Notes under the pieces: generated by a model
Database searches by the model: none
What the model was told of the DNA's origin: nothing
What the model saw: the letters and a program-made list of their open reading frames with translations, nothing else
NCBI RefSeq assembly: GCF_048403405.1
Contig: NZ_CP183129.1
DNA from: Escherichia coli
GTDB lineage: Bacteria; Pseudomonadota; Gammaproteobacteria; Enterobacterales; Enterobacteriaceae
Length of the DNA: 64,000 nucleotides
Reading direction: 5' to 3' (one strand)
Shown here: in pieces, positions 1-64,000 of the stretch
Position numbering within the stretch: position 1 is the first letter of the stretch
Layout of the letters: every line of letters starts with the position of its first letter
Program-made: the position numbers and the translations under genes

Positions 1-10102: not shown

Positions 10103-11290
10103 TCAACAAAGCGCGGGCTGCCCCCACGGTCTTGCACGAATTCCTTTTAACATCAGCACCCACGCAGCAATGATCACCAACGCTAAGATGATAAACAGCG
10201 AGAAAGGCGGCAGACTGGTAAGCACTATGCCACTCACTAATGGGTTAATCGCCGCACCAAGCCAGCCTAAAGACTGAGCGGAAAAATAGCTGGCTTTCAT
10301 TCCTGGCGGCGCAATATGGTCAATCAACATATACTCGCCCGGCGCATAAATGATTTCTCCGACAGTAAATACCGCAGCTGACATACCCCACAATAGCAGG
10401 CTGTTGCCGGAAAAAATAAAACCAACCAGACCGATGACGAAACAGAGGGTGCCTGCTGTCATCAGCGCGCGGATGTTAGCCGGGTTAAGTCGGCGTCCCA
10501 CGGAATATTGCAACGTAACTACCATGGCAGCATTAACCGGAAGAACAACCGCAACCACCTTTTCGGCAAAATCACCATCAGCAATCACCATCACATATTG
10601 TGAAATGCATGAAGCAAATGCGCCGCTAACAAAGGAAGCCAGAAAACCAGAGCAGGTAAACCACAACAGTGCTTTATCTTGTAATAAAACTTTCGGCGAC
10701 CAGACACTGCCTGTTTCCGTGGCGATGATTTTCTCGCTGCGCTTTACCCAAATTTGAATGAAAAGCATGGGAAACGCGGAACAGATAGCTGCCAGCCAGA
10801 AGGGCAGATTGATGCTCTGCATCACCAACAGCGTGCCGAGCGGCGGACCGATGGTCCAGCCAATGTTTAGCATGGTGTAGTTGATTGAGAAGATTTTCGT
10901 TTTGCTGGTGGACGAAAGATTGTCGGCAAACCAGGCTTTCAACACGGTAGCAAAAACGGAATAGGCGCAGTTAATAAGGGCAAAAAAGAGCACCACCAGC
11001 GTCACGTTATTCACTAAAGGAATGGCAATAAAACCACTGGCGAAGGCGGTAATTGCCAGTAACATATAGCGTTTCTTGTCGAACTTATCCGCCAGGATAC
11101 CAAAACCGAGGCTAAAAACGACGCCAATAGTGAGCGCAATTGTCATCGCATAACCGATTAGATCGACACTCAGGTTGTACTGGCGACTCAAGTAAATGGT
11201 CATAAACGGCAGCGTAGCGCCGCGTCCGATGGTTAATAACAACGACGAGGTAAGAAGGGCGCTGGTAGAGCGTCGTAGGGATAAGTTCAT
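10103..11290 (-). CDS. ydeE: MFS-family dipeptide/sugar exporter YdeE
   Basis: 395-aa 12-TM MFS protein; synteny between mgtS and eamA. Confidence 0.9.
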   Translation of the reverse strand: MNLSLRRSTSALLTSSLLLTIGRGATLPFMTIYLSRQYNLSVDLIGYAMTIALTIGVVFSLGFGILADKFDKKRYMLLAITAFASGFIAIPLVNNVTLVVLFFALINCAYSVFATVLKAWFADNLSSTSKTKIFSINYTMLNIGWTIGPPLGTLLVMQSINLPFWLAAICSAFPMLFIQIWVKRSEKIIATETGSVWSPKVLLQDKALLWFTCSGFLASFVSGAFASCISQYVMVIADGDFAEKVVAVVLPVNAAMVVTLQYSVGRRLNPANIRALMTAGTLCFVIGLVGFIFSGNSLLLWGMSAAVFTVGEIIYAPGEYMLIDHIAPPGMKASYFSAQSLGWLGAAINPLVSGIVLTSLPPFSLFIILALVIIAAWVLMLKGIRARPWGQPALC

Positions 11291-11484
11291 TTGTCTGTCC
11301 GGCAGTGCGTTTCGTTATGTTTTGTTTTAGAGATGTAAAGAAATAGCATGGCAAAAATCCGAAGTATAGCGACTTATTTGCGCATTAATGCCGTCGTAAT
11401 CGGCGACTAACGAATCAACTGTTAAAGAAAAGTAAATTCAGCTAAGTTGATTGCTTACAAAAGATGAAATTCAGAGGCGGTAGA

Positions 11485-12384
11485 ATGTCGCGAAAAGATG
11501 GGGTGTTGGCGCTACTGGTAGTGGTCGTATGGGGGCTAAATTTTGTGGTCATCAAAGTGGGGCTTCATAACATGCCACCGCTGATGTTGGCCGGTTTGCG
11601 CTTTATGCTGGTTGCTTTTCCGGCTATCTTTTTTGTCGCACGACCGAAAGTACCACTGAATTTGCTGCTGGGGTATGGATTAACCATCAGTTTTGCGCAG
11701 TTTGCTTTTCTTTTTTGTGCCATTAACTTCGGTATGCCTGCTGGACTGGCTTCGCTGGTGTTACAGGCACAGGCGTTTTTTACTATCGTGCTTGGCGCGT
11801 TTACTTTCGGTGAGCGACTGCATGGCAAACAATTGGCGGGGATCGCCTTAGCGATTTTTGGCGTACTGGTGTTAATCGAAGATAGTCTGAACGGTCAGCA
11901 TGTGGCGATGCTCGGCTTTATGTTGACCCTGGCGGCAGCATTTAGTTGGGCGTGTGGCAACATCTTCAATAAAAAGATCATGTCGCACTCAACGCGTCCG
12001 GCGGTGATGTCGCTGGTAATCTGGAGCGCTTTAATCCCAATCATTCCCTTCTTTGTTGCCTCGCTGATTCTCGATGGTTCCGCAACCATGATTCACAGTC
12101 TGGTTACTATCGATATGACCACCATCTTGTCTCTGATGTATCTGGCGTTTGTGGCGACAATTGTTGGTTATGGGATCTGGGGGACGTTACTGGGACGCTA
12201 TGAAACCTGGCGGGTTGCACCGTTATCGTTACTGGTGCCCGTAGTAGGACTGGCAAGTGCGGCACTATTGTTGGATGAACGCTTAACGGGTCTACAATTT
12301 TTCGGGGCGGTGCTCATTATGACCGGGCTGTATATCAATGTATTTGGCTTGCGGTGGCGTAAAGCGGTAAAGGTTAGAGGCTAA
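11485..12384 (+). CDS. eamA: O-acetylserine/cysteine exporter EamA (YdeD), DMT superfamily
   Basis: 299 aa from the internal Met (MSRKDGVLALL...); tandem EamA domains; the ORF track began 7 codons upstream. Confidence 0.9.
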   Translation: MSRKDGVLALLVVVVWGLNFVVIKVGLHNMPPLMLAGLRFMLVAFPAIFFVARPKVPLNLLLGYGLTISFAQFAFLFCAINFGMPAGLASLVLQAQAFFTIVLGAFTFGERLHGKQLAGIALAIFGVLVLIEDSLNGQHVAMLGFMLTLAAAFSWACGNIFNKKIMSHSTRPAVMSLVIWSALIPIIPFFVASLILDGSATMIHSLVTIDMTTILSLMYLAFVATIVGYGIWGTLLGRYETWRVAPLSLLVPVVGLASAALLLDERLTGLQFFGAVLIMTGLYINVFGLRWRKAVKVRG

Positions 12385-12389
12385 ACCAT

Positions 12390-12430
12390 ACGCACAGAAT
12401 GTGATGTCAGCACTCTGTGCGTCTGCTTTT
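12390..12430 (+). terminator. Intrinsic terminator after eamA
   Basis: Stem ACGCACAGA / TCTGTGCGT (12390-12422) followed by CTGCTTTT. Confidence 0.6.
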
Positions 12431-13127
12431 ATCGCGGGAAAAAGTACTTTACCTGGAACTCGAAAATATTGCTGTAAAGTAACGAATAATCCAGCGGAAT
12501 AGAGTTACTGTCCACAGCCTGGGTCTGAATTTTAAGTATGGGATCCCGTGGGCTGATCCGTAAAATACTGGCGATTTCTGGGGTAGGAAAAGTAGGGGAG
12601 AAAGTTTCAAAGGTGCCAATGATTTTGATCCCGCATTCGTTCTCAATATACGAAAATTTGGATTTTTGCATATGTGCTACGGTTAAATCAGGAAAACGTG
12701 CCACTGACATCCACGTTTCTTCTAATTGTGCTGCATTATCCTCAATGAATCGCAGTCTCTTTATGTAATAAACCTGCTCACCAGTCACTAAATTCAGCTC
12801 AGTCGCAATAGGGGGAGAAGCATCCTGCACTTCAAATTTCATAATCTGACTTCCTGCCTCCTTGCCGCTTTTATGCGCAATTTCACTGAAGCTGTTCATG
12901 TGATCAATGTGTGCAACAAAATTCTTTTTTTGAATATATGTTCCTGAACCATGCTTTCTATGAATAATTCCTTCGCCTTCCAGCAAGGATAATGCCTTAC
13001 GCAGGGTATTACGCGAAACATTATAACGAACAGCGAGTTCAGCTTCTGACGGCAACAAATCACCAACATGCCATGAATAGCCATTGATCTCGGATTTAAG
13101 TAAGCGGGCAATCTTTTGAAAAATCAC
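12429..13127 (-). CDS. GntR-family (HutC/UTRA subfamily) transcriptional regulator, divergent from the PTS operon
   Basis: 232-aa ORF with an N-terminal GntR HTH (SEAELAVRYNVSRNTLRKAL) and a UTRA-like C-terminal effector domain. Confidence 0.8.
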   Translation of the reverse strand: MIFQKIARLLKSEINGYSWHVGDLLPSEAELAVRYNVSRNTLRKALSLLEGEGIIHRKHGSGTYIQKKNFVAHIDHMNSFSEIAHKSGKEAGSQIMKFEVQDASPPIATELNLVTGEQVYYIKRLRFIEDNAAQLEETWMSVARFPDLTVAHMQKSKFSYIENECGIKIIGTFETFSPTFPTPEIASILRISPRDPILKIQTQAVDSNSIPLDYSLLYSNIFEFQVKYFFPR

Positions 13128-13325
13128 TTTTGCACCTTTTAAGAGCCATTGAAAACAAGGAGTTGAGTCCTGATTGGTTTATCGTATGGTCGAGTCGTTT
13201 AATTATCACCCTGATGTTGAACAACTTTAGTGCTGTATTACTGTGATCAATGTACCAGGACGTATAGCTACTGCGGGATATGATATTTACACAATGTAAT
13301 CTGTTATATACCAGTAAGGAAAAAT

Positions 13326-13637
13326 ATGAAAAAGATATTGTTAGTTTGCGCTGCGGGCATGTCAACCAGTATGCTGGTTAAACGTATGATTGATCATGCT
13401 AACGCTATTTCACTTGAAGTTAATATTTCCGCATTGGCGATTGCAGAGGCTAAAGGGAAAATTAAAAATAACGAAGTTGACGTTGTTTTACTTGGCCCGC
13501 AAGTTCGCTTTCAGAAACCAGAGATTGAAGCTGTTGCACAGGGGAAAATGCCTGTAGCTGTTATCGAGATGAAAGACTATGGCACCATGAACGGACAGGC
13601 AGTTCTTGAATTTGCGATGAAACTACTGCAAGAGTAA
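13326..13637 (+). CDS. PTS EIIB component, lactose/cellobiose family
   Basis: 103-aa ORF MKKILLVCAAGMSTSMLV... with the conserved catalytic Cys context of ChbB-type EIIB. Confidence 0.85.
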   Translation: MKKILLVCAAGMSTSMLVKRMIDHANAISLEVNISALAIAEAKGKIKNNEVDVVLLGPQVRFQKPEIEAVAQGKMPVAVIEMKDYGTMNGQAVLEFAMKLLQE

Positions 13638-13750
13638 GAATCTAATATTATTAAACTATTACCTGAACTAACTTTTCACACATCATAAAATGGATATGGC
13701 ATACATGCTTTATTGGGATGTATAAATATCCAGAACAACAGGTATAAAAA

Positions 13751-15073
13751 ATGGGATTAATGACCTCATTCGAACGTGGAATTGAACGTTTTCTTGTTCC
13801 AGTTGCTATCAAGTTAAACTCACAAAAACATGTTGCAGCGGTGAGAGATGGATTCGTTTTTACGTTTCCAATTATCATGGCAAGCTCATTAATTATATTA
13901 ATTAACTTTGCCATATTATCGCCCGACGGCTTTATTGCCGGGCTGCTGCATCTGAACCGCGTTTTCCCCAACCTTGAAAAAGCACAAGCTATTTTTACTC
14001 CGGTAATGAATGGCTCTGTAAATATCATGTCAATTATGATTGCTTTCCTGGTCGCCAGAAATATGGCGATTAGCTATGAGCAAGATGATCTTTTATGCGG
14101 ATTAACGGCAATAGGAGCATTTTTTATTGTTTATACGCCATATCAGATGATAGATGGGCAAGCATTCCTGACGACCAAATATCTCGGCGCACAGGGGTTG
14201 TTTGTTGCTGTTATCGTTGCATTAATCACCAGTGAAATATTTTGTCGCTTAGCTCGAAACCCAAAAATCACCATAACGATGCCGGCAGCTGTACCTCCTG
14301 CGGTATCGCGTTCATTTAAAGTTTTATTGCCAATATTTTTTGTCATGGTGTTCTTTTCCGCACTTAATTATTGCCTGACACTGATATCCCCGGCAGGATT
14401 AAACGATCTCATTTACACATTAATCCAGACGCCGCTCAAACACATGGGAACGAATATCTTTGCGGTAATTATCCTGGGGGCTGTGGGTAATTTCCTGTGG
14501 GTGCTGGGGATCCACGGACCTAATACCACCTCGGCAATTCGAGAAACTGTTTTTTCTGAGGCTAATCTGGAGAATCTCTCCTGGGCCGCTCAACACGGCA
14601 CTACCTGGGGCGCGCCATATCCGATTACCTGGACTTCTATTAATGATGCATTCGCCAACTGCGGCGGTTCAGGTATGACGTTGGGGTTATTGTTGGCTAT
14701 TTTTATCGCGTCTAAGCGTGCGGAATACCGTGATCTGGCAAAAATGTCGTTTATCCCCGGTATTTTCAATATCAATGAACCGATAATGTTCGGCCTTCCT
14801 ATTGTACTTAACCCCATCATGATGGTGCCGTTTATTCTGGTTCCCATTGTTAACTGTGCCATTGGTTACTTCTTTGTTTCGATGGAAATTATTCCACCGG
14901 TTGCTTATGCCGTGCCCTGGACTACGCCCGGACCTTTAATTGCTTTCCTCGGAACCGGGGGAAACTGGTTGGCGTTACTGGTGGGTTTTTTATGTTTAGG
15001 TGTGGCGACAATGATCTATTTACCTTTTGTTATTGCCGCCAACAAGGTCAATAACATGACAACTAACGGATAA
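13751..15073 (+). CDS. PTS EIIC permease, lactose/cellobiose family
   Basis: 440-aa polytopic membrane protein resembling ChbC/CelB-type EIIC. Confidence 0.85.
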   Translation: MGLMTSFERGIERFLVPVAIKLNSQKHVAAVRDGFVFTFPIIMASSLIILINFAILSPDGFIAGLLHLNRVFPNLEKAQAIFTPVMNGSVNIMSIMIAFLVARNMAISYEQDDLLCGLTAIGAFFIVYTPYQMIDGQAFLTTKYLGAQGLFVAVIVALITSEIFCRLARNPKITITMPAAVPPAVSRSFKVLLPIFFVMVFFSALNYCLTLISPAGLNDLIYTLIQTPLKHMGTNIFAVIILGAVGNFLWVLGIHGPNTTSAIRETVFSEANLENLSWAAQHGTTWGAPYPITWTSINDAFANCGGSGMTLGLLLAIFIASKRAEYRDLAKMSFIPGIFNINEPIMFGLPIVLNPIMMVPFILVPIVNCAIGYFFVSMEIIPPVAYAVPWTTPGPLIAFLGTGGNWLALLVGFLCLGVATMIYLPFVIAANKVNNMTTNG

Positions 15074-15094
15074 TCCCATTTACACAGGAAGGAG

Positions 15095-15412
15095 ATGTTG
15101 ATGTTTGCAGATGAAGAACTTGTTATGGAGTTACTGATCAACGCGGGACAGGCACGTTCTGATGCGATGGAAGCCATACGTTGTGCCGGGCAAAAAGACT
15201 GGCAGGGCGCAACTCAGCTAATGGCCAGTTCGGAATTAGCCTGTCTTCAGGCACATAAGATTCAGACCGCGTTAATTAGTCAGGATGAAGGTTGTGGCAA
15301 AATAGAAGTTAATTTAATTCTGGTTCATGCACAGGATCATTTGATGAATGCAATATTATGCCAGGATTTAGCCAGGGAAATTATTTCATTAAGAAAAGAG
15401 CTCCATGCCTGA
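15095..15412 (+). CDS. PTS EIIA component, lactose/cellobiose family
   Basis: 105-aa helical protein with the conserved His region (LVHAQDHLM), ChbA-like. Confidence 0.8.
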   Translation: MLMFADEELVMELLINAGQARSDAMEAIRCAGQKDWQGATQLMASSELACLQAHKIQTALISQDEGCGKIEVNLILVHAQDHLMNAILCQDLAREIISLRKELHA

Positions 15413-15464
15413 TTTTTTCCTCCAGTGCGATAGCTGGAGGAAATTATTACACTCTTAAGGATAA

Positions 15465-18605
<3,141 letters not shown>

Positions 18606-18631
18606 GACTTCAGGAAGATATTACGGAGATA

Positions 18632-18655
18632 TCAGGCTCTGTGATCAGAGCCTGA
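18632..18655. terminator. Hairpin between the GH1 gene and marB (no clear U-tract)
   Basis: Perfect 10-bp inverted repeat TCAGGCTCTG / CAGAGCCTGA with a 4-nt loop. Confidence 0.4.
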
Positions 18656-18661
18656 CAATAA

Positions 18662-18880
18662 CTACATAGCGTGTTGATTATAATAGGGCACGCCGAGCGC
18701 ATCCGACTTATCACTGCCAGTACCCATGTGATTTAAATCAAACGGTGGTTGTTCCTGCGATGGGGGAACAACCACGACATTGGCACAGGAAGTAACAACC
18801 GGCTGCGTGGTTTGTTCCGCAATGCCCTGCGTGGAAAAGAGAATAAACGCAGCTGCTATTGCGGATAAAAGTGGTTTCAT
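18662..18880 (-). CDS. marB: Periplasmic protein MarB
   Basis: 72-aa ORF with signal peptide; sequence matches MarB as recalled (…EQTTQPVVTSCANVVVVPPSQE…). Confidence 0.9.
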   Translation of the reverse strand: MKPLLSAIAAAFILFSTQGIAEQTTQPVVTSCANVVVVPPSQEQPPFDLNHMGTGSDKSDALGVPYYNQHAM

Positions 18881-18911
18881 GATTGCCTCAGTGACGTTGT
18901 CACGTTATCAA

Positions 18912-19295
18912 CTAGCTGTTGTAATGATTTAATGGATGTAAAAAGCGCGATTCGCCCTGCATATTGGTCATCCGGTATTTATGTGGCGGAACATCAAAGT
19001 AATTTTTGAAGGTTCGGGTCAGAGTTTGTTGCGACTCGAAGCCATATCGTTCTGCCAGATAGAGTATCGGCTCGTTACTTTCCTTCAGCTTTTGCGCGAT
19101 TTCCGTCATCTTACGGCTGCGGATGTATTGGCCTAATGAATGACCGGTTTCTTTTTTAAACATCCGTTGCAGGTGCCATTTAGAGTAACCCGAACGCTCT
19201 GACACTTTCTCCAGTGACAGTGGCGATTCCAGGTTGTCCTCGATCCAGTCCAAAATGCTATGAATGGTAATAGCGTCAGTATTGCGTCTGGACAT
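18912..19295 (-). CDS. marA: AraC/XylS-family transcriptional activator MarA
   Basis: 127 aa from [22 protein letters not shown]...; two HTH motifs; the track began two codons upstream. Confidence 0.95.
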
Positions 19296-19315
19296 CGTCA
19301 TACCTCTTTTTTTGT

Positions 19316-19750
19316 TTACGGCAGGACTTTCTTAAGCAAATGCTCAAGTGTTGCCACTTCGTCCGCCGTCAGGTTTTTTGTTAATTCTTGATGCAGGTCC
19401 TGGCCAACTAATTGATGGCATTGTTCACATATTGCCGCGCCGCTGGTGGTAAGTTTTACCAGTACGCCGCGCTTGTCATTCGGGTTCGGCAACCTTTCCA
19501 CCCAGCCTTTACAGACCAGGCGATCCAGCATACGGGTCAGCGCCCCCAGGTCGACCGATAACACTCTTTTCAGTTCAACCGGAGTAATACACGCCGCGCA
19601 GCGGATAGAGCAGAGCACCTTAAACTGTGCCGCGGTAATATCCAGCGGAGACAGATACTCGTTAAGCAGGCGATCTTTCTTCTGATTAACCATATGGATT
19701 AAGCGACCCAATGGAATAATTTCATTGAACAGATCGCTGGTACTTTTCAC
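19316..19750 (-). CDS. marR: MarR repressor of the multiple antibiotic resistance operon
   Basis: 144-aa winged-helix protein [49 protein letters not shown]... Confidence 0.95.
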
Positions 19751-19961
19751 ATTAGTTGCCCTGGCAAGTAATTAGTTGCAGGGGATAATATTGCCCAGGC
19801 AAGTATAAGTCAAATGAATGAATTGACCGATGCCACGTTTTGCTAAATCGGTTCAAGTTTTGGTCAGTGCGATGCAAGGCTAGCTAAAGAGTGACACTTT
19901 ATCGTTGTTTACCCCTTATACTTTTCGCTGATAACCCAGATACACAGGATAACAACCACCA
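19751..19961. promoter_or_regulatory. marO divergent control region (marRAB promoter, two MarR operator sites, marbox)
   Basis: Minus-strand TTGACT -35 at 19809-19814; MarR-site palindromes TACTTGCC(A/T)GGGCAA at about 19753-19770 and 19787-19806; marbox-like element at about 19825-19849. Confidence 0.8.
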
Positions 19962-20627
19962 ATGTTAGATTTATTTAAAGCAATTGGCCTGGGGCTGGTG
20001 GTGTTACTACCGTTAGCTAACCCATTAACAACTGTCGCGTTATTTCTTGGCCTGGCAGGCAACATGAACAGTGCCGAACGTAATCGTCAGTCGTTGATGG
20101 CCTCGGTGTACGTCTTTGCCATCATGATGGTGGCGTATTACGCCGGGCAACTGGTGATGGATACATTTGGCATTTCGATTCCCGGTCTGCGAATTGCAGG
20201 CGGCTTAATCGTCGCGTTTATCGGTTTTCGGATGCTCTTTCCGCAACAGAAAGCAATTGATTCACCGGAAGCGAAAAGCAAGTCGGAAGAGCTGGAAGAT
20301 GAACCCAGCGCCAATATTGCTTTTGTACCACTGGCAATGCCAAGTACCGCCGGTCCGGGAACCATAGCGATGATTATTAGCTCGGCGTCCACAGTGCGTC
20401 AGAGTTCAACCTTTGCTGATTGGGTACTGATGGTTGCGCCGCCGCTGATCTTTTTCCTGGTGGCGGTTATTTTGTGGGGAAGTCTACGCAGCTCTGGCGC
20501 AATTATGCGGCTGGTGGGTAAGGGGGGCATTGAAGCGATCTCCCGTCTGATGGGATTCCTGCTGGTATGTATGGGGGTGCAGTTTATTATTAACGGCATC
20601 CTGGAAATCATTAAAACGTACCACTAA
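19962..20627 (+). CDS. marC: Inner-membrane MarC-family protein
   Basis: 221-aa multi-TM ORF divergent from marR. Confidence 0.9.
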
Positions 20628-20651
20628 AAAAGGCCCGAATGGGCCTTTCAA

Positions 20652-21842
20652 CTATTGCGTCTGTTCTTCGAGTGTCACTGGCCAGCGGCGGAAAATGATG
20701 ATTGACCATATTAACGCGGCAAAAGCAGGCACCGCGCCCACATAACCAATCATCGACATTGACCAGTGCAGACTGACCTGATTACCTACCAACGCACCCG
20801 CGCCGATTCCAATATTAAATATCCCGGAGAATAGCGCCATCGCGACGTCGGTAGCATCTGGTGCCAGCGCCAGCACTTTAACCTGCATACCAAGCCCGAT
20901 GATCATCATCGCTATCCCCCAGAAAATACTCAGCACCCCGAGGTGTATTTCACTGTTCGCCGCAGGTAGCAGCAGTGCCAGGCACACCAGCAACAGCGCA
21001 ATCGCCGTACTTACCAACGCAGACGCATACTGATTACCCAGTTTACCGAAAATCACGCTGCCAATAATGCCCGCACCACCGAGTAATAACAGTAATGCCG
21101 TGGCAAAGTTGGCGCTGAATCCCGCAATGTTTTGCACAAAAGGCTCGATATAGCTGTATGCCGTGTAATGGGCGGTGACAACCACCACAGTTAACAAATA
21201 AATGCTCATCAATGCCGGGCGGCGGAATAATAGCGGGAGGCTTTTCAGCGAACCGGAATGCTCACTGGGCAGTAAGGGAAGTAACTTAATCAGGCACAAA
21301 AGGGTGATAAGCGCCCCGATACCAATCGCGAAGAAGGTCATTCGCCAACCGAAATACTGCCCCACAATGCGCCCGAGAGGTAAACCTAAGACCATCGCCA
21401 GTGCAGTACCGGTGGCAATTAAACTCAATGCCTGTGCTCGCTTCCCGGCCGGAGCCATACGGATCGCCAAAGACGCCGTAATCGACCAGAAAATCGCATG
21501 TGCAAAAGCCACACCAATGCGACTGATCACCAGAACGGTAAAACTCCACGATAAAAACGACAGTACGTGGCTGGCAATAAACACCACAAACAGGCAGATC
21601 AGTAATTTGCGCCGTTCAACCTGGCTGGTCATTAACATAAAAGGCAATGACATTAGCGCTACTACCCATGCGTAAATGGTCAACATAATGCCGACCTGAG
21701 CGGTTTGCATGTGAAAACTTTGCGCAATGTCAGAGAGCAGGCCAACTGGGACAAATTCGGTGGTGTTGAAGATGAAGGCGGCGACTGCCAGCGTAACGAC
21801 CCGTAGCCACGCCACTTTGCGGGAAACAGTGTTTGTTGTCAT
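20652..21842 (-). CDS. ydeA: MFS sugar efflux transporter (YdeA/SotB)
   Basis: 396-aa 12-TM MFS protein; synteny next to marC. Confidence 0.85.
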
Positions 21843-21991
21843 AACAGATTATCGGGTGAGTTGCGAAAAAGTGATGAAATGATCTTAAAACGGTTAATGA
21901 TGTGAATACAATGCATTTGTGATCTGGATCGCGTTTTCCGTTTCTCTGACGCTGATTCTTTCACGCGTCAGAGAGTCGGTCACATCACGGT

Positions 21992-23107
21992 TTAATAACG
22001 TTCAGGGAGGTCTGGCGTTTTGGAGGTTGCGGGTATAGGTGGTCTGACAGGGGAGCGAGGCCTGTTTTTCACCAGGTCTTCATGAGTAACTTTTGGCGGC
22101 GTTTCATTTTTTACAAAAAGTTTGAGGGTCTTGCACGCCATATGTTTGATAATTTTATCATCACTTAATGATGCTGGCATCAACACGTCAATCAAATCAC
22201 TTTCATTGGGATTCATAAATTGGTGATAGTGCAATAACATATTGGCGAAAAATAAAAATAAGTCCTGAAAATGTGGAAAATCTTGTTCTGCTAAAATGGA
22301 TAAAAAGCAGATGCAGACTTCGGGTAGTACATGTTTGTTAGAACCTAGTGAATCCATCAGGCTTTGCAATAAATCCTCTTTTAATTCGCTGTCCGTTATG
22401 TCGAGAATAGCGGTGAGCAAGTTAGGTTCTTTATTCCCGAACCATCTGTGAACCTCAGAGTTATTCCATAATCGGGGGAGTATGACAAAATTACCGCGAG
22501 AGATAAAATTCAGGACAAGCAAATCAAACTGGCGTAAGTAATCTGCAGCGGTATGGTGATCCGGATGCAGGGGTTCAATATGTGGCGTATGCGCTCTTTT
22601 GATAGGAACGCCAGGGTTGATCATTGGAAATTGTTCAATAAAATCATTCAGAAACAGAAAGAGTACACGCTCGACGCCGGTCTGAAATACGCGCCCCATA
22701 GTGACAGGCTTTGGGTTGGGAGCGCAAAAAATATTAATTTCCCCATCATGGCGGAAATTATCTAAATAAATAGGGCTTAAATTTATTACTACCTGAAATT
22801 CAATATTTTCTTTGTGTCTTCCATTCCTGGCAGGATAAGTGAGTTTAAATTGAACTTTTTCATTGTATAGCGTGTCGTTACCCCGGAAAGAGGTTCTCTG
22901 AATATATGATAAGTTATCAAGGTTATTAAATATCTTTTTTGTGGCTGAGCTGATGTTTAAAGACGTACGCCACTCTTCATCACATATTATTGTACTTAGC
23001 GCATCAATAAAATCCTTTAAAACTTCTTTTACCTGAGGTGCAATATTACGAACGGGAAAATCATCAGGAAGAGATATGTAATTGCTGATGCTTACTGGCG
23101 TAACCAT
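21992..23107 (-). CDS. yneK: Uncharacterized protein YneK
   Basis: 371-aa ORF; name assigned by length and synteny only. Confidence 0.7.
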   Translation of the reverse strand: MVTPVSISNYISLPDDFPVRNIAPQVKEVLKDFIDALSTIICDEEWRTSLNISSATKKIFNNLDNLSYIQRTSFRGNDTLYNEKVQFKLTYPARNGRHKENIEFQVVINLSPIYLDNFRHDGEINIFCAPNPKPVTMGRVFQTGVERVLFLFLNDFIEQFPMINPGVPIKRAHTPHIEPLHPDHHTAADYLRQFDLLVLNFISRGNFVILPRLWNNSEVHRWFGNKEPNLLTAILDITDSELKEDLLQSLMDSLGSNKHVLPEVCICFLSILAEQDFPHFQDLFLFFANMLLHYHQFMNPNESDLIDVLMPASLSDDKIIKHMACKTLKLFVKNETPPKVTHEDLVKNRPRSPVRPPIPATSKTPDLPERY

Positions 23108-23190
23108 ATTTGCCCCATATAGTCATAAGTCATCGGAGCATCACTATATAGAGCATATTAGCCGCAAGAACTATCAAAAATAGCTCATTG

Positions 23191-24066
23191 CTAACTCTGT
23201 TTTGCCGAGTCAGACACATCCAGTAGTTGAATAAATGCCTCAAGCGGACGCGTTTTTGCACCGCGACGCCAGACCAGCCATGTTGTTAACCAACGCCATT
23301 GCTCAGCTAACGGCCACGCCTCAACCTGGTGATGCCCCGGCATACTTTCCAGCATAGAGCGCGGAATAAGCGCAATACCTGCTCCTGCGACCACACAGGC
23401 CAACATTCCGTGATAAGACTCCATCTCATGGATAGTTCCCGGAGCGGCACCGTCAGCATGAAACCAGCTCTCGAAGTGGCGACGATACGAACAATTGGCG
23501 CGGAAGGCATAAATGTTACTGCCATTAACCTGACTGGCGCGGGTTACTGGCGCATGTCCTTGTGGCGTGACGATCATCAGCTCCTCGCGGTACACCGGTA
23601 TCCCGTCAATGGCAGTATGGTTAATGGGCCCATCAATAAACGCTGCATTCAGTTTTCCCTCCAGCACACCTTCCAGCATAGTGCCGGAAGGGCCGGTGGA
23701 AAGTGAAAACTGAATTTTGGGATAACGACGGTTAAATTCCGCCAGCGTGGCCGGAATGCGCACTGCAGCGGTGCTTTCCAGCGAACCAAGAGAAAATAAA
23801 CCTTGCGGCTCATCGCCAGCGACAACGCTCCGCGCTTCATCCACTAACGCGAGAATTTGTTGGCTATAGCGTAAAAAGTTATGCCCGGCAGGCGAGAGAC
23901 GTAAACGCTGATTCTCGCGAATAAACAGATCAACCCCCAGTTCTGTTTCCAGCTGGCGTAGACGGGTAGTGAGATTCGACGGCACGCGATGCACTTTTGC
24001 TGCAGCCTGGGTAATGCTGCCAGCTTCGGCAACCGCGTTGAACATCTCCAGTTGGGTCAGATCCAT
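23191..24066 (-). CDS. yneJ: LysR-family transcriptional regulator YneJ, divergent from sad
   Basis: N-terminal LysR HTH ([30 protein letters not shown]) plus substrate-binding domain. Confidence 0.85.
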
Positions 24067-24166
24067 GGCATTCTCAATTCGTGAATAAGTGGCTTAATAT
24101 TATTCATTTTCAAGCAAGAGTAAATCTGCGTATCTTTTTACCATAACCCATAAAGGAGATACCCCG

Positions 24167-25555
24167 ATGACCATTACTCCGGCAACCCATGCAATTTCGA
24201 TAAATCCTGCCACTGGTGAACAACTTTCTGTGCTGCCGTGGGCTGGCGCTGACGATATAGAAAACGCACTTCAACTGGCGGCAGCAGGCTTTCGCGACTG
24301 GCGCGAGACAAATATAGATTATCGTGCTGAAAAACTGCGTGATATCGGTAAGGCTCTGCGTGTCCGTAGCGAAGAAATGGCGCAAATGATCACCCGTGAA
24401 ATGGGCAAACCAATCAACCAGGCGCGCGCTGAAGTGGCGAAATCGGCGAATTTGTGTGACTGGTATGCAGAACATGGTCCGGCAATGCTGAAGGCGGAAC
24501 CTACGCTGGTGGAAAATCAGCAGGCAGTTATTGAGTATCGACCGTTGGGGACAATTCTGGCGATTATGCCGTGGAATTTTCCGTTATGGCAGGTGATGCG
24601 TGGCGCGGTTCCCATCATTCTTGCAGGTAACGGCTACTTACTTAAACATGCGCCGAATGTGATGGGCTGTGCACAGCTCATTGCCCAGGTGTTTAAAGAT
24701 GCGGGTATCCCACAAGGCGTATATGGCTGGCTGAATGCCGACAACGACGGCGTCAGTCAGATGATTAAAGACTCGCGCATTGCTGCTGTCACGGTGACCG
24801 GAAGTGTTCGTGCGGGAGCGGCTATTGGCGCACAGGCTGGAGCGGCACTGAAAAAATGCGTACTGGAACTGGGCGGTTCGGATCCATTTATTGTGCTTAA
24901 CGATGCCGATCTGGAACTGGCGGTTAAAGCGGCGGTAGCCGGACGTTATCAGAATACCGGACAGGTTTGTGCAGCGGCAAAACGCTTTATCATCGAAGAG
25001 GGAATTGCTTCGGCATTTACCGAACGTTTTGTGGCAGCTGCGGCAGCCTTGAAAATGGGCGATCCCCGTGACGAAGAGAACACTCTCGGACCAATGGCTC
25101 GTTTTGATTTACGTGATGAGCTGCATCATCAGGTGGAGAAAACCCTGGCGCAGGGTGCGCGTTTGTTACTGGGCGGGGAAAAGATGGCTGGGGCAGGTAA
25201 CTACTATCCGCCAACGGTTCTGGCGAATGTTACCCCAGAAATGACCGCGTTTCGGGAAGAAATGTTTGGCCCCGTTGCGGCAATCACCATTGCGAAAGAT
25301 CCAGAACATGCACTGGAACTGGCTAATGATAGCGAGTTCGGCCTTTCAGCGACCATTTTTACCACTGACGAAACACAGGCCGGACAGATGGCGGCACGTC
25401 TGGAATGCGGTGGGGTGTTTATCAATGGTTATTGTGCCAGCGACGCGCGAGTGGCCTTTGGTGGCGTGAAAAAGAGTGGCTTTGGTCGTGAGCTTTCCCA
25501 TTTCGGCTTACACGAATTCTGTAATATCCAGACGGTGTGGAAAGACCGGATCTGA
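24167..25555 (+). CDS. sad: NAD(P)-dependent succinate-semialdehyde dehydrogenase
   Basis: 462-aa aldehyde dehydrogenase with catalytic Cys context (GQVCAAAKR) and ELGG motif. Confidence 0.9.
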
Positions 25556-25618
25556 CGCTACATATTCAGCTCTGATATACTCGCAGGTCTTTTCAGACCT
25601 GCGGTCCAGGAGTAGAAA

Positions 25619-26545
25619 GTGGCAGTCGCCATGGATAATGCAATTTTAGAAAACATCTTGCGGCAAGTGCGGCCGCTCATTGGTCAGGGTAAAGTCGCGG
25701 ATTATATTCCGGCGCTGGCTACGGTAGACGGTTCCCGATTGGGCATTGCTATCTGTACCGTTGACGGACAGCTTTTTCAGGCCGGAGACGCGCAAGAACG
25801 TTTTTCCATTCAGTCTATTTCCAAAGTGCTGAGTCTCGTTGTCGCCATGCGTCATTACTCCGAAGAGGAAATCTGGCAACGCGTCGGCAAAGATCCGTCT
25901 GGATCACCGTTCAATTCTTTAGTGCAACTGGAAATGGAGCAGGGTATTCCGCGTAATCCGTTTATTAATGCCGGTGCGCTGGTGGTCTGCGATATGTTGC
26001 AAGGGCGATTAAGCGCTCCTCGGCAACGTATGCTGGAAGTCGTGCGCGGCTTAAGCGGTGTGTCTGATATTTCCTACGATACAGTGGTAGCGCGTTCCGA
26101 ATTTGAACACTCCGCGCGAAATGCGGCTATCGCCTGGCTGATGAAGTCGTTTGGCAATTTCCATCATGACGTGACAACCGTTCTGCAAAACTACTTTCAT
26201 TACTGCGCTCTGAAAATGAGCTGTGTAGAGCTGGCCCGGACGTTTGTCTTTCTGGCTAATCAGGGGAAAGCTATTCATATTGATGAACCTGTGGTGACGC
26301 CAATGCAGGCGCGGCAAATTAACGCACTGATGGCGACCAGTGGTATGTACCAGAACGCGGGGGAGTTTGCCTGGCGGGTGGGACTACCGGCGAAATCTGG
26401 CGTTGGTGGCGGTATTGTGGCGATTGTTCCGCATGAAATGGCCATCGCAGTCTGGAGCCCGGAACTGGATGATGCCGGTAACTCGCTTGCGGGCATTGCT
26501 GTCCTTGAACAATTGACGAAACAATTAGGGCGTTCGGTTTATTAA
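25619..26545 (+). CDS. glsB: Glutaminase 2
   Basis: 308-aa serine-dependent glutaminase (…[11 protein letters not shown]…). Confidence 0.9.
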
Positions 26546-26904
26546 TGCAGTCTCTCGATCCACTCTTCGCGCGTTTATCCCGTTCAAAATTTCGCTCTCG
26601 CTTTCGTTTGGGGGTGAAAGAGCGTCAGTATTGTCTGGAGAAAGGCGCGCCAGTCATCGAACAACATGCGGCGGATTTTGTCGCTAAACGTCTTGCTCCG
26701 GCATTACCGGCTAACGACGGTAAGCAAACCCCCATGCGCGGGCATCCGGTGTTTATCGCTCAGCACGCCACTGCAACCTGTTGTCGCGGTTGTCTGGCTA
26801 AGTGGCATAACATTCCGCAGGGTGTTTCGTTAAGCGAGGAACAACAACGTTATATCGTGGCGGTAATCTATCACTGGTTGGTTATACAGATGAATCAGCC
26901 ATGA
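26545..26904 (+). CDS. yneG: DUF4186-family protein YneG
   Basis: 119-aa ORF whose start overlaps the glsB stop; name by synteny. Confidence 0.8.
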   Translation: MQSLDPLFARLSRSKFRSRFRLGVKERQYCLEKGAPVIEQHAADFVAKRLAPALPANDGKQTPMRGHPVFIAQHATATCCRGCLAKWHNIPQGVSLSEEQQRYIVAVIYHWLVIQMNQP

Positions 26905-27042
26905 TAATCGCGGAAAACGATAAAATAGCATTCCCAGGATATCTTTATTTGCCGCCGCTGTCAGCGAACATGCTATCCTTTATAAGAATTTACTTATTAC
27001 GTTGAGATAATTGCCACCCGCAATTGTATGGACAGATAATTA

Positions 27043-28461
27043 ATGCATGTACAGCCCATTTCAACTTTCCGTTTGTTCCAGGAAGGTCATCTGCTACGTA
27101 ATAGCATCGCTATTTTTGCGCTAACCACGCTGTTCTATTTTATTGGTGCAGAGTTACGGCTGGTTCACGAACTTTCTCTTTTCTGGCCGCTGAATGGCGT
27201 AATGGCGGGGGTGTTTGCCCGCTATGTCTGGCTTAATCGACTGCATTACTATGCGATCAGTTATGTGGCAATGCTGGTTTATGATGCCATAACCACCGAA
27301 TGGGGGCTGGTTTCACTGGCTATCAATTTCTCCAATATGATGTTTATTGTTACCGTCGCCTTACTGGTCGCGCGGGATAAGCGTCTGGGGAAAAATAAGT
27401 ATGAGCCAGTAAGTGCCTTACGGCTATTTAATTACTGTCTGATTGCCGCATTATTATGCGCTATTGTCGGGGCGATTGGTTCGGTCAGTATTGATAGTCT
27501 GGATTTCTGGCCTTTGCTTGCCGACTGGTTCAGTGAGCAATTCTCAACGGGCGTGTTGATCGTGCCTTGTATGCTGACGTTGGCAATTCCTGGAGTGCTG
27601 CCGCGCTTTAAAGCAGAACAGATGATGCCCGCTATCGCGCTTATTGTGTCGGTTATTGCCTCGGTAGTCATTGGCGGAGCGGGGAGTCTGGCGTTCCCAC
27701 TGCCTGCATTAATCTGGTGTGCAGTGCGCTATACGCCGCAGGTAACATGTCTGTTGACCTTTGTCACCGGTGCGGTGGAAATCGTACTGGTGGCAAATTC
27801 GGTGATTGATATCTCGGTCGGTTCGCCATTCTCCATTCCGGAAATGTTCTCCGCACGTCTCGGTATTGCCACGATGGCGATATGCCCAATTATGGTTTCT
27901 TTTAGCGTGGCAGCGATCAATTCGCTAATGAAGCAAGTTGCGCTGCGAGCCGACTTTGATTTTCTGACTCAGGTTTACTCACGGTCCGGTCTTTATGAGG
28001 CGCTGAAAAGTCCATCGCTGAAACAGACACAACATCTGACTGTCATGCTGCTTGATATCGACTATTTCAAAAGTATTAACGATAACTATGGACATGAATG
28101 TGGCGATAAAGTGTTAAGCGTGTTTGCAAGGCATATTCAGAAGATTGTCGGTGATAAGGGGCTGGTGGCACGAATGGGCGGCGAAGAATTTGCTGTTGCA
28201 GTGCCGTCGGTGAATCCTGTCGATGGTCTGCTAATGGCGGAAAAAATCCGTAAAGGCGTTGAACTGCAACCATTCACCTGGCAACAAAAAACGCTTTATC
28301 TCACGGTAAGTATTGGCGTCGGTAGTGGTCGCGCATCGTACCGAACGCTGACCGATGACTTTAATAAATTGATGGTCGAAGCCGATACGTGTCTGTATCG
28401 CTCGAAGAAAGATGGGCGCAACCGTACCAGCACTATGCGTTACGGTGAGGAAGTTGTCTGA
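27043..28461 (+). CDS. dgcF: Membrane-anchored diguanylate cyclase DgcF (YneF), full-length form with N-terminal multi-TM sensor domain
   Basis: 472-aa ORF; N-terminal half hydrophobic with multiple TM segments; C-terminal GGDEF domain with GGEEF motif (RMGGEEFAVAV). Confidence 0.85.
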   Translation: MHVQPISTFRLFQEGHLLRNSIAIFALTTLFYFIGAELRLVHELSLFWPLNGVMAGVFARYVWLNRLHYYAISYVAMLVYDAITTEWGLVSLAINFSNMMFIVTVALLVARDKRLGKNKYEPVSALRLFNYCLIAALLCAIVGAIGSVSIDSLDFWPLLADWFSEQFSTGVLIVPCMLTLAIPGVLPRFKAEQMMPAIALIVSVIASVVIGGAGSLAFPLPALIWCAVRYTPQVTCLLTFVTGAVEIVLVANSVIDISVGSPFSIPEMFSARLGIATMAICPIMVSFSVAAINSLMKQVALRADFDFLTQVYSRSGLYEALKSPSLKQTQHLTVMLLDIDYFKSINDNYGHECGDKVLSVFARHIQKIVGDKGLVARMGGEEFAVAVPSVNPVDGLLMAEKIRKGVELQPFTWQQKTLYLTVSIGVGSGRASYRTLTDDFNKLMVEADTCLYRSKKDGRNRTSTMRYGEEVV

Positions 28462-28688
28462 CATCTTTATTCATTCACAGCGATTTTAACGGAATGTGTT
28501 CTACCACTTTATTGAGCGAATAAAAGGCGTAGTTCCTCGATTAAACCATGATCCGCGCCACACTTTTCTCATAAAACTGCTCATTAATCATCAGGAGTTG
28601 ATCAAAACAGGGGTTCGGTGTATTAAAGTTTGCTAACCTGTCGTACCAATTCAAACAGGTTGTATGACTAATCAGAAGGGAACCCATT

Positions 28689-30140
28689 GTGAAAACACTA
28701 AATCGTCGCGATTTTCCCGGTGCACAGTATCCAGAACGTATCATTCAGTTTGGTGAAGGTAACTTCCTGCGCGCCTTTGTTGACTGGCAAATCGATCTCC
28801 TGAATGAGCACACCGATCTGAATTCTGGCGTGGTCGTTGTTCGTCCGATTGAAACTTCATTCCCACCGTCACTGAGCACACAGGATGGTCTGTACACCAC
28901 CATTATCCGTGGCCTGAATGAGAAGGGTGAAGCGGTCAGCGACGCGCGTCTGATTCGCTCGGTTAATCGTGAAATCAGCGTCTACAGTGAATTCGATGAA
29001 TTCCTGAAACTGGCGCACAATCCGGAAATGCGCTTTGTTTTCTCTAACACCACCGAAGCGGGTATCAGCTACCATGCGGGCGATAAATTCGATGACGCGC
29101 CGGCTGTAAGTTATCCGGCAAAACTGACCCGTCTGCTGTTCGAACGTTTTAGCCATTTCAACGGTGCGCTGGATAAAGGTTGGATCATCATCCCGTGTGA
29201 GTTGATCGACTACAATGGCGACGCGTTGCGTGAACTTGTGCTGCGCTATGCGCAAGAGTGGGCACTACCAGAAGCATTTATTCAATGGCTGGATCAGGCT
29301 AACAGCTTCTGTTCTACGCTGGTGGACCGTATCGTTACCGGCTATCCGCGTGATGAAGTGGCTAAACTGGAAGAAGAACTGGGTTATCACGATGGTTTCC
29401 TCGACACCGCTGAACACTTTTACCTGTTTGTGATTCAGGGGCCGAAATCCTTAGCGACTGAACTGCGTCTGGACAAATATCCGCTCAACGTGCTGATTGT
29501 TGACGATATTAAACCGTATAAAGAACGCAAAGTGGCAATACTCAACGGTGCGCACACCGCGCTGGTGCCGGTGGCGTTCCAGGCAGGGCTGGATACCGTA
29601 GGTGAAGCGATGAACGATGCTGAAATTTGCGCATTCGTTGAAAAAGCCATCTACGAAGAGATTATTCCGGTACTGGATTTGCCTCGTGATGAACTGGAAT
29701 CTTTCGCCAGTGCAGTCACCGGACGTTTCCGTAATCCGTACATCAAGCATCAGCTGCTGTCTATCGCGCTTAACGGTATGACCAAGTTCCGCACCCGTAT
29801 CCTGCCGCAGCTGCTGGCAGGGCAGAAGGCAAACGGCACACTTCCGGCGCGCCTTACTTTCGCATTAGCGGCATTGATTGCGTTTTATCGCGGTGAGCGT
29901 AATGGAGAAACATATCCGGTACAGGACGATGCCCACTGGCTGGAACGTTATCAGCAACTCTGGAGCCAGCATCGTGACCGTGTTATCGGCACCCAGGAGT
30001 TGGTAGCGATTGTGTTGGCAGAAAAAGACCACTGGGAGCAGGACCTGACGCAAGTGCCTGGTCTGGTCGAGCAGGTGGCTAATGACCTGGATGTGATTCT
30101 CGAAAAAGGAATGCGCGAAGCTGTACGTCCGTTGTGCTAA
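28689..30140 (+). CDS. uxaB: Altronate oxidoreductase (tagaturonate reductase)
   Basis: 483-aa mannitol dehydrogenase-family enzyme; apparent GTG start; N-terminus [30 protein letters not shown]. Confidence 0.9.
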
Positions 30141-30336
30141 TACTCTGAACCCGGTTTCGACCGGGTTTCTTATTTCACTATATTAGTTACAACATTCTAT
30201 GTACCTTTATCATTAACGGGTGCCATATGCCACACCTGTAAATGTTGTAAGCTTGTAGGTAATTTGTACGTAGCGTCTTGAGAATGTGATCGTAATCACG
30301 TTTAATAGGGCGACTTTTCCACGCCTGAAGATAACC

Positions 30337-31251
30337 ATGATTGTTCGTCCACAACAACACTGGCTGCGCCGTATTTTTGTCTGGCATGGCTCAGTATTAT
30401 CCAAGATGTCCTCGCGCTTACTACTCAATTTTCTCTTTTCTATCGCTGTTATTTTCATGCTGCCCTGGTACACGCATCTGGGCATCAAATTCACCCTCGC
30501 ACCGTTCAGCATTCTCGGTGTCGCCATCGCCATTTTTCTTGGTTTTCGTAATAATGCCGGGTACGCCCGTTACGTTGAAGCGCGAAAACTTTGGGGGCAG
30601 TTGATGATTGCCTCACGGTCGTTACTGCGGGAGGTAAAAACGACATTGCCGGATTCGGCAAGTGTAAGGGAGTTTGCCCGGCTGCAAATTGCCTTCGCCC
30701 ATTGTTTACGCATGACATTACGCAAACAACCACAGGCGGAAGTACTGGCTCAATATCTCAAGACGGAAGATCTTCAGCGAGTACTGGCTTCGAACTCTCC
30801 AGCTAACCGTATCTTGTTAATAATGGGGGAGTGGTTGGCGGTTCAGCGCCGCAATGGACAGCTTTCAGATATCCTGTTTATTAGCCTCAACGATCGGCTT
30901 AACGATATTTCAGCGGTTCTGGCAGGCTGCGAGCGCATTGCCTATACGCCAATTCCCTTTGCCTACACCCTGATTTTGCATCGTACCGTTTATCTGTTTT
31001 GTATCATGCTGCCGTTCGCGCTGGTCGTGGACCTGCATTACATGACGCCTTTTATCTCTGTGCTGATTTCCTACACTTTTATTTCGCTGGATTGTCTGGC
31101 GGAAGAACTGGAAGATCCCTTCGGTACTGAAAACAATGATTTACCGCTGGATGCCATCTGCAACGCTATTGAAATTGACCTGTTACAGATGAACGATGAA
31201 GCAGAAATTCCAGCAAAAATTCTTCCCGATCGTCATTACCAGCTGACGTAA
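30337..31251 (+). CDS. yneE: Bestrophin-like membrane protein YneE
   Basis: 304 aa from the internal Met (MIVRPQQHWLRRIF...); the ORF track began 17 codons upstream. Confidence 0.85.
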   Translation: MIVRPQQHWLRRIFVWHGSVLSKMSSRLLLNFLFSIAVIFMLPWYTHLGIKFTLAPFSILGVAIAIFLGFRNNAGYARYVEARKLWGQLMIASRSLLREVKTTLPDSASVREFARLQIAFAHCLRMTLRKQPQAEVLAQYLKTEDLQRVLASNSPANRILLIMGEWLAVQRRNGQLSDILFISLNDRLNDISAVLAGCERIAYTPIPFAYTLILHRTVYLFCIMLPFALVVDLHYMTPFISVLISYTFISLDCLAEELEDPFGTENNDLPLDAICNAIEIDLLQMNDEAEIPAKILPDRHYQLT

Positions 31252-31254
31252 GAT

Positions 31255-32013
31255 TTACTCCGTACGCCGGGCAACAATAAACAGACGCGGAAATGCCAGC
31301 AGTATCTCTCCGTTCTCTTGCAGTGGATACTGCTCTTCCAGCATCTGATGGTAGCGCGTAAGAAAATGCTGCTGTTCGCTCTCGGTCAGATCCTGTAACC
31401 ACGGACGTAATCCAGTGGCGGTCACCCAATCGATAATCGCCTGGTGCGACGGCATCTGGTGATAGTAGGTGGTTCGCCAGATATCGACCTCACATCCGGC
31501 TTCGCTCAAAATATCGTAGTAAGCATGAACGCCAGCCAGCGGCTCACGCCCGCGATCCGGGTAGTTTTGTTCCCAGGCAACTTCGCGCATGAGCACATGG
31601 GTCGGCTCCAGCCAGTTATCTGGCATCTGTACTGCCAGCACGCCCTGCGGATTAAGTAAAGAAACCAGATGAGGGAACAATTCGTAGTGGTCGGGCAGCC
31701 ATTGCAGTGAGGCATTAGCAAAAATCAGATCGAGTGCCTGTTCCGGTTGCCAGTTGCGGATGTCTGCTTCCACGAACTGGCAGTCTGGCAAAGCACTGCG
31801 CGCTTCAGCAATCATCGCCGGAGACGAGTCGATGCCTGTTATCCTGGCCGCAGGCCAACGTTGATGCAGCAGGGCGGTGCTGTTACCTGGGCCACAGCCA
31901 AGATCGGCAACGTATTCGATATTCTCCAGCGGCACTCTGGCAAGTAGCTCCACCGCCGGACGCGATCGTTCAGCGGCAAAGTGCAGATATAAAGAGGGGT
32001 TCCAGTCAGACAT
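31255..32013 (-). CDS. tam: Trans-aconitate 2-methyltransferase
   Basis: 252-aa SAM-dependent methyltransferase with motif [10 protein letters not shown]. Confidence 0.9.
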
Positions 32014-32069
32014 TTTTTTACTCCCGTCAGCGCGTTACCCCAATTGTAGATAAAATTGATAAATTCGCC

Positions 32070-32360
32070 TCACGGCATCAACCCATTGAACAGACGTTTT
32101 TTACGCGGCCCGGTCATTAAAGCTTCCAGTTTCGCGACACAGGTTTTGTAGTGGGGCGTGGTTTTATGGAACGCCACTGCGTCTTCATCTTTATAGGCTT
32201 CGTAGATAAAAAAGCGCGAATTCACTTCCGGGTCCTGTAAGACATCGAAGCGCAAATTGCCTTCTTCCTGTACCGAGCCCAGGTGGTTCTGGCGAAAAAC
32301 TTCGATAAACTCGTCAACCTTGTCTTCATGAACGTTAATTTCAACCAGTGTGACGTGCAT
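32070..32360 (-). CDS. lsrG: Autoinducer-2 degradation protein LsrG (ABM-fold)
   Basis: 96 aa from the internal Met ([18 protein letters not shown]...); the longer track ORF would overlap lsrF. Confidence 0.9.
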
Positions 32361-32382
32361 GTTTCTTCTCCTTAATCCGCAG

Positions 32383-33258
32383 TTACTGTTTTTCACTCAG
32401 ATAGAGTTCATATGCCCGATCAGCCGTTTCGTTATGGTGTACTACCGCCTGTACGGCTTTCATCATCGCCACCGGATGGTCAGACTGGAAAATATTACGC
32501 CCCATATCCACACCAGAAGCGCCCTGATCGATAGCCTGCCAGCACATTTCCAGCGCCTCGCGCTCCGGTAATTTTTTACCGCCAGCAATAACAATGGGTA
32601 CCGGACATCCGGCAACAATCCGTTCAAAACCTTTATCGACATAATAGGTTTTGATAATTTGCGCCCCCATTTCAGCGGCGATTCGAGTCGCGAGCGAGAA
32701 ATAACGCTGATCGCGCACCATATCTTTGCCCACGCCAGTCACGGCCATGGTCGGCATTCCCACTTTCATTCCGGCATCAACCAGCTGAATAATATTTTTG
32801 ATCGACTGATGTTCATATTCGCTGCCGATATAAACCTGCGCCGCCACCGCGCAACTGTTCAGGCGCACGGCGTCGTCCATCGATAACGCCACGGCTTCAT
32901 TACTTAATTCCGCCAGAATAGAGTTCGCACCAGACGCCCGCAGTACCACCGGCCTATTGGTCGCCGGGGGGACTACGCTGCGCAAAATACCGCGCGTACA
33001 CATTAATACATCGGCATGTTCAAACAGCGGGGCGATATTTATATCAATGCGTTCAAGTCCGGTAGTCGGCCCCTGAAAATATCCATGGTCAAAGGCCAGC
33101 ATCACGGTTTTACCCGTTTTCGGATTAAATATCCGCGATAAGCGTGACTGCATTCCCCAATCCAGTGCACCGCAACCTTTCAGGGTAAAAGGGATATTTT
33201 GTTGCGGTTGATCGGTACGAAAATCTTTACCATCTTTAATATCATCTAAATCTGCCAT
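32383..33258 (-). CDS. lsrF: LsrF, class I aldolase-family enzyme acting on phospho-AI-2
   Basis: 291-aa DeoC/FbaB-like aldolase fold; synteny within the lsr operon. Confidence 0.9.
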
Positions 33259-33284
33259 AACTTACTCCGGTTAAGTAATGCACA

Positions 33285-34307
33285 TCAGAAATCGTATTTG
33301 CCGATATTCTCTTTGTTGAATATCACGCGCTCCGGTAACAGTACGATGCCATTACCATCCGCTTCGTAGTCATAGCCCTGAACGCTGTTTGGCGAGACTT
33401 CCACCTGACCTACGCCCTGGATATCCAGCTTGTCGCCCGTTTTCATTGATCCTTTTTTCAATAATGCATCCGCGACATACACTGAAATTTTGCCTTGCTG
33501 AACCACATCCCACAGGCCAAATTCTTTCACCGTGCCGCGTTCCACATATGGACGCATCACGTTTGGCGTACTGAATCCGACAATCGCAACTTTGTCATTT
33601 TTCAGGTTTTCTGCGGCTTGTGCGGCAGCGGGCAGGGCATTGGCATCGGGGGCGATAATGGCGTCGAGATCGCTATACGCTTTTAATATTCCTTCTGCGG
33701 TTTGTAACGATTTAGTGGCATCGTTATAGCCAAACTGCGTAGTGACAATTTCCCAGCCTGGATGCTCTTTGGCGATTTTCGCTTTCGCTTCTTTCACCCA
33801 CTGGTTTTGGTCCGTAACGGTGGGGCTTGAGTAGAAAAAAGCGACTTTGGCTTTGTCTTTATTCACCTGACGCGCCGCCATATCCACCAACATACCTCCC
33901 AACTGGGCGGGCGTTCCCTGATTAATGTAGTAAGAGCGGCACTCCGGTTTAGTATCAGAGTCCCAGGTCAGCACTCTCACACCACGTTGCATGGCGCGTT
34001 TCAGTGCCGGACACAAGCCATCAGGCGAAACCGCAGAAACGATAATGGCGTTATAACCTTGATTGACGAAGTTATTAATCAACTGTACCTGACCAGAAAC
34101 ACTGGGTTCTGTCGGCCCGTCGTAGGTCACATCAACGCCCAGCTCTTTACCCGCTTGTTGTGCGCCGTTGCCACCGCTGGTAAAAAATCCCACGCCAACC
34201 AGTTTGGGAATAAATGCAATACGCTCTGCGGCCTGCACATTCATAGAGATTGCGGCAATGCCAAGCGCGCTAAGTAAGGCGATTTTCTTAAAGCGATGAA
34301 GTGTCAT
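33285..34307 (-). CDS. lsrB: Periplasmic AI-2 binding protein LsrB
   Basis: 340 aa with signal peptide; periplasmic sugar-binding fold. Confidence 0.9.
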
Positions 34308-34318
34308 GAAGATATCCT

Positions 34319-35311
34319 TTATGGCAATGGGTTATTGGCCCGACGCGCCAGCCACTCTTTAATTTGCTGGCGATGCAGGCTAACGGAACGACCTACGACA
34401 ACGACGATAAGTAGCGCACCGGAAAGGGCGCTGGACACCTGATTTGGCACTCCTGCCATTTGCAAACCTTGTTGCAAATATCCCACTAATAAAACCGCAA
34501 TGGCGGTGCCGATAATGGAACCGGAACCACCATAAATATTGGCACCGCCGAGCACCACGGCGGTGATGGCGGGCATCAGAAATGACGCACCGAGATCGGA
34601 ACGTGCTGAACCAAAATACGATACCAGCAGCACAGCGGCGACCGCAGATGCCAGACCCGTCATGGCATAGAGCGCACACAAGGTGCGGTTAACTGGAATC
34701 GCGCTATAAACCGCCACACGCGGGCTTTGCCCAATTAAAAACACGTTACGTCCGGCATGGGTTTTATGCAGCCAGAGCCAGAAAACGAGGAGACATATCA
34801 GGAAGATAATCAGCGGAACAGGGAGTCCCAGCACATCCAGGTTAGCGAAATCTGTAAACGCCATCGGGAATCCACCAATACCTTCGTACCCCGTCGCTCC
34901 GGCCATCCCGGAAAGCAGCAGGGCGCTTCCGGCAAACAGATACAGCGTGCCAAGCGTAATCACCAGCGGGTTAACTTTGGTATAGATAATTAATCCGGCG
35001 TTGATCAACCCGCACAATGCGCCGAGCAGTAAGGTCAGAAGAATCGCCAGCGGCATCGGCACACCACTTTGAAACAGTACGCCCAATGCAATGGCGCAGA
35101 GGCCGATAGTCGAACCAAACGAAATATCGATCCCACCACTGACAATCACCATCGTCAGCGGTAGGGCGACAATGCCAATGCAGATAAAGTCACTGGTGCT
35201 GAACAGCAACATATTGAGATCTAACATCCGCGGGTTAATTACACCAAATGCAACAATCTCAATAACGAGCAGTGCGGCAAGAGCCAGTTCCCAACCGTAG
35301 CGAATACGCAT
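34319..35311 (-). CDS. lsrD: AI-2 ABC transporter permease LsrD
   Basis: 330-aa ABC permease. Confidence 0.9.
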
Positions 35312-36339
35312 TACGCGGCCTCCCGTTTTTTACCTGACGAAGCGGGTTTAACGGATGGCGGTGGCATCATAAAGCGGGCATATTTTTGCCGCCGTAGATT
35401 ACGTTCCAGCGCACAACGCAGGCGTCCATCAAACACCAGCACCGCCAGCAGAACCAGGCCCGCGATAAAATCATTCCACCATGCCGGAATGCGCAACAGC
35501 ACCAGTACACTATCGATCTGCGTCAGGAACCATGCGCCGAGTACCGCACCGATGATCGCGCCGGAACCGCCGAGCAAACTAATGCCGCCCAGCACGCAGG
35601 CTGCAATTGCTTTCATCTCCAGCCCGGTACCGGTCTGGTTGGGGATAAAACCAATCTGCGAAGCAAACACAATCCCCGCCAGTGCCGCCATGCAGCCGTT
35701 CAACGAAAATGCCACAATGCGAATGGCTTCCGTACGAACGCCCAGTTGACGAGCGCCCTGTAAATTATCGCCCGTGGCATAAAAACTGCGTCCAAACGCC
35801 GTCTTTGCCAGCAGCCAGGCCATAAATGCCACCAGAATTATCGTCAACCAACCAATCGCGGAAACGCCAAACAGCAGCGGGGCGGAGAGTTGTTTCAGTT
35901 CGGCGGGTAATCCCTCAATCCATTTACCGCCAGTCCACAGCAACATGATGCCTCTGTACAACCCTAACGTGCCAAGGGTGGCGACAATGGCAGGGATCTT
36001 TAGCCACGCGACCAGGACACCGTTAAAAAATCCCGCGAGCAAACCAAGCAGTAAAGTCGCGACACAAGCAACAGGTAGTGAATACCCCGCGTTCAGTAAC
36101 ATCCCCAATAGCACCGCGCACATTCCGGTAATCGAACCTACCGAAACATCGATATTGCGCGTGAGCATCACCAGCGTCGCGCCCATTGCCAGCAGGATCA
36201 GGATTTGCGCGCTGCTATAAACCATGGTCAGCGTTTGCATACTTAAATACTGGCGGTCGAGAAAACCGGGTAATACAAACAGCAGCACCACCGCCAGCAG
36301 TGCCGTGATTTCACGGTTGTTCTGAATAAATTTCAGCAT
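35311..36339 (-). CDS. lsrC: AI-2 ABC transporter permease LsrC
   Basis: 342-aa ABC permease; overlaps lsrD by 1 nt and lsrA by 7 nt. Confidence 0.9.
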
Positions 36340-47168: not shown

Positions 47169-48490
47169 TGCCTAAACTTGTCACTTGGATGAACAACCAG
47201 CGGGTAGGCGAGTTAACGAAGTTAGCCAATGGCGCGCACACCTTTAAGTATGCACCGGAGTGGTTAGCCAACCGTTATGCCAGACCGTTATCACTTTCGC
47301 TGCCATTGCAGAGGGGGAATATCACCTCTGATGCTGTATTTAACTTCTTCGATAACCTGCTACCCGATAGCCCGATTGTACGTGACCGGATCGTTAAACG
47401 TTATCATGCTAAATCCAGACAACCGTTTGATTTATTGTCAGAAATAGGGCGAGATAGCGTTGGTGCCGTAACGTTATTACCCGAAAATGAAACCATAACG
47501 CGCCCGATAATGGCATGGGAACAGCTCACTGAAGCCAGGCTTGAAGAAGTATTAACGGCTTATAAAGCAGATATCCCTCTGGGCATGATTAGAGAAGAAA
47601 ATGACTTTCGCATCTCGGTTGCTGGCGCGCAGGAGAAGACAGCGCTGCTCAGAATAGGCAATGACTGGTGCATTCCGAAAGGAATAACGCCGACGACGCA
47701 CATCATTAAATTACCGATTGGCGAAATCAGGCAGCCCAATGCGACGCTCGATCTCAGCCAAAGCGTTGATAATGAGTATTACTGTCTGCTGCTGGCGAAA
47801 GAACTTGGGTTGAATGTGCCGGACGCAGAAATCATTAAAGCGGGAAATGTGCGCGCGTTAGCGGTCGAACGTTTTGACAGGCGTTGGAATGCTGAGCGAA
47901 CGGTTTTACTTCGCTTGCCACAGGAGGATATGTGTCAGACATTCGGTTTACCTTCATCGGTGAAATATGAATCAGATGGAGGCCCAGGCATCGCGCGGAT
48001 CATGGCTTTTTTGATGGGGTCCAGCGAGGCGCTGAAAGATCGCTATGATTTTATGAAGTTTCAGGTGTTCCAGTGGTTGATTGGCGCAACGGATGGCCAT
48101 GCAAAAAACTTCTCCGTATTTATTCAGGCTGGCGGCAGTTATCGACTCACGCCATTTTACGACATCATTTCAGCATTTCCGGTATTGGGTGGCGCAGGAA
48201 TACACATCAGCGATCTCAAACTAGCAATGGGGCTTAACGCATCCAAAGGCAAAAAAACGGCAATCGATAAAATTTATCCGCGACATTTTCTGGCGACAGC
48301 AAAGGTGCTGAAATTTCCGGAAGTGCAGATGCATGAAATCCTGAGTGACTTTGCCAGAATGATTCCGGCAGCACTGGATAACGTGAAGACTTCATTACCG
48401 ACAGATTTTCCGGAGAACGTGGTGACGGCAGTTGAAACCAATGTGTTGAGGTTGCACGGCCGGTTAAGCCGAGAATACGGTATTAAGTAA
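47168..48490 (+). CDS. hipA: HipA serine/threonine kinase toxin
   Basis: 440 aa from MPKLVTWMNNQRVGELTKLANGAHTFKYAPEWL...; the ORF track began 19 codons upstream. Confidence 0.95.
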   Translation: MPKLVTWMNNQRVGELTKLANGAHTFKYAPEWLANRYARPLSLSLPLQRGNITSDAVFNFFDNLLPDSPIVRDRIVKRYHAKSRQPFDLLSEIGRDSVGAVTLLPENETITRPIMAWEQLTEARLEEVLTAYKADIPLGMIREENDFRISVAGAQEKTALLRIGNDWCIPKGITPTTHIIKLPIGEIRQPNATLDLSQSVDNEYYCLLLAKELGLNVPDAEIIKAGNVRALAVERFDRRWNAERTVLLRLPQEDMCQTFGLPSSVKYESDGGPGIARIMAFLMGSSEALKDRYDFMKFQVFQWLIGATDGHAKNFSVFIQAGGSYRLTPFYDIISAFPVLGGAGIHISDLKLAMGLNASKGKKTAIDKIYPRHFLATAKVLKFPEVQMHEILSDFARMIPAALDNVKTSLPTDFPENVVTAVETNVLRLHGRLSREYGIK

Positions 48491-48888
48491 GATATGGGGT
48501 TTTGGTCGTTGTTAATGAGCAGGACAATCATGACCGCCAACGACTGGATTCTCCCTTGGTTTATGTTGGTGCGCATAATGTATATTATGTTAAATGTGGT
48601 GGGTTTGTTCTTAAGTTCATGTGTTCCGCTCTTTCAGTAGCTTAACTGATGAATCAGTCAGCAGCTCTTGCCGTGCAAGCTACGCGGCGGTTCGTACCAG
48701 ATTGGCCACCTCCATCTCCTGGTTCGCTTTCCCCTCCCCCCGGTAAACCTCACCCAACGTTAATTAATGATGTCAGTATGTGGGCGCTATCCTCGTATGT
48801 AAAATCCACTGACGATTACGCCCATCTGTGAAAAAAAACTCACAATGCCATTCGATGCATCTCCATACTGAACGAGGCGTTATCGTCT

Positions 48889-49436
48889 TTATCGCCCCGT
48901 AGTGGATATCAGAAAATCAATCAGGGCCTTCACTCTTTTCGTTTTACCCGCGTTTTTGGGGTAATAGAGATACACTGGCGGGTAGGTTTTCCAGTAGCTC
49001 TCCATCACCGGAATAAAACGCTCCCTGTCCGGCTGTAACTGCCAGACAGGCTCAAACTTTCTAACTGTATACCCGGATATTGCTGACAGAATTCTGCCAT
49101 CGCAGGCTTAAGAATTAACAGGTAGGCAAAACGCGAGAGCGTAATTCGCACCATCCCAGAGGGCTCCTGATGCTGGTCGCGAATGCTTTCAAGTGAGTTT
49201 TCCAGCGACTCCACCGCCGCAGCGGTCTGTTCCAGCAATAATTGACCGGTTTCCGTCAGCTCTATACGGCGGGTCGTACGCACAAAAAGCGGATGGCCGA
49301 TATACTCTTCCAGCAGCTTTAGTGCATTGCTGACGGAGGGAGGCGTAATTTCCAGTTTCCTTGCGGCTGCCGAAATATTGCCCTCCCGCGCAATGCTCTG
49401 GAAGATGCGAATCTGGTTATAAAGAGCGTTATTCAT
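48889..49436 (-). pseudogene. LysR-family regulator, frameshifted and internally shortened
   Basis: N-terminal 143-aa ORF (49005-49436) has the LysR HTH (ISAAARKLEITPPSVSNALKLLEE) and stops prematurely; a second frame (48889 to about 49075) encodes a LysR-like C-terminus (...KTKRVKALIDFLISTTGR*). Total is about 180 codons against about 300 expected. Confidence 0.55.
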
Positions 49437-49571
49437 AATGTTTTCCTAAGCAATTCTCGCCTGATTATTAAGTACAGTCTAAAAATGCTTAAGTCAATGA
49501 CCCTCTAATCTTCCTGAAATACGCCTCTTATACTTTAGTCTCTTTCTACTACGACCTGAGTTCAGGAGACT

Positions 49572-49883
49572 ATGATGCGAATTTTATGTCTGGATATCCC
49601 TGCCCCTGGAGCATCGCTGGAGAAATATGCTCCGCACCTCAACGCTGAAGCGCTGCACGCCTGGGGATTGTATAAATCAGGCTTCATCCGCGACATCTAC
49701 TTCCGTCAGGACAGACCTGGCGTCGCTATTTTTCTTGAATGTGACTCTGTCGATGAAGCGATGAACGTTATGGCCGAATTCCCGTTGGCAAAAGCAGGCT
49801 TACTAAGCTTCGAGTGTATACCGCTTGGCTCCTTTATTAACTGGGAAAATCTCTTCGCCGATGAATTTAAAAATAAAGAGTGA
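49572..49883 (+). CDS. Small dimeric alpha+beta-barrel protein, muconolactone isomerase-like
   Basis: 103-aa ORF; the pattern R(P)GV-x-FLECDSVDEAMNVMAEFPL resembles the MLI family core (...VFDV-SxEAxH-x-LxxLPL...); AGGAG Shine-Dalgarno upstream. Confidence 0.55.
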   Translation: MMRILCLDIPAPGASLEKYAPHLNAEALHAWGLYKSGFIRDIYFRQDRPGVAIFLECDSVDEAMNVMAEFPLAKAGLLSFECIPLGSFINWENLFADEFKNKE

Positions 49884-49891
49884 GGACCGAT

Positions 49892-50581
49892 ATGAAACCT
49901 GCATATAAACCAGTGCTATGTGTCGTTTCCAGCCATCCGATTAAAGGCGCATCCGGTGTACCAACCGGTTTTTTCCTGGCCGAGCTGACTCATCCGCTGA
50001 AAGTACTGGAAGATGCCGGAATAAAAACAACAATAGCCAGTATTCGCGGGGGGCAGCCACCGGTGGATGGATTTGACCTCAGCGACCCTGTTAACGCCTG
50101 GTACTGGAACGAAACCGATTTTCAGCAGCGCCTGGCAACAACACCTGCGTTATCCGAGCTGAAAGGTGCCGATTACAGCGCAGTTTTCTTTGCAGGTGGT
50201 CATGGGACCATGTGGGATTTCCGTGATAATCAGGATGCCCAGCGTATTATCCGCGAAGTGTATGAAAGTGATGGGATTGTCTCAGCCGTCTGCCACGGGC
50301 CTGCGGCATTGGTTGACGCAAAACTCAGTAGCGGCGAATACCTGATAAAAGGGAAAAATGTGGCGGCCTTTACCAACAAGGAAGAGGAAGAAGTTCACAC
50401 AACAGATGTGGTTCCCTTCCTGCTTGAAACCGCACTTCGCGAGCATGGTGCGCTTTATCATGAAGCTCCAAACTGGTCTGAAAACGTGGTTACCGACGAT
50501 CGCCTTATCACGGGGCAGAATCCCGCTTCAGCACATGGGGTTGGTGTGGCGCTGTTAAATGCACTCCGCCGGACAGCTTAA
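49892..50581 (+). CDS. DJ-1/PfpI-family (class I glutamine amidotransferase-like) protein
   Basis: About 229 aa from MKPAYKPVLCVVSS...; conserved nucleophile-elbow Cys context (AVCHGPAAL); GAGGA Shine-Dalgarno before the ATG at 49892; 8 nt after the previous stop. Confidence 0.8.
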   Translation: MKPAYKPVLCVVSSHPIKGASGVPTGFFLAELTHPLKVLEDAGIKTTIASIRGGQPPVDGFDLSDPVNAWYWNETDFQQRLATTPALSELKGADYSAVFFAGGHGTMWDFRDNQDAQRIIREVYESDGIVSAVCHGPAALVDAKLSSGEYLIKGKNVAAFTNKEEEEVHTTDVVPFLLETALREHGALYHEAPNWSENVVTDDRLITGQNPASAHGVGVALLNALRRTA

Positions 50582-50654
50582 TTAATTCATCGTTACTCAC
50601 CTTACTTGGCCGGTTTAAGTCAGCCACGATCCGGCCTTTTTTCAGGAGCTGAAT

Positions 50655-51602
50655 ATGAAAACACTACCTCCAGTCGCACTAGGTACATGGTCCTGGGGCA
50701 CAGGCTTTGCCGGCGGCGACACCGTCTTTGGTAATCATCTTTCTGATACTCAGATGGCAGAAGTGTTCACTGCGGCCATGAGTAAGGGCCTCAATCTCTG
50801 GGATACCGCAGCAGTATATGGTATGGGGAGTTCCGAGACTGCGCTGGGAGCATTAGTCCGTCAGTTTCCCCGCGAGAACATAATTTTATCCACCAAATTC
50901 ACGCCGCAGATTGCGGACAAGCAGTCTGCGCAGCCTGTCAGCGATATGCTTGAGGCCAGCCTTGGGCGCCTGGGCGTGGACGCGATTGATATCTACTGGA
51001 TCCATAATCCCCTCGACGTCGAAAAATGGACACCAGGACTGATCCCACTTTTACAAAGCGGTAAGGTAAAACGCGTAGGTGTTTCCAACCACAATCTGGC
51101 ACAAATCAGACGCGCCAATGAAATCCTTAACGCTTCCGGTTATTCCCTCAGTGCAGTACAAAATCACTACAGCCTGCTCTATCGCGCTTCTGAAGAGGCC
51201 GGGATCCTTGATTATTGCCGACAAAATAACATCACGTTCTTTGCTTACATGGTCCTGGAGCAAGGCGCGCTCAGTGGTCGTTATGATTCAAATCATCCCA
51301 TGCCTGCCGGGAGTGGCCGGGCCGAAAGTTATAACGCAGTACTGCCGCAGATAGAAAGACTAACCGCCGCCATGAAAAAAATGGGAGCCGAAAGGAATGC
51401 CAGCGTGGCACAGATAGCCATCGCATGGGCTATTGCGAAAGGTACCCTTCCCCTCGTTGGTGCGACTAAAGTCCATCACGTTCTGGACGCCGCCTGCGCT
51501 TCAGACATCCAGTTACGCGATGAGGAAATCATCCTGCTGGAACAACTCGCCGCAGAGACCAGAGTGGATACACGAGGCGCCTGGGAAAAACCGATGGTGT
51601 AA
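50655..51602 (+). CDS. Aldo/keto reductase
   Basis: 315-aa ORF with AKR fold features (WDTAAVYG, IDIYWIHNP, GVSNH). Confidence 0.85.
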   Translation: MKTLPPVALGTWSWGTGFAGGDTVFGNHLSDTQMAEVFTAAMSKGLNLWDTAAVYGMGSSETALGALVRQFPRENIILSTKFTPQIADKQSAQPVSDMLEASLGRLGVDAIDIYWIHNPLDVEKWTPGLIPLLQSGKVKRVGVSNHNLAQIRRANEILNASGYSLSAVQNHYSLLYRASEEAGILDYCRQNNITFFAYMVLEQGALSGRYDSNHPMPAGSGRAESYNAVLPQIERLTAAMKKMGAERNASVAQIAIAWAIAKGTLPLVGATKVHHVLDAACASDIQLRDEEIILLEQLAAETRVDTRGAWEKPMV

Positions 51603-51704
51603 AGCCCGTCCGGAACAGACTGTCATGAATGACACACACGAACGGGCTGTTCCGGGTGATTCTAATCTGTATCACTTTTACTGCTTTGTATGAATGGTGA
51701 GAAT

Positions 51705-52381
51705 ATGAAAATCATTTGCCTCGAAGAACATTATCTCGACAGCGAGTTAGGGCGAGCGTGTATGCCTGTTGCGCTTGAGCAGGCACCTTTCCTTGGCGAC
51801 TGGGGGAAAACCGTCGCTGATGGTCATAATCCTGACCGACTCCCTGCTTTCCCGCTTTAATAAACTGAATGTGCCACTCTATCTTCATCCCGGGTTACCG
51901 CTTAAAAGCGTACAGCAGGCCTACTTCACGGGCTTCAGCGCAGAGGTCAACGCCAGGCTTTCTATGTTTGCCTGGGGCTGGCATCACGAAGCGGGGATCC
52001 ATTTGTTGCGGCTGATGTTATCGGGCGCATTTGATAAATATCCCAACCTGCAGGTAATCAGTGGCCACTGGGGGGAGATGTTACCCTTCTGGCTCCAGCG
52101 TCTTGATGACAGCCTACCACTGGCTGCAACGGGTCTGTCACGCACGCTAACGAGAACCTTCCAGGAACACGTTTACGTTACCCCGTCATATGCTAACACT
52201 GCCGCACTTCCAGTTTATCTACGCGTTAATGGGTGCTGAAAGGATCCTGTTCTCCGTCGATTATCCCTATCAGACCCTGGACGGTGTAAAAACCTTTATA
52301 GACAGTCTGCCCGTCAACAAGGCTGAAAAAGAGGCCATCGCGTTTCGCAATGCAGAACGTTTACTGGGCATCACGGTTTAG
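51705..52381 (+). pseudogene. Amidohydrolase-2 (ACMSD/LigW-like metal-dependent hydrolase/decarboxylase) with at least two frameshifts
   Basis: Three consecutive fragments in different frames: MKIICLEEHY... (51705 to about 51860), ...ISGHWGEMLPFWLQRLDD... (track ORF 51769-52239) and ...FSVDYPYQTLDGVKTFIDSLPVNKAEKEAIAFRNAERLLGI (52190-52381). Confidence 0.5.
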
Positions 52382-52531
52382 TTCACCGTTTCATGATGAT
52401 TGAGCACATTGTGATCAGCCGACAATTATTAGTTTTTGCCTAAAAGTGAATGAGCCTTTACTGCTCTAAAAAAATAATGTTGTCACTCTATACTGGATTT
52501 AATATTCACCAAAGATGTTTAACTGATTGAA

Positions 52532-53104
52532 ATGAAAAATATCCTTGTTATTTCAGGTCATCCTGAGCTTACCCATTCCGTCGCCAATGCCACTATTCTT
52601 GATGAAGTGGAGACCGCCCTTCCCGATGTTGAGATTCGTCGTCTGGACAGGCTCTATCCGGATGGCAAATTCAACATCGCGGCGGAGCAGGAAAGCCTGC
52701 TCAGGGCCGATGTGATTGTCTGGCAGTTCCCTTTTTCCTGGTATGGGCTGCCAGGATTAATGAAAAAATGGCTGGACGAGGTCTTTGTTCACGGCTTCGC
52801 GCATGGCTCAACGGCGAAACTGGGCGGTAAAAAGCTGATCCTCTCCTTTACAACGGGAGCGCCAGAGGAGCTCTATACCGTCGACAGTTTCTTTGGCCAT
52901 ACCATTGAAGAGTATCTAATTCCGTTCGAGACCACAGCAAAACTGTGCAATCTTGAGCTGCTGGAGCCGGTTTATACCTGCGGTATCAGCTATGCCGATC
53001 GGGATGCCGACAAACTCGCGCAGCAAAAAACGCTTGCCTGGGAACACGCTTCAAGGCTTGTCGATCTGCTCAATTCCGTCGTGAATAATCCAGAGGGAGA
53101 ATAA
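52532..53104 (+). CDS. Flavodoxin-like-fold NAD(P)H:quinone oxidoreductase (KefF/KefG/YwrO-like)
   Basis: 190 aa; N-terminus MKNILVISGHPELTHSVANATIL... and the FPFSWYGLPGLMKKWLDEVF block resemble KefG-type quinone reductases. Confidence 0.75.
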   Translation: MKNILVISGHPELTHSVANATILDEVETALPDVEIRRLDRLYPDGKFNIAAEQESLLRADVIVWQFPFSWYGLPGLMKKWLDEVFVHGFAHGSTAKLGGKKLILSFTTGAPEELYTVDSFFGHTIEEYLIPFETTAKLCNLELLEPVYTCGISYADRDADKLAQQKTLAWEHASRLVDLLNSVVNNPEGE

Positions 53105-53106
53105 CA

Positions 53107-54126
53107 ATGCAGTATACCCGGCTCGGTAAAAGTAACTTACTTGTTTCCCGCATCTGCATGGGATGCATGGGGTTTGGCGATCCGTCGACGGGTCAGCATA
53201 GCTGGACGCTGGACGAAACAGCAAGCCGCGACATCATTCGCTATGGCCTTGAAAAGGGCATCAACTTTTACGATACCGCTATAGCCTACCAGAATGGCTC
53301 CAGTGAGCGATACGTTGGCCGGGCATTACGGGAGATGGCGAAACGCGATGATATCGTCCTGGCCACCAAGTTTCTGCCGCGAACCCCCGCACAAATTGCC
53401 GGAGGGATCAGCGGAAAAGAGGCAATCGCTCAATCCCTTGACCAGAGCCTGAAGAATCTGGGGATGGACTATATCGACCTCTACATCTACCACATCTGGG
53501 ATTACAACACGCCCATTATCGACGTGCTTGAAGCGTTATATGCCGCTGTTACTGCTGGCAAAGTACGAGCTGTTGGTATTTCAAACTGCTATGCCTGGCA
53601 GCTGGCGAAGGCGAACGCCCTTGCTGAACGCGAAGGGCTGACGCCCTTTGTTTCCGTACAGAGCCACTACAATCTAATTATGCGCGAAGATGAACGGGAG
53701 CTCTTCGGCCTGTGCACTGAGGATAATATCGCAATGACCCCCTATAGCGCGCTGGCCAGCGGCCGCCTCTCTCGTAAAGAAGGCTATACACGGCGAGCCA
53801 CAGAGGATGACTATGCGCGTGGAAAATATGACAGCACGGCTGAACAGGATCGCAGCATTATTGAGCGTGTAGCCGAACTGGCCGAACGCCATCTGGTGTC
53901 AATGACGGAAATATCTCTCGCTTGGCTGCTGACAAAAGTCACATCACCTGTCGTAGGGGCTACAAAAAAAGCTCATGTCGATGGCGCGGTAAACGCAGTA
54001 AATCTTCAACTAAGTCCGGAGGAAATTCAGTTTCTGGAAGAAACCTACCAGCCGCATGTTCTGACGGGGATCATGGCGCAAAATACGCCGCAAACGAAAG
54101 ATGTTAAGCAGGTCTGGATGCGATAG
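53107..54126 (+). CDS. Aldo/keto reductase (Tas/YdjG-like)
   Basis: 339 aa; AKR motifs (FYDTAIAYQNG, IDLYIYHIWD, GISNC); starts 3 nt after the preceding gene, so probably co-transcribed. Confidence 0.85.
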   Translation: MQYTRLGKSNLLVSRICMGCMGFGDPSTGQHSWTLDETASRDIIRYGLEKGINFYDTAIAYQNGSSERYVGRALREMAKRDDIVLATKFLPRTPAQIAGGISGKEAIAQSLDQSLKNLGMDYIDLYIYHIWDYNTPIIDVLEALYAAVTAGKVRAVGISNCYAWQLAKANALAEREGLTPFVSVQSHYNLIMREDERELFGLCTEDNIAMTPYSALASGRLSRKEGYTRRATEDDYARGKYDSTAEQDRSIIERVAELAERHLVSMTEISLAWLLTKVTSPVVGATKKAHVDGAVNAVNLQLSPEEIQFLEETYQPHVLTGIMAQNTPQTKDVKQVWMR

Positions 54127-54241
54127 CCCTTATTCACTTTTCCTCCTCTCGTCTTTGAGAGCGCCAGTAGCGGTCGGTTACGTTCTTACCAGCACCAGTT
54201 GATCGAACGTCTTAAACAGTAACGTCAGTAAAAAGATCATC

Positions 54242-54967
54242 GTGAAAAAGACTTTTATGCTTTTAATTTGCATGCTAATAAGCAGCCCTGTCTTTGCAAC
54301 AAAACCGGACGCGCCGAATAAGCCGGAGATGAATATCTTCGAGCTCGGCATCAGACCCGATCGGGACAACGACTTTGCAGACGTGGCCAGACAGACGATT
54401 TCCGCTTCGGTTGATCATGAAGCAGGTACACTGGCGATGTATGCCCTGCAACGCAGCGACAATTCAGGTCAGGCATTCATGTTCGAACTCTATGAAAATG
54501 AGCGTGCTTATCGCAAACATCTCAATGCCGCCCCATACAAAGCATTCGCTGCTCGTGCAGCTGACATTATTGACAGGAAGAAGAAAATTACCCTGGAGCC
54601 ACAGTTTCTGGGCGACAAACACATCATACCGAATGAACGAACTATCAATAATCTGGTGATCGTCGAAGTAAAGCCTGAATTTCAGAGCGAATTTAGAAAC
54701 ATCGTCCTTCCTGAAATGGTCGAGTCGCTCAAAGTAGAGAAAGGCGTGTTAGCCATGTATGCCGGTACAGATTCAGAGACTCCAAAACGCTGGTATTTCT
54801 ATGAGATTTACGCCAGTGAGGAGGATTATCAACTGCACCGACAAACGCTGCACTTCCTGGAATACCTCAGGCAAACGGCGCATATGAGCGCCAGGAAGGA
54901 CGCAATCCCGGTAAAACCGGTATTTCTTCGTAACAAAGGCGGAATCAAACAGGAGCCGCAACGTTGA
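54242..54967 (+). CDS. Secreted protein with tandem ABM (antibiotic-biosynthesis-monooxygenase-like) domains
   Basis: 241 aa; N-terminal signal peptide (MLLICMLISSPVFA|TKPD); two repeats of an ABM-like ferredoxin fold (LAMYALQRSDN...FMFELYENERAYRKH and LAMYAGTDSETP...YFYEIYASEEDYQLH). Confidence 0.65.
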   Translation: MKKTFMLLICMLISSPVFATKPDAPNKPEMNIFELGIRPDRDNDFADVARQTISASVDHEAGTLAMYALQRSDNSGQAFMFELYENERAYRKHLNAAPYKAFAARAADIIDRKKKITLEPQFLGDKHIIPNERTINNLVIVEVKPEFQSEFRNIVLPEMVESLKVEKGVLAMYAGTDSETPKRWYFYEIYASEEDYQLHRQTLHFLEYLRQTAHMSARKDAIPVKPVFLRNKGGIKQEPQR

Positions 54968-54982
54968 CCAGTAAGGATTAAC

Positions 54983-55786
54983 ATGAAAAGCGTACTTGCA
55001 GCAGCGGCTATGTCGCTTGTTATTTCTGATTTTGCCAATGCTGAGGAAACAAGAGGTAAAGCTATGATGAAAATAGAACCGTCAGCGATTTCGGAAGCTG
55101 ATATTCGTTCCGTCTCACCGGCTCTCGCGCGCTTTGGTCGCGAAGCTATTACTGAAGATCTGTGGACACGCGACGCCCTCTCACCGAGGGATCGTAGTGT
55201 GGTGACCGTCGCCATGCTGATTGCCCGCAACCAGCCTGCCGAGCTTAAGCACTATATTGACGTCGCTCTCGATAGCGGCGTGACGCCAGCGGAATTATCA
55301 GAAATCATTACCCATCTGGCGTTCTACTCAGGTTGGCCAAATGCAATGTCAGCCGTCAGCGTGACCAAAGCAGTATTTGAAACTCGTGGCGTCACGCCAG
55401 ATGCGCTTCCTGACACTTCTCCGGACCTGCTTCCTCTCAATCAGGAAGCAGAAAAGCAGCGTTCAGAGACAGTGGAAAAAAATGTTGGCCGAATATCTCC
55501 AGGCTTGGTTAAATTTACTGCTGACCCACTGTTCCTGGATCTCTGGCAAAGACCCGCGCTAACCCCCCGTGATAGAAGCCTGATTACGGTCAGCGCGTTA
55601 ATCGCATCTGGACAGAGCGCGCAGATTGGCTATCACCTTAACAGAGCGATGGATAATGGACTTTCTGCTGAGGAAGCTGGGGAGATCGTTACCCAAGCCG
55701 CGTTTTACGCTGGCTGGCCAAACGCATTTACCGCTGCTCCGGTTGTGGGAGAGGTGCTAAACAATCGATCATCGAGTAAAAGGTAA
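54983..55786 (+). CDS. Secreted protein with tandem carboxymuconolactone-decarboxylase (CMD/AhpD-like) domains
   Basis: 267 aa; signal peptide (MKSVLAAAAMSLVISDFANA); two CMD-like repeats (LSPRDRSVVTVAMLIARNQ...HLAFYSGWPNA and LTPRDRSLITVSALIASGQ...QAAFYAGWPNA). Confidence 0.7.
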   Translation: MKSVLAAAAMSLVISDFANAEETRGKAMMKIEPSAISEADIRSVSPALARFGREAITEDLWTRDALSPRDRSVVTVAMLIARNQPAELKHYIDVALDSGVTPAELSEIITHLAFYSGWPNAMSAVSVTKAVFETRGVTPDALPDTSPDLLPLNQEAEKQRSETVEKNVGRISPGLVKFTADPLFLDLWQRPALTPRDRSLITVSALIASGQSAQIGYHLNRAMDNGLSAEEAGEIVTQAAFYAGWPNAFTAAPVVGEVLNNRSSSKR

Positions 55787-56200
55787 CATTACTGAACACT
55801 AAAACCTGACGCACATCACAACATTAGAACGAACAGTTCATGAACCAATAAGCGTAACATCGAGTGATTTATGGACAGCGTTTAACACAGTTATGAACCA
55901 AAACTGAGTTCATAACTGTGAGTTTGAATCGCCATTTGATTAATATCCATTTAAAACAGTTTGTTATGCTGTTTCTGGTGCTGAAGTCAATTATGTATAT
56001 CCCTCAAACCCAGAATAGTTAAATGGAATTTGAGTGATGCGAAGCGATTTTCCAGTCGTCGTTATTACTTCAGGGTTCCAGAACATAAAGCCTCTCCTCT
56101 TTCATGATTGGCCTGTGCATACCGGATATAGGCTGGCTGGTATGCAGGTTTGCCGTTTGCCGCATCTTCCCTGCGTTGAAGAGTCAGGCTGGCAAACCGC

Positions 56201-64000: not shown

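What the first reader, a model, noticed from the sequence alone, without database searches (positions are those of the whole stretch)
27043..28461. dgcF reads as a 472-aa membrane-sensor diguanylate cyclase
The continuous ORF encodes a multi-TM N-terminal domain followed by GGDEF. I recall the K-12 yneF annotation as shorter (about 315 aa), so either the K-12 annotation uses a downstream start or this allele is longer.
Basis: partly seen in the sequence, partly recalled or inferred. Interest (0 to 1): 0.25.

Follow-up and report, generated by a model that had tools for sequence, protein, structure and literature searches.

The report
Full-length dgcF; K-12 copy is truncated
This is the intact, ancestral 472-residue form of the E. 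coli membrane diguanylate cyclase DgcF (YneF); the 315-residue K-12 version is what is left after a 498-bp deletion, which has been published since 2014, so the finding is correct but ordinary.

Summary
The ORF at 27043-28461 (+) is real: 472 aa, with a multi-helix membrane domain (about aa 17-300) and a GGDEF domain (aa 303-461, E 2.4e-40). It lies in the sad-glsB-yneG-dgcF-uxaB context.

The cause of the length difference is a 498-bp deletion in K-12 (window 26978-27475). It removed 65 bp of upstream DNA, the native ATG and the first 144 codons. The K-12 reference then annotates an in-frame TTG, equivalent to codon 158 here. NCBI's PGAP pipeline calls the K-12 gene a pseudogene "missing N-terminus".

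Full-length orthologs of 472-482 aa in E. fergusonii, Citrobacter, Enterobacter and Lelliottia show that the long form is ancestral. Richter et al. 2014 and Sarenko et al. 2017 already published this.

- The exact K-12 junction occurs in 1216 of 5426 complete E. coli genomes, many of them natural isolates, so it is not K-12-specific.
- The N-terminal domain, which has no Pfam hit, is a divergent MASE1 domain. Among four E. coli MASE1 proteins tested, only DgcE matched it.
- Its modelled fold resembles the ligand-binding S-components of ECF transporters.

Novelty: already known. Interest: low.

The parts
27043..28461 (+). dgcF (yneF) full-length coding sequence, 472 aa plus stop
   Evidence: ORF list. 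Identical RefSeq CDS WP_000558439.1. Orthologs from five genera co-align from M1.
27091..27942 (+). N-terminal integral-membrane sensor domain (about aa 17-300), a divergent MASE1-like domain
   Evidence: No Pfam hit for the protein itself. 45 of 67 aligned family members hit Pfam MASE1 across nearly the whole profile. The family HMM scores 35.8 bits on the DgcE MASE1 domain, against a maximum of 8.0 bits in 1000 shuffles. The AF2 model shows about ten helices.
27949..28425 (+). GGDEF catalytic domain (aa 303-461)
28177..28191 (+). Active-site (A-site) motif GGEEF, aa 379-383. The I-site position upstream reads G-D-K-G, not RxxD.
   Evidence: Motif search in the translation. Agrees with Richter 2014, 'intact A-site but no I-site', and with the Spurbeck 2012 table.
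26978..27475 (.). 498-bp segment absent from E. coli K-12: 65 bp upstream of the gene plus the first 433 nt of the coding sequence
   Evidence: The breakpoint scan gives one best solution, with no microhomology at the junction. The segment is present in 4196 of 5426 complete genomes. The exact K-12 junction is in 1216 of 5426.
27514..27516 (+). In-frame TTG (codon 158 here) that the K-12 reference uses as the start of its 315-aa dgcF
   Evidence: NC_000913.3 b1522 is 948 nt and begins TTGCTTGCGGACTGG, translating to LLADWF....
26905..27042 (+). yneG-dgcF intergenic region (138 bp). Its 3' 65 bp are lost in K-12. It contains one promoter-like match (TTGCCA-18-GATAAT, 27011-27040).
   Evidence: Consensus scan: 5 sites found against 3.2 expected from shuffles, so this is not evidence of function. 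No transcription start site is mapped here.
26545..26904 (+). yneG (DUF4186), the upstream neighbour
   Evidence: RefSeq annotation of identical DNA.
28689..30140 (+). uxaB (tagaturonate reductase), the downstream neighbour
   Evidence: RefSeq annotation of identical DNA.

Best explanation
Window 27043-28461 encodes the intact, ancestral form of DgcF (YneF), an inner-membrane diguanylate cyclase.

Proposed mechanism: an N-terminal, divergent MASE1-type membrane domain of about 300 aa is joined by one long helix (aa 267-304 in the model) to a cytoplasmic GGDEF domain. That domain has a GGEEF active site and no RxxD inhibitory site. As in other GGDEF enzymes, two catalytic domains of a dimer would condense two GTP into c-di-GMP. 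The membrane domain would set how the catalytic halves are positioned, and there would be no product feedback.

The 315-aa K-12 'DgcF' is a remnant. A 498-bp deletion removed the upstream region, the start codon and about the first five membrane helices. The K-12 annotation starts at an in-frame TTG, and the gene is natively silent.

Basis for each step:
- Shown here: gene structure, deletion breakpoints, allele frequencies, ancestral length, domain homology.
- Shown in the literature: cyclase activity, lack of K-12 expression, weak RpoS-dependent expression of the full-length gene.
- Inferred: dimer mechanism, role of the membrane domain as signal input, identity of the signal (unknown).
For: - ORF and domains.
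- Deletion mapped to window 26978-27475 with a single best breakpoint.
- K-12 reference CDS is 315 aa from a TTG. PGAP labels the K-12 gene a pseudogene 'missing N-terminus'.
- The long form is ancestral. 4196 of 5426 complete E. coli genomes hold the segment. Orthologs of 472-482 aa covering 97-100% of the query occur in E. fergusonii (83% identity), Citrobacter (79%), and Enterobacter and Lelliottia (about 70%). Their N-termini co-align from M1.
- Literature: Richter 2014 states that K-12 yneF is 5'-truncated by a deletion, causing start codon misannotation and no expression in W3110, and that the full-size gene is weakly expressed in a mainly RpoS-dependent way (PMC4287979). Sarenko 2017 found K-12 DgcF undetectable and used the 55989 allele (PMC5635695).
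- Activity: Shigella DgcF raises c-di-GMP in a GG-dependent way (PMC11327459). CFT073 delta-yneF phenotypes are rescued by the cyclase WspR (PMC3484386). Even the MG1655 315-aa fragment makes c-di-GMP when expressed from pBAD (PMC11757272).
- MASE1 relationship.
Against: - The E. coli protein itself does not hit Pfam MASE1 even at E<=10.
- Profile comparisons with UhpB and with a four-sequence E. coli MASE1 alignment were not significant. PdeA, PdeF and UhpB scored at background against the family HMM. The MASE1 assignment therefore rests on relatives and on DgcE.
- No Shine-Dalgarno sequence stronger than GGA is visible upstream of 27043.
- Residues 1-6 of the model have pLDDT below 50, and residues 1-16 have no predicted secondary structure.
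- No transcription start, translation start or sensory ligand was determined here.
Confidence: 0.95

Rival explanations
1. K-12 carries the same DNA, and its 315-aa annotation is simply a wrongly chosen downstream start (an annotation artefact with no sequence difference).
For: The K-12 reference does start at a non-canonical TTG inside the frame, which looks like an annotation choice.
Against: K-12 matches only 70% of the query, in two pieces spanning 1153 bp instead of 1651. The breakpoint scan shows 498 bp missing. In K-12 the frame upstream of the TTG runs into former intergenic DNA and a stop codon, with no ATG.
Confidence: 0.01
2. The short K-12 form is ancestral, and this window's allele gained a 5' extension by insertion or fusion.
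For: None beyond the bare length difference.
Against: Full-length orthologs exist in four other genera, collinear from residue 1. 77% of complete E. coli genomes have the segment. The extension completes a domain that is homologous along its whole length to MASE1. All 1216 junction-bearing genomes share a single junction sequence, as expected from one deletion event.
Confidence: 0.01
3. The gene is full length at the DNA level, but translation starts downstream of 27043 (for example at the TTG of codon 11), so the mature protein is slightly shorter than 472 aa.
For: There is only a weak GGA-type ribosome-binding sequence before 27043. Residues 1-16 are unstructured in the model and residues 1-6 have pLDDT below 50. 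The first 6-10 residues vary between genera. The one promoter-like match ends at 27040, which would place a transcription start at or after the ATG.
Against: All eight orthologs compared begin with M at the same aligned column and have the same N-terminal length. PGAP aa consistently. The promoter-like match is no more frequent than in shuffled sequence.
Confidence: 0.08

Closest known systems
DgcF / YneF of non-K-12 E. coli and Shigella (e.g. EAEC 55989 and O104:H4, EHEC O157:H7, UPEC CFT073, S. flexneri 2457T)
   Same: The same gene. The 498-bp segment is 98-100% identical in E. coli 042, CFT073 and O157:H7. The whole region is 100% identical to strain TUM14771. The architecture matches the published description: a hydrophobic N-terminus of about 300 aa plus GGDEF with an A-site and no I-site.
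   Different: Nothing of substance. This is one allele of a known gene.
E. coli K-12 DgcF (b1522, 315 aa)
   Same: The C-terminal 315 residues are collinear and differ at only two positions, E267Q and R434L. Genomic context is the same.
   Different: K-12 lacks window 26978-27475: the upstream 65 bp, the start codon and codons 1-144. It starts at an annotated TTG, is called a pseudogene by PGAP and is not expressed natively.
DgcE (YegE) N-terminal MASE1 domain, Pfam PF05231
   Same: An HMM of the DgcF-family N-terminal domain aligns to DgcE residues 1-251 at 35.8 bits, against a maximum of 8.0 in shuffles. That DgcE region is Pfam MASE1 at 129 bits. Both are membrane domains placed N-terminal to a GGDEF output.
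   Different: DgcF itself is below Pfam detection. DgcE has PAS, GGDEF and degenerate EAL domains after MASE1, whereas DgcF goes straight from the membrane domain to GGDEF. From memory, not tested here: the DgcE MASE1 domain works through partner proteins (RdcA/RdcB; Pfiffer et al. 2019). No partner is known for DgcF.
S-components of ECF vitamin transporters (RibU, BtuM, ThiT, FolT)

Membership tests
GGDEF diguanylate cyclases (Pfam PF00990 / TIGR00254) | GGDEF domain matched above the curated threshold | tested here: met
   [not shown]
GGDEF diguanylate cyclases (Pfam PF00990 / TIGR00254) | Intact GG(D/E)EF active-site motif | tested here: met
   GGEEF at aa 379-383, nearly invariant in the 67-member family alignment.
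GGDEF diguanylate cyclases (Pfam PF00990 / TIGR00254) | RxxD allosteric inhibitory (I) site five residues upstream of GGDEF. This feature is optional and defines the feedback-inhibited subclass. | tested here: not met
   The position reads G-D-K-G, consistent with Richter 2014. DgcF therefore belongs to the subclass without product inhibition.
GGDEF diguanylate cyclases (Pfam PF00990 / TIGR00254) | Demonstrated c-di-GMP synthesis | not testable with these tools
   Literature only: Shigella DgcF by LC-MS/MS and riboswitch reporter, and the MG1655 fragment by biosensor.
DgcF/YneF orthologous group | Near-identity and conserved synteny (sad-glsB-yneG-dgcF-uxaB) | tested here: met
   96-100% DNA identity to 5414 of 5426 complete E. 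coli genomes. Neighbours are identical.
MASE1 membrane sensor domain (Pfam PF05231) | Match to the Pfam MASE1 profile above the gathering score (29.8 bits) | tested here: not met
   The E. coli protein has no MASE1 hit even at E<=10. Among its relatives, 45 of 67 hit at E<=0.01 with a best E of 3.2e-11. Of ten inspected, one (P0212, 36.2 bits) passes the cutoff, and the hits span profile positions about 3-297 of 299.
MASE1 membrane sensor domain (Pfam PF05231) | Detectable homology to a bona fide MASE1 domain | tested here: met
   The DgcF-family N-terminal HMM scores 35.8 bits on DgcE over HMM positions 1-257, against a maximum of 8.0 bits in 1000 shuffles. The DgcE N-terminus is MASE1 at 129 bits. 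However, UhpB, PdeA and PdeF scored at background. The best description is a divergent MASE1 subfamily.
MASE1 membrane sensor domain (Pfam PF05231) | Multi-helix (about 8 TM) integral membrane topology N-terminal to a signalling output domain | tested here: met
   Hydropathy gives 8-9 segments. The AF2 model shows about ten helices at aa 17-304, followed by GGDEF. No dedicated topology predictor was available.
ECF-transporter S-component fold | Six-helix substrate-binding bundle that docks to an EcfT/EcfAA' module | tested here: inconclusive
   [not shown]

The most novel reading that the evidence does not exclude
The DgcF membrane domain is a divergent MASE1 whose helical bundle resembles the vitamin-binding S-components of ECF transporters. 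It may therefore bind a small molecule directly within the membrane, rather than acting through a partner protein, and switch an uninhibited cyclase. The repeated independent loss or remodelling of the gene (the K-12-type deletion in 22% of complete genomes, several glsB::dgcF and dgcF::uxaB fusions, and internal in-frame deletions) would then reflect selection against this input in some lineages.
Probability: 0.15. Interest if true: 0.4.

Novelty: already known. Interest (0 to 1): 0.1.

Why it matters
- The practical point concerns annotation. The K-12 reference still lists a 315-aa 'putative diguanylate cyclase DgcF' that starts at a TTG. At least one 2025 study cloned and modelled that fragment as if it were the native protein. 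Anyone studying DgcF should use a full-length allele such as the one in this window.
- The deletion allele is not a K-12 peculiarity. It occurs in about a fifth of complete E. coli genomes, so natural populations are polymorphic for this cyclase.
- Linking the 'orphan' N-terminal domain to MASE1 and DgcE gives a starting point for finding its signal.
- None of this changes current understanding of c-di-GMP signalling.

Tried and rejected
- The MAFFT pairwise alignment of the window against K-12 misplaced the gap. I replaced it with an explicit breakpoint scan.
- A Pfam scan of the N-terminal 300 aa at E<=10 gave only a spurious SAYSvFN hit.
- hhalign of the family profile against the single UhpB sequence gave probability 0.2%. 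Against a four-sequence E. coli MASE1 alignment it gave probability 21%, E 0.001, over 38 columns. Both were treated as inconclusive because the templates were thin.
- The family HMM scored UhpB, PdeA and PdeF at background.
- A PDB sequence-profile search found nothing for the membrane half.
- The two most relevant comparative papers, Povolotsky & Hengge 2016 and Hengge et al. 2016, are not held. I could not check what they say about the allele's distribution or the domain name, so my 'additions' may already be in them.
- The promoter scan found one site in the deleted upstream DNA, but at a frequency no higher than in shuffled sequence. No terminator was found.
- I did not determine the phylogroup of the deletion-bearing strains.

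Full report
**Observation.** The window has one long ORF at 27043..28461 on the + strand, with an ATG start, encoding 472 aa. An in-frame TAA sits two codons upstream (27037-27039, read), so 27043 is the earliest possible start. Pfam GGDEF covers aa 303-461 (E 2.4e-40, 138 bits against a cutoff of 23.8), and NCBIfam TIGR00254 agrees. The first 300 residues are strongly hydrophobic, with about 8-9 segments by Kyte-Doolittle analysis. An AlphaFold2 model built on a 67-sequence alignment is confident (pLDDT 91.3, pTM 0.84). It shows about ten helices between aa 17 and 304, the last of which (aa 267-304) runs into the GGDEF fold. The neighbours are sad, glsB and yneG upstream and uxaB downstream. 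Identical DNA in strain TUM14771 is annotated by RefSeq as a 472-aa 'sensor domain-containing diguanylate cyclase'.

**Why K-12 is shorter.** A megablast of window 26850-28500 against 5426 complete E. coli genomes found the locus in 5414. K-12 records covered only 70% of the query, in two pieces spanning 1153 bp instead of 1651. MAFFT misplaced the gap, so I scanned all possible single breakpoints. The unique best solution is that K-12 lacks window 26978-27475, which is 498 bp, with no microhomology at the junction. The deletion removes 65 bp of the yneG-dgcF intergenic region, the ATG and the first 433 nt (144 codons) of the gene. That corresponds to roughly the first five membrane helices. 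In the K-12 reference NC_000913.3, b1522 dgcF is 948 nt (315 aa) and begins at a TTG corresponding to window 27514, codon 158 here. Upstream of it, the frame runs through the junction into former intergenic DNA and reaches a stop without any ATG. PGAP's annotation of another MG1655 assembly calls the gene a pseudogene, 'incomplete; missing N-terminus'. Over the shared 315 residues, the two proteins differ only at E267Q and R434L.

**Which form is ancestral.** The 498-bp segment is present in 4196 of 5426 complete genomes. A 44-nt probe across the K-12 junction cannot seed a match on a full-length allele. It matched 1216 of 5426 genomes, 1212 of them at >=99% identity. Together these account for 5412 of the 5414 genomes that carry the locus. 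Outside E. coli, orthologs covering 97-100% of the query are 472 aa in E. fergusonii (83% identity), 478 aa in Citrobacter (79%), and 479-482 aa in Enterobacter and Lelliottia (about 70%). Eight orthologs from five genera co-align from M1. The 472-aa form is therefore ancestral, and the K-12 form derives from a single deletion.

**What is already published.** Richter et al. 2014 state that EAEC O104:H4 and EHEC O157:H7 carry an extended yneF. [quoted passage not shown] They describe a hydrophobic N-terminal domain of about 300 aa, an intact A-site, no I-site, and weak, mainly RpoS-dependent expression (PMC4287979). Sarenko et al. 2017 repeat that K-12 dgcF is disrupted by a 5' deletion. They found the protein undetectable and used the 55989 allele instead (PMC5635695). 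The sequence here agrees: GGEEF lies at aa 379-383, and G-D-K-G occupies the position where RxxD would be. The core finding is therefore already known.

**Function from the literature.**
- Shigella flexneri DgcF raises c-di-GMP in a GG-dependent manner and affects acid resistance, invasion and plaque size (PMC11327459).
- Deleting yneF in UPEC CFT073 lowers biofilm formation on glycerol and adherence to bladder cells. The heterologous cyclase WspR rescues both phenotypes (PMC3484386).
- The MG1655 315-aa fragment also makes c-di-GMP when driven from pBAD, and this is abolished by E224A in the GGEEF motif (PMC11757272). The remnant is thus catalytically competent but natively silent. That study treats the fragment as the native protein, which shows the annotation still misleads.

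1. *Distribution.* Sarenko et al. describe the deletion as specific to K-12. However, the identical junction occurs in 22% of complete genomes. These include isolates from humans, cattle, pigs, chickens, frogs, fish, a housefly, river water and food, with genome sizes up to 5.3 Mb. Povolotsky & Hengge 2016 may already report this, but that paper is not held.
   - An exhaustive search with residues 1-300 found 406 representative relatives at E<=0.001. Most are 460-490 aa with the domain at the N-terminus.
   - Of 67 aligned members, 66 carry GGDEF and 45 hit Pfam MASE1 at E<=0.01, with a best E of 3.2e-11.
   - In ten members inspected, the MASE1 matches run collinearly over profile positions about 3-297 of 299, and one exceeds the curated cutoff.
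   - An HMM of the family's N-terminal domain scores 35.8 bits on E. coli DgcE residues 1-251. The best of 1000 composition-matched shuffles scored 8.0 bits. That DgcE region is Pfam MASE1 at 129 bits.
   - UhpB, PdeA and PdeF did not score.
   - I conclude that this is a divergent MASE1 subfamily and that, of the four E. coli MASE1 proteins tested, only DgcE shows detectable similarity. The protein itself fails the Pfam threshold, so strict membership is not met.

**Mechanism.** The best-supported picture is an inner-membrane, MASE1-type sensor joined by a continuous helix to a GGEEF cyclase that lacks product inhibition. The protein would be active as a dimer, weakly expressed, and under RpoS control. 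The gene structure, deletion, ancestry and domain homology are shown here. Enzymatic activity and expression come from the cited papers. The dimer mechanism, the input role of the membrane domain and the nature of the signal are inferences.

**Rivals.**
- 'Same DNA, different start choice' is refuted.
- 'K-12 is ancestral and this allele is extended' is refuted.
- A slightly downstream true start remains possible at low probability. The ribosome-binding sequence is weak, and the first 16 residues are unstructured and variable. However, all orthologs begin at the same aligned methionine.

**Verdict.** The explanation is a known K-12 deletion, and the novelty rating is 'already known'. Interest is 0.1. 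The most novel reading not excluded is a direct intramembrane ligand sensor under recurrent loss. I give it probability 0.15, and an interest of 0.4 if true.

Noticed in passing
window 25619-28461 (glsB-yneG-dgcF); proteins P0022-P0025, P0051, P0070, P0080, P0081: Several predicted proteins in E. coli and Shigella assemblies are in-frame glsB::dgcF fusions with four different breakpoints: glsB 1-279 to DgcF 55, 1-308 to 83, 1-225 to 119, and 1-121 to 143. The S. flexneri and S. dysenteriae forms recur on several contigs, and P0051 is on 22 contigs. Each implies an independent deletion that removed yneG and the dgcF 5' end.
   Followed up: partly
window 27043-30140 (dgcF-uxaB); proteins P0021, P0047, P0062, P0064, P0071: There are further structural variants. 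These include dgcF::uxaB-type fusions (DgcF 1-430 or 1-396 followed by a mannitol-dehydrogenase-family C-terminus). There are also internal in-frame deletions of DgcF: residues 200-281, 269-355 and 253-373. Together with the K-12 deletion, they suggest the locus is repeatedly remodelled or lost, though some single-contig cases could be assembly errors.
   Followed up: partly
L003 (NZ_CP136900.1, strain LI60C3) 2694-4084; corresponds to window about 27043-27835 onward: This mouse-gut isolate has a larger deletion. It joins the middle of dgcF directly to a truncated tam gene, removing uxaB and the genes beyond it. hipBA follows.
   Followed up: no
[not shown]
   Followed up: partly
NC_000913.3 1610907-1611854 (L004 1908-2855) against NZ_CP032667.1 (L001 1628-2614): Annotation of the same K-12 sequence is inconsistent. 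The curated reference keeps a 315-aa CDS from a TTG, named 'putative diguanylate cyclase DgcF'. PGAP marks it as a pseudogene missing its N-terminus. In other deletion-bearing strains the feature is named 'GGDEF domain-containing protein'. A 2025 paper cloned and modelled the 315-aa fragment as DgcF.
   Followed up: yes
window 27011-27040: The only sigma-70-like match in the yneG-dgcF intergenic region (TTGCCA-18-GATAAT, 10 of 12 positions) ends 3 nt before the ATG. It would therefore give a leaderless or internally initiated transcript, and it lies within the DNA deleted in K-12. The number of such matches in the region is no higher than in shuffled sequence, so it may be chance. The published expression is RpoS-dependent.
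   Followed up: no

Follow-up and report, generated by a model that had tools for sequence, protein, structure and literature searches.

Published GInts follow a plan in which a 5' ginABCD operon precedes the cargo and a poorly conserved, AT-rich 3' end of 0.2-0.4 kb, and show imperfect direct repeats of 10-17 nt with staggered cuts of 6-7 nt (PMC5385486). Also described are the IMEXs (the CTX, VGJ and TLC phages, the gonococcal genetic island, and EludIMEX-1/EcloIMEX of Enterobacter), which are recombinase-free DNA that enters dif via the host XerC/XerD, and those with non-phage cargo exist in Enterobacter (PMC5357621, PMC7855592). [quoted passage not shown] In the 64-kb stretch of E. coli DNA that we analysed (the window), 48596-56017 quite likely represents the remnant of a GInt-type integrative element that lacks ginABCD and carries a horizontally acquired, LysR-controlled detoxification operon, decayed in E. 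coli. The cargo is of an ordinary kind; the location is more interesting than a first-pass annotation of this DNA had recognised.

Extent of the island and its junction with dif

Alignment against three empty sites, in each of which 48595 is joined straight to 56018 with a single GTTAAAT, sets the borders at exactly 48596-56017 (~7.4 kb), with hipA and the yneL fragment as neighbours. The first-pass annotation was right that a block absent from K-12 lies here, as K-12 MG1655 and HS both have the empty site (hipA, ~300 bp, then yneL). Its interval proved real, but it had counted yneL within it and taken the truncated AraC gene for a flanking regulator of the island. In fact, 56018-56455, yneL included, also occurs in island-free strains, and yneL is a native pseudogene, truncated just as much in island-free HS and K-12. 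A search of E. coli genomes, as the annotation had proposed, found at least 80% of the interval in 428 of 5,426 complete genomes, the LysR piece in 483 and the right end in 488; the island is a genuine accessory block of about 9% of E. coli (~480-490 of the 5,426). The features at its two borders are these:

48568..48595 (+), dif, the XerC/XerD chromosome dimer resolution site, GGTGCGCATAA TGTATA TTATGTTAAAT
48596..48661 (+), putative GInt 5' end remnant, in intact elements the sequence between dif and ginA
55787..56017 (+), putative GInt 3' end, an AT-rich segment that carries CAAACCCA at 56005-56012 and two AGTTCAT motifs and terminates in ...CCTCAAACCCAGAATA
56014..56024 (+), attR, AATAGTTAAAT, an imperfect direct repeat of the dif XerD arm, with the core GTTAAAT at 56018-56024
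56189..56455 (+), yneL, AraC-family C-terminal fragment, native flank outside the island (RefSeq label 'missing N-terminus')

The 28-bp dif adjoins the left border directly. It exactly matches the E. coli dif sequence of PMC3025954, the identical 28-mer sits between yneL and hipA in K-12, and KOPS motifs converge on it. The repeats flanking the island are 11 nt long and imperfect (TTATGTTAAAT / AATAGTTAAAT), with a common 7-nt core in the XerD arm; the last 11 nt of dif would thus be attL and its last 7 nt (48589-48595) the putative crossover core. The attR junction is also found in L011, L014, L101 and L107. Other E. coli have a filamentous prophage at this dif, on its other (XerC) side. Neither the adjacency to dif nor the two GInt ends had been noticed in the first-pass annotation.

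Relatives of the two ends

The 5' remnant holds one AGTTCAT motif and, at 48600-48607, TGGGTTTG, which together with CAAACCCA of the 3' end forms an 8-bp inverted repeat. Of the window's seven AGTTCAT motifs, three fall in the two end segments. Missing from the empty sites, the 66-bp 5' end is 92% identical to the H9Ecoli DNA (L098/L101) that separates dif from the first integrase gene, is also common to L107 (strain G4/9), L104 (Citrobacter) and L096, and has a 41-bp part on plasmid L099. The ~240-bp 3' end gave 73% identity to that of the complete 42.5-kb GInt in G4/9, the terminus CCTCAAACCCAGAATAGTTAAAT being identical in both, ~95% to L101, L011 and L014, and 97% to the end lying 3' of the ginABC module in SW07091; ginABC modules followed by this same 3' end occur in H9Ecoli and SW07091. 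In Serratia, Rahnella and the Enterobacter mori plasmid, the CMD gene is not followed by such an end. L011 has the same 3' end with another sequence right after dif. If joined, the element ends would read ...CCCAGAATAGTTAAAT-GTGGTGGGTTTG....

In G4/9, the same ends enclose unrelated cargo (restriction-modification, Hachiman and mrk fimbriae). A module of integrase, integrase, large protein and small protein directly follows a dif-like site at two Vibrio loci, in Providencia and in Citrobacter, and the recombinase end is found to the right of dif-like sites on plasmids as well. On E. coli plasmids, the module match extends into the dif bases of the query, and on plasmid pRHB30-C10_5 a remnant of this 5' end comes after a perfect dif. 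This module presumably corresponds to ginABCD; a recombinase domain was not detected in its 845-aa third protein.

Like the published GInts (PMC5385486), the island keeps a recognisable tripartite plan (5' end, cargo and ~0.24-kb AT-rich 3' end) and is flanked by imperfect direct repeats with a perfect core, and same-ended elements in other E. coli carry the four-gene module at the 5' end together with defence cargo. Unlike them, this copy is without any ginABCD, its cargo consists of a redox operon where theirs is made up of genes for defence, resistance or toxins, and its target is the XerD arm of dif, a name not found as a whole word in the GInt, SE and hotspot papers searched. Since no ginABCD gene or fragment lies within the window, it is the two short ends that point to GInt ancestry. 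We found no genome with ginABCD and an intact operon in one element; H9Ecoli has a CMD remnant of 96 nt only, which could equally reflect a GInt that inserted beside an older island, with a deletion afterwards.

Elements of this kind would bring their own recombination genes, ginABCD, and those of this clade appear to recombine at the 7-nt GTTAAAT, with which the XerD-binding arm of dif ends on its outer side. Recombination at this outer core would rebuild dif intact towards hipA, with the imperfect AATAGTTAAAT left on the far side. The present copy would have retained both ends and lost ginABCD, and with these genes its self-mobility.

Alternatively, the island could be an IMEX: it adjoins dif, codes for no recombinase at present and has a functional dif remaining on one side, and TGTATA, the dif central region, lies twenty bases inside the right end behind a weak XerC-arm-like sequence. 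The Enterobacter IMEXs with non-phage cargo, and the plasmid on which a perfect dif leads into the island's left-end sequence, also point this way. We consider it quite improbable nonetheless, as the junction falls within the outermost 7 nt of the XerD arm, away from the central region where XerC/XerD cut, and as a second XerC/XerD site is absent. At the far end, the chromosome does not regain its XerD arm (AATAGTTAAAT stands in place of TTATGTTAAAT), and the best dif-like 28-mer there matches at only 14/28 positions (5/11, 6/6 and 3/11; manual count), near chance for the sequence scanned. Moreover, both ends belong to elements with their own tyrosine recombinases, and intact relatives carry these.

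Cargo genes and their decay

Between the two ends of this presumed GInt remnant, the cargo reads as follows:

48745..48857 (+), leftover from upstream of a 345-aa aldo/keto reductase (AKR) gene, marking a lost AKR / AKR / second-LysR module
48889..49436 (-), LysR-family regulator pseudogene, HTH and linker kept, effector-binding domain partly deleted
49437..49574 (no strand), divergent control region, conserved block ...GATTATTAAGTACAGTCTAAA.ATGCTTAAGTCAAT...CTAATCTT...TATACT
49575..49883 (+), 102-aa protein, predicted dimeric alpha/beta-barrel (muconolactone isomerase / YciI-like) fold
49892..50581 (+), DJ-1/PfpI-family protein, PF01965, Cys-His motif AVCHGP
50655..51602 (+), aldo/keto reductase 1, 315 aa, PF00248
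51705..52381 (+), Amidohydrolase_2 pseudogene, hydroxybenzoate-decarboxylase (LigW) subgroup, spread over three reading frames
52532..53104 (+), Flavodoxin_2 NAD(P)H:quinone oxidoreductase, KefF/KefG-like, 190 aa, PF02525
53107..54126 (+), aldo/keto reductase 2, 339 aa, PF00248, NCBIfam matches under cut-off
54127..54241 (no strand), intergenic scar, ~953 bp missing at ~54140 (DUF1330 and a second Flavodoxin_2 gene)
54242..54967 (+), tandem-ABM protein, N-terminal signal peptide, PF03992, RefSeq start 54272
54983..55786 (+), tandem-CMD (PcaC-like) protein, N-terminal signal peptide, PF02627, no Cys

The open reading frames lie where the first-pass annotation had placed them, and its gene families hold at family level. 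Identical proteins encoded by other E. coli assemblies have precomputed Pfam hits to HTH_1 and LysR_substrate, DJ-1_PfpI, Aldo_ket_red (twice), Amidohydro_2 (fragments), Flavodoxin_2, ABM and CMD. NCBIfam gave family-level matches only, every one under its curated cut-off: HchA and PfpI for the DJ-1/PfpI protein, YdjG-type methylglyoxal reductase as the best for aldo/keto reductase 1 (117 bits vs 550), KefF for the Flavodoxin_2 protein (149 vs 210) and PcaC for the tandem-CMD protein (117 vs 155.7). The 102-aa protein, annotated as muconolactone-isomerase-like, has neither a Pfam nor an NCBIfam match, though its predicted fold agrees (AlphaFold2 pLDDT 92.6; Foldseek top matches ClcF, TftG, HI0828 and 1MLI, TM ~0.7). 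Full-length PDB homologues are 4G9Q for tandem-CMD (269 aa, '4-carboxymuconolactone decarboxylase', E = 1e-73) and 3MCS and 3F44 for tandem-ABM with its two ABM stretches (219-220 aa, 'putative monooxygenase', E = 1e-24 and 1e-19); these depositor names are family-level labels, and we know of no substrate or activity assigned to the three. Signal-peptide-like N-termini are kept in form by tandem-ABM orthologues and recur across genera in tandem-CMD.

The annotated picture of an acquired module under decay is supported, the extent of the decay having been understated. The amidohydrolase is indeed a pseudogene, with a 354-bp internal deletion at a 14-bp repeat (~51826-51839) and further frameshifts, intact homologues having 344-349 aa; its PDB relatives are 3NUR, LigW, 2,3-DHB decarboxylase and gamma-resorcylate decarboxylase. 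Two whole genes and the upstream module are gone as well. That module precedes the operon in the fuller versions L011 and L100 (the E. mori plasmid), and its leftover at 48745-48857 is 90% identical to L100 349-460 and 79% to L011 3140-3196. At the scar, position 9002 of L001 aligns to both 12808 and 13761 of L011, and likewise for L013, L015 and L014. All E. coli copies examined lack the 354 bp of the amidohydrolase, DUF1330, the second Flavodoxin_2 gene and the upstream AKR/LysR module. Complete versions of the operon encode an MLI/YciI-fold protein, DJ-1/PfpI, a pair of aldo/keto reductases, a LigW-type decarboxylase, a pair of Flavodoxin_2 quinone reductases, DUF1330, and apparently exported tandem-ABM and tandem-CMD proteins; in E. 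coli, the decarboxylase is dead.

The LysR regulator is inactivated as annotated; the lesion described as a frameshift is a net 352-bp internal deletion at ~49054-49057, with 3-4 nt of microhomology and the 3' part out of frame (alignment to strain 4621, in which it is intact with 299 aa). The other E. coli copies examined have an intact 299-aa regulator, and the deletion is absent from the best 25 complete-genome matches; it is private to this sequence. The control region contains a candidate LysR box (TTA-N9-TAA) and a candidate activator-type promoter, and its block is conserved in 18 loci from ~10 genera, regardless of the next gene; generic promoter and terminator scans gave nothing above chance level. 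As the effector domain of the activator is deleted here, the surviving genes of the operon are probably uninducible.

Origin and predicted function of the operon

The cargo shares 90-93% DNA and 84-98% protein identity with an operon in Serratia ficaria, Rahnella rivi, Pantoea and another enterobacterium, and ~91% with that on a 214-kb E. mori plasmid; the chromosomal loci among these have no dif within 10 kb. By this comparison, the cargo is a horizontally acquired operon, under a divergent LysR activator and a conserved control region. The block could otherwise be ancestral E. coli DNA, lost in most lineages by deletion between the two GTTAAAT repeats, which would suit the 7-bp direct repeat around it, the exactly one copy in empty sites, the absence of mobility genes and a G+C (49.7%) close to that of the window (47.5%). 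Such a history is highly improbable, since the identity to Serratia and Rahnella is far above the expectation for vertical inheritance between these genera, homology with two other genera (L011; L014, Enterobacter sichuanensis) ends at the same GTTAAAT before unrelated flanks, the same ends bound unrelated cargo in G4/9, and ~9% of genomes carry the block.

Around a constant core of LysR, control region and tandem-CMD, the enzymes differ by genus, which fits a stress or detoxification regulon better than a fixed catabolic pathway. From family assignments only, the operon is probably a regulon that detoxifies quinones, reactive carbonyls and phenolic acids, which, if this reading is true, would be useful to plant- and soil-associated enterobacteria; no enzyme within it has been characterised to our knowledge. 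The annotation's aromatic and lactone metabolism was not demonstrated, and, as it had stated, no named operon corresponds. A catabolic pathway for an aromatic compound or a lactone, running from decarboxylase through monooxygenase to lactone isomerase and CMD, is unlikely: a linear pathway would not tolerate mix-and-match content with a minimum of LysR + ABM + CMD or LysR + reductase + CMD, and every version lacks a ring-cleavage dioxygenase, a transporter and a CoA-transferase/thiolase step. The ABM and CMD proteins, moreover, appear exported, the remaining enzymes having no signal peptide, and aldo/keto reductases, quinone reductases and DJ-1 are typical electrophile-detoxification families. 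In favour of catabolism are the decarboxylase, closest to LigW and to 2,3-dihydroxybenzoate, gamma-resorcylate and salicylate decarboxylases, the fold of the 102-aa protein, which is that of TftG and of the chloromuconolactone isomerase ClcF, and CMD domains that are PcaC-like and without the AhpD CxxC motif.

The predicted detoxification operon is best compared with the MdaB-YgiN quinone redox cycle and electrophile-response regulons such as NemR/YqhC (E. coli) or MhqR/YodB (Bacillus). Like these, it places aldo/keto reductases, a DJ-1/glyoxalase III-type protein, a Flavodoxin_2 NAD(P)H:quinone reductase and an ABM protein of the 'quinol monooxygenase' type under a single regulator. Unlike them, its regulator is of the LysR type, its ABM and CMD proteins are tandem-domain and apparently exported, and a LigW-type decarboxylase, an MLI-fold protein and DUF1330 are among its products.

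Borders and gene content of the island

Alignment with three island-free strains joined window position 48595 directly to 56018, and because these empty sites (the hipA-yneL intervals of such strains) meet at this point, we place the island at 48596-56017. The 7-bp sequence GTTAAAT is present as a single copy in the empty sites and once at each edge of the island. In K-12 MG1655 and HS, hipA is followed by ~300 bp and then by yneL, and so the first-pass annotation was right that the island is not in K-12. Among 5,426 complete E. coli genomes, at least 80% of window 48491-56455 is found in 428, the LysR piece in 483, and the final 228 bp of the island in 488. On the right flank, 56018-56455, including yneL, is native DNA, and yneL is equally truncated in the island-free strains; it does not regulate the island. 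The island ORFs listed in that annotation were all recovered, and are as follows.

Genes and gene fragments of the island and its right flank (window coordinates, strand, description)
49005-49436, minus strand, LysR N-terminal fragment, 143 codons; the out-of-frame rest extends to 48889
49575-49883, plus strand, ORF of 102 aa
49892-50581, plus strand, DJ-1/PfpI protein (PF01965)
50655-51602, plus strand, aldo/keto reductase 1 (AKR1; Pfam)
51705-52381, plus strand, amidohydrolase in three overlapping fragments (Pfam)
52532-53104, plus strand, Flavodoxin_2 oxidoreductase (Pfam)
53107-54126, plus strand, aldo/keto reductase 2 (AKR2; Pfam)
54242-54967, plus strand, tandem-ABM protein (Pfam)
54983-55786, plus strand, tandem-CMD protein (Pfam)
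56201-56455, yneL AraC fragment, downstream of the CMD gene, native DNA

Every family in the island other than that of the 102-aa protein is backed by Pfam (precomputed for identical proteins in other assemblies), and the earlier family assignments thus stand for all but this protein, which matches no profile and is placed by its fold only. With NCBIfam, the island proteins gave family-level matches only, all far under the curated cut-offs. Rfam at gathering thresholds gave no match across 46.5-57.5 kb, and generic promoter and terminator scans of the region stayed at chance level. A 60-aa ORF at 48649-48831, which sits in end and junction debris, was set aside as spurious.

The dif site and the element ends

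The 28 bases directly to the left of the island (48568-48595) are dif, GGTGCGCATAATGTATATTATGTTAAAT, as the sequence is given for E. coli (PMC3025954). K-12 has an identical 28-mer between yneL and hipA (1,590,750-1,590,777), and the GTTAAAT repeat is the outer end of its XerD-binding arm. All nine KOPS (GGGNAGGG) in the window point towards dif and none points away, with four on the plus strand to its left (18522, 33630, 44811, and 45591) and five on the minus strand to its right (48732, 49598, 51445, 52617, and 62651). Four of these last five are inside the 7.4-kb island, and their polarity agrees with the FtsK-loading direction needed beside dif; this orientation could reflect either selection or chance (~1 in 16).

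GInts are integrative elements with their own recombination genes, and are laid out as 5' ginABCD, cargo, and a poorly conserved AT-rich 3' end of 0.2-0.4 kb (PMC5385486). Their flanking 10-17-nt imperfect direct repeats are attI/attB chimeras left by 6-7-nt staggered cuts, and ginABCD, comprising three tyrosine-recombinase-type genes and a small gene, is required for both integration and excision (PMC5385486). In the window, attL TTATGTTAAAT (48585-48595) and attR AATAGTTAAAT (56014-56024) are likewise imperfect direct repeats with a perfect 7-nt core, and these element/target chimeras have the length expected of GInts, fit such staggered cuts, and correspond to a single copy in the empty sites. 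Next to dif, the island begins with 66 bp (GTGGTGGGTTTGTTCTTAAGTTCATG...) that the empty sites do not have; they are 88-92% identical to what follows dif in two E. coli strains, 2273-PO3 and H9Ecoli, and are also common to E. coli G4/9 and Citrobacter amalonaticus. In 2273-PO3, H9Ecoli, and G4/9, this end leads directly into two tyrosine-recombinase genes and a large ORF; a small fourth ORF is also kept in H9Ecoli and G4/9, whose elements with the same ends carry a 507/554/845/167-aa module, while the second recombinase and the large ORF are kept in C. amalonaticus. The first two module proteins have weak matches to integrase models. The 845-aa protein found no match in NCBIfam, PHROGs, Pfam, PADLOC, and PDB sequences, nor did the 167-aa protein in NCBIfam, PHROGs, and PADLOC. 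Homologous recombinase modules stand directly behind dif-like sites in Vibrio (two loci), Providencia rettgeri, and Citrobacter as well as in E. coli, in keeping with the same-target habit of GInts.

At the other end, window 55777-56024 is 73% identical to the 3' end of the G4/9 element (42.5 kb, with type I restriction-modification, Hachiman, and mrk fimbrial genes as cargo), the terminal 23 nt being identical (...CCTCAAACCCAGAATAGTTAAAT), and has the short, AT-rich, poorly conserved character (0.2-0.4 kb) of a GInt 3' end. Elements with recombinase genes in H9Ecoli and SW07091 also terminate in the window type of 3' end (95-97% identity), which in H9Ecoli still has 96 nt left over from the CMD gene attached. 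The two island ends share an 8-bp inverted repeat (TGGGTTTG / CAAACCCA), and three of the seven copies of AGTTCAT in the 64-kb window fall within the two short end segments. However, only the first 66 bp after dif are homologous to the GInt 5' end, and no integrase ORF is found anywhere in 48596-56017, nor does ginABCD follow the 5' end. Because the family's defining feature is absent, we file the island as a GInt-derived remnant and not as a GInt, and conclude that it is in all probability a GInt stripped of ginABCD. We regard a mobile-element origin as very probable, and our account of the island as a whole as likely.

Other routes of entry fit the junctions less well. The cuts made by XerC and XerD flank the 6-bp central region of dif, and an IMEX, which enters dif via these host recombinases, would leave a second site with the chromosomal XerD arm. 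Instead, the exchange point is within the XerD arm, the far junction reads AATA in place of TTAT and retains only the outer 7 nt of the arm, and the window has no second site within five mismatches of dif; a TGTATA occurs 20 bp in from the right end, but the 28-mer around it agrees with dif at 14 positions only. On the strength of the XerD-arm crossover and the absence of a second dif-like site, Xer-mediated integration was rejected. DDE transposition with a 7-bp target duplication was also rejected, there being no transposase, the inverted repeats being subterminal, and the intact relatives having tyrosine recombinases. Membership of the SEs (strand-biased circularizing integrative elements) fails on gene order, which is int-tfp-int-srap in SEs (PMC10214605) and int-int-large-small in the module adjacent to dif. 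Alternatively, strains lacking the island might have lost it by deletion, which is unlikely, since the homology in an enterobacterial locus with a fuller operon (L011) and in Enterobacter sichuanensis ends at the same GTTAAAT and then gives way to unrelated flanks.

Origin, probable function and decay of the cargo

The cargo is 90-93% identical in DNA, and 84-98% in protein, to the copies in Serratia, Rahnella, Pantoea, and L011. A DNA identity of 90-93% is far above what would be expected from vertical descent between these genera, and no dif was found within 10 kb of the operon in the Serratia, Rahnella, Pantoea, and Pectobacterium loci; for these two reasons we take the operon to have been captured as cargo. 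Across ~20 enterobacterial loci, the constant parts are an orthologous LysR gene, the divergent control region, and a terminal tandem-CMD gene. The enzymes between LysR and CMD vary, down to LysR + ABM + CMD or LysR + one reductase + CMD. The control region, in 18 loci, has a strongly conserved block with a TTA-N9-TAA dyad, which is a candidate for the T-N11-A operator expected of LysR regulators, and a TATACT -10 box. The comparison of loci shows what would be a conserved, mobile regulon scaffold in plant-associated enterobacteria, made up of LysR, the control region, and a putatively exported tandem-CMD core.

Both the ABM and CMD proteins have signal-peptide-like N-termini, a form kept in the Rhizobiales and Pseudomonas homologues. 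The CMD protein, near PDB 4G9Q, consists of two CMD domains behind a predicted signal peptide; it is without cysteine, and hence without the catalytic CxxC of AhpD, and so is not an AhpD-type peroxidase, and its score against TIGR02425 (PcaC) is 117.1 bits, below the cut-off of 155.7. The ABM protein resembles PDB 3MCS and 3F44, and the amidohydrolase, a predicted decarboxylase, is similar to 3NUR, to LigW, and to decarboxylases of 2,3-dihydroxybenzoate, gamma-resorcylate, and salicylate. Against the KefF and KefG equivalogs, the Flavodoxin_2 protein scores 149 bits (cut-off 210) and 117 bits (cut-off 240), respectively, short of both, and no kef channel gene was found in any cluster version examined. 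The DJ-1 protein has the Cys-His motif AVCHGP and scores 66.7 bits against HchA (cut-off 365). The 102-aa protein is predicted to form a muconolactone-isomerase/YciI barrel (pLDDT 92.6), for which the best fold matches are ClcF, TftG, HI0828, and 1MLI (TM ~0.7 at 14-16% identity for ClcF and 1MLI). In sequence, its only Pfam hit is YCII at E = 0.34, with no match to the MIase family, and a search of PDB sequences returned chance matches only. The "superoxide dismutase" label that NCBI gives to some of its homologues was rejected, as it has no profile or structural match.

Given the families present (quinone reductases, AKRs, DJ-1, and ABM), the mix-and-match content, and the lack of ring-cleavage, transport, or beta-oxidation-type steps, we favor a detoxification reading, in which the cargo, judged by its protein families, has about an even chance of being a regulon, activated by LysR, that protects against quinones, reactive carbonyls, and phenolic acids. 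That it encodes a defined catabolic pathway is, by comparison, quite improbable. In itself, the cargo is a routine, putative detoxification cluster, one that is dying in E. coli.

In the window, the decay extends to the LysR gene, which elsewhere, in other E. coli copies and in the orthologues, is a complete, divergently oriented regulator with HTH_1 and LysR_substrate domains. A near-identical E. coli, strain 4621, equals the window across the interval except for 352 extra bases within LysR, and there the protein is intact (299 aa). In the window, the deletion has its junction at ~49054-49057 with 3-4 nt of microhomology, removes 352 bp of the substrate-binding domain, and puts the remainder out of frame. 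As LysR is undeleted in all 25 best complete-genome hits, we take the deletion to be private to the window sequence. The activator is thus without its effector domain, and the six surviving enzyme genes are therefore probably uninduced. Intact homologues of the amidohydrolase have 344-349 aa and match 3NUR and LigW. In the window, ~228 codons are left over three frames in place of a full-length TIM barrel of ~340 aa. A 354-bp deletion at a 14-bp repeat is common to the E. coli copies examined, together with further frameshifts and lineage-specific variants. In two E. coli loci (L007 12131-12718 and L009 12119-12721), the region is ~89 bp shorter and its fragments are fused into one ORF of 195-200 aa, which is another decay state of the same pseudogene.

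Fuller clusters are found in Serratia ficaria, Rahnella rivi, Pantoea, the enterobacterium of L011, and on a 214-kb Enterobacter mori plasmid (L100), where the decarboxylase is intact and where DUF1330 and a second Flavodoxin_2 gene lie between AKR2 and ABM. Relative to these, E. coli lacks exactly 953 bp between AKR2 and ABM. In L011 and on the E. mori plasmid, the operon is preceded by an AKR/AKR/second-LysR module, and as window 48745-48857 is 90% identical to the stretch upstream of the extra AKR gene on that plasmid, this module has also been lost from the island. Between this remnant and that of the GInt 5' end are ~83 bp (48662-48744, with a C-rich run) that had no match among the comparison sequences.

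The first-pass annotation had proposed an acquired module under decay, with one enzyme and both flanking regulators inactivated. The module and the broken enzyme (the amidohydrolase) are borne out, and the decay goes further, in that the 953 bp with two genes and the upstream module are gone. For the regulators, LysR is inactivated, by the 352-bp deletion and not by a plain frameshift, but yneL is native and no part of the island. As a whole, the original observation is upheld, and its interpretation was right only in part.

Other elements at dif and the hipA-yneL hotspot

The hipA-ydeT interval is hotspot #20 in a survey of E. coli defence islands, found in 783 genomes and occupied in 62, and GInts are reported as defence carriers at several E. 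coli hotspots (PMC10121019). They occur in 7.5% of Escherichia replicons (PMC10214605). As a whole word, dif is absent from the GInt, SE, and hotspot papers searched (including PMC5385486, PMC10214605, and PMC10121019), and we found no description in the literature searched of GInts targeting dif or of the operon's gene combination, which is no proof of novelty. What is added here is the identification of the island as a gutted GInt in the XerD arm of dif; the gene cluster is itself ordinary.

A match to the module that runs into the query's dif bases is found in several large E. coli plasmids, with complete ginABCD modules of this kind on plasmids of 180-450 kb. The plasmid pRHB30-C10_5 has a perfect dif and a 5'-end remnant, and integration of a plasmid via its own dif-like site was considered in this regard; it was set aside for a GInt remnant on the plasmid, which we prefer because complete ginABCD modules adjoin dif-like sites on other E. 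coli plasmids.

Where the island sits is of more consequence than what it carries. On our reading, the hipA-yneL hotspot is dif itself, and its XerD-side islands bear GInt ends and go in without destroying dif. If so, this would provide a mechanistic reason for the known hotspot, and AATAGTTAAAT scars beside dif would be a simple signature for tracing past insertions. It would also raise the question of how large dif-side insertions coexist with FtsK/KOPS-guided dimer resolution.

A wider proposal may also be put forward, though we consider it rather unlikely: one GInt clade would use the outer seven bases of the XerD arm, in dif and in plasmid Xer sites, as its attachment site in Vibrionaceae and Enterobacterales, rebuilding it at each insertion. 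By the same proposal, dif would be two-sided, taking up Xer-dependent phages next to its XerC arm and islands that integrate by themselves next to its XerD arm. Shells lacking ginABCD, with both recombination ends retained, could then be moved in trans by a GInt resident on the chromosome or a plasmid, and such mobilisation would explain why three genera share this redox cargo and 3' end at dif.

Several further arrangements were observed at or near dif. In G4/9 (L107 43723-43801), an extra 72-bp segment separates the GInt attR from the native flank and closes with another copy of CCCTAATAGTTAAAT; it resembles a scar left there by an earlier element, in line with repeated insertions. In E. coli muskdeer13-4 (L097 9107-16024), the place immediately to the right of dif is taken by another island, likewise decayed. 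It contains fragments of an acetylxylan esterase, an AEC transporter, and a LysR gene, a cupin gene with a frameshift, and genes for a CMD protein, an alpha/beta hydrolase, and an SDR. Over its first ~90 bp it matches what comes after the island right end in L011, which suggests either stacked modules or dif-flanking DNA moved between genera. On the XerC side of dif, three island-bearing E. coli loci (L003 5997-8382, L005, and L008) have a truncated hipA, and then a SIR2_2 protein, which matches the PADLOC candidate defence system PDC-S25 (E = 2e-82), and a 272-aa gene. In E. coli O55:H7 DEC5E (L095 1-3980), it is a filamentous prophage that adjoins the XerC side, in place of the hipBA side, with genes for a Zot-family protein, a pIV/GspD-like secretin, and DUF2523; we take it to resemble a CUS-1-type IMEX. 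In one Vibrio locus (L102), a DUF3653 gene (3507-3935) is just left of a hybrid dif-like site (4175-4202), with a ginABCD-type element on the right. DUF3653 is presumably the XafT-type Xer activation factor of TLC-like IMEXs, and if so, both kinds of dif parasite would be on opposite sides of one Vibrio site.

Pieces of the island of ~410-430 bp, at ~90% identity, also occur on E. coli and Klebsiella plasmids of 60-130 kb; they cover part of the ABM gene, or part of the CMD gene together with the 3' end. Elsewhere in the window, the ECSE_1600-family autotransporter (41271-46691), a pseudogene (yneO) in K-12, is intact as a 1,806-aa ORF. From 56841-58523 onward, a fimA-like gene and its chaperone are intact, and in strain 4621 the usher continues past them; in K-12 and HS, this fimbrial stretch is cut down to the truncated usher ydeT.

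What the first reader, a model, noticed from the sequence alone, without database searches (positions are those of the whole stretch)
48889..49436. LysR regulator at the island border is frameshifted and shortened
The HTH-containing N-terminal 143 codons stop prematurely and a LysR-like C-terminus continues in another frame. A LysR regulator is the typical controller of catechol/muconate-type operons, so its inactivation may leave the adjacent enzymes constitutively silent or deregulated.
Basis: seen in the sequence. Interest (0 to 1): 0.3.

Follow-up and report, generated by a model that had tools for sequence, protein, structure and literature searches.

The report
LysR regulator gene killed by deletion
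An E. coli LysR-type regulator gene has lost 352 internal bases, so it is an ordinary, recent, strain-private pseudogene that probably leaves the neighbouring, already decaying, detoxification-type operon unable to be induced.

Summary
Window 48889-49436 (minus strand) is what remains of a 900-bp, 299-codon LysR-type regulator gene (WP_001057776.1 in other E. coli).

The lesion is one blunt 352-bp internal deletion, with the junction at 49057|49058. It removes codons 127-244 and shifts the frame. The remaining ORF has 143 codons: the HTH, the linker helix, 38 residues of the effector domain and 17 nonsense residues. The last 55 codons are readable in another frame.

The window is otherwise identical to E. 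coli strain 4621 over 27 kb, apart from one SNP. None of the 483 complete E. coli genomes that carry the gene appears to share the junction, so the deletion is very recent and private.

The regulator belongs to the CrgA/YafC-like subgroup, not the CatM/BenM/CbnR catechol subgroup. It is divergently paired, across phyla, with a conserved cassette: a small muconolactone-isomerase/YCII-fold protein, DJ-1/PfpI, aldo-keto reductases, Amidohydro_2, a flavodoxin-like quinone reductase, ABM and CMD. This is not a catechol/muconate pathway.

A conserved operator block and a poor -35 hexamer suggest an activator-dependent promoter. The likely result is an operon that cannot be induced. Other E. coli carry independent lesions in the same gene, and the operon's amidohydrolase gene is already broken. 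This is ordinary gene decay of low interest.

The parts
49058..49436 (-). Retained 5' part of the LysR-type regulator gene (ancestral nt 1-379). It encodes 126 native residues: the winged HTH (7-65), the linker helix (about 66-88) and the first 38 residues of the effector domain.
   Evidence: This part is identical to WP_001057776.1 up to E126.
49005..49436 (-). The present-day ORF of 143 codons: 126 native residues, then 17 out-of-frame residues (SLSLSGSYSRTGSVLFR), then a stop codon.
49057..49058 (.). Deletion junction. 352 bp of the ancestral gene (nt 380-731, codons 127-244) are missing here. The joint is blunt, with no microhomology.
   Evidence: the window is colinear with L001 and L003 on both sides of this point.
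48889..49057 (-). Retained 3' part of the gene (ancestral nt 732-900): codons 245-299 plus the stop codon, now out of frame and untranslated.
49437..49571 (.). Divergent control region. It contains a block conserved across four genera at about 49463-49512, which includes TTAAG-N15-CTTAA (49468-49492). The candidate operon promoter has -35 TAATCT (49506-49511) and -10 TATACT (49529-49534). A Shine-Dalgarno AGGAG sits at 49564.
   Evidence: Alignment A1 and coordinates. The promoter assignment rests on conservation only. The consensus scan found no promoter here.
49575..49883 (+). First operon gene. It encodes a 102-aa protein with no Pfam or NCBIfam family and a predicted muconolactone-isomerase/YCII-like ferredoxin fold.
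   Evidence: pLDDT 92; ClcF, TftG, HI0828, 1mli.
49892..50581 (+). DJ-1/PfpI (type 1 glutamine amidotransferase-like) gene.
50655..51602 (+). Aldo/keto reductase gene.
51690..52381 (+). Amidohydro_2 pseudogene, an older lesion consisting of a deletion of about 118 codons plus a frameshift.
   Evidence: The gene is fragmented in the same way in other E. coli.
52532..53104 (+). Flavodoxin_2 NAD(P)H oxidoreductase gene (KefF-like).
53107..54126 (+). Second aldo/keto reductase gene.
54272..54967 (+). Gene for a tandem ABM-domain protein, annotated 'putative quinol monooxygenase'.
54983..55786 (+). Gene for a tandem CMD (carboxymuconolactone decarboxylase/AhpD-like) family protein.

Best explanation
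SHOWN. Window 48889-49436 is a pseudogene of a 299-aa LysR-type transcriptional regulator. One blunt 352-bp internal deletion removed codons 127-244 and shifted the frame. Using the domain boundaries of the equally long CrgA, the lost part is the second half of RD-I, most of RD-II, the effector pocket and the regulatory-domain oligomerisation interface. The event is very recent and private to this isolate. The regulator is the conserved divergent partner of the adjacent operon.

INFERRED. The start codon, ribosome-binding site and promoter region are unchanged. The gene is therefore probably still expressed as a 143-aa stub carrying the DNA-binding domain and the linker helix. That stub can neither sense an effector nor form the higher oligomer that LysR-type regulators need to reach the activation site and recruit RNA polymerase. 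The operon promoter has a conserved -10 but a very poor -35 that overlaps a conserved block, with a conserved dyad centred near -61. This is the classic layout of an activator-dependent LysR-type promoter. The most likely outcome is that the operon (49575-55786) stays at basal level and cannot be induced. The operon encodes carbonyl-, quinone- and lactone-type enzymes and is not a catechol pathway. The loss is probably near-neutral, because this cassette is already decaying in E. coli.
For: Lesion.

Recency: window 37000-64000 differs from strain 4621 only by one SNP (37129) and the deletion. The 14-kb query was reported as 100.0% identical to six strains, each carrying the 352 extra bases.

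Privacy: in all 40 listed top hits among 483 gene-carrying genomes, the match is in two pieces spanning about 552 bp, and a single-piece exact match would have ranked first. The 143-aa product is not on record in the public gene-position index. The junction 34-mer is absent from the metagenome contigs.

Regulator-operon link: orthologues of 299 aa and 80-95% identity sit divergently next to the same cassette, with an intergenic region of about 140 bp, in Klebsiella, Serratia and Dickeya, each in a different chromosomal context. Duganella and Archangium have an LTTR divergent from a related cassette.

Operator and promoter: conserved block and -10 element.

Domain logic: CrgA RD-I is residues 89-162 and 265-299, RD-II is 163-264, and the N-terminal dimer interface is residues 1-89 (PMC2724274). 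CrgA is an autorepressor and the activator of a divergent quinone reductase gene. The intact protein aligns with CrgA over residues 8-298.

Decay context: the Amidohydro_2 gene is already a pseudogene. Other alleles of the regulator are independently broken. The cassette is present in only 483 of 5426 complete genomes.
Against: No expression data exist, so the direction of regulation (activator or repressor) is inferred only from promoter anatomy and family precedent. The consensus scan found no sigma-70 promoter in the intergenic region, so the -10/-35 assignment rests on conservation alone. No convincing T-N11-A dyad could be singled out. The absence of the allele from every public source searched also fits an assembly error, and no reads were available to exclude that.
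Confidence: 0.75

Rival explanations
1. The 143-aa stub is not inert. It has the DNA-binding domain and the linker helix, so it dimerises, still occupies the conserved operator, and acts as an effector-blind constitutive repressor or autorepressor.
For: The HTH_1 domain and the linker are intact. The start codon, Shine-Dalgarno sequence and upstream DNA are identical to those of strains with the intact gene. In CrgA the N-terminal interface (residues 1-89) dimerises through the linker helices on its own. Isolated DBD-linker fragments of LysR-type regulators, 70-101 aa long, exist as solved structures (5xxp, 7trv, 9irz, 4pzj, listed).
Against: The stub also carries 38 residues of a broken RD-I subdomain and 17 nonsense residues, which are likely to misfold and be degraded. 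LysR-type regulators normally need tetramers or octamers for stable, cooperative operator binding. Nothing was measured.
Confidence: 0.15
2. The regulator is mainly a repressor of the divergent operon, so the deletion derepresses the operon and makes it constitutively expressed rather than silent.
For: LysR-type regulators of this subgroup can repress. CrgA is described as both repressor and activator, and a Pseudomonas CrgA represses alkB2 (PMC6422896 abstract).
Against: The conserved -35 region is a 2-of-6 match to TTGACA and overlaps a conserved protein-binding-like block. This is typical of activator-dependent promoters. The consensus scan finds no autonomous promoter there.
Confidence: 0.15
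3. The deletion is an assembly or sequencing artefact, or a change made after isolation, and the real chromosome carries the intact gene.
For: The allele was found nowhere else: not in the listed top hits from 5426 complete E. coli genomes, not in the public gene-position index, and not in the metagenome contigs. The flanks are identical to those of strains with the intact gene.
Against: The missing 352 bp are unique sequence with no flanking repeats, and they occur nowhere else in the window. Assemblers do not normally drop such a segment. Independent natural lesions in the same gene are common.
Confidence: 0.04
4. One reading: this is a CatR/BenM-type regulator of a catechol/muconate (beta-ketoadipate-type) operon, and that operon is now deregulated.
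For: The first operon gene has a predicted fold closest to 5-chloromuconolactone isomerase ClcF and to muconolactone isomerase 1mli. The last gene belongs to the carboxymuconolactone decarboxylase family. The intact orthologous Amidohydro_2 gene belongs to a family that, from general knowledge, includes aromatic-acid decarboxylases and lactonases.
Against: CatM matches only residues 8-145 (8.7e-7) and CbnR only the HTH, whereas CrgA and 3mz1 match over the full length. The small protein has no PF02426 hit and only 14-16% identity to ClcF and 1mli. The CMD protein scores 117 against the PcaC cut-off of 155.7. The segment contains no dioxygenase, cycloisomerase, enol-lactonase, CoA-transferase or thiolase.
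Confidence: 0.05

Closest known systems
CrgA of Neisseria meningitidis (PDB 3hhg), a LysR-type autorepressor and activator of the divergent quinone reductase gene mdaB
   Same: Both are 299 aa. The alignment covers the full length (residues 8-298, E 5e-28). Both are divergently transcribed from an operon that includes an NAD(P)H quinone-type oxidoreductase. The same domain plan is assumed (DBD, linker helix, RD-I, RD-II).
   Different: The target operon here is a multi-gene cassette with a Flavodoxin_2/KefF-like enzyme rather than MdaB. The oligomeric state and the effector are unknown. The window copy lacks codons 127-244 and is frameshifted, so it is a pseudogene.
E. coli YafC and related uncharacterised LysR-type regulators (NCBIfam NF040888)
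   Same: This is the best-scoring named model (E 7.8e-48 over residues 6-295).
   Different: The score of 162.8 is far below the equivalog cut-off of 470, so the protein is a paralogue-level relative and not YafC.
CatM, BenM, CatR and CbnR, the LysR-type regulators of catechol and chlorocatechol operons
   Same: They belong to the same superfamily, share the divergent regulator-operon layout, and have the N-terminal HTH.
   Different: There is no effector-domain similarity detectable by phmmer: CatM aligns at 8-145 only and CbnR at 6-77 only. No cat, ben or pca catabolic genes are adjacent.
Ordinary bacterial pseudogenes formed by internal deletion, such as the yneL, ydeT and yneO remnants at the same locus in E. 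coli K-12
   Same: It is a strain-specific loss of an accessory gene through deletion or frameshift, in a variable chromosomal segment.
   Different: This allele is private. It leaves an intact, probably expressed, DNA-binding module, and it has near-isogenic comparators with the intact gene.

Membership tests
LysR-type transcriptional regulator (LTTR) | N-terminal winged helix-turn-helix (Pfam HTH_1, PF00126) | tested here: met
   Residues 7-65, E 1.4e-22, 79.8 bits against a cut-off of 26.6.
LysR-type transcriptional regulator (LTTR) | Complete C-terminal effector-binding domain (Pfam LysR_substrate, PF03466), giving a protein of about 300 aa | tested here: not met
   The window ORF matches only profile positions 1-38 of 209, at 22 bits, below the 28-bit cut-off. 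The intact orthologue matches positions 1-205 with E 2e-26. The ORF is 143 aa instead of 299. The window copy is therefore a pseudogene of an LTTR, not a functional member.
LysR-type transcriptional regulator (LTTR) | Divergent arrangement with the regulated operon, sharing a short control region | tested here: met
   The intergenic region here is 135-138 bp. The same arrangement is found in Klebsiella, Serratia, Dickeya and Duganella, with a conserved block of about 50 bp.
LysR-type transcriptional regulator (LTTR) | T-N11-A recognition motif with dyad symmetry | tested here: inconclusive
   There are 13 T-N11-A instances in 138 bp, and none has more than 4 of 8 symmetric pairs. The conserved dyad is TTAAG-N15-CTTAA.
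LysR-type transcriptional regulator (LTTR) | Effector-dependent activation or autorepression shown experimentally | not testable with these tools
   This needs reporter fusions, EMSA or RT-qPCR.
CatR/BenM/CatM/CbnR catechol-muconate LTTR subgroup | Full-length similarity, including the muconate-binding effector domain | tested here: not met
   CatM 2h98 aligns only at residues 8-145 (8.7e-7) and CbnR 1ixc only at 6-77. CrgA and 3mz1 align over the full length.
CatR/BenM/CatM/CbnR catechol-muconate LTTR subgroup | Adjacent catechol or protocatechuate catabolic genes (catA/catB/catC or pca genes) | tested here: not met
   The operon encodes DJ-1/PfpI, two AKRs, Amidohydro_2 (a pseudogene), Flavodoxin_2, ABM and CMD. 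The 102-aa protein is muconolactone-isomerase-like by predicted fold only and has no PF02426 hit. The CMD protein is below the PcaC cut-off.
CrgA/YafC-like LTTR subgroup | Full-length sequence similarity to CrgA or YafC | tested here: met
   3hhg at E 5.2e-28 over residues 8-298. The YafC model gives E 7.8e-48 but is below the equivalog cut-off. The protein is related but is not an orthologue of either.
Pseudogene (recent, strain-private) | The reading frame is disrupted relative to full-length orthologues that are conserved elsewhere | tested here: met
   A 352-bp deletion plus a frameshift. Orthologues are uniformly about 299 aa at 80-95% identity across Enterobacterales.
Pseudogene (recent, strain-private) | The lesion is absent from the closest relatives | tested here: met
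   Six strains reported as 100.0% identical over 14 kb carry the intact segment. There is one SNP in 27 kb relative to strain 4621. No single-piece junction match was listed among 5426 genomes.

The most novel reading that the evidence does not exclude
The interesting object is the cassette, not the pseudogene. The LTTR and its operon are built around an unclassified protein of about 100 aa that is 62-84% identical from Enterobacterales to Burkholderiales, Myxococcota and Acidobacteria. This protein has a muconolactone-isomerase/YCII-like predicted fold and is inexplicably named 'superoxide dismutase' in many public records. Together with DJ-1/PfpI and Amidohydro_2, it may form an uncharacterised, widely distributed (hydro)quinone- or lactone-processing module. 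This isolate would then be a natural regulator knock-out, differing by about one SNP per 27 kb from strains with the intact gene. It could also be a natural DBD-only 'super-repressor'. Either way it could be used to find the inducer and the regulon.
Probability: 0.15. Interest if true: 0.35.

Novelty: new member of a known kind. Interest (0 to 1): 0.12.

Why it matters
It matters little on its own. It is one more example of accessory-gene decay in E. coli, at a locus (hipBA to ydeQRST) that is already known to vary and is full of remnants in K-12.

Its practical value is threefold. First, annotation should record one pseudogene with a 352-bp deletion rather than a 143-aa 'regulator'. Second, the adjacent enzymes should not be assumed to be inducible in this strain. 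Third, the isolate and its near-identical relatives with the intact gene (4621, TUM1226, MS 69-1, TUM14771, GN02461) form a ready-made pair for working out what this conserved, uncharacterised LysR-controlled cassette responds to.

Tried and rejected
- T-N11-A search in the intergenic region: there were too many weak instances to single out a LysR box. I relied on cross-genus conservation instead.
- Consensus promoter and terminator scan of 48480-49700: it found nothing in the intergenic region. The only hit (48803-48775, minus strand) is within the number expected from shuffles.
- Rfam on 46000-57000: no RNA family matched.
- Composition profile: there is no compositional island signature (GC 0.46-0.53).
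- Direct and inverted repeats or microhomology at the deletion endpoints: none, so slipped-strand or repeat-mediated deletion is not supported.
- Translocation of the missing segment within the window: none.
- Exact-product look-up of the 143-aa ORF and a junction scan of the metagenome contigs: nothing found.
- Sequence search of the 102-aa protein against PDB, Pfam and NCBIfam: nothing significant. The profile search gave only a weak TftG hit (E 0.059). The fold search was needed.
- Literature searches for dominant-negative truncated LysR-type regulators, and for a link between superoxide dismutase and muconolactone isomerase: unproductive.
- I did not enumerate intact versus broken alleles across all 483 carrier genomes, because only the top 40 rows can be listed.

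Full report
**1. Observation**

The window is E. coli chromosome, running lsrK - autotransporter - hipBA - variable segment - ydeQRST fimbrial genes - ydeP.

On the minus strand, ORF 49436..49005 encodes 143 residues. Pfam finds a LysR-family HTH at residues 7-65 (E 1.4e-22). It also finds only the first 38 of 209 profile positions of the LysR substrate-binding domain.

A second minus-strand frame reads FEPVWQLQPDRERFIPVMESYWKTYPPVYLYYPKNAGKTKRVKALIDFLISTTGR and then a stop at 48891-48889. This is a typical LysR C-terminus.

**2. Nature of the lesion**

A megablast search against 5426 complete E. coli genomes returned full-coverage matches that came in two pieces and spanned about 352 bp more than the query. 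In strain TUM14771 the gene is an intact 900-bp CDS, WP_001057776.1, of 299 aa.

Base-by-base comparison shows that the window is colinear on both sides of a single 352-bp gap.
- The missing part is ancestral gene nt 380-731, which is codons 127-244.
- The junction lies between window 49057 and 49058.
- The joint is blunt: CTCAAAC|TTTCTAAC. There is no microhomology and there are no flanking repeats.
- The missing segment is not elsewhere in the window.

Because 352 = 3x117+1, the downstream part is out of frame. The product is 126 native residues followed by 17 nonsense residues. Codons 245-299 survive untranslated.

The equally long homologue CrgA has RD-I at residues 89-162 and 265-299, RD-II at 163-264, and its N-terminal dimer interface at 1-89 (PMC2724274). 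On that map, the lesion removes the effector pocket and the regulatory-domain oligomerisation surface. It spares the DNA-binding domain and the linker helix.

**3. Age and spread**

Window 37000-64000 is identical to strain 4621 (a human blood isolate from Houston) except for one SNP at 37129 and this deletion. In the 14-kb search, six strains (4621, TUM1226, OX030728, TUM14771, MS 69-1, GN02461) were reported at 100.0% identity and all carry the 352 bp.

A 200-bp query centred on the junction matched 483 of 5426 genomes. Every one of the 40 listed top hits was in two pieces spanning about 552 bp. A single-piece exact match would have ranked first, and none appeared.

The 143-aa product is not on record in the public gene-position index. 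The junction 34-mer is absent from the JGI metagenome contigs. The deletion is therefore very recent and, as far as public data show, private to this isolate. An assembly artefact cannot be formally excluded without reads, but it is unlikely for unique sequence.

**4. Is it at an island border?**

Yes. Relative to K-12 MG1655, window 48596-56245 (7.65 kb) is absent. The remnant of the regulator gene begins 293 bp inside the left edge of this segment. Window 56246-56708 corresponds to the K-12 yneL remnant, and 56709-59989 is a second segment missing from K-12.

Base composition is unremarkable. The segment is present in only about 9% of complete genomes.

**5. What the regulator is**

For the intact protein, the best named models are YafC, GcvA, TtdR and AaeR, and all score far below their cut-offs.

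The closest solved structures are 3mz1, CrgA (3hhg, E 5e-28 over residues 8-298) and AphB. By contrast, CatM aligns only over residues 8-145 and CbnR only over the HTH. The protein is therefore not a member of the catechol/muconate regulator subgroup.

CrgA is an autorepressor and the activator of a divergently transcribed quinone reductase gene.

Orthologues of about 299 aa at 80-95% identity occur in Klebsiella, Serratia, Dickeya, Erwinia and Pantoea. The intact gene is thus well conserved in those genera.

**6. What it controls**

In Klebsiella, Serratia and Dickeya the orthologue sits divergently next to the same cassette, about 140 bp away. The cassette starts with a 102-107-aa protein. 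This is followed by DJ-1/PfpI, an aldo-keto reductase, an intact Amidohydro_2 of 344-391 aa, Flavodoxin_2, ABM and CMD. Klebsiella has a reduced version with the small protein, Flavodoxin_2, AKR and CMD. In each genus the cassette lies in a different chromosomal neighbourhood.

A LysR gene is also divergent from a related cassette in Duganella and in Archangium. This conserved pairing is the evidence that the regulator is dedicated to the operon.

An alignment of the intergenic regions from four genera shows three conserved features (coordinates):
- a block of about 50 bp containing TTAAG-N15-CTTAA (49468-49492);
- an invariant TATACT (49529-49534);
- an invariant CTAATCTT that covers the position of a very poor -35 hexamer (TAATCT, 49506-49511).

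With a transcription start near 49541, the dyad is centred near -61 and the second conserved element lies at -35. This is the canonical layout of a recognition site plus an activation site in an activator-dependent LysR-type promoter. This part is inference. The consensus scan called no promoter here, and no clean T-N11-A box emerged.

**7. Is the operon of the catechol/muconate type?**

Mostly not. The segment encodes DJ-1/PfpI (glyoxalase III-like), two aldo-keto reductases (methylglyoxal-reductase-like), a KefF-like flavodoxin-fold NAD(P)H oxidoreductase, a tandem ABM protein and a tandem CMD protein. No dioxygenase, cycloisomerase, enol-lactonase, CoA-transferase or thiolase is present.

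- The first gene has no Pfam or NCBIfam family. A confident AlphaFold model (pLDDT 92) is closest to 5-chloromuconolactone isomerase ClcF, to the YCII-family hydroxyquinol dehydrochlorinase TftG, to YciI-like HI0828, and to muconolactone isomerase 1mli. Identity is 13-20%.
- The last gene belongs to the carboxymuconolactone decarboxylase/AhpD family but scores below the PcaC cut-off.

The theme looks like processing of quinones, hydroquinones, carbonyls or lactones. The substrate is unknown.

**8. Consequence (inferred)**

The start codon, the Shine-Dalgarno sequence and the whole control region are unchanged, so a 143-aa stub is probably made. It cannot bind an effector or form the higher oligomer needed for activation.

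I consider a non-inducible operon at basal level the most likely result. Two rivals remain open, each at about 0.15:
- the stub still binds the operator as a dimer and acts as a constitutive repressor (isolated DBD-linker fragments of LysR-type regulators are stable enough to have been crystallised);
- the regulator is mainly a repressor, so the operon is derepressed.

**9. Context of decay**

The operon's Amidohydro_2 gene is already a pseudogene. Compared with the 344-aa Serratia orthologue, it retains only residues 1-45, 164-280 and 274-343, in three different frames. The same fragmentation is annotated in the other E. coli examined.

Other E. coli carry different lesions in the same regulator gene:
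- a 2-bp deletion in ETEC4068, and a frameshifted 898-bp copy in K_EC180 that may be the same allele;
- a frameshift near codon 233, in a protein cluster with 373 member sequences;
- an allele rearranged at both ends.

Together with the absence of the segment from about 91% of complete genomes, this points to relaxed selection on the cassette in E. coli. It makes the present deletion an ordinary event.

**10. Verdict**

This is a private pseudogene allele of a known family and is of low interest (0.12).

The conserved, uncharacterised cassette, and in particular its highly conserved protein of about 100 aa, is the only element that might repay further work.

Noticed in passing
window 51690-52381 (+): The operon's Amidohydro_2 gene is an older pseudogene. 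Compared with the intact 344-aa Serratia orthologue, only residues 1-45, 164-280 and 274-343 remain, in three frames. This means an internal deletion of about 118 codons plus a frameshift. The same fragmentation is annotated in TUM14771, ETEC4068 and 4621. The deletion is about the same size (roughly 350 bp) as the one in the regulator gene, probably by coincidence.
   Followed up: partly
window 49575-49883 (+): This 102-aa protein has no Pfam or NCBIfam family, yet it is 62-84% identical from Enterobacterales to Burkholderiales, Myxococcota and Acidobacteria. It has invariant R39, Y42, R44-Q45-D46-R47, E55, and W90-E91. Many NCBI and UniRef records call it 'superoxide dismutase' with no visible basis. 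The predicted fold is muconolactone-isomerase/YCII-like (ClcF, TftG, HI0828, 1mli).
   Followed up: partly
L005, L007, L009, L011, L012 (LysR gene with the divergent operon): An LTTR is paired with the small protein plus a subset of DJ-1/PfpI, Amidohydro_2, AKR, Flavodoxin_2, ABM and CMD (sometimes also SDR or ADH) in Klebsiella, Serratia, Dickeya, Duganella and Archangium. The chromosomal context differs in each. This is a conserved, apparently uncharacterised module.
   Followed up: partly
L002 5409-6306; L013 1132-2029; proteins P0086, P0092, P0110: Other E. coli carry independently broken alleles of the same LysR gene. ETEC4068 has a 2-bp deletion, and K_EC180 has a frameshifted copy of the same length. 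One allele has a frameshift near codon 233 and represents a cluster of 373 member sequences. One allele is rearranged at both the N- and C-terminal ends, with its C-terminus fused to sequence near window 48650-48745.
   Followed up: partly
window 48596-56245 and 56709-59989: Two segments are absent from K-12 MG1655. The second carries fimA, the chaperone gene and the 5' part of the usher gene, which explains the truncated ydeT and the yneL remnant in K-12. Window 56246-56708 matches the yneL region. In strain 4621, a partial helix-turn-helix pseudogene is annotated just upstream of that region, at about window 56189-56455, overlapping its start.
   Followed up: partly
window 41271-46691 (+): The 1806-aa ECSE_1600-family autotransporter gene is intact here. 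The corresponding K-12 gene, yneO, is annotated as a pseudogene, and the ETEC4068 copy is frameshifted.
   Followed up: no
window 37129: This is the only base difference (A here, G in strain 4621) across the 27 kb compared with strain 4621, apart from the 352-bp deletion.
   Followed up: no

Follow-up and report, generated by a model that had tools for sequence, protein, structure and literature searches.

A small MLI/YciI-like protein gene and a DJ-1/PfpI gene in a modular, putatively LysR-controlled operon of Escherichia coli

Genes and features of the locus

We analyzed a 64,000-nt stretch of an Escherichia coli contig (NZ_CP183129.1), here called the window, in which a short ORF lies immediately upstream of a DJ-1/PfpI-superfamily gene (Table 1). 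RefSeq starts the short ORF at its second ATG (49575), giving a protein of 102 aa (WP_001221046.1); the sequence AGGAG lies 7 nt upstream of the first ATG, and the stop codon is a TGA (49881–49883). Compared with enterobacterial orthologs, the ORF had a dN/dS of 0.03–0.13, with most changes at third codon positions. We found 400 homologs of its product and 1385 cluster representatives at E ≤ 0.001, and homologs at 60%–70% identity were present in alpha-, beta-, and gammaproteobacteria. The low dN/dS and this broad set of homologs establish the small ORF as a genuine, constrained gene, beyond chance.

Table 1. Positions of the genes and sequence features discussed, numbered from the first letter of the window
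Feature	Position	Strand	Basis or remark
LysR-family regulator gene, remnant, divergent	49005..49436	-	HTH_1 1.4e-22 and start of LysR_substrate (Pfam)
Divergent intergenic control region (putative)	49437..49571	.	Regulatory role inferred from LysR layout
Small ORF	49572..49883	+	103 aa counted from first ATG
Junction TGAggaccgatATG	49881..49894	+	Small-ORF stop, overlapping Shine-Dalgarno (GAGG), 8-nt gap, DJ-1 start codon
DJ-1/PfpI-superfamily gene, Hsp31/YDR533C (glyoxalase III) class, 229 aa	49892..50581	+	PF01965
Hairpin GGCCGG-N17-CCGGCC then U6, between DJ-1 and AKR genes	50608..50642	+	
Aldo/keto reductase (AKR), next cistron	50655..51602	+	PF00248, 2.7e-57
Amidohydro_2 (LigW / gamma-resorcylate decarboxylase-type) gene fragments	51769..52381	+	RefSeq: three short CDS
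KefF/MdaB-like Flavodoxin_2 NAD(P)H oxidoreductase, second AKR, double-ABM, double-CMD proteins	52532..55786	+	

The LysR gene retains the HTH and residues 1–126, followed by a frameshift; compared with the 900-bp gene (299 aa) of strain 4621, it has a 352-bp deletion after position 49057. Because this deletion breaks the regulator gene, regulated expression of the operon has probably been lost in the window strain. The intergenic region has an imperfect inverted repeat (49447–49463 / 49475–49491), and a scan of the divergent region (49437–49571) for the sigma-70 consensus returned no promoter. The hairpin downstream from the DJ-1 gene (MFE −18.9 kcal/mol, z −1.6) may act as a weak terminator or attenuator; owing to its long loop, it went unflagged in a terminator scan.

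The best NCBIfam match of the aldo/keto reductase was a YdjG-type methylglyoxal reductase, with a score far under the cutoff, and an AKR gene also comes after DJ-1 at enterobacterial loci. An intact ortholog of the fragmented Amidohydro_2 gene, taken from related operons, matched PF04909 (9.6e-33), PDB 3nur (2.5e-68), and LigW (∼1e-42). The genes at 52532–55786 likewise recur in related loci.

Family assignment of the two proteins

A preliminary description of this DNA had read the downstream gene as DJ-1/PfpI and its product as glyoxalase-like, and both assignments held up. PF01965 (DJ-1_PfpI) matched at 60 bits (cutoff 26.6), and the sequence places the protein in the glyoxalase III (Hsp31/YDR533C) class. 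It aligned end to end with PDB entries 4p5p (1.9e-48), 1u9c (4.4e-41), yeast YDR533C/Hsp31 (1qvv; 5.6e-29), and Candida Glx3 (4lru; 1.4e-27); the CHG motif and the FT-x-x-EE stretch with the triad Glu were in register. Glu31, Cys134, His135, and Glu164/165 were invariant across 39 orthologs, and the triad is Cys134–His135–Glu165; the class structures share with the protein the Cys-His of the nucleophile elbow, the N-terminal Glu, and the Glu of the triad. Orthology to E. coli HchA was ruled out by the score of the equivalog model NF003168 (66.7 bits; cutoff 365) and by the absence of the N-terminal extension, making this a paralogous class. What DJ-1/Hsp31-class proteins act on physiologically is disputed; glyoxalase, deglycase, and esterase/anhydride hydrolase activities have been proposed.

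The same description had called the small protein muconolactone isomerase (MLI)-like. The isomerase-type (MLI/YciI) fold stood; the MIase model did not match, and YciI proved equally close. In the AlphaFold model (mean pLDDT 91), the protein has a predicted ferredoxin-like beta-alpha-beta-beta-alpha-beta fold with a C-terminal helix, which agrees with MLI (∼96 aa) and also with YciI. Of the two Pfam models named for checking the pair, DJ-1_PfpI matched its protein, whereas MIase (PF02426) did not match the small protein even with the threshold relaxed to E ≤ 10; it matched 49/79 relatives weakly (E ≤ 1, best 2.4e-8). The YCII model (PF03795) gave a partial match below the cutoff (12.3 bits, cutoff 24; E 0.25) and weak matches to 59 of the 79 relatives (best 2.1e-6). 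There was no usable match to the small protein among the Pfam and NCBIfam models, and a PDB search with the single sequence returned noise only.

Profile comparisons point in two directions. In hhalign, the family aligned with MLI/ClcF (probability 69%, E 4.4e-5), with an MLI profile that is shallow, having been built from homologs at ≥84% identity only; hmmsearch alignments to MLI were individually weak (E 0.5–1.1). The hhalign register pairs E25 with E27, G36 with G38, R39 with R41, Y42 with W44, E55 with D57, and P70 with P72. The MLI-side residues are all invariant in MLI (within the shallow profile), and their family counterparts each predominate at their columns, being present in 64–78 of 79 members. 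The family's conserved residues are E25, W30, R39, Y42, R44, D46, E55, and P70, with E25 and R39 near-invariant (78/79 and 77/79, respectively). These two fall on the catalytic Glu27 and conserved Arg41 of MLI in both the hmmsearch and hhalign registers, the alignments being weak in each. PDB 3zo7, a fold-search match, is the E27A form of ClcF with substrate bound. Because the alignments to MLI are weak (by hmmsearch, and by hhalign against the shallow profile), the equivalence of E25 to the MLI catalytic Glu is suggestive.

On the YciI side, the closest known proteins are HI0828 (1mwq) and TftG, a 5-chlorohydroxyhydroquinone dehydrochlorinase (4lbh). The C-terminal half of the small protein aligned with TftG (E-x-ES...P-x-x-KAGL; hmmsearch E 0.036). 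A His/Asp pair has been proposed as the YCII active site in TftG and HI0828; H21 of the small protein is kept in the close subfamily only (<60% of the broad family), and the Asp of the TftG DPF motif is aligned with Phe69. Judged by predicted fold and profile comparisons, the small protein appears equally near MLI/ClcF and YciI/TftG, and "MLI-like" is valid for fold and profile only. We place it in the dimeric alpha+beta-barrel superfamily, as a member of an un-modeled family of the MIase/YCII branch. The family comprises ∼1400 clusters at 50% identity, yet it has no Pfam or NCBIfam model. Some members bear signal peptides or are tandem duplicates, and the family is therefore not bound to one cytoplasmic pathway.

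Thousands of NCBI and UniProt records name the small protein "superoxide dismutase" (SOD), and an SOD that shields quinone-reductase hydroquinones from autoxidation would be conceivable beside flavoprotein genes. These names are the sole evidence, and the reading is extremely improbable. No SOD family appeared in the Pfam and NCBIfam scans of the small protein (E ≤ 10) or of its 79 relatives; the ferredoxin-like fold is unlike any known SOD fold, and no SOD structure occurred in either list of fold-search matches. The family has no conserved His/Cys metal-ligand set, its conserved residues being Glu, Arg, Asp, Trp, and Pro. Current RefSeq calls the same protein "hypothetical protein," newer records list it as "YciI family protein," and we found no support for the SOD name in the literature searched. 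We reject the SOD identity, which has neither fold, HMM, nor ligand support; the widely propagated label is apparently baseless and merits correction.

Junction and neighborhood conservation

The preliminary description had placed the end of a 103-aa ORF 8 nt before the DJ-1 start codon and had suggested translational coupling. We confirmed the coordinates and the spacing: the DJ-1 ATG (49892) follows the end of the small ORF (49883) by 8 nt, and its Shine-Dalgarno sequence (TGAGGA, 49881–49886) overlaps the stop codon; an in-frame GTG at 49880, if used as the start instead, would itself overlap the stop. This geometry is typical of what would be expected for translational coupling. It was found in the window and in Enterobacterales, but it is neither conserved elsewhere nor specific to DJ-1. 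At 11 other enterobacterial loci, the small gene is followed by a gap of 7–14 nt or an ATGA overlap, whichever gene comes next. Tight spacing between the small gene and DJ-1 was confined to Enterobacterales; elsewhere, the two are separated by 32–414 nt or by a whole gene. In Klebsiella and Kosakonia, where DJ-1 is absent from the locus, the small gene has an equally tight junction with a KefF-like flavoprotein gene. The tight spacing is thus not a conserved requirement of the pair and probably reflects operon compaction typical of Enterobacterales.

We surveyed the neighborhood of the small gene in 80 species, using family HMM searches on six-frame ORFs. A DJ-1 ortholog lay downstream on the same strand in 55/80 species, was found on the opposite strand only in two, and was missing within about 6 kb in 23. 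Co-occurrence of the two genes in other genomes, on which the proposed pairing hinged, was thus borne out, and plasmid records agree: the DJ-1 subclade (≥60% identity) occurred in 90 records and the small gene in 99, matching, whereas DJ-1 paralogs at <56% identity occurred without the small gene. Same-strand pairing was kept across alpha-, beta-, and gammaproteobacteria at 57%–64% DJ-1 identity. Many soil- and plant-associated bacteria carry the pair. In 25 species, a gene was interposed between the small gene and DJ-1, encoding a Zn-ADH or a dienelactone-hydrolase (DLH)-like protein; the DLH-like gene directly followed the small gene at eight loci.

Other neighbors were similarly recurrent. 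In 72/80 species, a divergent LysR gene lay no more than 1.2 kb from the small gene, a WrbA-like or KefF-like flavoprotein gene adjoined it in 50/80, and DJ-1 was followed by a LigW-like Amidohydro_2 gene in 40/80. Annotated examples of the operon occur on a Ralstonia megaplasmid and on pRiA4, where stops and starts overlap. Elsewhere, DJ-1 paralogs also lie among genes for aldehyde/electrophile detoxification. The island that carries the pair was present in 483/5426 complete E. coli genomes.

These data show an operon transcribed divergently from a LysR gene and spread horizontally, in which the two ORFs are consecutive cistrons. Its content is modular: an FMN quinone reductase, the small protein, an ADH or hydrolase, DJ-1, a LigW-type decarboxylase, and AKRs. 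Because the coupling is lineage-specific and the small gene is also joined to the flavoprotein gene, the pair is a fragment of this larger modular, putatively LysR-controlled operon and not a stand-alone two-gene system. The preliminary description did not recognize the pairing as a described operon, and we likewise found no description of it in the literature searched; a Paraburkholderia review mentions Hsp31 only generically.

Interpretation and comparison with known systems

We favor, with a probability of roughly 55%, a reading in which the operon encodes co-regulated enzymes for electrophile, quinone, and phenolic detoxification under the LysR regulator and not an obligate complex. These enzymes would disarm reactive electrophiles (for example, quinones, aldehydes, or 2-oxoaldehydes) and phenolic acids. 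The small protein would be a small acid-base enzyme, in which Glu25, aligned with the ClcF Glu27 that was mutated to Ala in the substrate-bound structure, may serve as proton shuttle, with Arg39 and Arg44 holding an anionic or carbonyl substrate. Candidate reactions are a proton-shift isomerization, a tautomerization, or an elimination, on a cyclic enone, butenolide, or (hydro)quinone. The DJ-1 protein would act as a glutathione-independent glyoxalase III-type hydratase or hydrolase. The neighboring enzymes are generic and do not define the substrate class. In E. coli, the 8-nt spacer and the Shine-Dalgarno sequence over the stop codon should couple translation. We infer that the two proteins are linked functionally by membership in one regulon or pathway governed by the LysR regulator rather than by forming an obligate 1:1 complex.

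A closer partnership, in which the small protein serves DJ-1 specifically as accessory subunit, activator, or chaperone and translational coupling matches their amounts, would fit the 8-nt junction with its Shine-Dalgarno sequence over the stop, the nearly co-extensive distribution of the DJ-1 subclade and the small gene in plasmid records, and the same-strand operon arrangement in 55/80 species. We nevertheless consider it improbable. The 23 species without a nearby DJ-1 gene and the two with DJ-1 on the opposite strand only argue against it, as do the 25 with an interposed gene, and the tight spacing is lineage-specific, with the flavoprotein gene joined just as tightly where DJ-1 is absent. 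We also modeled the two proteins with AlphaFold as a single linked 1:1 chain on a paired alignment of 39 paired rows, judged by pTM. The pTM of 0.63 and the widely varying models are as expected of two independent domains, a weak negative from a weak test; an obligate complex of the two proteins was not supported by this run. At the opposite extreme, the adjacency could be incidental, with unrelated genes packed on an accessory island, in keeping with the island's presence in just 483 of the 5426 complete E. coli genomes and with the modular operon content. The neighborhood counts already contradict this, since the same-strand association extends across three proteobacterial classes at 57%–64% DJ-1 identity and is specific to one DJ-1 subclade, and we give incidental adjacency next to no credence.

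The small protein may instead be non-enzymatic, a YciI/Dabb-type binding or stress protein that buffers or presents a ligand (a quinone or phenolic, perhaps the co-inducer of LysR). In favor of this, catalysis has not been demonstrated for most YciI-like proteins, secreted family members exist, and the strongest neighborhood link is to the LysR gene (72/80), with the small gene first or second in the operon. This seems unlikely, as two carboxylates and one arginine are near-invariant (77–78/79) at positions that align with MLI active-site residues, which fits catalysis better, and every other operon partner is an enzyme. A more specific proposal, and a doubtful one, is that a new enzyme family in the MLI/YciI supergroup and a dedicated DJ-1 subclade form a two-step module: Glu25-dependent proton-shift isomerization of a toxic butenolide, lactone, or quinone-derived electrophile would be followed by hydrolysis or hydration of the product by the Cys134 enzyme. 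Such a module would parallel MLI and then enol-lactone hydrolase of the beta-ketoadipate pathway; if true, this DJ-1 class would natively act on a plant- or microbe-derived cyclic electrophile and not on methylglyoxal.

The consistent company of the DJ-1 subclade (a quinone reductase, an MLI/YciI-like protein, a LigW-type decarboxylase, a YahK-type aldehyde reductase, and one LysR regulator) provides a concrete, testable genomic lead. The genomic context hints at the true substrates of this DJ-1 subgroup, and the operon could point to a native DJ-1 pathway in plant- and soil-associated bacteria.

The likeness of the small protein to the MLI CatC (muconolactone Delta-isomerase, 1mli) and to ClcF (5-chloromuconolactone dehalogenase/isomerase; 3znj, 3zo7) lies in the E/G/R/aromatic/acidic/P columns superposed by the profile alignment, at an identity of only 14%–16%. 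Its gene adjoins a divergent LysR gene, as catC adjoins catR in the cat operon. Unlike the catechol/beta-ketoadipate pathway, however, its neighbors encode quinone reductases, ADH, AKRs, DJ-1, and a LigW-like decarboxylase, and neither catA, catB, nor pcaD was among the recurrent neighbors at the 80 small-gene loci. In the tft pathway, TftG acts on a hydroquinone and the quinone product is then reduced, a setting that resembles the flavoprotein context of the small gene. The operon as a whole can be likened to LysR-regulated electrophile/quinone/aldehyde stress clusters (WrbA, KefF/MdaB, YahK, AKR, and glyoxalase genes). What distinguishes it from them is the combination, not found in the literature searched, of an MLI/YciI-like gene, a specific DJ-1 subclade, and a LigW-type decarboxylase, and these operon partners also set the DJ-1 subclade apart from other Hsp31-class proteins. 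Common to the operon and such clusters are FMN_red, Flavodoxin_2, Zn-ADH, AKR, ABM, and CMD proteins together with a divergent LysR gene.

The small gene and its family

On rereading both ORFs, we found the coordinates of the preliminary description and its 8-nt gap between the small ORF and the DJ-1 gene to be correct; the DJ-1 ribosome-binding site is superimposed on the stop codon of the small ORF (TGAGGA). Judged by its conservation, the small ORF is a real gene, because dN/dS against enterobacterial orthologues is 0.03–0.13 (changes mostly at third positions), a protein search returned at least 400 homologues, and a profile search of the family reached 1385 cluster representatives (E ≤ 0.001). 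Homologues in the protein search were 60%–70% identical in Rhizobium, Burkholderia, Duganella, Pseudomonas, and Xanthomonas, and even in Archangium and an acidobacterial MAG.

Pfam and NCBIfam scans of the small protein matched no model (top, YCII; E 0.25, 12 bits), and a PDB sequence search returned only noise. An AlphaFold model built with 24 homologues was confident (pLDDT 91), with the topology beta1-alpha1-beta2-beta3-alpha2-beta4 plus a C-terminal helix. Its fold matches were the 5-chloromuconolactone isomerase/dehalogenase ClcF (E 1.2e-5, TM 0.72; second figure 11.0), TftG (E 3e-5; second figure 10.6), the YciI protein HI0828 (E 1e-4; second figure 11.1), PA1349 (E 1.2e-3; second figure 9.3), and muconolactone isomerase (MLI) 1mli (E 3e-3). 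Searching the PDB with a profile of 79 family members gave sub-threshold matches to some of the same proteins (TftG, 0.036; 1mli, 0.51; ClcF, 1.1). An hhalign comparison with an MLI/ClcF alignment (69% probability, E 4.4e-5, 64 columns) placed conserved family residues on invariant MLI/ClcF residues: E25 (78/79 members) on E27, the position changed to trap substrate in PDB 3zo7; G36 (64/79) on G38; R39 (77/79) on R41; Y42 (68/79) on W44; E55 (78/79) on D57; and P70 (76/79) on P72. Weak Pfam matches to YCII in 59/79 members and to MIase in 49/79 place the family, by sequence, between the two. The label "MLI-like" thus holds at the superfamily level; the protein falls outside PF02426 and is equally YciI-like.

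Tandem-duplicated two-domain proteins occur in the wider family, as do members with signal-peptide or lipoprotein-like N-termini, some of which therefore probably work outside the cytoplasm. A partial "hypothetical protein" attributed to the fungus Astraeus odoratus, which shares 98% identity with the small protein of E. coli, continues in frame into DJ-1 residues; it looks like enterobacterial contamination of the fungal assembly, with a deletion fusing both genes.

Very many NCBI/GenBank and UniProt records name this family superoxide dismutase (SOD), for example at the Ralstonia megaplasmid and pRiA4 loci (6001–6300 in each). In current RefSeq the E. coli protein of identical sequence is a "hypothetical protein", and RefSeq names for the family now switch between this and "YciI family protein", which some recent records carry. 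No SOD model in Pfam or NCBIfam matches, the fold is unlike SOD, no metal-ligand set is conserved in the family, and we found no paper backing the name in the searched literature; we therefore regard the name as an annotation error that has been propagated.

Pairing with one DJ-1 subclade

The DJ-1 ORF matches PF01965 (60 bits). Its nearest solved structures, 4p5p (1.9e-48), 1u9c, yeast YDR533C/Hsp31, and Candida Glx3, align end to end; the protein is much farther from human DJ-1 and from E. coli HchA. Across 39 orthologues there is no variation in the Cys134-His135 nucleophile elbow, in Glu31, or in the triad Glu (E164/E165), which lines up with that of the yeast protein. Together with the nearest structures, these residues mark the ORF, on sequence grounds, as an Hsp31/YDR533C-class, glyoxalase-III-type protein. 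HchA identity was rejected (NF003168, 66.7 against a cutoff of 365).

We scanned contigs once, with one genome per species, yielding 80 loci that encode the small protein, and ran HMMs built for recurrent neighbour families on their six-frame ORFs. The pairing recurs: a DJ-1 orthologue lies downstream on the same strand in 55/80 species, directly adjoining in 30 and separated by one gene in 25, this being a YahK-like zinc alcohol dehydrogenase (ADH) or a dienelactone-hydrolase-like (DLH-like) alpha/beta hydrolase gene. Orthologues outside Enterobacterales are 57%–64% identical. A divergent LysR gene stands within 1.2 kb of the small gene in 72/80 species, a WrbA-like (FMN_red) or KefF-like (Flavodoxin_2) flavoprotein gene directly adjoins it in 50/80, and an Amidohydro_2 gene of the LigW/gamma-resorcylate/2,3-dihydroxybenzoate decarboxylase subfamily (PDB 3nur, 2.5e-68) follows DJ-1 in 40/80.

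In the reverse direction, DJ-1 at ≥60% identity in a plasmid collection (90 records) tracks the small gene, which is present in 99 records, for the most part from Ralstonia and Rhizobium. More distant paralogues (≤55% identity; 123 records in Sinorhizobium, 214 in Acinetobacter) are not accompanied by the small gene there, and such paralogues belong to different clusters dealing with aldehydes and electrophiles. Given both directions, the co-occurrence is genuine and specific to a single DJ-1 subclade, an association that, in line with the preliminary description, appears undescribed in the searched literature.

The operon is carried on the Rhizobium rhizogenes Ri plasmid pRiA4 (flavodoxin-small gene-ADH-DJ-1-amidohydrolase) and on the megaplasmid of Ralstonia solanacearum (LysR, followed on the other strand by small gene-ADH-DJ-1-amidohydrolase-ABM with overlapping stops and starts). 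This carriage fits a role in handling plant-derived compounds.

Tight coupling did not hold up as a feature of the pair: gaps of 7–14 nt and ATGA overlaps are restricted to Enterobacterales, whereas adjoining pairs elsewhere are 32–414 nt apart. In Klebsiella pneumoniae and Kosakonia, which lack the DJ-1 gene at this locus, the KefF-like gene follows the small gene just as closely (8 nt, ATGA). An AlphaFold run on the two proteins fused by a linker, with 39 paired rows, yielded a pTM of 0.63 and model pLDDT of 65.7–83.6; two independent domains would give the same, and the result is weak negative evidence. Together with 23 species having no DJ-1 gene within ~6 kb and two more having it only on the opposite strand, this argues against an obligate complex.

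State of the E. coli copy

The segment 48900–51700 is matched at ≥99% identity in 483/5426 complete E. coli genomes and is therefore an accessory island of the chromosome; the detoxification cluster lies within a variable region found in only ~9% of them. Strain 4621 has the order lsrK, ECSE_1600-family autotransporter, hipBA, LysR regulator (opposite strand), WP_001221046.1 (the small protein, named "hypothetical protein"), WP_000801313.1 (DJ-1, "type 1 glutamine amidotransferase domain-containing protein"), aldo/keto reductase (AKR), amidohydrolase fragments, NAD(P)H oxidoreductase, second AKR, quinol-monooxygenase-like protein, and CMD-family protein.

Features of the window around the small gene
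Feature	Position	Strand	Remark
Autotransporter and hipBA	41271-48490	+	directly upstream; 1806-aa ECSE_1600-family protein, toxin–antitoxin pair
LysR gene	49005-49436	-	truncated
Small ORF	49572-49883	+	103 aa from first ATG; RefSeq start, second ATG 49575; TGA 49881-49883
DJ-1 ORF	49892-50581	+	ATG 49892
Hairpin	50608-50642	+	GGCCGG-N17-CCGGCC + U6, GC-rich; between DJ-1 stop and AKR start
Amidohydro_2	51769-52381	+	LigW/gamma-resorcylate decarboxylase-type; three short CDS in RefSeq
Double-ABM protein	54242-54967	+	cluster end
Double-CMD protein	54983-55786	+	cluster end

Compared with strain 4621, the window LysR gene has a 352-bp frameshifting deletion after 49057 and keeps only residues 1–126 with the HTH, so regulated expression of the operon has probably been lost in this strain. 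In E. coli generally the Amidohydro_2 gene is broken up, and Rahnella, Pantoea, Serratia, Rhizobium, and Ralstonia have it intact. The hairpin, missed by a consensus terminator scan for its long loop, could be a weak terminator or attenuator setting the small gene and DJ-1 apart as a sub-unit. Because of these three features, the E. coli version appears to be a decaying form of an operon that plant-associated relatives retain intact. The double-ABM and double-CMD proteins have hydrophobic, signal-peptide-like N-termini (MKKTFMLLICMLISSPVFA..., MKSVLAAAAMSLVISDFANA...), suggesting that they are periplasmic, unlike the cytoplasmic enzymes upstream.

Proposed role and known systems

The operon, arranged under a divergent LysR gene, encodes detoxification enzymes of reductive and hydrolytic type. 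Among its products are a Cys-His-Glu DJ-1 protein and a protein of MLI/YciI fold in which a Glu/Arg/Glu set is conserved. By analogy with MLI, ClcF, and TftG, the small protein may be an acid-base catalyst (isomerase, tautomerase, or eliminase) with a cyclic enone, a butenolide, or a (hydro)quinone as its substrate, and DJ-1 would hydrate or hydrolyse a reactive carbonyl. The two would share a single regulon for electrophile or phenolic stress, typical of Proteobacteria associated with plants and soil. A DLH-like hydrolase, CMD-family proteins, and a LigW-type decarboxylase recur in the cluster and give it a leaning towards aromatic compounds or lactones. No Pfam or NCBIfam model covers the small-protein family, which is also uncharacterised and wrongly named. 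Nothing here is categorically new, since the fold families, the DJ-1 class, and the logic of LysR-controlled operons are known already; the association with one DJ-1 subclade offers a testable handle on the function of that DJ-1 class.

What the first reader, a model, noticed from the sequence alone, without database searches (positions are those of the whole stretch)
51705..52381. Amidohydrolase-2 gene broken into three frames
Three consecutive fragments with ACMSD/LigW-like similarity lie in different frames and sum to about 225 codons, against about 300 expected. This indicates at least two frameshifts and an internal deletion, supporting ongoing decay of the island.
Basis: seen in the sequence. 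Interest (0 to 1): 0.3.

Follow-up and report, generated by a model that had tools for sequence, protein, structure and literature searches.

The report
Dead amidohydrolase gene in E. coli
This is an ordinary dead gene: an E. coli copy of a metal-dependent decarboxylase-type enzyme gene, broken by a 356-base deletion and a 2-base deletion, inside a small acquired gene cluster that is visibly falling apart.

Summary
Window 51705-52381 carries three pieces of one Amidohydro_2 (PF04909) gene in three frames, 224 usable codons in all.

Intact, syntenic orthologues are 344 codons long, not about 300. They occur in Serratia, Rahnella, Pantoea, Rouxiella, on Enterobacter plasmids and in unnamed assemblies.

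Alignment to them shows two lesions, not three:
- a 356-bp deletion at 51839|51840, between imperfect direct repeats. It removes codons 46-164 and shifts the frame by itself.
- a 2-bp (GG) deletion at 52188|52189, inside the invariant PSGMLT motif.

Neither is a sequencing error. All 470 complete E. coli genomes that carry the locus have the 356-bp deletion, and about 363 of 468 have the 2-bp one.

Other E. coli alleles add further damage: a 1-bp insertion, a 91-bp deletion, and H-to-N and D-to-G changes at metal-ligand positions. Variable codons among the remnants are 12 nonsynonymous to 5 synonymous, against 25:63 among intact orthologues (p = 0.0016).

One thing seen in passing is more interesting. 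The 7.4-kb island that holds this gene is inserted exactly at the outer edge of the chromosomal dif site.

The parts
51705..51839 (+). Piece 1: codons 1-45 of the ancestral gene (MKIICLEEH...GHNPDR), with the N-terminal E-E-H metal-ligand motif. The ORF then runs out of frame to a stop at 51858-51860.
   Evidence: tblastn (P0004 residues 1-45, 98%); blastn to the intact gene; RefSeq calls it a 51-aa 'hypothetical protein'
51839..51840 (.). Junction of the 356-bp deletion (codons 46-164 lost, frame shifted). It lies between imperfect direct repeats: ATCCTGACCGA on the left (kept) and ATCCTGACTATGA on the right (lost).
   Evidence: the same junction in all five E. coli alleles aligned; no E. coli genome covers 80% or more of the intact gene
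51841..52188 (+). Piece 2: codons 165-280 (SLLSRFNKLNVPLYLHPG...ISGHWGEM...YVTPS), with the LYLHP and SGHWGE histidines. The ORF runs on out of frame to a stop at 52237-52239.
   Evidence: Pfam PF04909 35.7 bits; tblastn; placement on the intact frame
52188..52189 (.). Site of the 2-bp (GG) deletion in codon 281 (Gly of the invariant PSGMLT motif). It is not in a homopolymer run.
   Evidence: the allele with GG is present in about 105 of 468 E. coli carriers and the deleted allele in about 363
52190..52381 (+). Piece 3: codons 282-344 plus the stop (MLTLPHFQF...SVDYPYQ...LLGITV*), with the metal-ligand Asp of VDYPY.
   Evidence: Pfam PF04909 32.3 bits; tblastn
48596..56024 (.). Context: the 7,429-bp accessory island that holds the pseudogene. 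Gene order: LysR (minus strand), 103-aa ORF, DJ-1/PfpI, aldo/keto reductase, [amidohydrolase remnant], Flavodoxin_2 NAD(P)H oxidoreductase, aldo/keto reductase, ABM monooxygenase, CMD-family protein.
   Evidence: gene content; boundaries against K-12 and the empty site in strain A37
48568..48595 (+). Exact E. coli dif site, directly abutting the left end of the island.
   Evidence: 0 mismatches; 0 matches expected by chance
49005..49436 (-). Truncated LysR regulator gene of the island (143-aa ORF left of 299 aa). A 353-bp deletion has its junction at about 49054-49057.
   Evidence: the deletion was not seen in any of 483 E. coli genomes with this segment
54140..54141 (.). Point where fuller copies of the cluster carry about 952 bp more (a DUF1330 gene and a second Flavodoxin_2 gene).
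55992..56024 (+). Conserved right end of the island (TATGTATATCCCTCAAACCCAGAATAGTTAAAT). Its last 7 nt repeat the last 7 nt of dif.

Best explanation
Window 51705-52381 is a unitary pseudogene: the remnant of a 344-codon gene for a metal-dependent (beta/alpha)8-barrel enzyme of the amidohydrolase-2 / ACMSD superfamily, on its hydroxybenzoate-decarboxylase branch (LigW, gamma-resorcylate decarboxylase, 2,3-dihydroxybenzoate decarboxylase). The gene came into E. coli as part of a horizontally acquired, LysR-regulated cluster of reductase and detoxification-type genes. Shown: a 356-bp deletion between imperfect direct repeats removed codons 46-164 and shifted the frame; it is fixed in every E. 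coli copy examined. Shown: a later 2-bp deletion, still polymorphic in E. coli, shifted the frame again inside the invariant PSGMLT motif. Inferred: the deletion arose by slippage or illegitimate recombination, because the left repeat copy is kept and the two copies differ in length by 2 nt, which is why the deletion is 356 bp and not an in-frame 354. Inferred: no piece can fold or act as the enzyme, because the deletion removes three of the eight barrel strands (beta2-beta4) and 30 of 100 invariant positions, and the four catalytic or metal motifs now sit in three different frames. The remnant is drifting neutrally.
For: Three collinear alignments in three frames to intact homologues. Nucleotide alignment to an intact syntenic copy gives exactly two gaps, 356 bp and 2 bp, and 677 + 358 = 1035. 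Intact 344-349-aa orthologues sit in the same gene order in Rahnella, Pantoea, Rouxiella, Serratia, on Enterobacter plasmids and in unnamed assemblies. 0 of 470 E. coli genomes have the intact gene. The 2-bp deletion is polymorphic, about 363 against 105 genomes. Other alleles carry independent damage: a 1-bp insertion with D305G in the VDYPY Asp (MRSN346647), H9N in the EEH motif (DA33137, NRZ14408), and an extra 91-bp deletion (NRZ14408). Variable codons are 12 nonsynonymous to 5 synonymous among E. coli remnants against 25:63 among intact orthologues (Fisher p = 0.0016). Pairwise dN/dS is 0.3-0.6 among remnants against 0.06-0.13 among intact genes. The AlphaFold model of intact P0003 (pLDDT 88.8, pTM 0.90) matches 3nur, 2dvt, 4qs5 and 6m53 with TM about 0.8. 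Deleted residues 51-169 (349-aa numbering) cover strands E83-88, E122-124 and E152-155 and four helices, and 30 of 100 invariant alignment columns.
Against: There are no expression or protein data, so a residual role for a fragment cannot be formally excluded. RefSeq/PGAP annotates the three pieces as ordinary CDSs rather than as a pseudogene. One E. coli lineage (NRZ14408 type; protein cluster P0009 with 40 members) has an extra 91-bp deletion that fuses pieces 1 and 2 in frame into a 195-aa ORF. The selection test rests on only 17 variable codons from five hand-picked alleles. The first lesion could also be two events: a 354-bp in-frame repeat-mediated deletion followed by a small change.
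Confidence: 0.95

Rival explanations
1. The frame breaks are sequencing or assembly errors and the gene is really intact.
For: Single-base indels are common errors.
Against: The main lesion is a 356-bp deletion, not a homopolymer slip. The second is a GG dinucleotide outside any run. Sequence identical to the window over 51400-52700 occurs in at least 7 independent complete genomes, and 317 genomes are at least 99% identical. All 470 E. coli carriers lack the 356 bp, and about 363 share the 2-bp deletion.
Confidence: 0.01
2. The split gene is still functional, either through programmed frameshifting or as separately made fragments that assemble, or the fragments have taken on a new role.
For: PGAP calls the pieces CDSs. 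The remnant is kept in all carriers. One lineage restores a 195-aa in-frame ORF.
Against: 119 codons are missing, including three barrel strands and 30 invariant positions. All non-E. coli relatives encode a single ORF. Metal-ligand residues are replaced in some alleles (H9N, D305G). Variation is biased towards amino-acid changes. The in-frame fusion allele deletes the LYLHP histidine as well.
Confidence: 0.03
3. There are three independent lesions: an in-frame 354-bp deletion between the exact 8-bp repeats ATCCTGAC, then a small frameshifting change at the junction (TATGA to CGA), then the 2-bp GG deletion.
For: The exact 8-bp repeats lie 354 bp (118 codons) apart. blastn can also align the junction to the right-hand copy with a 2-nt gap plus one mismatch.
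Against: The junction sequence CCTGACCGA is identical to the left-hand copy, so one event that keeps the left copy of an imperfect 11/13-nt repeat explains it with no extra step. No E. coli allele shows the intermediate.
Confidence: 0.1

Closest known systems
Intact syntenic orthologues annotated 'amidohydrolase family protein': Serratia ficaria P0004, Pantoea stewartii P0006, Rahnella rivi L007, Enterobacter mori plasmids NZ_CP119171/NZ_CP071064
   Same: They are 91-98% identical in protein sequence over the retained parts (81-85% for the two Serratia loci L011 and L012). The neighbours are the same: LysR, small ORF, DJ-1/PfpI, AKR, [gene], Flavodoxin_2, AKR, ABM, CMD.
   Different: They have a single 344-codon ORF. 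The window copy lacks codons 46-164 and has a 2-bp deletion in codon 281.
PDB 3NUR, putative amidohydrolase of Staphylococcus aureus (structural genomics, function unknown)
   Same: It is the best solved relative of the intact protein: E = 1.3e-68, 35% identity, TM 0.80/0.91, with the same EEH, HP, GHWGE and DYPY motifs.
   Different: No substrate is known for either protein. The window copy is a remnant.
Non-oxidative hydroxybenzoate decarboxylases of the ACMSD superfamily: LigW (4INF/4QRN/4QS5), gamma-resorcylate decarboxylase (2DVT, 3S4T/4QRO), 2,3-dihydroxybenzoate decarboxylase (6M53, 7A19)
   Same: About 30% identity, E = 1e-41 to 1e-45, TM about 0.8. The motifs carrying the metal ligands and the catalytic His line up (the residue roles are from my knowledge of these enzymes).
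   Different: The substrate of the ancestral enzyme was not determined, and NCBIfam has no named family for it. True ACMSD is much more distant (E = 1e-15).
Xer-dependent integrative elements (IMEX): EludIMEX-1/EcloIMEX of Enterobacter, the gonococcal genetic island, CTX/TLC phages (PMC5357621, PMC7855592, PMC8790168)
   Same: This applies to the island, not the pseudogene. It sits exactly at chromosomal dif, has no recombinase gene of its own, carries cargo with a LysR regulator, has a precise empty site in other strains, and keeps the same end sequence in different hosts.
   Different: Described IMEX are flanked by two XerC/XerD-type sites whose XerC arm and central region are conserved. Here the left site is a perfect dif, and the right end shares only the outer 7 nt of the XerD arm.

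Membership tests
Pfam PF04909 Amidohydro_2 / ACMSD-superfamily decarboxylases (descent) | Significant profile match | tested here: met
   Pieces 2 and 3 score 35.7 and 32.3 bits against a gathering score of 26.4. Intact orthologues carry PF04909.
Pfam PF04909 Amidohydro_2 / ACMSD-superfamily decarboxylases (descent) | Metal-ligand and catalytic motifs: N-terminal E-x-H, His of 'YxHP', His of 'GHxGE', Asp of 'DYPY' | tested here: met
   All four motifs are readable in the window (EEH, LYLHP, SGHWGE, VDYPY) and align to 3nur and LigW. They lie in three different frames. The residue roles are from established knowledge of LigW and gamma-RSD.
Pfam PF04909 Amidohydro_2 / ACMSD-superfamily decarboxylases (functional member) | Complete (beta/alpha)8 barrel encoded by one ORF | tested here: not met
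   The intact orthologue models as a barrel matching 3nur, 2dvt and 4qs5. The window lacks residues 51-169 (beta2-beta4 and four helices), and the rest is split over three frames.
Pseudogene (decayed unitary gene) | ORF disrupted relative to intact orthologues in conserved synteny | tested here: met
Pseudogene (decayed unitary gene) | Lesions are real, not sequencing artefacts | tested here: met
   The lesions are shared by 470 (356 bp) and about 363 (2 bp) independent complete genomes.
Pseudogene (decayed unitary gene) | Relaxed selection on the remnant | tested here: met
   12 nonsynonymous to 5 synonymous variable codons against 25:63 in intact orthologues, p = 0.0016. Ligand residues are replaced in some alleles. 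The sample is small.
Pseudogene (decayed unitary gene) | No functional product | not testable with these tools
   Needs transcript, peptide and enzyme assays.
Programmed ribosomal frameshift gene | Frameshift site conserved in relatives, with full-length product restored by one shift | tested here: not met
   Relatives have one uninterrupted ORF. 356 bp of coding sequence is absent.
IMEX (Xer-dependent integrative element): the surrounding island | Integrated at chromosomal dif, with a precise empty site elsewhere and no integrase of its own | tested here: met
   dif at 48568-48595 abuts the island. In K-12 and about 4,900 other genomes homology stops at the last dif base. Strain A37 has the empty site with the same flank. 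No recombinase domain was found in the island genes.
IMEX (Xer-dependent integrative element): the surrounding island | Second dif-like site (XerC arm plus central region) at the other junction | tested here: not met
   No site with 5 or fewer mismatches to dif exists other than dif itself. The right end shares only GTTAAAT. An exact TGTATA lies 25 nt inside the end, with poor arms.

The most novel reading that the evidence does not exclude
The pseudogene itself holds no novelty. The most novel reading left open concerns its carrier. The 7.4-kb cluster at window 48596-56024 may be a recombinase-less mobile element that targets the outer edge of the dif XerD arm, either as an atypical Xer-dependent element or as a dif-targeting insertion with a 7-bp GTTAAAT duplication. 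It moves a LysR-controlled reductase/decarboxylase cluster between Enterobacterales chromosomes and plasmids. The broken amidohydrolase, the deleted regulator and the missing genes would then record what happens to such cargo after it lands at the E. coli terminus.
Probability: 0.3. Interest if true: 0.5.

Novelty: already known. Interest (0 to 1): 0.12.

Why it matters
It matters little on its own: gene decay in accessory islands is routine. There are two practical points. First, RefSeq/PGAP lists the three fragments as separate proteins (WP_001327998.1, WP_001327999.1, WP_001322417.1) instead of one pseudogene, which inflates pan-genome counts. Second, the fixed 356-bp deletion and the polymorphic secondary lesions (2-bp deletion, 1-bp insertion, 91-bp deletion, ligand substitutions) form a small, datable series of decay steps that could mark lineages. 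The island's exact placement at dif is the part that may deserve separate study.

Tried and rejected
- **NCBIfam.** The scan of the intact protein gave no named family, so no substrate can be assigned.
- **Literature.** Searches for hipA/yneL, IMEX plus hipA, and EcloIMEX/EludIMEX found nothing describing this E. coli island or pseudogene. One search was rejected for syntax.
- **Second dif-like site.** I looked in the window and in all fetched loci. None has 5 or fewer mismatches to dif.
- **Terminal inverted repeats.** The island termini share only a weak 18-nt, 78% pair, with 8 nt (TGGGTTTG/CAAACCCA) shared and no equivalent in L016. I did not treat it as evidence.
- **'Intact' L006 as reference.** I considered it as a functional reference but noted H-to-N at its LYLHP histidine and a split upstream AKR. 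I therefore used L016, L018 and L007 for the controls as well.
- **Sequencing error and programmed frameshifting.** Both are rejected (see the rival explanations).
- **Host species.** I did not identify the hosts of the Logan contigs L006, L016 and L018.

Full report
**What is at the coordinates**

The window is E. coli chromosome. Region 51400-52700 is 100% identical to several RefSeq complete genomes, and the locus is present in 475 of 5,426 genomes.

Between 51705 and 52381 there are three overlapping + strand ORFs in three frames: 51690/51705-51860, 51769-52239 and 52190-52381. Pfam Amidohydro_2 (PF04909) matches the second and third above the gathering score, at profile positions 128-192 and 227-289 of 289.

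tblastn with intact homologues gives three collinear alignments. For Serratia ficaria P0004 (344 aa):

| P0004 residues | Window coordinates | Frame | Identity |
|---|---|---|---|
| 1-45 | 51705-51839 | 3 | 98% |
| 164-280 | 51838-52188 | 1 | 97% |
| 274-344 | 52166-52378 | 2 | 80% |

**Placing the lesions**

A protein search found full-length relatives of 344-349 aa that are up to 98% identical. One of them, P0001, lies on contig L006 in the same gene order as in the window.

Nucleotide alignment of the window to that copy and to L016, L018 and L007 shows exactly two gaps inside the gene.

- **Lesion 1** is a 356-bp deletion with its junction at 51839|51840.
  - Intact left side: ...CATAATCCTGACCGA|AGCCGG...
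  - Intact right side: ...GATCATCCTGACTATGA|CTCCCTG...
  - Window: ...CATAATCCTGACCGA|CTCCCTG...
  - The breakpoints sit in imperfect direct repeats, ATCCTGAC-CGA and ATCCTGAC-TATGA. The left copy is kept. Because the two copies differ in length by 2 nt, the loss is 356 bp and not an in-frame 354 bp.
  - One event therefore gives both the 'internal deletion' and the first 'frameshift'. A two-step origin cannot be excluded, but no intermediate was seen.
- **Lesion 2** is a 2-bp deletion: TCA[GG]TATG at 52188|52189, in codon 281. It is not in a homopolymer.

The arithmetic closes: 677 + 356 + 2 = 1035 nt, which is 344 codons plus the stop. The expected length is 344 codons, not about 300.

**Not sequencing errors**

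A search with the intact gene found 470 E. coli genomes with a match. None covers 80% or more of it; the best cover 68% in two pieces. The 356-bp deletion is therefore fixed in E. coli carriers.

A probe across lesion 2 taken from an allele that still has the GG gave three identity bands:

- 91 genomes at 99% or above and 14 at 95-99%, which carry the GG;
- 363 at 90-95%, which is the 2-bp-deleted type.

The second lesion is real and polymorphic.

**Further decay in other alleles**

Alignment of five E. coli alleles shows different additional damage in each lineage.

| Allele | Status of lesion 2 | Additional changes |
|---|---|---|
| DA33137 type | GG kept | H to N in the EEH motif |
| MRSN346647 type | 2-bp deletion | 1-bp insertion; D to G in VDYPY; W to R |
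| P15-25 type | 2-bp deletion | S to P |
| NRZ14408 type | GG kept | further 91-bp deletion that fuses pieces 1 and 2 in frame into a 195-aa ORF, which lacks the LYLHP histidine; also H to N in EEH |

On the 224 shared codons, variable codons among the E. coli remnants are 12 nonsynonymous and 5 synonymous. Among intact orthologues the counts are 25 and 63 (Fisher p = 0.0016).

Pairwise dN/dS is 0.3-0.6 among the remnants and 0.06-0.13 among intact genes. The counts are small, but the direction is clear: constraint is gone.

**What the gene was**

The best solved relatives of the intact protein are:

- 3NUR, a putative amidohydrolase of S. aureus with no known function (E = 1e-68);
- LigW 5-carboxyvanillate decarboxylase, 2,3-dihydroxybenzoate decarboxylase and gamma-resorcylate decarboxylase (E = 1e-41 to 1e-45);
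- true ACMSD, which is much further away (E = 1e-15).

An AlphaFold model of intact P0003 (pLDDT 88.8, pTM 0.90) superposes on these structures with TM about 0.8.

The motifs that carry the metal ligands and the catalytic histidine in this branch all align. They are E-E-H at the N-terminus, the His of LYLHP, the His of SGHWGE and the Asp of VDYPY. The residue roles come from published work on LigW and gamma-RSD, recalled from my own knowledge.

NCBIfam has no named family for the protein, so the substrate is unknown. 'Hydroxy-aromatic acid decarboxylase' is an inference.

The deletion removes residues 51-169 in the 349-aa numbering. That span covers strands 83-88, 122-124 and 152-155 and four helices of the model, and 30 of the 100 invariant columns of a 30-sequence alignment. 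Lesion 2 falls in the invariant PSGMLT motif. No fragment can form the barrel.

**The surrounding island**

The gene sits in a cluster with this order:

1. LysR regulator (divergent, minus strand)
2. 103-aa ORF
3. DJ-1/PfpI protein
4. aldo/keto reductase
5. the amidohydrolase remnant
6. Flavodoxin_2 NAD(P)H oxidoreductase
7. aldo/keto reductase
8. ABM monooxygenase
9. CMD-family protein

The same cluster, with an intact amidohydrolase, is found in:

- Rahnella rivi, Pantoea, Rouxiella and Serratia chromosomes;
- Enterobacter mori plasmids;
- a contig with IncFII RepA and Tn3-family genes (L018).

Relative to the fullest copies (L016, L018), the window's copy has four differences:

- It lacks about 3.6 kb at the left end, holding two AKR genes, a small ORF and a second LysR gene.
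- It lacks 952 bp holding a DUF1330 gene and a second Flavodoxin_2 gene, with the junction at 54140.
- It has the 356 + 2 bp lesions described above.
- In this window only, it has a 353-bp deletion inside the LysR gene, with the junction at about 49054-49057 and a 143-aa ORF left.

The LysR deletion was not seen in any of 483 E. coli genomes that have this segment. It is either private to this isolate or, less likely, an assembly fault.

The other island genes are full length compared with their orthologues. 'Ongoing decay of the island' is a fair description.

**Seen in passing: the island abuts dif**

An exact dif site lies at 48568-48595. In K-12 and about 4,900 other genomes, homology to the window stops at the last base of dif. 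The K-12 sequence that follows dif resumes in the window at 56025.

Strain A37 has the empty site with the window's own flank type:

- A37: dif|TGAATTTGAGTG...
- Window: dif|[7,429 bp]|GGAATTTGAGTG...

The island's right end (...CCTCAAACCCAGAATAGTTAAAT) is the same in four different flank contexts: the window, L006, L014 (Enterobacter sichuanensis) and L016. L016 also has dif at its left end. The last 7 nt of the island repeat the last 7 nt of dif.

This resembles the Xer-dependent elements described in Enterobacter, Neisseria and Vibrio (PMC5357621, PMC7855592, PMC8790168). However, the expected second XerC/XerD-type site is missing, and the junction lies at the outer edge of the XerD arm rather than in the central region. 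The mechanism is unresolved.

**Verdict**

The finding is real and correctly interpreted. It needs two corrections: there are two lesions, not three, and the ancestral gene had 344 codons, not about 300. It is an ordinary pseudogene of a known enzyme family in a decaying acquired cluster, and its interest is low.

Noticed in passing
window 48568-48595 (dif) and 48596-56024 (island); right end 55992-56024: The whole 7,429-bp island is inserted exactly at the outer edge of the chromosomal dif site. K-12-type genomes and strain A37 have the precise empty site. The island's right end is the same in four different flank contexts and repeats the last 7 nt of dif (GTTAAAT). There is no recombinase gene and no convincing second dif-like site. 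It may be an atypical Xer-dependent or dif-targeting mobile element.
   Followed up: partly
window 49005-49436 (- strand), junction about 49054-49057: The island's LysR regulator gene has a 353-bp internal, frameshifting deletion, leaving a 143-aa ORF of an original 299 aa. None of 483 E. coli complete genomes with this segment shows the deletion, so it is private to this isolate or an assembly fault.
   Followed up: partly
window 54140; compare L016 12809-13760 and L018 12936-13888: All E. coli copies examined lack about 952 bp that in fuller copies of the cluster holds a DUF1330 gene and a second Flavodoxin_2 oxidoreductase gene. E. coli also lacks about 3.6 kb (two AKR genes, a small ORF and a second LysR gene) present between dif and the cluster in L016.
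   Followed up: partly
L006 4229-5263 and 3179-4127: The closest 'intact' copy (Logan ERR4045343) has H to N at the LYLHP metal histidine, and its upstream aldo/keto reductase is split into two ORFs. Other hosts seem to be degrading different genes of the same cluster.
   Followed up: no
L018 15541-21079: An intact copy of the cluster lies next to a resolvase, a Tn3-family transposase, IncFII RepA and an IS110 transposase, so it is plasmid-borne. Enterobacter mori plasmids of about 213 kb also carry it.
   Followed up: no
window 51705-52381; RefSeq WP_001327998.1, WP_001327999.1, WP_001322417.1: RefSeq/PGAP annotates the three fragments as separate protein-coding genes ('hypothetical protein' and two 'amidohydrolase family protein') rather than as one pseudogene.
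   Followed up: yes
window 41271-46691 and 56189-56455: The ECSE_1600-family autotransporter gene is an intact 1,806-codon ORF here but is frameshifted in K-12. The helix-turn-helix remnant after the island (yneL-like, missing its N-terminus) is a pseudogene in both. Strain A37 has the empty dif site but has lost hipBA and part of the lsr operon.
   Followed up: no
L014 4684-4795 compared with L016 3064-3100: In Enterobacter sichuanensis the sequence after the island's right end resembles the sequence that follows dif at the left end of the L016 island. Three assemblies break within 650 bp after the right end. This hints at tandem arrays of related elements.
   Followed up: no

What the first reader, a model, noticed from the sequence alone, without database searches (positions are those of the whole stretch)
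52532..54126. KefG-like quinone reductase and aldo/keto reductase as an overlapping two-gene unit
The two ORFs are separated by only 2 nt (stop at 53104, ATG at 53107). A flavodoxin-fold NAD(P)H:quinone reductase directly coupled to an AKR would reduce a quinone or carbonyl electrophile in two steps; no flanking K+-efflux partner (KefB/KefC) is present, so a regulatory KefF/KefG role is unlikely here.
Basis: inference. Interest (0 to 1): 0.35.

Follow-up and report, generated by a model that had tools for sequence, protein, structure and literature searches.

The report
Quinone reductase–aldo/keto reductase operon junction
Two real, intact reductase genes sit 2 bases apart in an accessory E. 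coli island, but they are an ordinary junction inside a larger LysR-controlled stress or detoxification operon rather than a special two-gene machine.

Summary
ORFs 52532-53104 (190 aa, Flavodoxin_2) and 53107-54126 (339 aa, aldo/keto reductase with an intact D-Y-K-H tetrad) are 2 nt apart, not overlapping. Both are under purifying selection, and no kefB/kefC lies in the window.

The "two-gene unit" reading is only partly supported.
- **Island:** the pair lies in an accessory island between hipBA and a fimbrial cluster, present in 480 of 5426 complete E. coli genomes.
- **Conserved partner:** across 40 related species loci, the reductase's steady partner is a divergent LysR regulator of the CrgA/YafC type (38/40).
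- **Cis-element:** a T-N11-A box sits about 107 nt upstream of the reductase ATG (window 52425-52448), with a second copy at 49464-49487.
- **Downstream gene:** the commonest downstream gene is a YciI-family gene (23/40). The aldo/keto reductase is directly adjacent in only 7/40.
- **The 2-nt gap:** it is recent. A 1-nt deletion extended the reductase by 5 codons into an ancestral 18-nt spacer that carries the ribosome-binding site.

The aldo/keto reductase nevertheless recurs in clusters with Flavodoxin_2 reductases, including mdaB, in 5 of 6 contexts examined, so shared regulation is likely. In this strain the LysR gene carries a 349-bp deletion. I rate this an uncharacterised new member of a known kind, of low interest.

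The parts
48889..49436 (-). LysR-type regulator gene (CrgA/YafC cluster), a pseudogene in this window: a 349-bp internal deletion at about 49057 leaves a 143-aa ORF (49005-49436) that keeps the HTH and the first ~60 residues beyond it, then shifts frame
   Evidence: the window lacks L001 10307-10655. HTH_1 is present plus only the first 38 positions of LysR_substrate; the best NCBIfam hit for the intact orthologue is YafC (162.8 bits, cut-off 470); the deleted segment is present in 481 genomes, and all 40 best genome matches are intact.
49464..49487 (+). LysR box 1 (T-N11-A dyad, ATTATTAAGTACAGTCTAAAAATG) in the LysR<>p103 divergent intergenic region
   Evidence: 3 matches in the window against 0.19 expected; the equivalent box occurs at the LysR<>p103 intergenic region in L006-L010 and L013.
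49572..49883 (+). p103, a small protein with no Pfam match and a predicted YciI/muconolactone-isomerase-like alpha+beta barrel; first gene of the upstream unit
   Evidence: no Pfam hit. AF2 pLDDT 88.8; Foldseek top hits are TftG, HI0828 and ClcF.
49880..50581 (+). DJ-1/PfpI family protein (glyoxalase III / deglycase-like)
   Evidence: PF01965, 59.9 bits; below all equivalog cut-offs.
50655..51602 (+). AKR1, a second aldo/keto reductase, 35% identical to AKR2
   Evidence: PF00248, 194.5 bits; 34.8% identity to AKR2.
51705..52381 (+). Amidohydrolase_2 pseudogene (about 354-bp deletion at 51839 plus a frameshift); intact at 344-352 aa in Rahnella and Pantoea
   Evidence: (PF04909, 102 bits for the intact L006 orthologue).
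52425..52448 (+). LysR box 2 (ATTATTAGTTTTTGCCTAAAAGTG; T-N11-A), 107 nt upstream of the FLD ATG; predicted regulator binding site of an internal promoter
   Evidence: this region is homologous to the LysR<>FLD divergent intergenic region of species where LysR is adjacent; a box at -103 to -111 in 30 of 46 loci; 46 hits in 1.35 Mb in all.
52489..52494 (+). Conserved -10-like hexamer TATACT of the predicted FLD promoter (no good -35, as expected for an activator-dependent promoter)
   Evidence: T58 A59 T60 A61 T63 are invariant across 19 sequences from Enterobacterales to Pasteurellaceae; the generic sigma-70 scan did not call it.
52532..53104 (+). FLD: KefF-like Flavodoxin_2 NAD(P)H-dependent (predicted FMN) quinone oxidoreductase, 190 aa; the last 5 codons come from read-through after a 1-nt deletion near 53079/53080
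   Evidence: KefF fusion 3eyw, 113 bits; 45% identity; invariant SGHP..S..N, WQFPFSWY, SFTxGA loops.
53093..53099 (+). Shine-Dalgarno GAGGGAG for AKR2, lying inside the 3' end of FLD, 7 nt before the ATG
   Evidence: a purine-rich GGAG-like core (GGGAG, TGGAG, AGGAG or GGGGA) is present at every junction compared, where it lies in a 12-23-nt spacer.
53107..54126 (+). AKR2: aldo/keto reductase, 339 aa, tetrad D56 Y61 K88 H129, substrate unknown
   Evidence: (best PDB hits 7utf, DepB and IolS at 140-152 bits).
54127..54241 (+). AKR2-ABM spacer with a deletion scar at about 54140. Relatives carry a secreted DUF1330 gene and a second flavodoxin-like reductase gene here (about 952 bp). No terminator was predicted.
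54242..54967 (+). Tandem-ABM ('quinol monooxygenase'-type) protein with an N-terminal signal peptide
   Evidence: PF03992, two stretches; conserved signal-peptide-like N-termini ending VFA/AFA.
54983..55786 (+). Tandem CMD (AhpD/carboxymuconolactone-decarboxylase family) protein with an N-terminal signal peptide; last gene of the predicted unit
   Evidence: PF02627, two stretches..

Best explanation
FLD and AKR2 are the first two genes of a LysR-dependent transcription unit, FLD-AKR2-ABM-CMD, within a modular accessory island for quinone and carbonyl (electrophile) stress.

**Proposed mechanism.**
- A CrgA/YafC-type LysR activator, encoded divergently at the island's left end, binds T-N11-A boxes at two promoters. 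One lies in front of p103 (49464-49487) and one 107 nt in front of FLD (52425-52448). It would activate both in response to an unidentified quinone-like or electrophilic inducer.
- FLD, an FMN-type paralogue of KefF, would carry out NAD(P)H-driven two-electron reduction of quinones.
- AKR2 would be translated from the same mRNA through a Shine-Dalgarno embedded in the FLD 3' end. It would reduce carbonyl electrophiles (aldehydes, alpha-dicarbonyls or o-quinones) with NAD(P)H. The two enzymes most likely act in parallel as members of one regulon, not as obligate consecutive steps.

**History of the junction.** The 2-nt gap is a recent by-product of a single-base deletion.

**This strain.** The LysR gene carries a 349-bp deletion, so the unit is probably uninducible, running at basal level or silent.

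**Shown:** gene integrity and selection, family membership, synteny statistics, the conserved box and its fixed position, and the origin of the junction.

**Inferred:** LysR binding, the inducer, co-transcription, substrates and cofactor.
For: - **Families:** (PF02525, PF00248; closest solved relatives are KefF, 'general stress protein 14', an NAD(P)H-FMN oxidoreductase, and NQO1/NQO2/MdaB).
- **KefF as an enzyme:** KefF is an FMN quinone reductase acting on benzoquinone and menadione with NADH or NADPH (PMC10224563, read).
- **Synteny:** one search gives LysR 38/40, YCII next to FLD 23/40, AKR2 directly next 7/40, AKR2 in the operon 10/40, ABM 20/40 and CMD 13/40.
- **Minimal forms:** Klebsiella has LysR<>p103-FLD-AKR2-CMD. 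E. ludwigii, Cronobacter and Pantoea cypripedii show variants.
- **Promoter and box:**. The box is at -103 to -111 in 30 of 46 loci, whether LysR is adjacent or 3-4 kb away. There were 3 hits in the window against 0.19 expected.
- **Regulator type:** (best hit YafC; CrgA structure 3hhg, 101 bits). CrgA is 59% identical to YafC and activates the divergent quinone reductase gene mdaB through T-N11-A sites (PMC2724274).
- **AKR2 with Flavodoxin_2 genes:**, 5 of 6 contexts. These include Pectobacterium, where AKR2 lies next to a YafC-like LysR gene and mdaB.
- **Junction history:**
- **Selection:**
- **No structural RNA or terminator within the unit:**
Against: - No expression, binding or enzymatic data exist for any gene of this island. 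No paper was found under the four protein accessions.
- The generic sigma-70 scan did not call the proposed promoter, so the -35 is poor or absent.
- The presence of a YciI/muconolactone-isomerase-like protein, an Amidohydrolase_2, a CMD protein and an ABM protein could equally indicate catabolism of an aromatic compound rather than detoxification.
- Co-transcription of ABM and CMD with FLD-AKR2 rests only on same-strand spacing (115 and 15 nt) and the lack of a predicted terminator.
- FLD's flavin and substrate are inferred from 45% identity to KefF.
Confidence: 0.62

Rival explanations
1. One reading: FLD and AKR2 form a dedicated, coupled two-step pathway. FLD reduces a quinone, and AKR2 then reduces a carbonyl of the same molecule or its product.
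For: - The junction is tight, with a conserved Shine-Dalgarno.
- AKR2 orthologues recur in clusters that contain a Flavodoxin_2 reductase, including two different paralogues, KefF-like and MdaB.
- Both genes are under purifying selection.
Against: - AKR2 is absent from 30 of 40 FLD loci and directly adjacent in only 7.
- AKR2 can be separated from FLD by a YCII gene (L014, L026, L061, L085) or by SDR genes (Shewanella). It can also stand alone (Morganella).
- The 2-nt spacing is a recent accident.
- After two-electron reduction a quinone becomes a hydroquinone and has no carbonyl left for an AKR to reduce (chemical reasoning, not tested).
Confidence: 0.15
2. The island is a catabolic or transformation pathway for a plant-derived or host-derived hydroxylated aromatic compound, such as a hydroxyquinone, hydroxyhydroquinone or lactone. 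FLD would act as a hydroxybenzoquinone-reductase-like step and the AKRs as side-chain carbonyl reductases.
For: - p103 has a TftG/YciI/muconolactone-isomerase-like fold.
- A YCII gene follows FLD in 23 of 40 loci.
- TftG is a YciI-family dehydrochlorinase whose hydroxybenzoquinone product is reduced by a quinone reductase (PMC3975901; PMC7641849).
- Amidohydrolase_2, CMD and ABM families are present.
- The island occurs in many plant-associated genera: Pantoea, Erwinia, Pectobacterium, Rahnella, Serratia.
Against: - No ring-cleavage dioxygenase, transporter or CoA-dependent downstream steps are present in any locus examined.
- Gene content is highly variable between species, which is unusual for a fixed pathway.
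- ABM, CMD and DUF1330 carry signal peptides.
- The amidohydrolase is dead in E. coli while its neighbours stay intact.
Confidence: 0.15
3. FLD is a third KefF/KefG-type ancillary subunit that modulates KefC or KefB encoded elsewhere on the chromosome.
For: FLD is 45% identical to KefF over 164 residues. KefF is its best NCBIfam hit.
Against: - Scores are below the KefF and KefG equivalog cut-offs (149<210 and 117<240).
- FLD is never seen beside a K+ efflux gene, in the window or in 75 related loci, although there the neighbours were screened only by comparison with the island's own proteins.
- kefF and kefG characteristically lie 5' of, and overlap, their transporter genes (PMC10224563).
- FLD's conserved partners are a LysR gene and redox enzymes.
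Confidence: 0.03

Closest known systems
KefF (YabF) and KefG (YheR) of E. coli, the quinone-oxidoreductase ancillary subunits of the KefC and KefB K+ efflux systems
   Same: Same Flavodoxin_2 fold family and a similar size of about 20 kDa. FLD is 45% identical to KefF, with conserved flavin-binding loops. Like kefF, FLD is the 5' gene of a tightly packed gene pair (PMC10224563).
   Different: FLD is below both equivalog cut-offs. The downstream gene is an AKR or a YciI-family gene, never kefC or kefB. It is linked to a LysR regulator and is an accessory gene present in about 9% of E. coli genomes.
CrgA-mdaB of Neisseria meningitidis: a LysR-type regulator that activates a divergent Flavodoxin_2 quinone reductase gene
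   Same: The regulator belongs to the CrgA/YafC cluster and is encoded divergently. T-N11-A boxes lie upstream of a Flavodoxin_2 NAD(P)H quinone reductase gene. In Pectobacterium an AKR2 orthologue lies beside a YafC-like LysR gene and mdaB.
   Different: The reductase here is KefF-like, not MdaB (only 61 bits to MdaB over residues 2-93). The regulator is not an orthologue of CrgA or YafC (162.8 bits against a cut-off of 470). The unit carries extra genes: AKR, ABM and CMD. In the window the regulator is deleted and lies 3 kb away.
mdaB-ygiN of E. coli: a quinone reductase plus an ABM quinol monooxygenase, proposed to form a quinone redox cycle (my own knowledge; not checked in a paper here)
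   Same: A Flavodoxin_2 reductase and an ABM-family protein are encoded in one cluster.
   Different: The ABM protein here is a tandem-domain protein with a signal peptide, so it is probably periplasmic. An AKR lies between the two genes.
yqhC-yqhD-dkgA of E. coli: a regulator plus an aldehyde reductase and an AKR for electrophilic aldehyde stress (my own knowledge)
   Same: Two NAD(P)H-dependent reductases with different substrate ranges are co-expressed under one dedicated activator, and one of them is an AKR.
   Different: The regulator family differs (AraC-type against LysR-type). The partner enzyme differs (Fe-ADH against Flavodoxin_2). AKR2 is not DkgA (48 bits against a cut-off of 425).
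TftG plus hydroxybenzoquinone reductase, from 2,4,5-trichlorophenol degradation in Burkholderia
   Same: A YciI-family enzyme acts on a substituted hydroquinone and is paired functionally with a quinone reductase. FLD relatives are followed by a YCII gene in 23 of 40 loci, and p103 has a TftG-like fold.
   Different: The window itself has no YCII gene next to FLD. Sequence similarity of p103 to TftG is marginal (E = 0.048). No dioxygenase or monooxygenase genes of that pathway are present.

Membership tests
Flavodoxin_2 / NQO1-type NAD(P)H:quinone oxidoreductases (PF02525) | Sequence match above the Pfam gathering threshold over the whole domain | tested here: met
   139.6 bits against 27; residues 2-166 match profile positions 1-191 of 198.
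Flavodoxin_2 / NQO1-type NAD(P)H:quinone oxidoreductases (PF02525) | Conserved flavin-binding loops aligned with those of KefF | tested here: met
   S8 G9 H10 P11 S16 N19, W64 Q65 F66 P67 F68 S69 W70 Y71, and S105 F106 T107 G109 A110 are invariant in 20 orthologues. They align with the AHP..HSHAN, WQHPMQWY and VTTGG segments of KefF. Identifying these segments as flavin-binding loops is from my own knowledge.
Flavodoxin_2 / NQO1-type NAD(P)H:quinone oxidoreductases (PF02525) | Bound FMN or FAD and NAD(P)H-dependent two-electron quinone reduction | not testable with these tools
   Needs purified protein.
KefF / KefG ancillary subunits of Kef K+ efflux systems | Score at or above the NCBIfam equivalog cut-off | tested here: not met
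   KefF NF002044: 149.4 against 210. KefG NF003430: 116.8 against 240.
KefF / KefG ancillary subunits of Kef K+ efflux systems | Gene lies immediately 5' of kefC or kefB in the same operon, typically overlapping it (PMC10224563) | tested here: not met
   The downstream gene is an AKR. No kef gene is annotated in the region of strain 4621 that matches the window. None was seen next to FLD in 75 related loci, where neighbours were screened only against the island's own proteins.
KefF / KefG ancillary subunits of Kef K+ efflux systems | Binds the KTN domain and is required for full Kef activity | not testable with these tools
   Needs interaction and K+ efflux assays.
Aldo/keto reductase superfamily (PF00248) | Sequence match above the gathering threshold | tested here: met
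   233.8 bits against 24; residues 16-313.
Aldo/keto reductase superfamily (PF00248) | Catalytic tetrad Asp-Tyr-Lys-His | tested here: met
   D56, Y61, K88 and H129 lie in the motifs FYDTA, AYQNG, LATKF and IYHIW.
Named E. coli AKR equivalogs (YdjG, PRK10625, YghZ-type, DkgA, DkgB) | Score at or above the equivalog or subfamily cut-off | tested here: not met
   122 against 550, 110 against 415, 104 against 448, 48 against 425, and 71 against 327. The substrate therefore cannot be transferred from these enzymes.
LysR-activated quinone reductase unit (CrgA-mdaB type) | A LysR-type regulator of the CrgA/YafC cluster linked to the reductase gene | tested here: met
   A divergent LysR orthologue is present in 38 of 40 loci. 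Its best family hit is YafC, and it scores 101 bits to CrgA 3hhg. It is not an orthologue (162.8 against 470). In the window the gene carries a 349-bp deletion.
LysR-activated quinone reductase unit (CrgA-mdaB type) | T-N11-A binding motif upstream of the reductase gene | tested here: met
   Window 52425-52448. The box is at -103 to -111 in 30 of 46 loci. The window has 3 hits against 0.19 expected.
LysR-activated quinone reductase unit (CrgA-mdaB type) | Regulator binding and inducer-dependent activation | not testable with these tools
   Needs EMSA or footprinting and reporter assays.
Conserved obligate two-gene unit (FLD + AKR2) | Adjacency maintained across orthologues in both directions | tested here: not met
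   From FLD: directly adjacent in 7 of 40 loci and in the operon in 10 of 40. From AKR2: directly adjacent in 2 of 6 contexts, in the same cluster in 5 of 6, and solitary in 1 of 6.

The most novel reading that the evidence does not exclude
The recurring gene set forms a previously undescribed two-compartment system, under a CrgA/YafC-type LysR regulator, for dealing with host-derived or plant-derived (hydroxy)quinones.
- The set comprises a KefF-like reductase, YciI/TftG-like small proteins, AKRs, DJ-1, and signal-peptide-bearing tandem ABM, tandem CMD and DUF1330 proteins.
- Periplasmic ABM, CMD and DUF1330 enzymes would act on the compound outside the cytoplasm.
- In the cytoplasm, a YciI-like enzyme, FLD and AKR2 would transform and reduce whatever enters.
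- In that reading, FLD-AKR2 (or FLD-YciI-AKR2) would be a real metabolic module.
Probability: 0.15. Interest if true: 0.5.

Novelty: new member of a known kind. Interest (0 to 1): 0.2.

Why it matters
- **For annotation.** A KefF/KefG-like hit without an adjacent kef gene should be read as a stand-alone quinone reductase. A very short intergenic gap alone does not define a functional pair. Here comparative genomics shows the gap is a one-base accident.
- **For biology.** The analysis defines an uncharacterised LysR regulon present in about 9% of complete E. coli genomes and in many Enterobacterales, Pasteurellaceae and Neisseriaceae. It has a sharply conserved operator at a fixed distance from the reductase gene, which gives a directly testable handle (operator, regulator, candidate inducers) on accessory quinone and electrophile defence.
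- **For experiments.** The window strain carries a natural regulator deletion, which provides a ready-made control against strains such as 4621.
- **Limits.** None of this is surprising to a specialist.

Tried and rejected
- **Generic promoter and terminator scan of 48400-56900.** It found no more sites than in shuffled sequence and did not call the FLD promoter. I rejected it as a guide, because the conserved box and -10 element were found by cross-species alignment instead.
- **Rfam scan of 48000-57000 at E<=1.** Nothing was found, so there is no riboswitch or sRNA upstream of FLD.
- **Literature search by the four RefSeq protein accessions, and for YciI + quinone reductase + LysR.** No papers were found.
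- **The primary KefF enzymology paper (PMC3165647).** It is not held, so KefF properties are cited from the review PMC10224563.
- **PDB profile search with the YCII alignment.** No significant hit.
- **hhalign of p103 against the YCII alignment.** Probability 9.8%, which is inconclusive. The link of p103 to the YciI/MIase fold rests on the AF2 model and Foldseek only.
- **FLD as MdaB or YcaK-type (PRK09739).** Rejected, because only partial, low-scoring matches were found.
- **The box-like match at window 137-160 (2 mismatches).** Treated as chance; it has no related gene context.
- **The 2-nt gap as evidence of special translational coupling.** Rejected, because the ancestral junction has a 12-23-nt spacer with the same Shine-Dalgarno.
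Full report
**1. The observation**

The window carries two same-strand ORFs exactly where stated. FLD runs 52532-53104 (190 aa, TAA at 53102-53104). AKR2 runs 53107-54126 (339 aa). Two bases (CA) separate them, so they do not overlap.

Pfam assigns FLD to Flavodoxin_2 (PF02525, 139.6 bits, cut-off 27) and AKR2 to Aldo_ket_red (PF00248, 233.8 bits, cut-off 24). AKR2 keeps the catalytic tetrad D56/Y61/K88/H129.

Pairwise dN/dS against orthologues in seven other loci is 0.10-0.24 for FLD and 0.05-0.10 for AKR2. Both are therefore functional genes, not chance ORFs.

FLD's closest curated models are KefF (149.4 bits, cut-off 210) and KefG (116.8 bits, cut-off 240). Its closest solved relative is E. 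coli KefF, at 45% identity over 164 residues.

**2. Where the window comes from**

The region is 100% identical to the chromosome of E. coli strain 4621. It is present in 480 of 5426 complete E. coli genomes.

In that genome the pair lies in an accessory island between hipBA and a truncated AraC-type gene plus a fim-like cluster, ydeP and ydeO. The annotated region of strain 4621 that matches the window, all but its first ~100 bases, contains no kefB or kefC.

The island reads, in order:
- a LysR regulator on the minus strand;
- a 103-aa protein with no Pfam match (p103);
- a DJ-1/PfpI protein;
- AKR1;
- an Amidohydrolase_2 pseudogene;
- FLD;
- AKR2;
- a tandem-ABM protein;
- a tandem-CMD protein.

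**3. Is FLD-AKR2 a conserved unit?**

I fetched 75 loci encoding FLD relatives from species-representative genomes and labelled their neighbours. Forty loci had FLD at 60% identity or more and enough flanking sequence. Among these:

| Feature | Loci (of 40) |
|---|---|
| Divergent LysR orthologue | 38 |
| YCII (PF03795) gene immediately downstream of FLD | 23 |
| ABM gene | 20 |
| CMD gene | 13 |
| AKR2 orthologue in the operon | 10 |
| AKR2 orthologue directly adjacent to FLD | 7 |

In three loci the order is FLD-YCII-AKR2. Klebsiella pneumoniae has a minimal form, LysR<>p103-FLD-AKR2-CMD. Enterobacter mori plasmids carry an expanded form.

I then looked from the AKR2 side, at six orthologues of 78-88% identity:
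- two are directly downstream of FLD (E. ludwigii, Cronobacter);
- one is downstream of FLD-YCII (Pantoea cypripedii);
- one shares an operon with a different KefF-like Flavodoxin_2 gene, DUF1330 and a CMD-ABM fusion (Shewanella);
- one lies beside a YafC-like LysR gene and mdaB (Pectobacterium; MdaB confirmed at 344 bits);
- one is solitary (Morganella).

The adjacency is therefore facultative. Membership of AKR2 in clusters that contain a Flavodoxin_2 reductase is recurrent.

**4. Origin of the 2-nt gap**

Junction alignment shows the common state. FLD is 184-187 aa, followed by a 12-23-nt spacer, for example TAA-TCCAGAGGGAGAATAACG-ATG, which carries the Shine-Dalgarno.

In the E. coli, E. 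mori and E. sichuanensis lineage one T was lost near 53079/53080. The old stop is read through, five codons are added (…NNPEGE), and the new stop lies 2 nt before the AKR2 ATG. The Shine-Dalgarno (GAGGGAG, 53093-53099) now lies inside FLD. The gap is a recent accident at an ordinary operon junction.

**5. A conserved operator and promoter in front of FLD**

The 150 nt upstream of FLD follows the amidohydrolase pseudogene. It is homologous to the LysR<>FLD divergent intergenic region of species in which LysR is directly adjacent to FLD.

It contains ATTATTAGTTTTTGCCTAAAAGTG (52425-52448), a TTAG-N7-CTAA dyad that fits the LysR T-N11-A consensus. It also contains a CTCTAAAAAA tract and an invariant TATACT (52489-52494).

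Allowing up to 3 mismatches, the box occurs 3 times in the window against 0.19 expected. The second good copy is in the LysR<>p103 intergenic region (49464-49487).

Across 46 loci the box sits at -103 to -111 from the FLD ATG in 30. Only 46 hits occur in 1.35 Mb, and most of the others lie at LysR<>p103 regions.

FLD therefore heads its own LysR-type promoter. With no predicted terminator or RNA element downstream, the likely unit is FLD-AKR2-ABM-CMD.

**6. The regulator**

The intact orthologue best matches YafC (162.8 bits, below the cut-off of 470) and the CrgA structure (101 bits).

CrgA is 59% identical to YafC. It activates the divergent quinone reductase gene mdaB through T-N11-A sites, and is induced by an electrophile (PMC2724274). 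This is the closest known regulatory paradigm.

**7. State of the island in this strain**

Relative to strain 4621, Rahnella and E. mori, the window shows three deletions:
- a 349-bp deletion inside LysR at about 49057, which leaves a 143-aa ORF that keeps the HTH and shifts frame about 60 residues after it;
- an approximately 354-bp deletion plus a frameshift in the amidohydrolase, a gene that is also fragmented in strain 4621;
- an approximately 952-bp deletion at 54140, which removed a secreted DUF1330 gene and a second flavodoxin-like gene.

The LysR segment is present in 481 genomes, and all 40 best genome matches are intact. The regulator loss therefore appears strain-specific. FLD-AKR2 is probably not inducible here.

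**8. Mechanism and rivals**

*Best-supported model (0.62).* This is a LysR-activated quinone and carbonyl stress unit. FLD is an FMN-type NAD(P)H:quinone reductase, by analogy with KefF, which reduces benzoquinone and menadione (PMC10224563). AKR2 is a co-expressed carbonyl reductase acting in parallel.

So does the chemistry, since a hydroquinone has no carbonyl left for an AKR to reduce.

*Aromatic transformation pathway (0.15).* Three points favour it:
- YciI-family genes are present, and p103 has a TftG-like fold (pLDDT 88.8; Foldseek top hits TftG, HI0828 and ClcF).
- TftG's product is a quinone that is reduced by a reductase (PMC3975901).
- Amidohydrolase_2, CMD and ABM families are present.

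Against it, no ring-cleavage or transport genes are present, and gene content is very fluid.

*KefF/G-like regulatory role (0.03).* It fails the defining context and score tests.

**9. Verdict**

The sequence observation is correct and the family assignments are right. The inference that this is not a Kef ancillary subunit is also right.

The "two-gene unit" is better described as the head of a LysR-box-driven unit inside a modular accessory redox island. It is an uncharacterised new member of a known kind (an LTTR-controlled quinone reductase operon) and is of low general interest.

The conserved operator, the FLD-YciI association in relatives and the secreted ABM, CMD and DUF1330 proteins are the parts most worth an experiment.

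Noticed in passing
window 48889-49436 (-), deletion junction at about 49057: The island's LysR regulator gene has a 349-bp out-of-frame internal deletion, with about 4 bp of microhomology at the junction, relative to strain 4621. The deleted segment is present in 481 complete E. coli genomes, and all 40 best matches are intact, so the loss appears specific to this strain.
   Followed up: yes
window 51705-52381 (+), junction at about 51839: The Amidohydrolase_2 (PF04909) gene is a pseudogene, with an approximately 354-bp deletion plus a frameshift. It is intact (344-352 aa) in Rahnella and Pantoea. It is also fragmented in strain 4621.
   Followed up: partly
window 54127-54241, scar at about 54140: About 952 bp present in E. 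mori and Rahnella are missing between AKR2 and ABM. That stretch encodes a signal-peptide DUF1330 protein and a second, distantly related flavodoxin-like reductase of about 200 aa.
   Followed up: partly
window 49572-49883 (+): The 103-aa first gene of the island has no Pfam or NCBIfam match. RefSeq calls it 'hypothetical protein' in E. coli 4621 but 'superoxide dismutase' in the Klebsiella and E. mori records. The AF2 model (pLDDT 88.8) has a YciI/TftG/muconolactone-isomerase-like alpha+beta barrel. I found no basis for the SOD name.
   Followed up: partly
window 54242-54967 and 54983-55786 (+): The tandem-ABM and tandem-CMD proteins carry canonical N-terminal signal peptides (…SSPVFA|T, …DFANA|E) that are conserved in most orthologues. 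These are probably periplasmic members of families that are usually cytoplasmic.
   Followed up: partly
L014 8563-8886, L017 8591-8887, L039 8608-8907, L085 4679-4975 and others: In most relatives (23 of 40) a 98-99-aa YCII-family gene with an invariant His and conserved Asp residues directly follows FLD. Where AKR2 is also present, the YCII gene lies between FLD and AKR2. The window lineage has lost it or never had it.
   Followed up: partly
L081 5001-7709 (Pectobacterium): An AKR2 orthologue (80% identity) lies between parE and a YafC-like LysR gene plus mdaB. From memory, that is the position ygiN occupies in E. coli K-12. This is an independent association of this AKR with a different quinone reductase.
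   Followed up: partly
L004 (a 3.6-kb contig in a 'Collinsella sp.' MAG) and L047 (a 383-bp, 0.69x-coverage contig in a Corallococcus exercitus assembly): Both contigs are 97-100% identical at protein level to the E. coli island genes. They are most likely misbinned or contaminant Enterobacteriaceae DNA in those assemblies.
   Followed up: no
window 56189-56455 (+): A C-terminal fragment of an AraC-family regulator (annotated as lacking its N-terminus) lies at the right edge of the island, just before the fimA-like cluster.
   Followed up: no
window 137-160 (+): A third match to the LysR-box pattern (TTTATTAGAGCATGACTAAAAATG, 2 mismatches) lies near the ydfJ pseudogene. It has no related gene context and is probably chance.
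   Followed up: no

Follow-up and report, generated by a model that had tools for sequence, protein, structure and literature searches.

An operon with tandem ABM and CMD genes beside a disrupted LysR-type regulator

Two neighboring genes in the window, the 64,000-nucleotide stretch of Escherichia coli DNA that was analyzed, encode a tandem-ABM protein and a tandem-CMD protein, here called ABM2 and CMD2. They are the last two genes of an operon under a divergent LysR-type regulator, which is laid out as follows:

48889..49436, minus strand: LysR-family (YafC-like) regulator, divergent and disrupted, with only a 143-aa open reading frame left
49575..49883, plus strand: first operon gene, encoding a 102-aa hypothetical protein (RefSeq; Pfam YCII only, E 0.34)
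49892..50581, plus strand: DJ-1/PfpI-type protein, glyoxalase III/deglycase-like, cytoplasmic (RefSeq, NCBIfam)
50655..51602, plus strand: aldo-keto reductase 1 (RefSeq, NCBIfam)
51705..52381, plus strand: Amidohydro_2 pseudogene in three annotated fragments (RefSeq)
52532..53104, plus strand: KefF-like Flavodoxin_2 NAD(P)H oxidoreductase, cytoplasmic (NCBIfam KefF, E 5.9e-44, below cut-off)
53107..54126, plus strand: aldo-keto reductase 2 (RefSeq, NCBIfam)
54127..54241, plus strand: 115-bp intergenic gap, occupied in relatives by two further exported genes (Rahnella comparison)
54242..54967, plus strand: ABM2, tandem-ABM protein gene (open reading frame of 241 aa counted from GTG 54242)
54983..55786, plus strand: CMD2, tandem-CMD protein gene (open reading frame of 267 aa)

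Its cytoplasmic part comprises the DJ-1 protein, the two aldo-keto reductases, the KefF-like quinone reductase, and the now-broken Amidohydro_2 enzyme, a combination typical of systems that reduce electrophiles such as quinones and dicarbonyls. The first gene is co-conserved with the operon in relatives, and its 102-aa product had no NCBIfam or PDB match; an assignment of this protein as a muconolactone isomerase was dropped given the faint YCII hit in Pfam and the blank NCBIfam and PDB searches. An intact orthologue of the regulator scored 162 bits against the YafC model, for which the cut-off is 470. A scan of positions 49300-56300 for promoters and terminators returned nothing above shuffled expectation, and RNA families in Rfam were absent from the operon. 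An AraC-family gene near the operon is annotated as a pseudogene in RefSeq.

ABM2 and CMD2 are fused pseudo-dimers

A preliminary description of this DNA had proposed that each of the two genes carries an internal duplication of its domain. Pfam detected two copies in each protein:

54335..54553, plus strand: ABM domain 1, aa 32-104 of ABM2 (PF03992, E 4.7e-11)
54662..54868, plus strand: ABM domain 2, aa 141-209 of ABM2 (PF03992, E 8.2e-12)
55142..55369, plus strand: CMD domain 1, aa 54-129 of CMD2, motif SEIITHLAFYSGWPNA (PF02627, E 7.4e-17)
55508..55747, plus strand: CMD domain 2, aa 176-255 of CMD2, motif GEIVTQAAFYAGWPNA (PF02627, E 2.6e-18)

Domain-to-domain alignment of the two halves gave 26% identity for ABM2 (E 7e-14) and 43% identity for CMD2 (E 7e-32), bearing out the duplication. 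The AlphaFold model of ABM2 consisted of two ferredoxin-like halves (pLDDT 93.5), while that of CMD2 was an all-helical double CMD (pLDDT 80). Among PDB sequences, phmmer matched ABM2 over its full length (residues 28-236) to 3MCS and 3F44, with E values of 1.4e-24 and 1.6e-19. Foldseek placed the ABM2 model on 3F44 with an rmsd of 1.3 A (TM 0.84/0.96), and on 3F44 and 3MCS as a group with an rmsd of 1.3-1.6 A (TM 0.84/0.92-0.96). CMD2 was 50% identical to 4G9Q (E 1.4e-73), with a TM of 0.82/0.91 for the model. Each protein is therefore a fused pseudo-dimer, a single-chain copy of the dimer that is normal for its family, as had been predicted from the sequence.

The same comparisons show that the tandem architecture is not in itself unusual, since both proteins have solved structural-genomics homologues. 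3F44 from Lactobacillus acidophilus and 3MCS from Fusobacterium nucleatum (FN1347), both labeled 'putative monooxygenase', share the fused double-ABM fold of ABM2 along its entire mature part, although at only 25-26% identity and in crystallized chains that start at the mature domain, without a signal peptide. 4G9Q, a structural-genomics entry from Sinorhizobium meliloti, has the same double-CMD architecture as CMD2. Among the papers listed in literature searches by PDB code, none contained 4G9Q, 3F44, or FN1347, and those displayed for 3MCS used these characters for something unrelated.

Intact genes in a mobile and decaying island

Of 5426 complete E. coli genomes, 497 (about 9%) carried the operon. 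It was also found on 213-kb Enterobacter mori plasmids, beside alkene reductase and RND efflux genes, and dS relative to Rahnella, Enterobacter, and Pantoea was only 0.25-0.39. Judged from these observations, the operon is horizontally mobile and accessory in E. coli. The ABM2 and CMD2 open reading frames are intact, and several other E. coli genomes carry identical alleles. ABM2 has a dN/dS of 0.23-0.29, and CMD2 one of about 0.10. By these sequence measures, both are real, intact genes under purifying selection.

Other parts of the island are visibly damaged. The LysR gene has an internal deletion of ~349 bp, with its junction at 49054-49057; in a blastn comparison with strain MS 69-1, these window positions join positions 6606 and 6956 of the compared locus (L001), and even a 100%-identical genome aligns to the window as two pieces. 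Because the regulator carries this deletion, the operon may not be induced in this strain. Amidohydro_2 is fragmented in E. coli, while its intact Rahnella orthologue has 349 aa (Pfam E 9e-29). Two genes found in the operons of relatives, encoding a DUF1330 protein and a twin-arginine KefF-like flavoprotein, are both missing from the E. coli operon. With a truncated LysR, a broken amidohydrolase, and two missing exported partners, the E. coli genes may be idle remnants. At its strongest, this reading makes ABM2 and CMD2 silent leftovers of a decaying island, with no present function in this strain whatever their ancestral role. The shortened ABM2 variants listed for E. coli and the neighboring AraC-family pseudogene are consistent with such a history. 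However, the intact frames, the alleles shared with other genomes, and long-term dN/dS values well below 1 argue against it, and constitutive or read-through expression may occur. We regard complete silence as a serious but minority possibility.

ABM2 and CMD2 are optional modules of a conserved operon

The preliminary description had interpreted the two neighbors as a periplasmic two-protein pair. We compared neighborhoods across 42 species loci with ABM2. The most constant neighbor was a KefF-like Flavodoxin_2 protein (29/42), followed by aldo-keto reductase (27/42), LysR (21/42), and CMD2 (12/42). ABM2 and CMD2 were thus near each other at 12 loci, but Flavodoxin_2 and aldo-keto reductase were the more constant companions, and at 30 of the 42 loci ABM2 had no CMD2 nearby. 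The two genes lay side by side in 11 Enterobacterales species, whereas Klebsiella and Dickeya encode CMD2 without ABM2 in the same kind of operon. The core of this LysR-controlled operon is a flavodoxin-like quinone reductase together with aldo-keto reductases, and both ABM2 and CMD2 are optional additions to it.

Fuller versions of the operon were found in relatives. A Rahnella locus (L007) contained two extra exported genes, at 7971-8348 and 8382-8981 of that locus. These genes, which take the place of the 115-bp E. coli gap, encode a signal-bearing DUF1330 protein (DUF1330 E 1.5e-29) and a second KefF-like flavoprotein, whose orthologues have twin-arginine signals such as MSKFDRRTFVKG, MNPIDRRKLLQS, and MKSIHRRTLLNG. 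In Sinorhizobium, the ABM halves are separate signal-bearing genes that share an operon with an exported CMD2; this operon encodes an exported ABM protein, a twin-arginine aldo-keto reductase, the exported CMD2, an exported GSDH, and an exported cupin. Like CMD2, the 4G9Q gene belongs to an operon with a LysR regulator that also encodes ABM proteins and aldo-keto reductases, although its partners differ (a twin-arginine aldo-keto reductase, DUF2255, GSDH, and cupin). Two fusions were also detected. One metagenome contig encodes a single protein composed of a signal, CMD-CMD, and ABM, and a contig related to a Veillonella locus encodes a fusion of a signal, Abhydrolase_3, and ABM2. In these arrangements, exported ABM proteins and exported tandem CMD proteins appear functionally linked in three ways: adjacency, a shared operon, and fusion.

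This recurrent link, seen in Enterobacterales, in Sinorhizobium, and in the fusion, is the part of the proposed pair that held up. Because each protein occurs without the other, at the 30 ABM2 loci and in Klebsiella and Dickeya, the two do not form a self-contained pair. A stricter version of the proposal, in which ABM2 and CMD2 are a dedicated periplasmic unit, with one enzyme feeding the other independently of the rest of the operon, could draw on the 15-bp spacing of the two genes as well as on the adjacency, the co-encoded exported proteins in Sinorhizobium, and the fusion. The fusion is known from a single contig, however, and each gene tracks Flavodoxin_2, aldo-keto reductase, and LysR more closely than it tracks the other. 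We consider a dedicated unit of this kind unlikely.

Both proteins are predicted to be exported by the Sec pathway

The ABM and CMD families are mostly cytoplasmic. The N-terminal signal peptides claimed in the preliminary description were examined with a rule-based check and by comparison of homologues, on which our signal-peptide calls rest. The Sec rule called for a positively charged n-region, followed by an h-region in which 7-15 residues are hydrophobic, with a small residue at both -3 and -1. It predicted the following signals:

54242..54298, plus strand: predicted ABM2 Sec signal peptide MKKTFMLLICMLISSPVFA, with predicted cleavage before TKPD
54983..55042, plus strand: predicted CMD2 Sec signal peptide MKSVLAAAAMSLVISDFANA, with predicted cleavage before EETR

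By this rule, the ABM2 N-terminus divides into MKK / TFMLLICMLISS / VFA|T and that of CMD2 into MK / SVLAAAAMSLVIS / ANA|E. Both have positive n-regions, hydrophobic cores of 12-13 residues, and small residues at -3 and -1, and in the same check they resembled the N-termini of the fimbrial subunit, chaperone, and usher encoded in the window, unlike those of its cytoplasmic reductases. The AlphaFold models had low confidence in the N-terminal 27-29 residues of both proteins, with a pLDDT of 54-65 for the ABM2 signal region and below 50 for CMD2 residues 1-29.

The comparison of homologues gave the stronger evidence. Every proteobacterial ABM2 homologue had an N-terminal segment that was unrelated in sequence yet signal-like. 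The signal sequence is conserved in frame across Enterobacterales, and in its place Neisseria, Eikenella, Pasteurellaceae, and Acinetobacter have other, unrelated sequences of signal character. Since homologues from Streptococcus and lactobacilli begin at the mature domain, without a signal peptide, the compartment is not fixed within the ABM2 family. CMD2 homologues are highly conserved in the mature part. Their signal regions vary in sequence, yet all keep signal character. The distant alpha-proteobacterial branch represented by 4G9Q also retains a signal peptide, and the native protein of 4G9Q (P0391; 100%, full length against the reconstructed query) has one of the Sec type. Collectively, these findings agree with the preliminary description that both neighbors carry signal peptides, and ABM2 and CMD2 are very probably exported by the Sec pathway.

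Alternative export routes were also considered. Lipoproteins were assessed by searching for a lipobox, L-[AS]-[GA]-C, where the h-region ends. ABM2 was rejected as a lipoprotein given that it has L-I-C, with Ile at -1, and that homologues have G, W, F, Y, or S instead of the Cys, while the E. coli CMD2 signal contains no Cys. Export of either protein by the Tat pathway was rejected, as neither E. coli protein contains RR.

The ABM2 signal requires that translation start at GTG 54242 or ATG 54257. RefSeq, in which ABM2 is named 'putative quinol monooxygenase', places the start at ATG 54272, 30 bases downstream of GTG 54242, and the signal is consequently lost from the annotation. We saw no convincing Shine-Dalgarno sequence or ribosome-binding site upstream of GTG 54242, but the upstream codons are conserved in frame: Enterobacterales have GTG, and a homologue with 72% identity has ATG there. 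Judged by this conservation, the RefSeq start is 30 bases too late, and the annotation needs correction. CMD2 has an AGGA ribosome-binding site, called strong on reading the sequence, 6 nt 5' of its signal-encoding ATG.

These observations bear on whether both proteins could instead be cytoplasmic, with hydrophobic N-termini that reflect a wrong start choice for ABM2 or are never cleaved. The signal-free RefSeq start, the lack of a clear Shine-Dalgarno sequence before GTG 54242, the usual compartment of both families, and the internal-Met starts of some CMD2 homologue entries in databases are in line with a cytoplasmic location. Against it are the in-frame conservation of the ABM2 upstream codons, the signal character kept in unrelated sequence by distant proteobacterial homologues (with none in Streptococcus or lactobacilli), the strong AGGA before the CMD2 signal ATG, and the signal of the alpha-proteobacterial branch. 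On balance, a cytoplasmic location is very unlikely.

The preliminary description knew of no characterized periplasmic ABM-CMD pair, and our literature search likewise found none of this type. Queries by RefSeq accessions, PDB codes, and family names, with and without 'periplasmic', returned no characterized exported ABM or CMD protein of this type. One periplasmic proteome lists an ABM protein, without signal-peptide cleavage (PMC3608174), and the S. meliloti CMD protein described in PMC6180224 is of the CxxC type and hence a different protein.

Relationship to characterized ABM and CMD proteins

The sole NCBIfam match of ABM2 was the LsrG model (E 1.2e-15), at 57.7 bits against a model cut-off of 135 bits. 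LsrG, the (4S)-4-hydroxy-5-phosphonooxypentane-2,3-dione isomerase, is the closest characterized relative of ABM2 by sequence (NCBIfam; PDB 3QMQ and 2GFF), and it shows that ABM proteins can act as isomerases, not oxygenases. It has one domain only (its PDB chains are 99-106 aa long), compared to the tandem ABM2. LsrG is cytoplasmic and encoded in the lsr operon. The YgiN-MdaB quinone redox cycle of E. coli offers a second parallel: YgiN, a single-domain cytoplasmic homodimer, is an ABM-fold protein encoded beside MdaB, a flavodoxin-fold NAD(P)H quinone reductase, an arrangement like that of the ABM2 operon. The two cases differ in that ABM2 carries an export signal and is fused into a pseudo-dimer, and that its neighboring reductase is KefF-like, not MdaB. 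YgiN is described as a dimeric monooxygenase in the literature; its structures were absent from the PDB sequence matches of ABM2 at E <= 0.01.

For CMD2, the best NCBIfam matches were the PcaC and PcaDC models. PcaC, the 4-carboxymuconolactone decarboxylase of the beta-ketoadipate pathway, shares the CMD domain, but CMD2 is tandem and predicted to be exported. Its score against the PcaC model TIGR02425, summed over two domains, was 117.1 bits, below the curated cut-off of 155.7, and pcaB, pcaD, pcaIJ, and pcaF were found neither in the operon nor in its flanks or related loci. Periplasmic export also fits poorly with a cytoplasmic catabolic pathway, which disfavors a PcaC role. AhpD alkylhydroperoxidase, whose catalytic CxxC has a His and a Glu nearby, belongs to the same helical fold family, and the preliminary description had proposed looking for its Cys motifs. 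The catalytic CxxC is missing in CMD2, which has no cysteine after residue 20, and no cysteine is invariant among 34 aligned homologues; AhpD-type thiol chemistry is excluded because the mature protein is cysteine-free. Despite the shared CMD/AhpD fold and the PcaC and PcaDC matches, a role for CMD2 in AhpD-like peroxidase or thiol-disulfide redox chemistry, or as a true PcaC, is thus highly improbable, and both assignments were rejected. In the alignment of CMD2 homologues, E107 and H111 are invariant in domain 1, while position 238 in domain 2 is Q, H, or N. The E-x3-H motif has His in both copies of 4G9Q, whereas the second copy of E. coli CMD2 has Gln.

A possible periplasmic branch of a detoxification operon

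Our best reading is that ABM2 and CMD2 are the periplasmic branch of a mobile operon for quinone and electrophile detoxification. We hold it tentatively, at slightly less than an even chance, and infer its mechanism as follows. ABM2 and CMD2 would be the periplasmic part, each made with a cleavable Sec signal peptide; they need no cofactor, which fits export in an unfolded state. In the fuller operons, a DUF1330 protein and the second, twin-arginine KefF-like flavoprotein would be added to this part. The substrate would be a diffusible compound from plants or the diet, of a quinone, phenolic, or lactone type, that is acted on at either side of the inner membrane and reduced in the cytoplasm. 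In the periplasm, ABM2 may oxygenate or tautomerize a quinol-type intermediate, as proposed for YgiN beside MdaB, and the cysteine-free, PcaC-like CMD2 may isomerize or decarboxylate a lactone or enol product. ABM2 and CMD2 may process lactones, as the preliminary description suggested. A point against our reading is that the periplasm offers no evident electron donor to a KefF-like flavoprotein, which leaves a gap in the redox logic of this part.

A bolder proposal, which we consider rather doubtful, is that ABM2 and CMD2 are what E. coli has kept of a periplasmic enzyme pathway, undescribed so far and widespread in Proteobacteria. Such a pathway would combine Sec-exported cofactor-free enzymes (ABM, tandem CMD, DUF1330, and cupin) with Tat-exported cofactor-bearing ones (KefF-like flavoprotein, aldo-keto reductase, and Amidohydro_2) under one LysR regulator, beside cytoplasmic copies of similar reductases. 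If this is correct, it would need either an as yet unrecognized source of periplasmic reducing power or a flavoprotein that runs as an oxidase.

For E. coli itself, the consequences are modest, as the island is accessory, mobile, and visibly decaying. More broadly, whole ABM and CMD lineages, including the solved 4G9Q, carry predicted export signals although their families are normally treated as cytoplasmic, and these lineages share one operon with reductases that target quinones and carbonyl compounds. If their periplasmic location is correct, plant, oral, and gut bacteria would handle diffusible toxic or nutrient compounds before these cross the inner membrane, with cofactor-free enzymes acting alongside flavoproteins that are exported folded. 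A further question would then be how a KefF-like flavoprotein receives its electrons outside the cytoplasm, and DUF1330 and several structural-genomics orphans would gain a function.

ABM2 and CMD2 are fused pseudo-dimers in a LysR-associated operon

The tandem-ABM and tandem-CMD genes, ABM2 and CMD2, are intact and conserved, encode fused pseudo-dimers with signal-peptide features, and lie in an operon with the following features (window coordinates):

48889-49436, minus strand: LysR-type regulator gene, YafC-like but under the cut-off, divergent from the operon
49575-49883: operon gene 1, 102-aa protein of no convincing family (YCII, E 0.34)
Operon gene 2: DJ-1/PfpI protein
Operon gene 3: aldo-keto reductase
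51705-52381: operon gene 4, Amidohydro_2, three annotated fragments in E. coli
Operon gene 5: KefF-like Flavodoxin_2 oxidoreductase
Operon gene 6: second aldo-keto reductase
54242-54967, plus strand: operon gene 7, ABM2, two ABM domains by Pfam
54983-55786, plus strand: operon gene 8, CMD2, two CMD domains by Pfam
56189-56455: helix-turn-helix regulator remnant, annotated without its N-terminus, between the operon and the fimbrial genes

An orthologue of the 102-aa protein (L055 4721-5029, Enterobacter mori plasmid) carries the RefSeq label 'superoxide dismutase', the basis of which we could not trace.

The domain duplication proposed in the preliminary description is real, as Pfam domain pairs, half-to-half alignments and structure models agree for both proteins. 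The halves of ABM2 align to one another at 26% identity (E 7e-14) and those of CMD2 at 43% (E 7e-32). The ABM2 AlphaFold model (pLDDT 93.5) is a single chain with two ferredoxin-like beta-alpha-beta units that overlays the structural-genomics structures 3F44 and 3MCS (TM 0.84/0.96, rmsd 1.3 A), while the CMD2 model (pLDDT 80), a double helical bundle, superposes on the Sinorhizobium meliloti structure 4G9Q (50% identity, TM 0.82/0.91). Both tandem architectures are already known and are not new.

Both proteins carry predicted signal peptides

Signal peptides were judged by a rule-based check, by structure-model confidence and by comparison with relatives, the strongest line. From GTG 54242, ABM2 begins with MKK, TFMLLICMLISS and VFA, followed by predicted cleavage and TKPD; CMD2 begins with MK, SVLAAAAMSLVIS and ANA, then predicted cleavage and EETR. 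In the rule-based check, both N-termini resembled those of the window's fimbrial subunit, chaperone and usher, unlike its reductases and HipA, and residues 1-27 or 1-29 were modelled with low confidence in both structures. Inspection of the two E. coli sequences revealed neither a lipobox nor a twin-arginine motif.

Every proteobacterial ABM2 in the 42 species-level loci has an N-terminal extension of signal-peptide character, with no sequence relation across lineages (for example, MKKYLAAAVAALSLSAQAA followed by PVFNIFELG in Eikenella); homologues from Streptococcus and lactobacilli start at the mature domain. Among CMD2 homologues the signal region is variable compared to the highly conserved mature part, and the distant branch containing 4G9Q is also signal-bearing (MKRLFAPLIGVMMMTASNAGA, then QQPN). 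These features and their retention in relatives uphold the predicted signal peptides, and both proteins are very probably exported to the periplasm.

For annotation, it matters that the RefSeq start of ABM2, ATG 54272, cuts off the signal. On comparative grounds we prefer GTG 54242 as the start codon, since the upstream codons are kept in frame, with GTG in Enterobacterales and ATG in a 72%-identical homologue. GTG 54242 is preceded by a weak ribosome-binding site, and CMD2 by a clear AGGA. Many database entries of both families begin at internal Met codons.

ABM2 and CMD2 are separate optional modules

Using one genome per species, we counted neighbours within 9 kb of 42 ABM2 loci: Flavodoxin_2 (29/42), aldo-keto reductase (27/42), LysR (21/42) and CMD2 (12/42). 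Where the two co-occur, CMD2 lies directly downstream of ABM2 in 11 of 12 loci, all 11 from Enterobacterales. In Klebsiella variicola, the K. oxytoca group and Dickeya, CMD2 stands without ABM2, again behind a LysR gene; a flavodoxin-fold reductase accompanies it, as does, in most cases, an aldo-keto reductase. Since each occurs without the other, the two genes are optional modules, separate from one another, within one type of operon. The earlier idea of a two-protein pair therefore holds in part: the link recurs in Enterobacterales, in Sinorhizobium and as a fusion, but CMD2 is near only a minority of ABM2 loci and stands alone elsewhere.

In Sinorhizobium medicae, the 4G9Q orthologue lies in a LysR operon with two signal-bearing, single-domain ABM genes (one frameshifted in that assembly), a twin-arginine-signal aldo-keto reductase, and GSDH and cupin proteins predicted to be exported. 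The fusion is a 381-aa metagenomic protein, seen on a single contig only, that joins a signal, CMD-CMD and an ABM domain aligning to both ABM2 halves. On contig L052, related to a Veillonella locus, a signal, Abhydrolase_3 and tandem ABM form one protein beside LysR, Flavodoxin_2 and YCII-like genes. Another metagenomic fusion combines a signal, a cupin and tandem CMD; the fusions recorded were P0260 (L052 7001-8674), P0438 and P0498.

Relatives encode a larger set of predicted exported proteins

Rahnella rivi has two extra genes between the second reductase and ABM2 (L007 7971-8981), encoding a DUF1330 protein (E 1.5e-29) with a signal peptide and a second KefF-like Flavodoxin_2 protein, extended at its N-terminus. 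Both are also present in Pantoea gossypiicola and on the Enterobacter mori plasmid, and several other loci carry one. An exported DUF1330 or twin-arginine KefF-like protein by ABM2 was also noted at L020, L023, L029 and L054. Orthologues of the KefF-like flavoprotein bear clear twin-arginine signals in Chelonobacter (MSKFDRRTFVKG), Eikenella (MNPIDRRKLLQS), Propionivibrio (MNRRDILQ) and contig L054 (MKSIHRRTLLNG), as do the L054 Amidohydro_2 enzyme and, with a Tat-type signal, the Sinorhizobium aldo-keto reductase (L056 5754-6926). The split is coherent, with predicted Sec signals on cofactor-free proteins and predicted Tat signals on cofactor-bearing ones. No electron donor was evident for periplasmic Tat-type reductases such as the KefF-like flavoprotein.

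Candidate chemistry

AhpD-type chemistry is ruled out for CMD2: the mature protein contains no cysteine and none is invariant across 34 homologues. PcaC models are the top family matches of CMD2, yet the summed score of its two domains (117 bits) is below the 155.7-bit cut-off, and there are no pca genes near CMD2; we rejected this assignment. An E-x3-H motif is invariant in CMD2 domain 1 (SEIITH), and its final position in domain 2 is Q, H or N. The sole named relative of ABM2 is the isomerase LsrG, with a score far under the LsrG cut-off, and YgiN was absent from the ABM2 PDB sequence matches at E <= 0.01.

Handling of quinone, phenolic or lactone-type electrophiles is a role to which we give an even chance. 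Specific enzymatic steps are doubtful; CMD2, for example, would isomerise or decarboxylate a lactone or enol product. Many hosts are plant-associated (Pantoea, Pectobacterium, Erwinia, Rahnella, Dickeya), and Neisseria, Eikenella, Lautropia, Veillonella, Streptococcus and Fusobacterium are oral or respiratory commensals, a range that would fit plant or dietary compounds as substrates but is suggestive only. Literature searches found no papers characterising either the operon or these proteins. Families, folds and annotations were already on record; undescribed so far are the predicted export of both lineages and their clustering with other enzymes that bear export signals, and a widespread periplasmic pathway is possible.

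A mobile and decaying island in E. coli

Selection has kept both genes, as dN/dS compared with Rahnella, Enterobacter and Pantoea was 0.23-0.29 (ABM2) and about 0.10 (CMD2). Synonymous divergence (dS) was only 0.25-0.39, a range that we consider low for these genera and read as a sign of recent transfer. On 213-kb Enterobacter mori plasmids the full operon adjoins genes for an alkene reductase and for an RND efflux system. Plasmids of Klebsiella and E. coli, including NZ_CP050069.1 and NZ_CP135651.1, contain fragments of ABM2 (window ~54263-54675) and CMD2 (~55416-55796) of ~400 bp each at ~91% identity without an annotated gene, probably remnants of operon transfers.

The window is chromosomal. 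Of 5426 complete E. coli genomes, 497 have the 1.8-kb stretch around ABM2 and CMD2, which is 100% identical in strains including MS 69-1. The island is flanked by hipBA and by a fimbrial operon (fimA-type subunit, chaperone, usher, ydeS/R/Q). In most E. coli genomes, matches are limited to the hipA end and the helix-turn-helix remnant stretch; the latter is thus still matched where the island is not.

Relative to MS 69-1, an internal deletion of ~349 bp (junction 49054-49057) has reduced the LysR gene of the window to a 143-aa ORF with the DNA-binding domain only, and even a 100%-identical genome aligns to the window here as two pieces. The Amidohydro_2 orthologue is intact (349 aa) in Rahnella, Pantoea and Serratia, and E. 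coli has a 115-bp gap at the position of the relatives' DUF1330 and flavoprotein genes. Together, the LysR deletion, broken amidohydrolase and two lost genes point to an island in decay.

About 100 bp past the CMD2 stop, we read from the sequence a perfect 12-bp inverted repeat (55887-55919: ACAGTTATGAAC, 9 bases, GTTCATAACTGT) with no T-run after it and no call from the terminator scan; it may serve as a protein-binding site or form a terminator-like hairpin. Unrelated to ABM2 and CMD2, Rfam gave a full-length match to the Hfq-binding small RNA STnc560 (9674-9887, plus strand, 281.9 bits).
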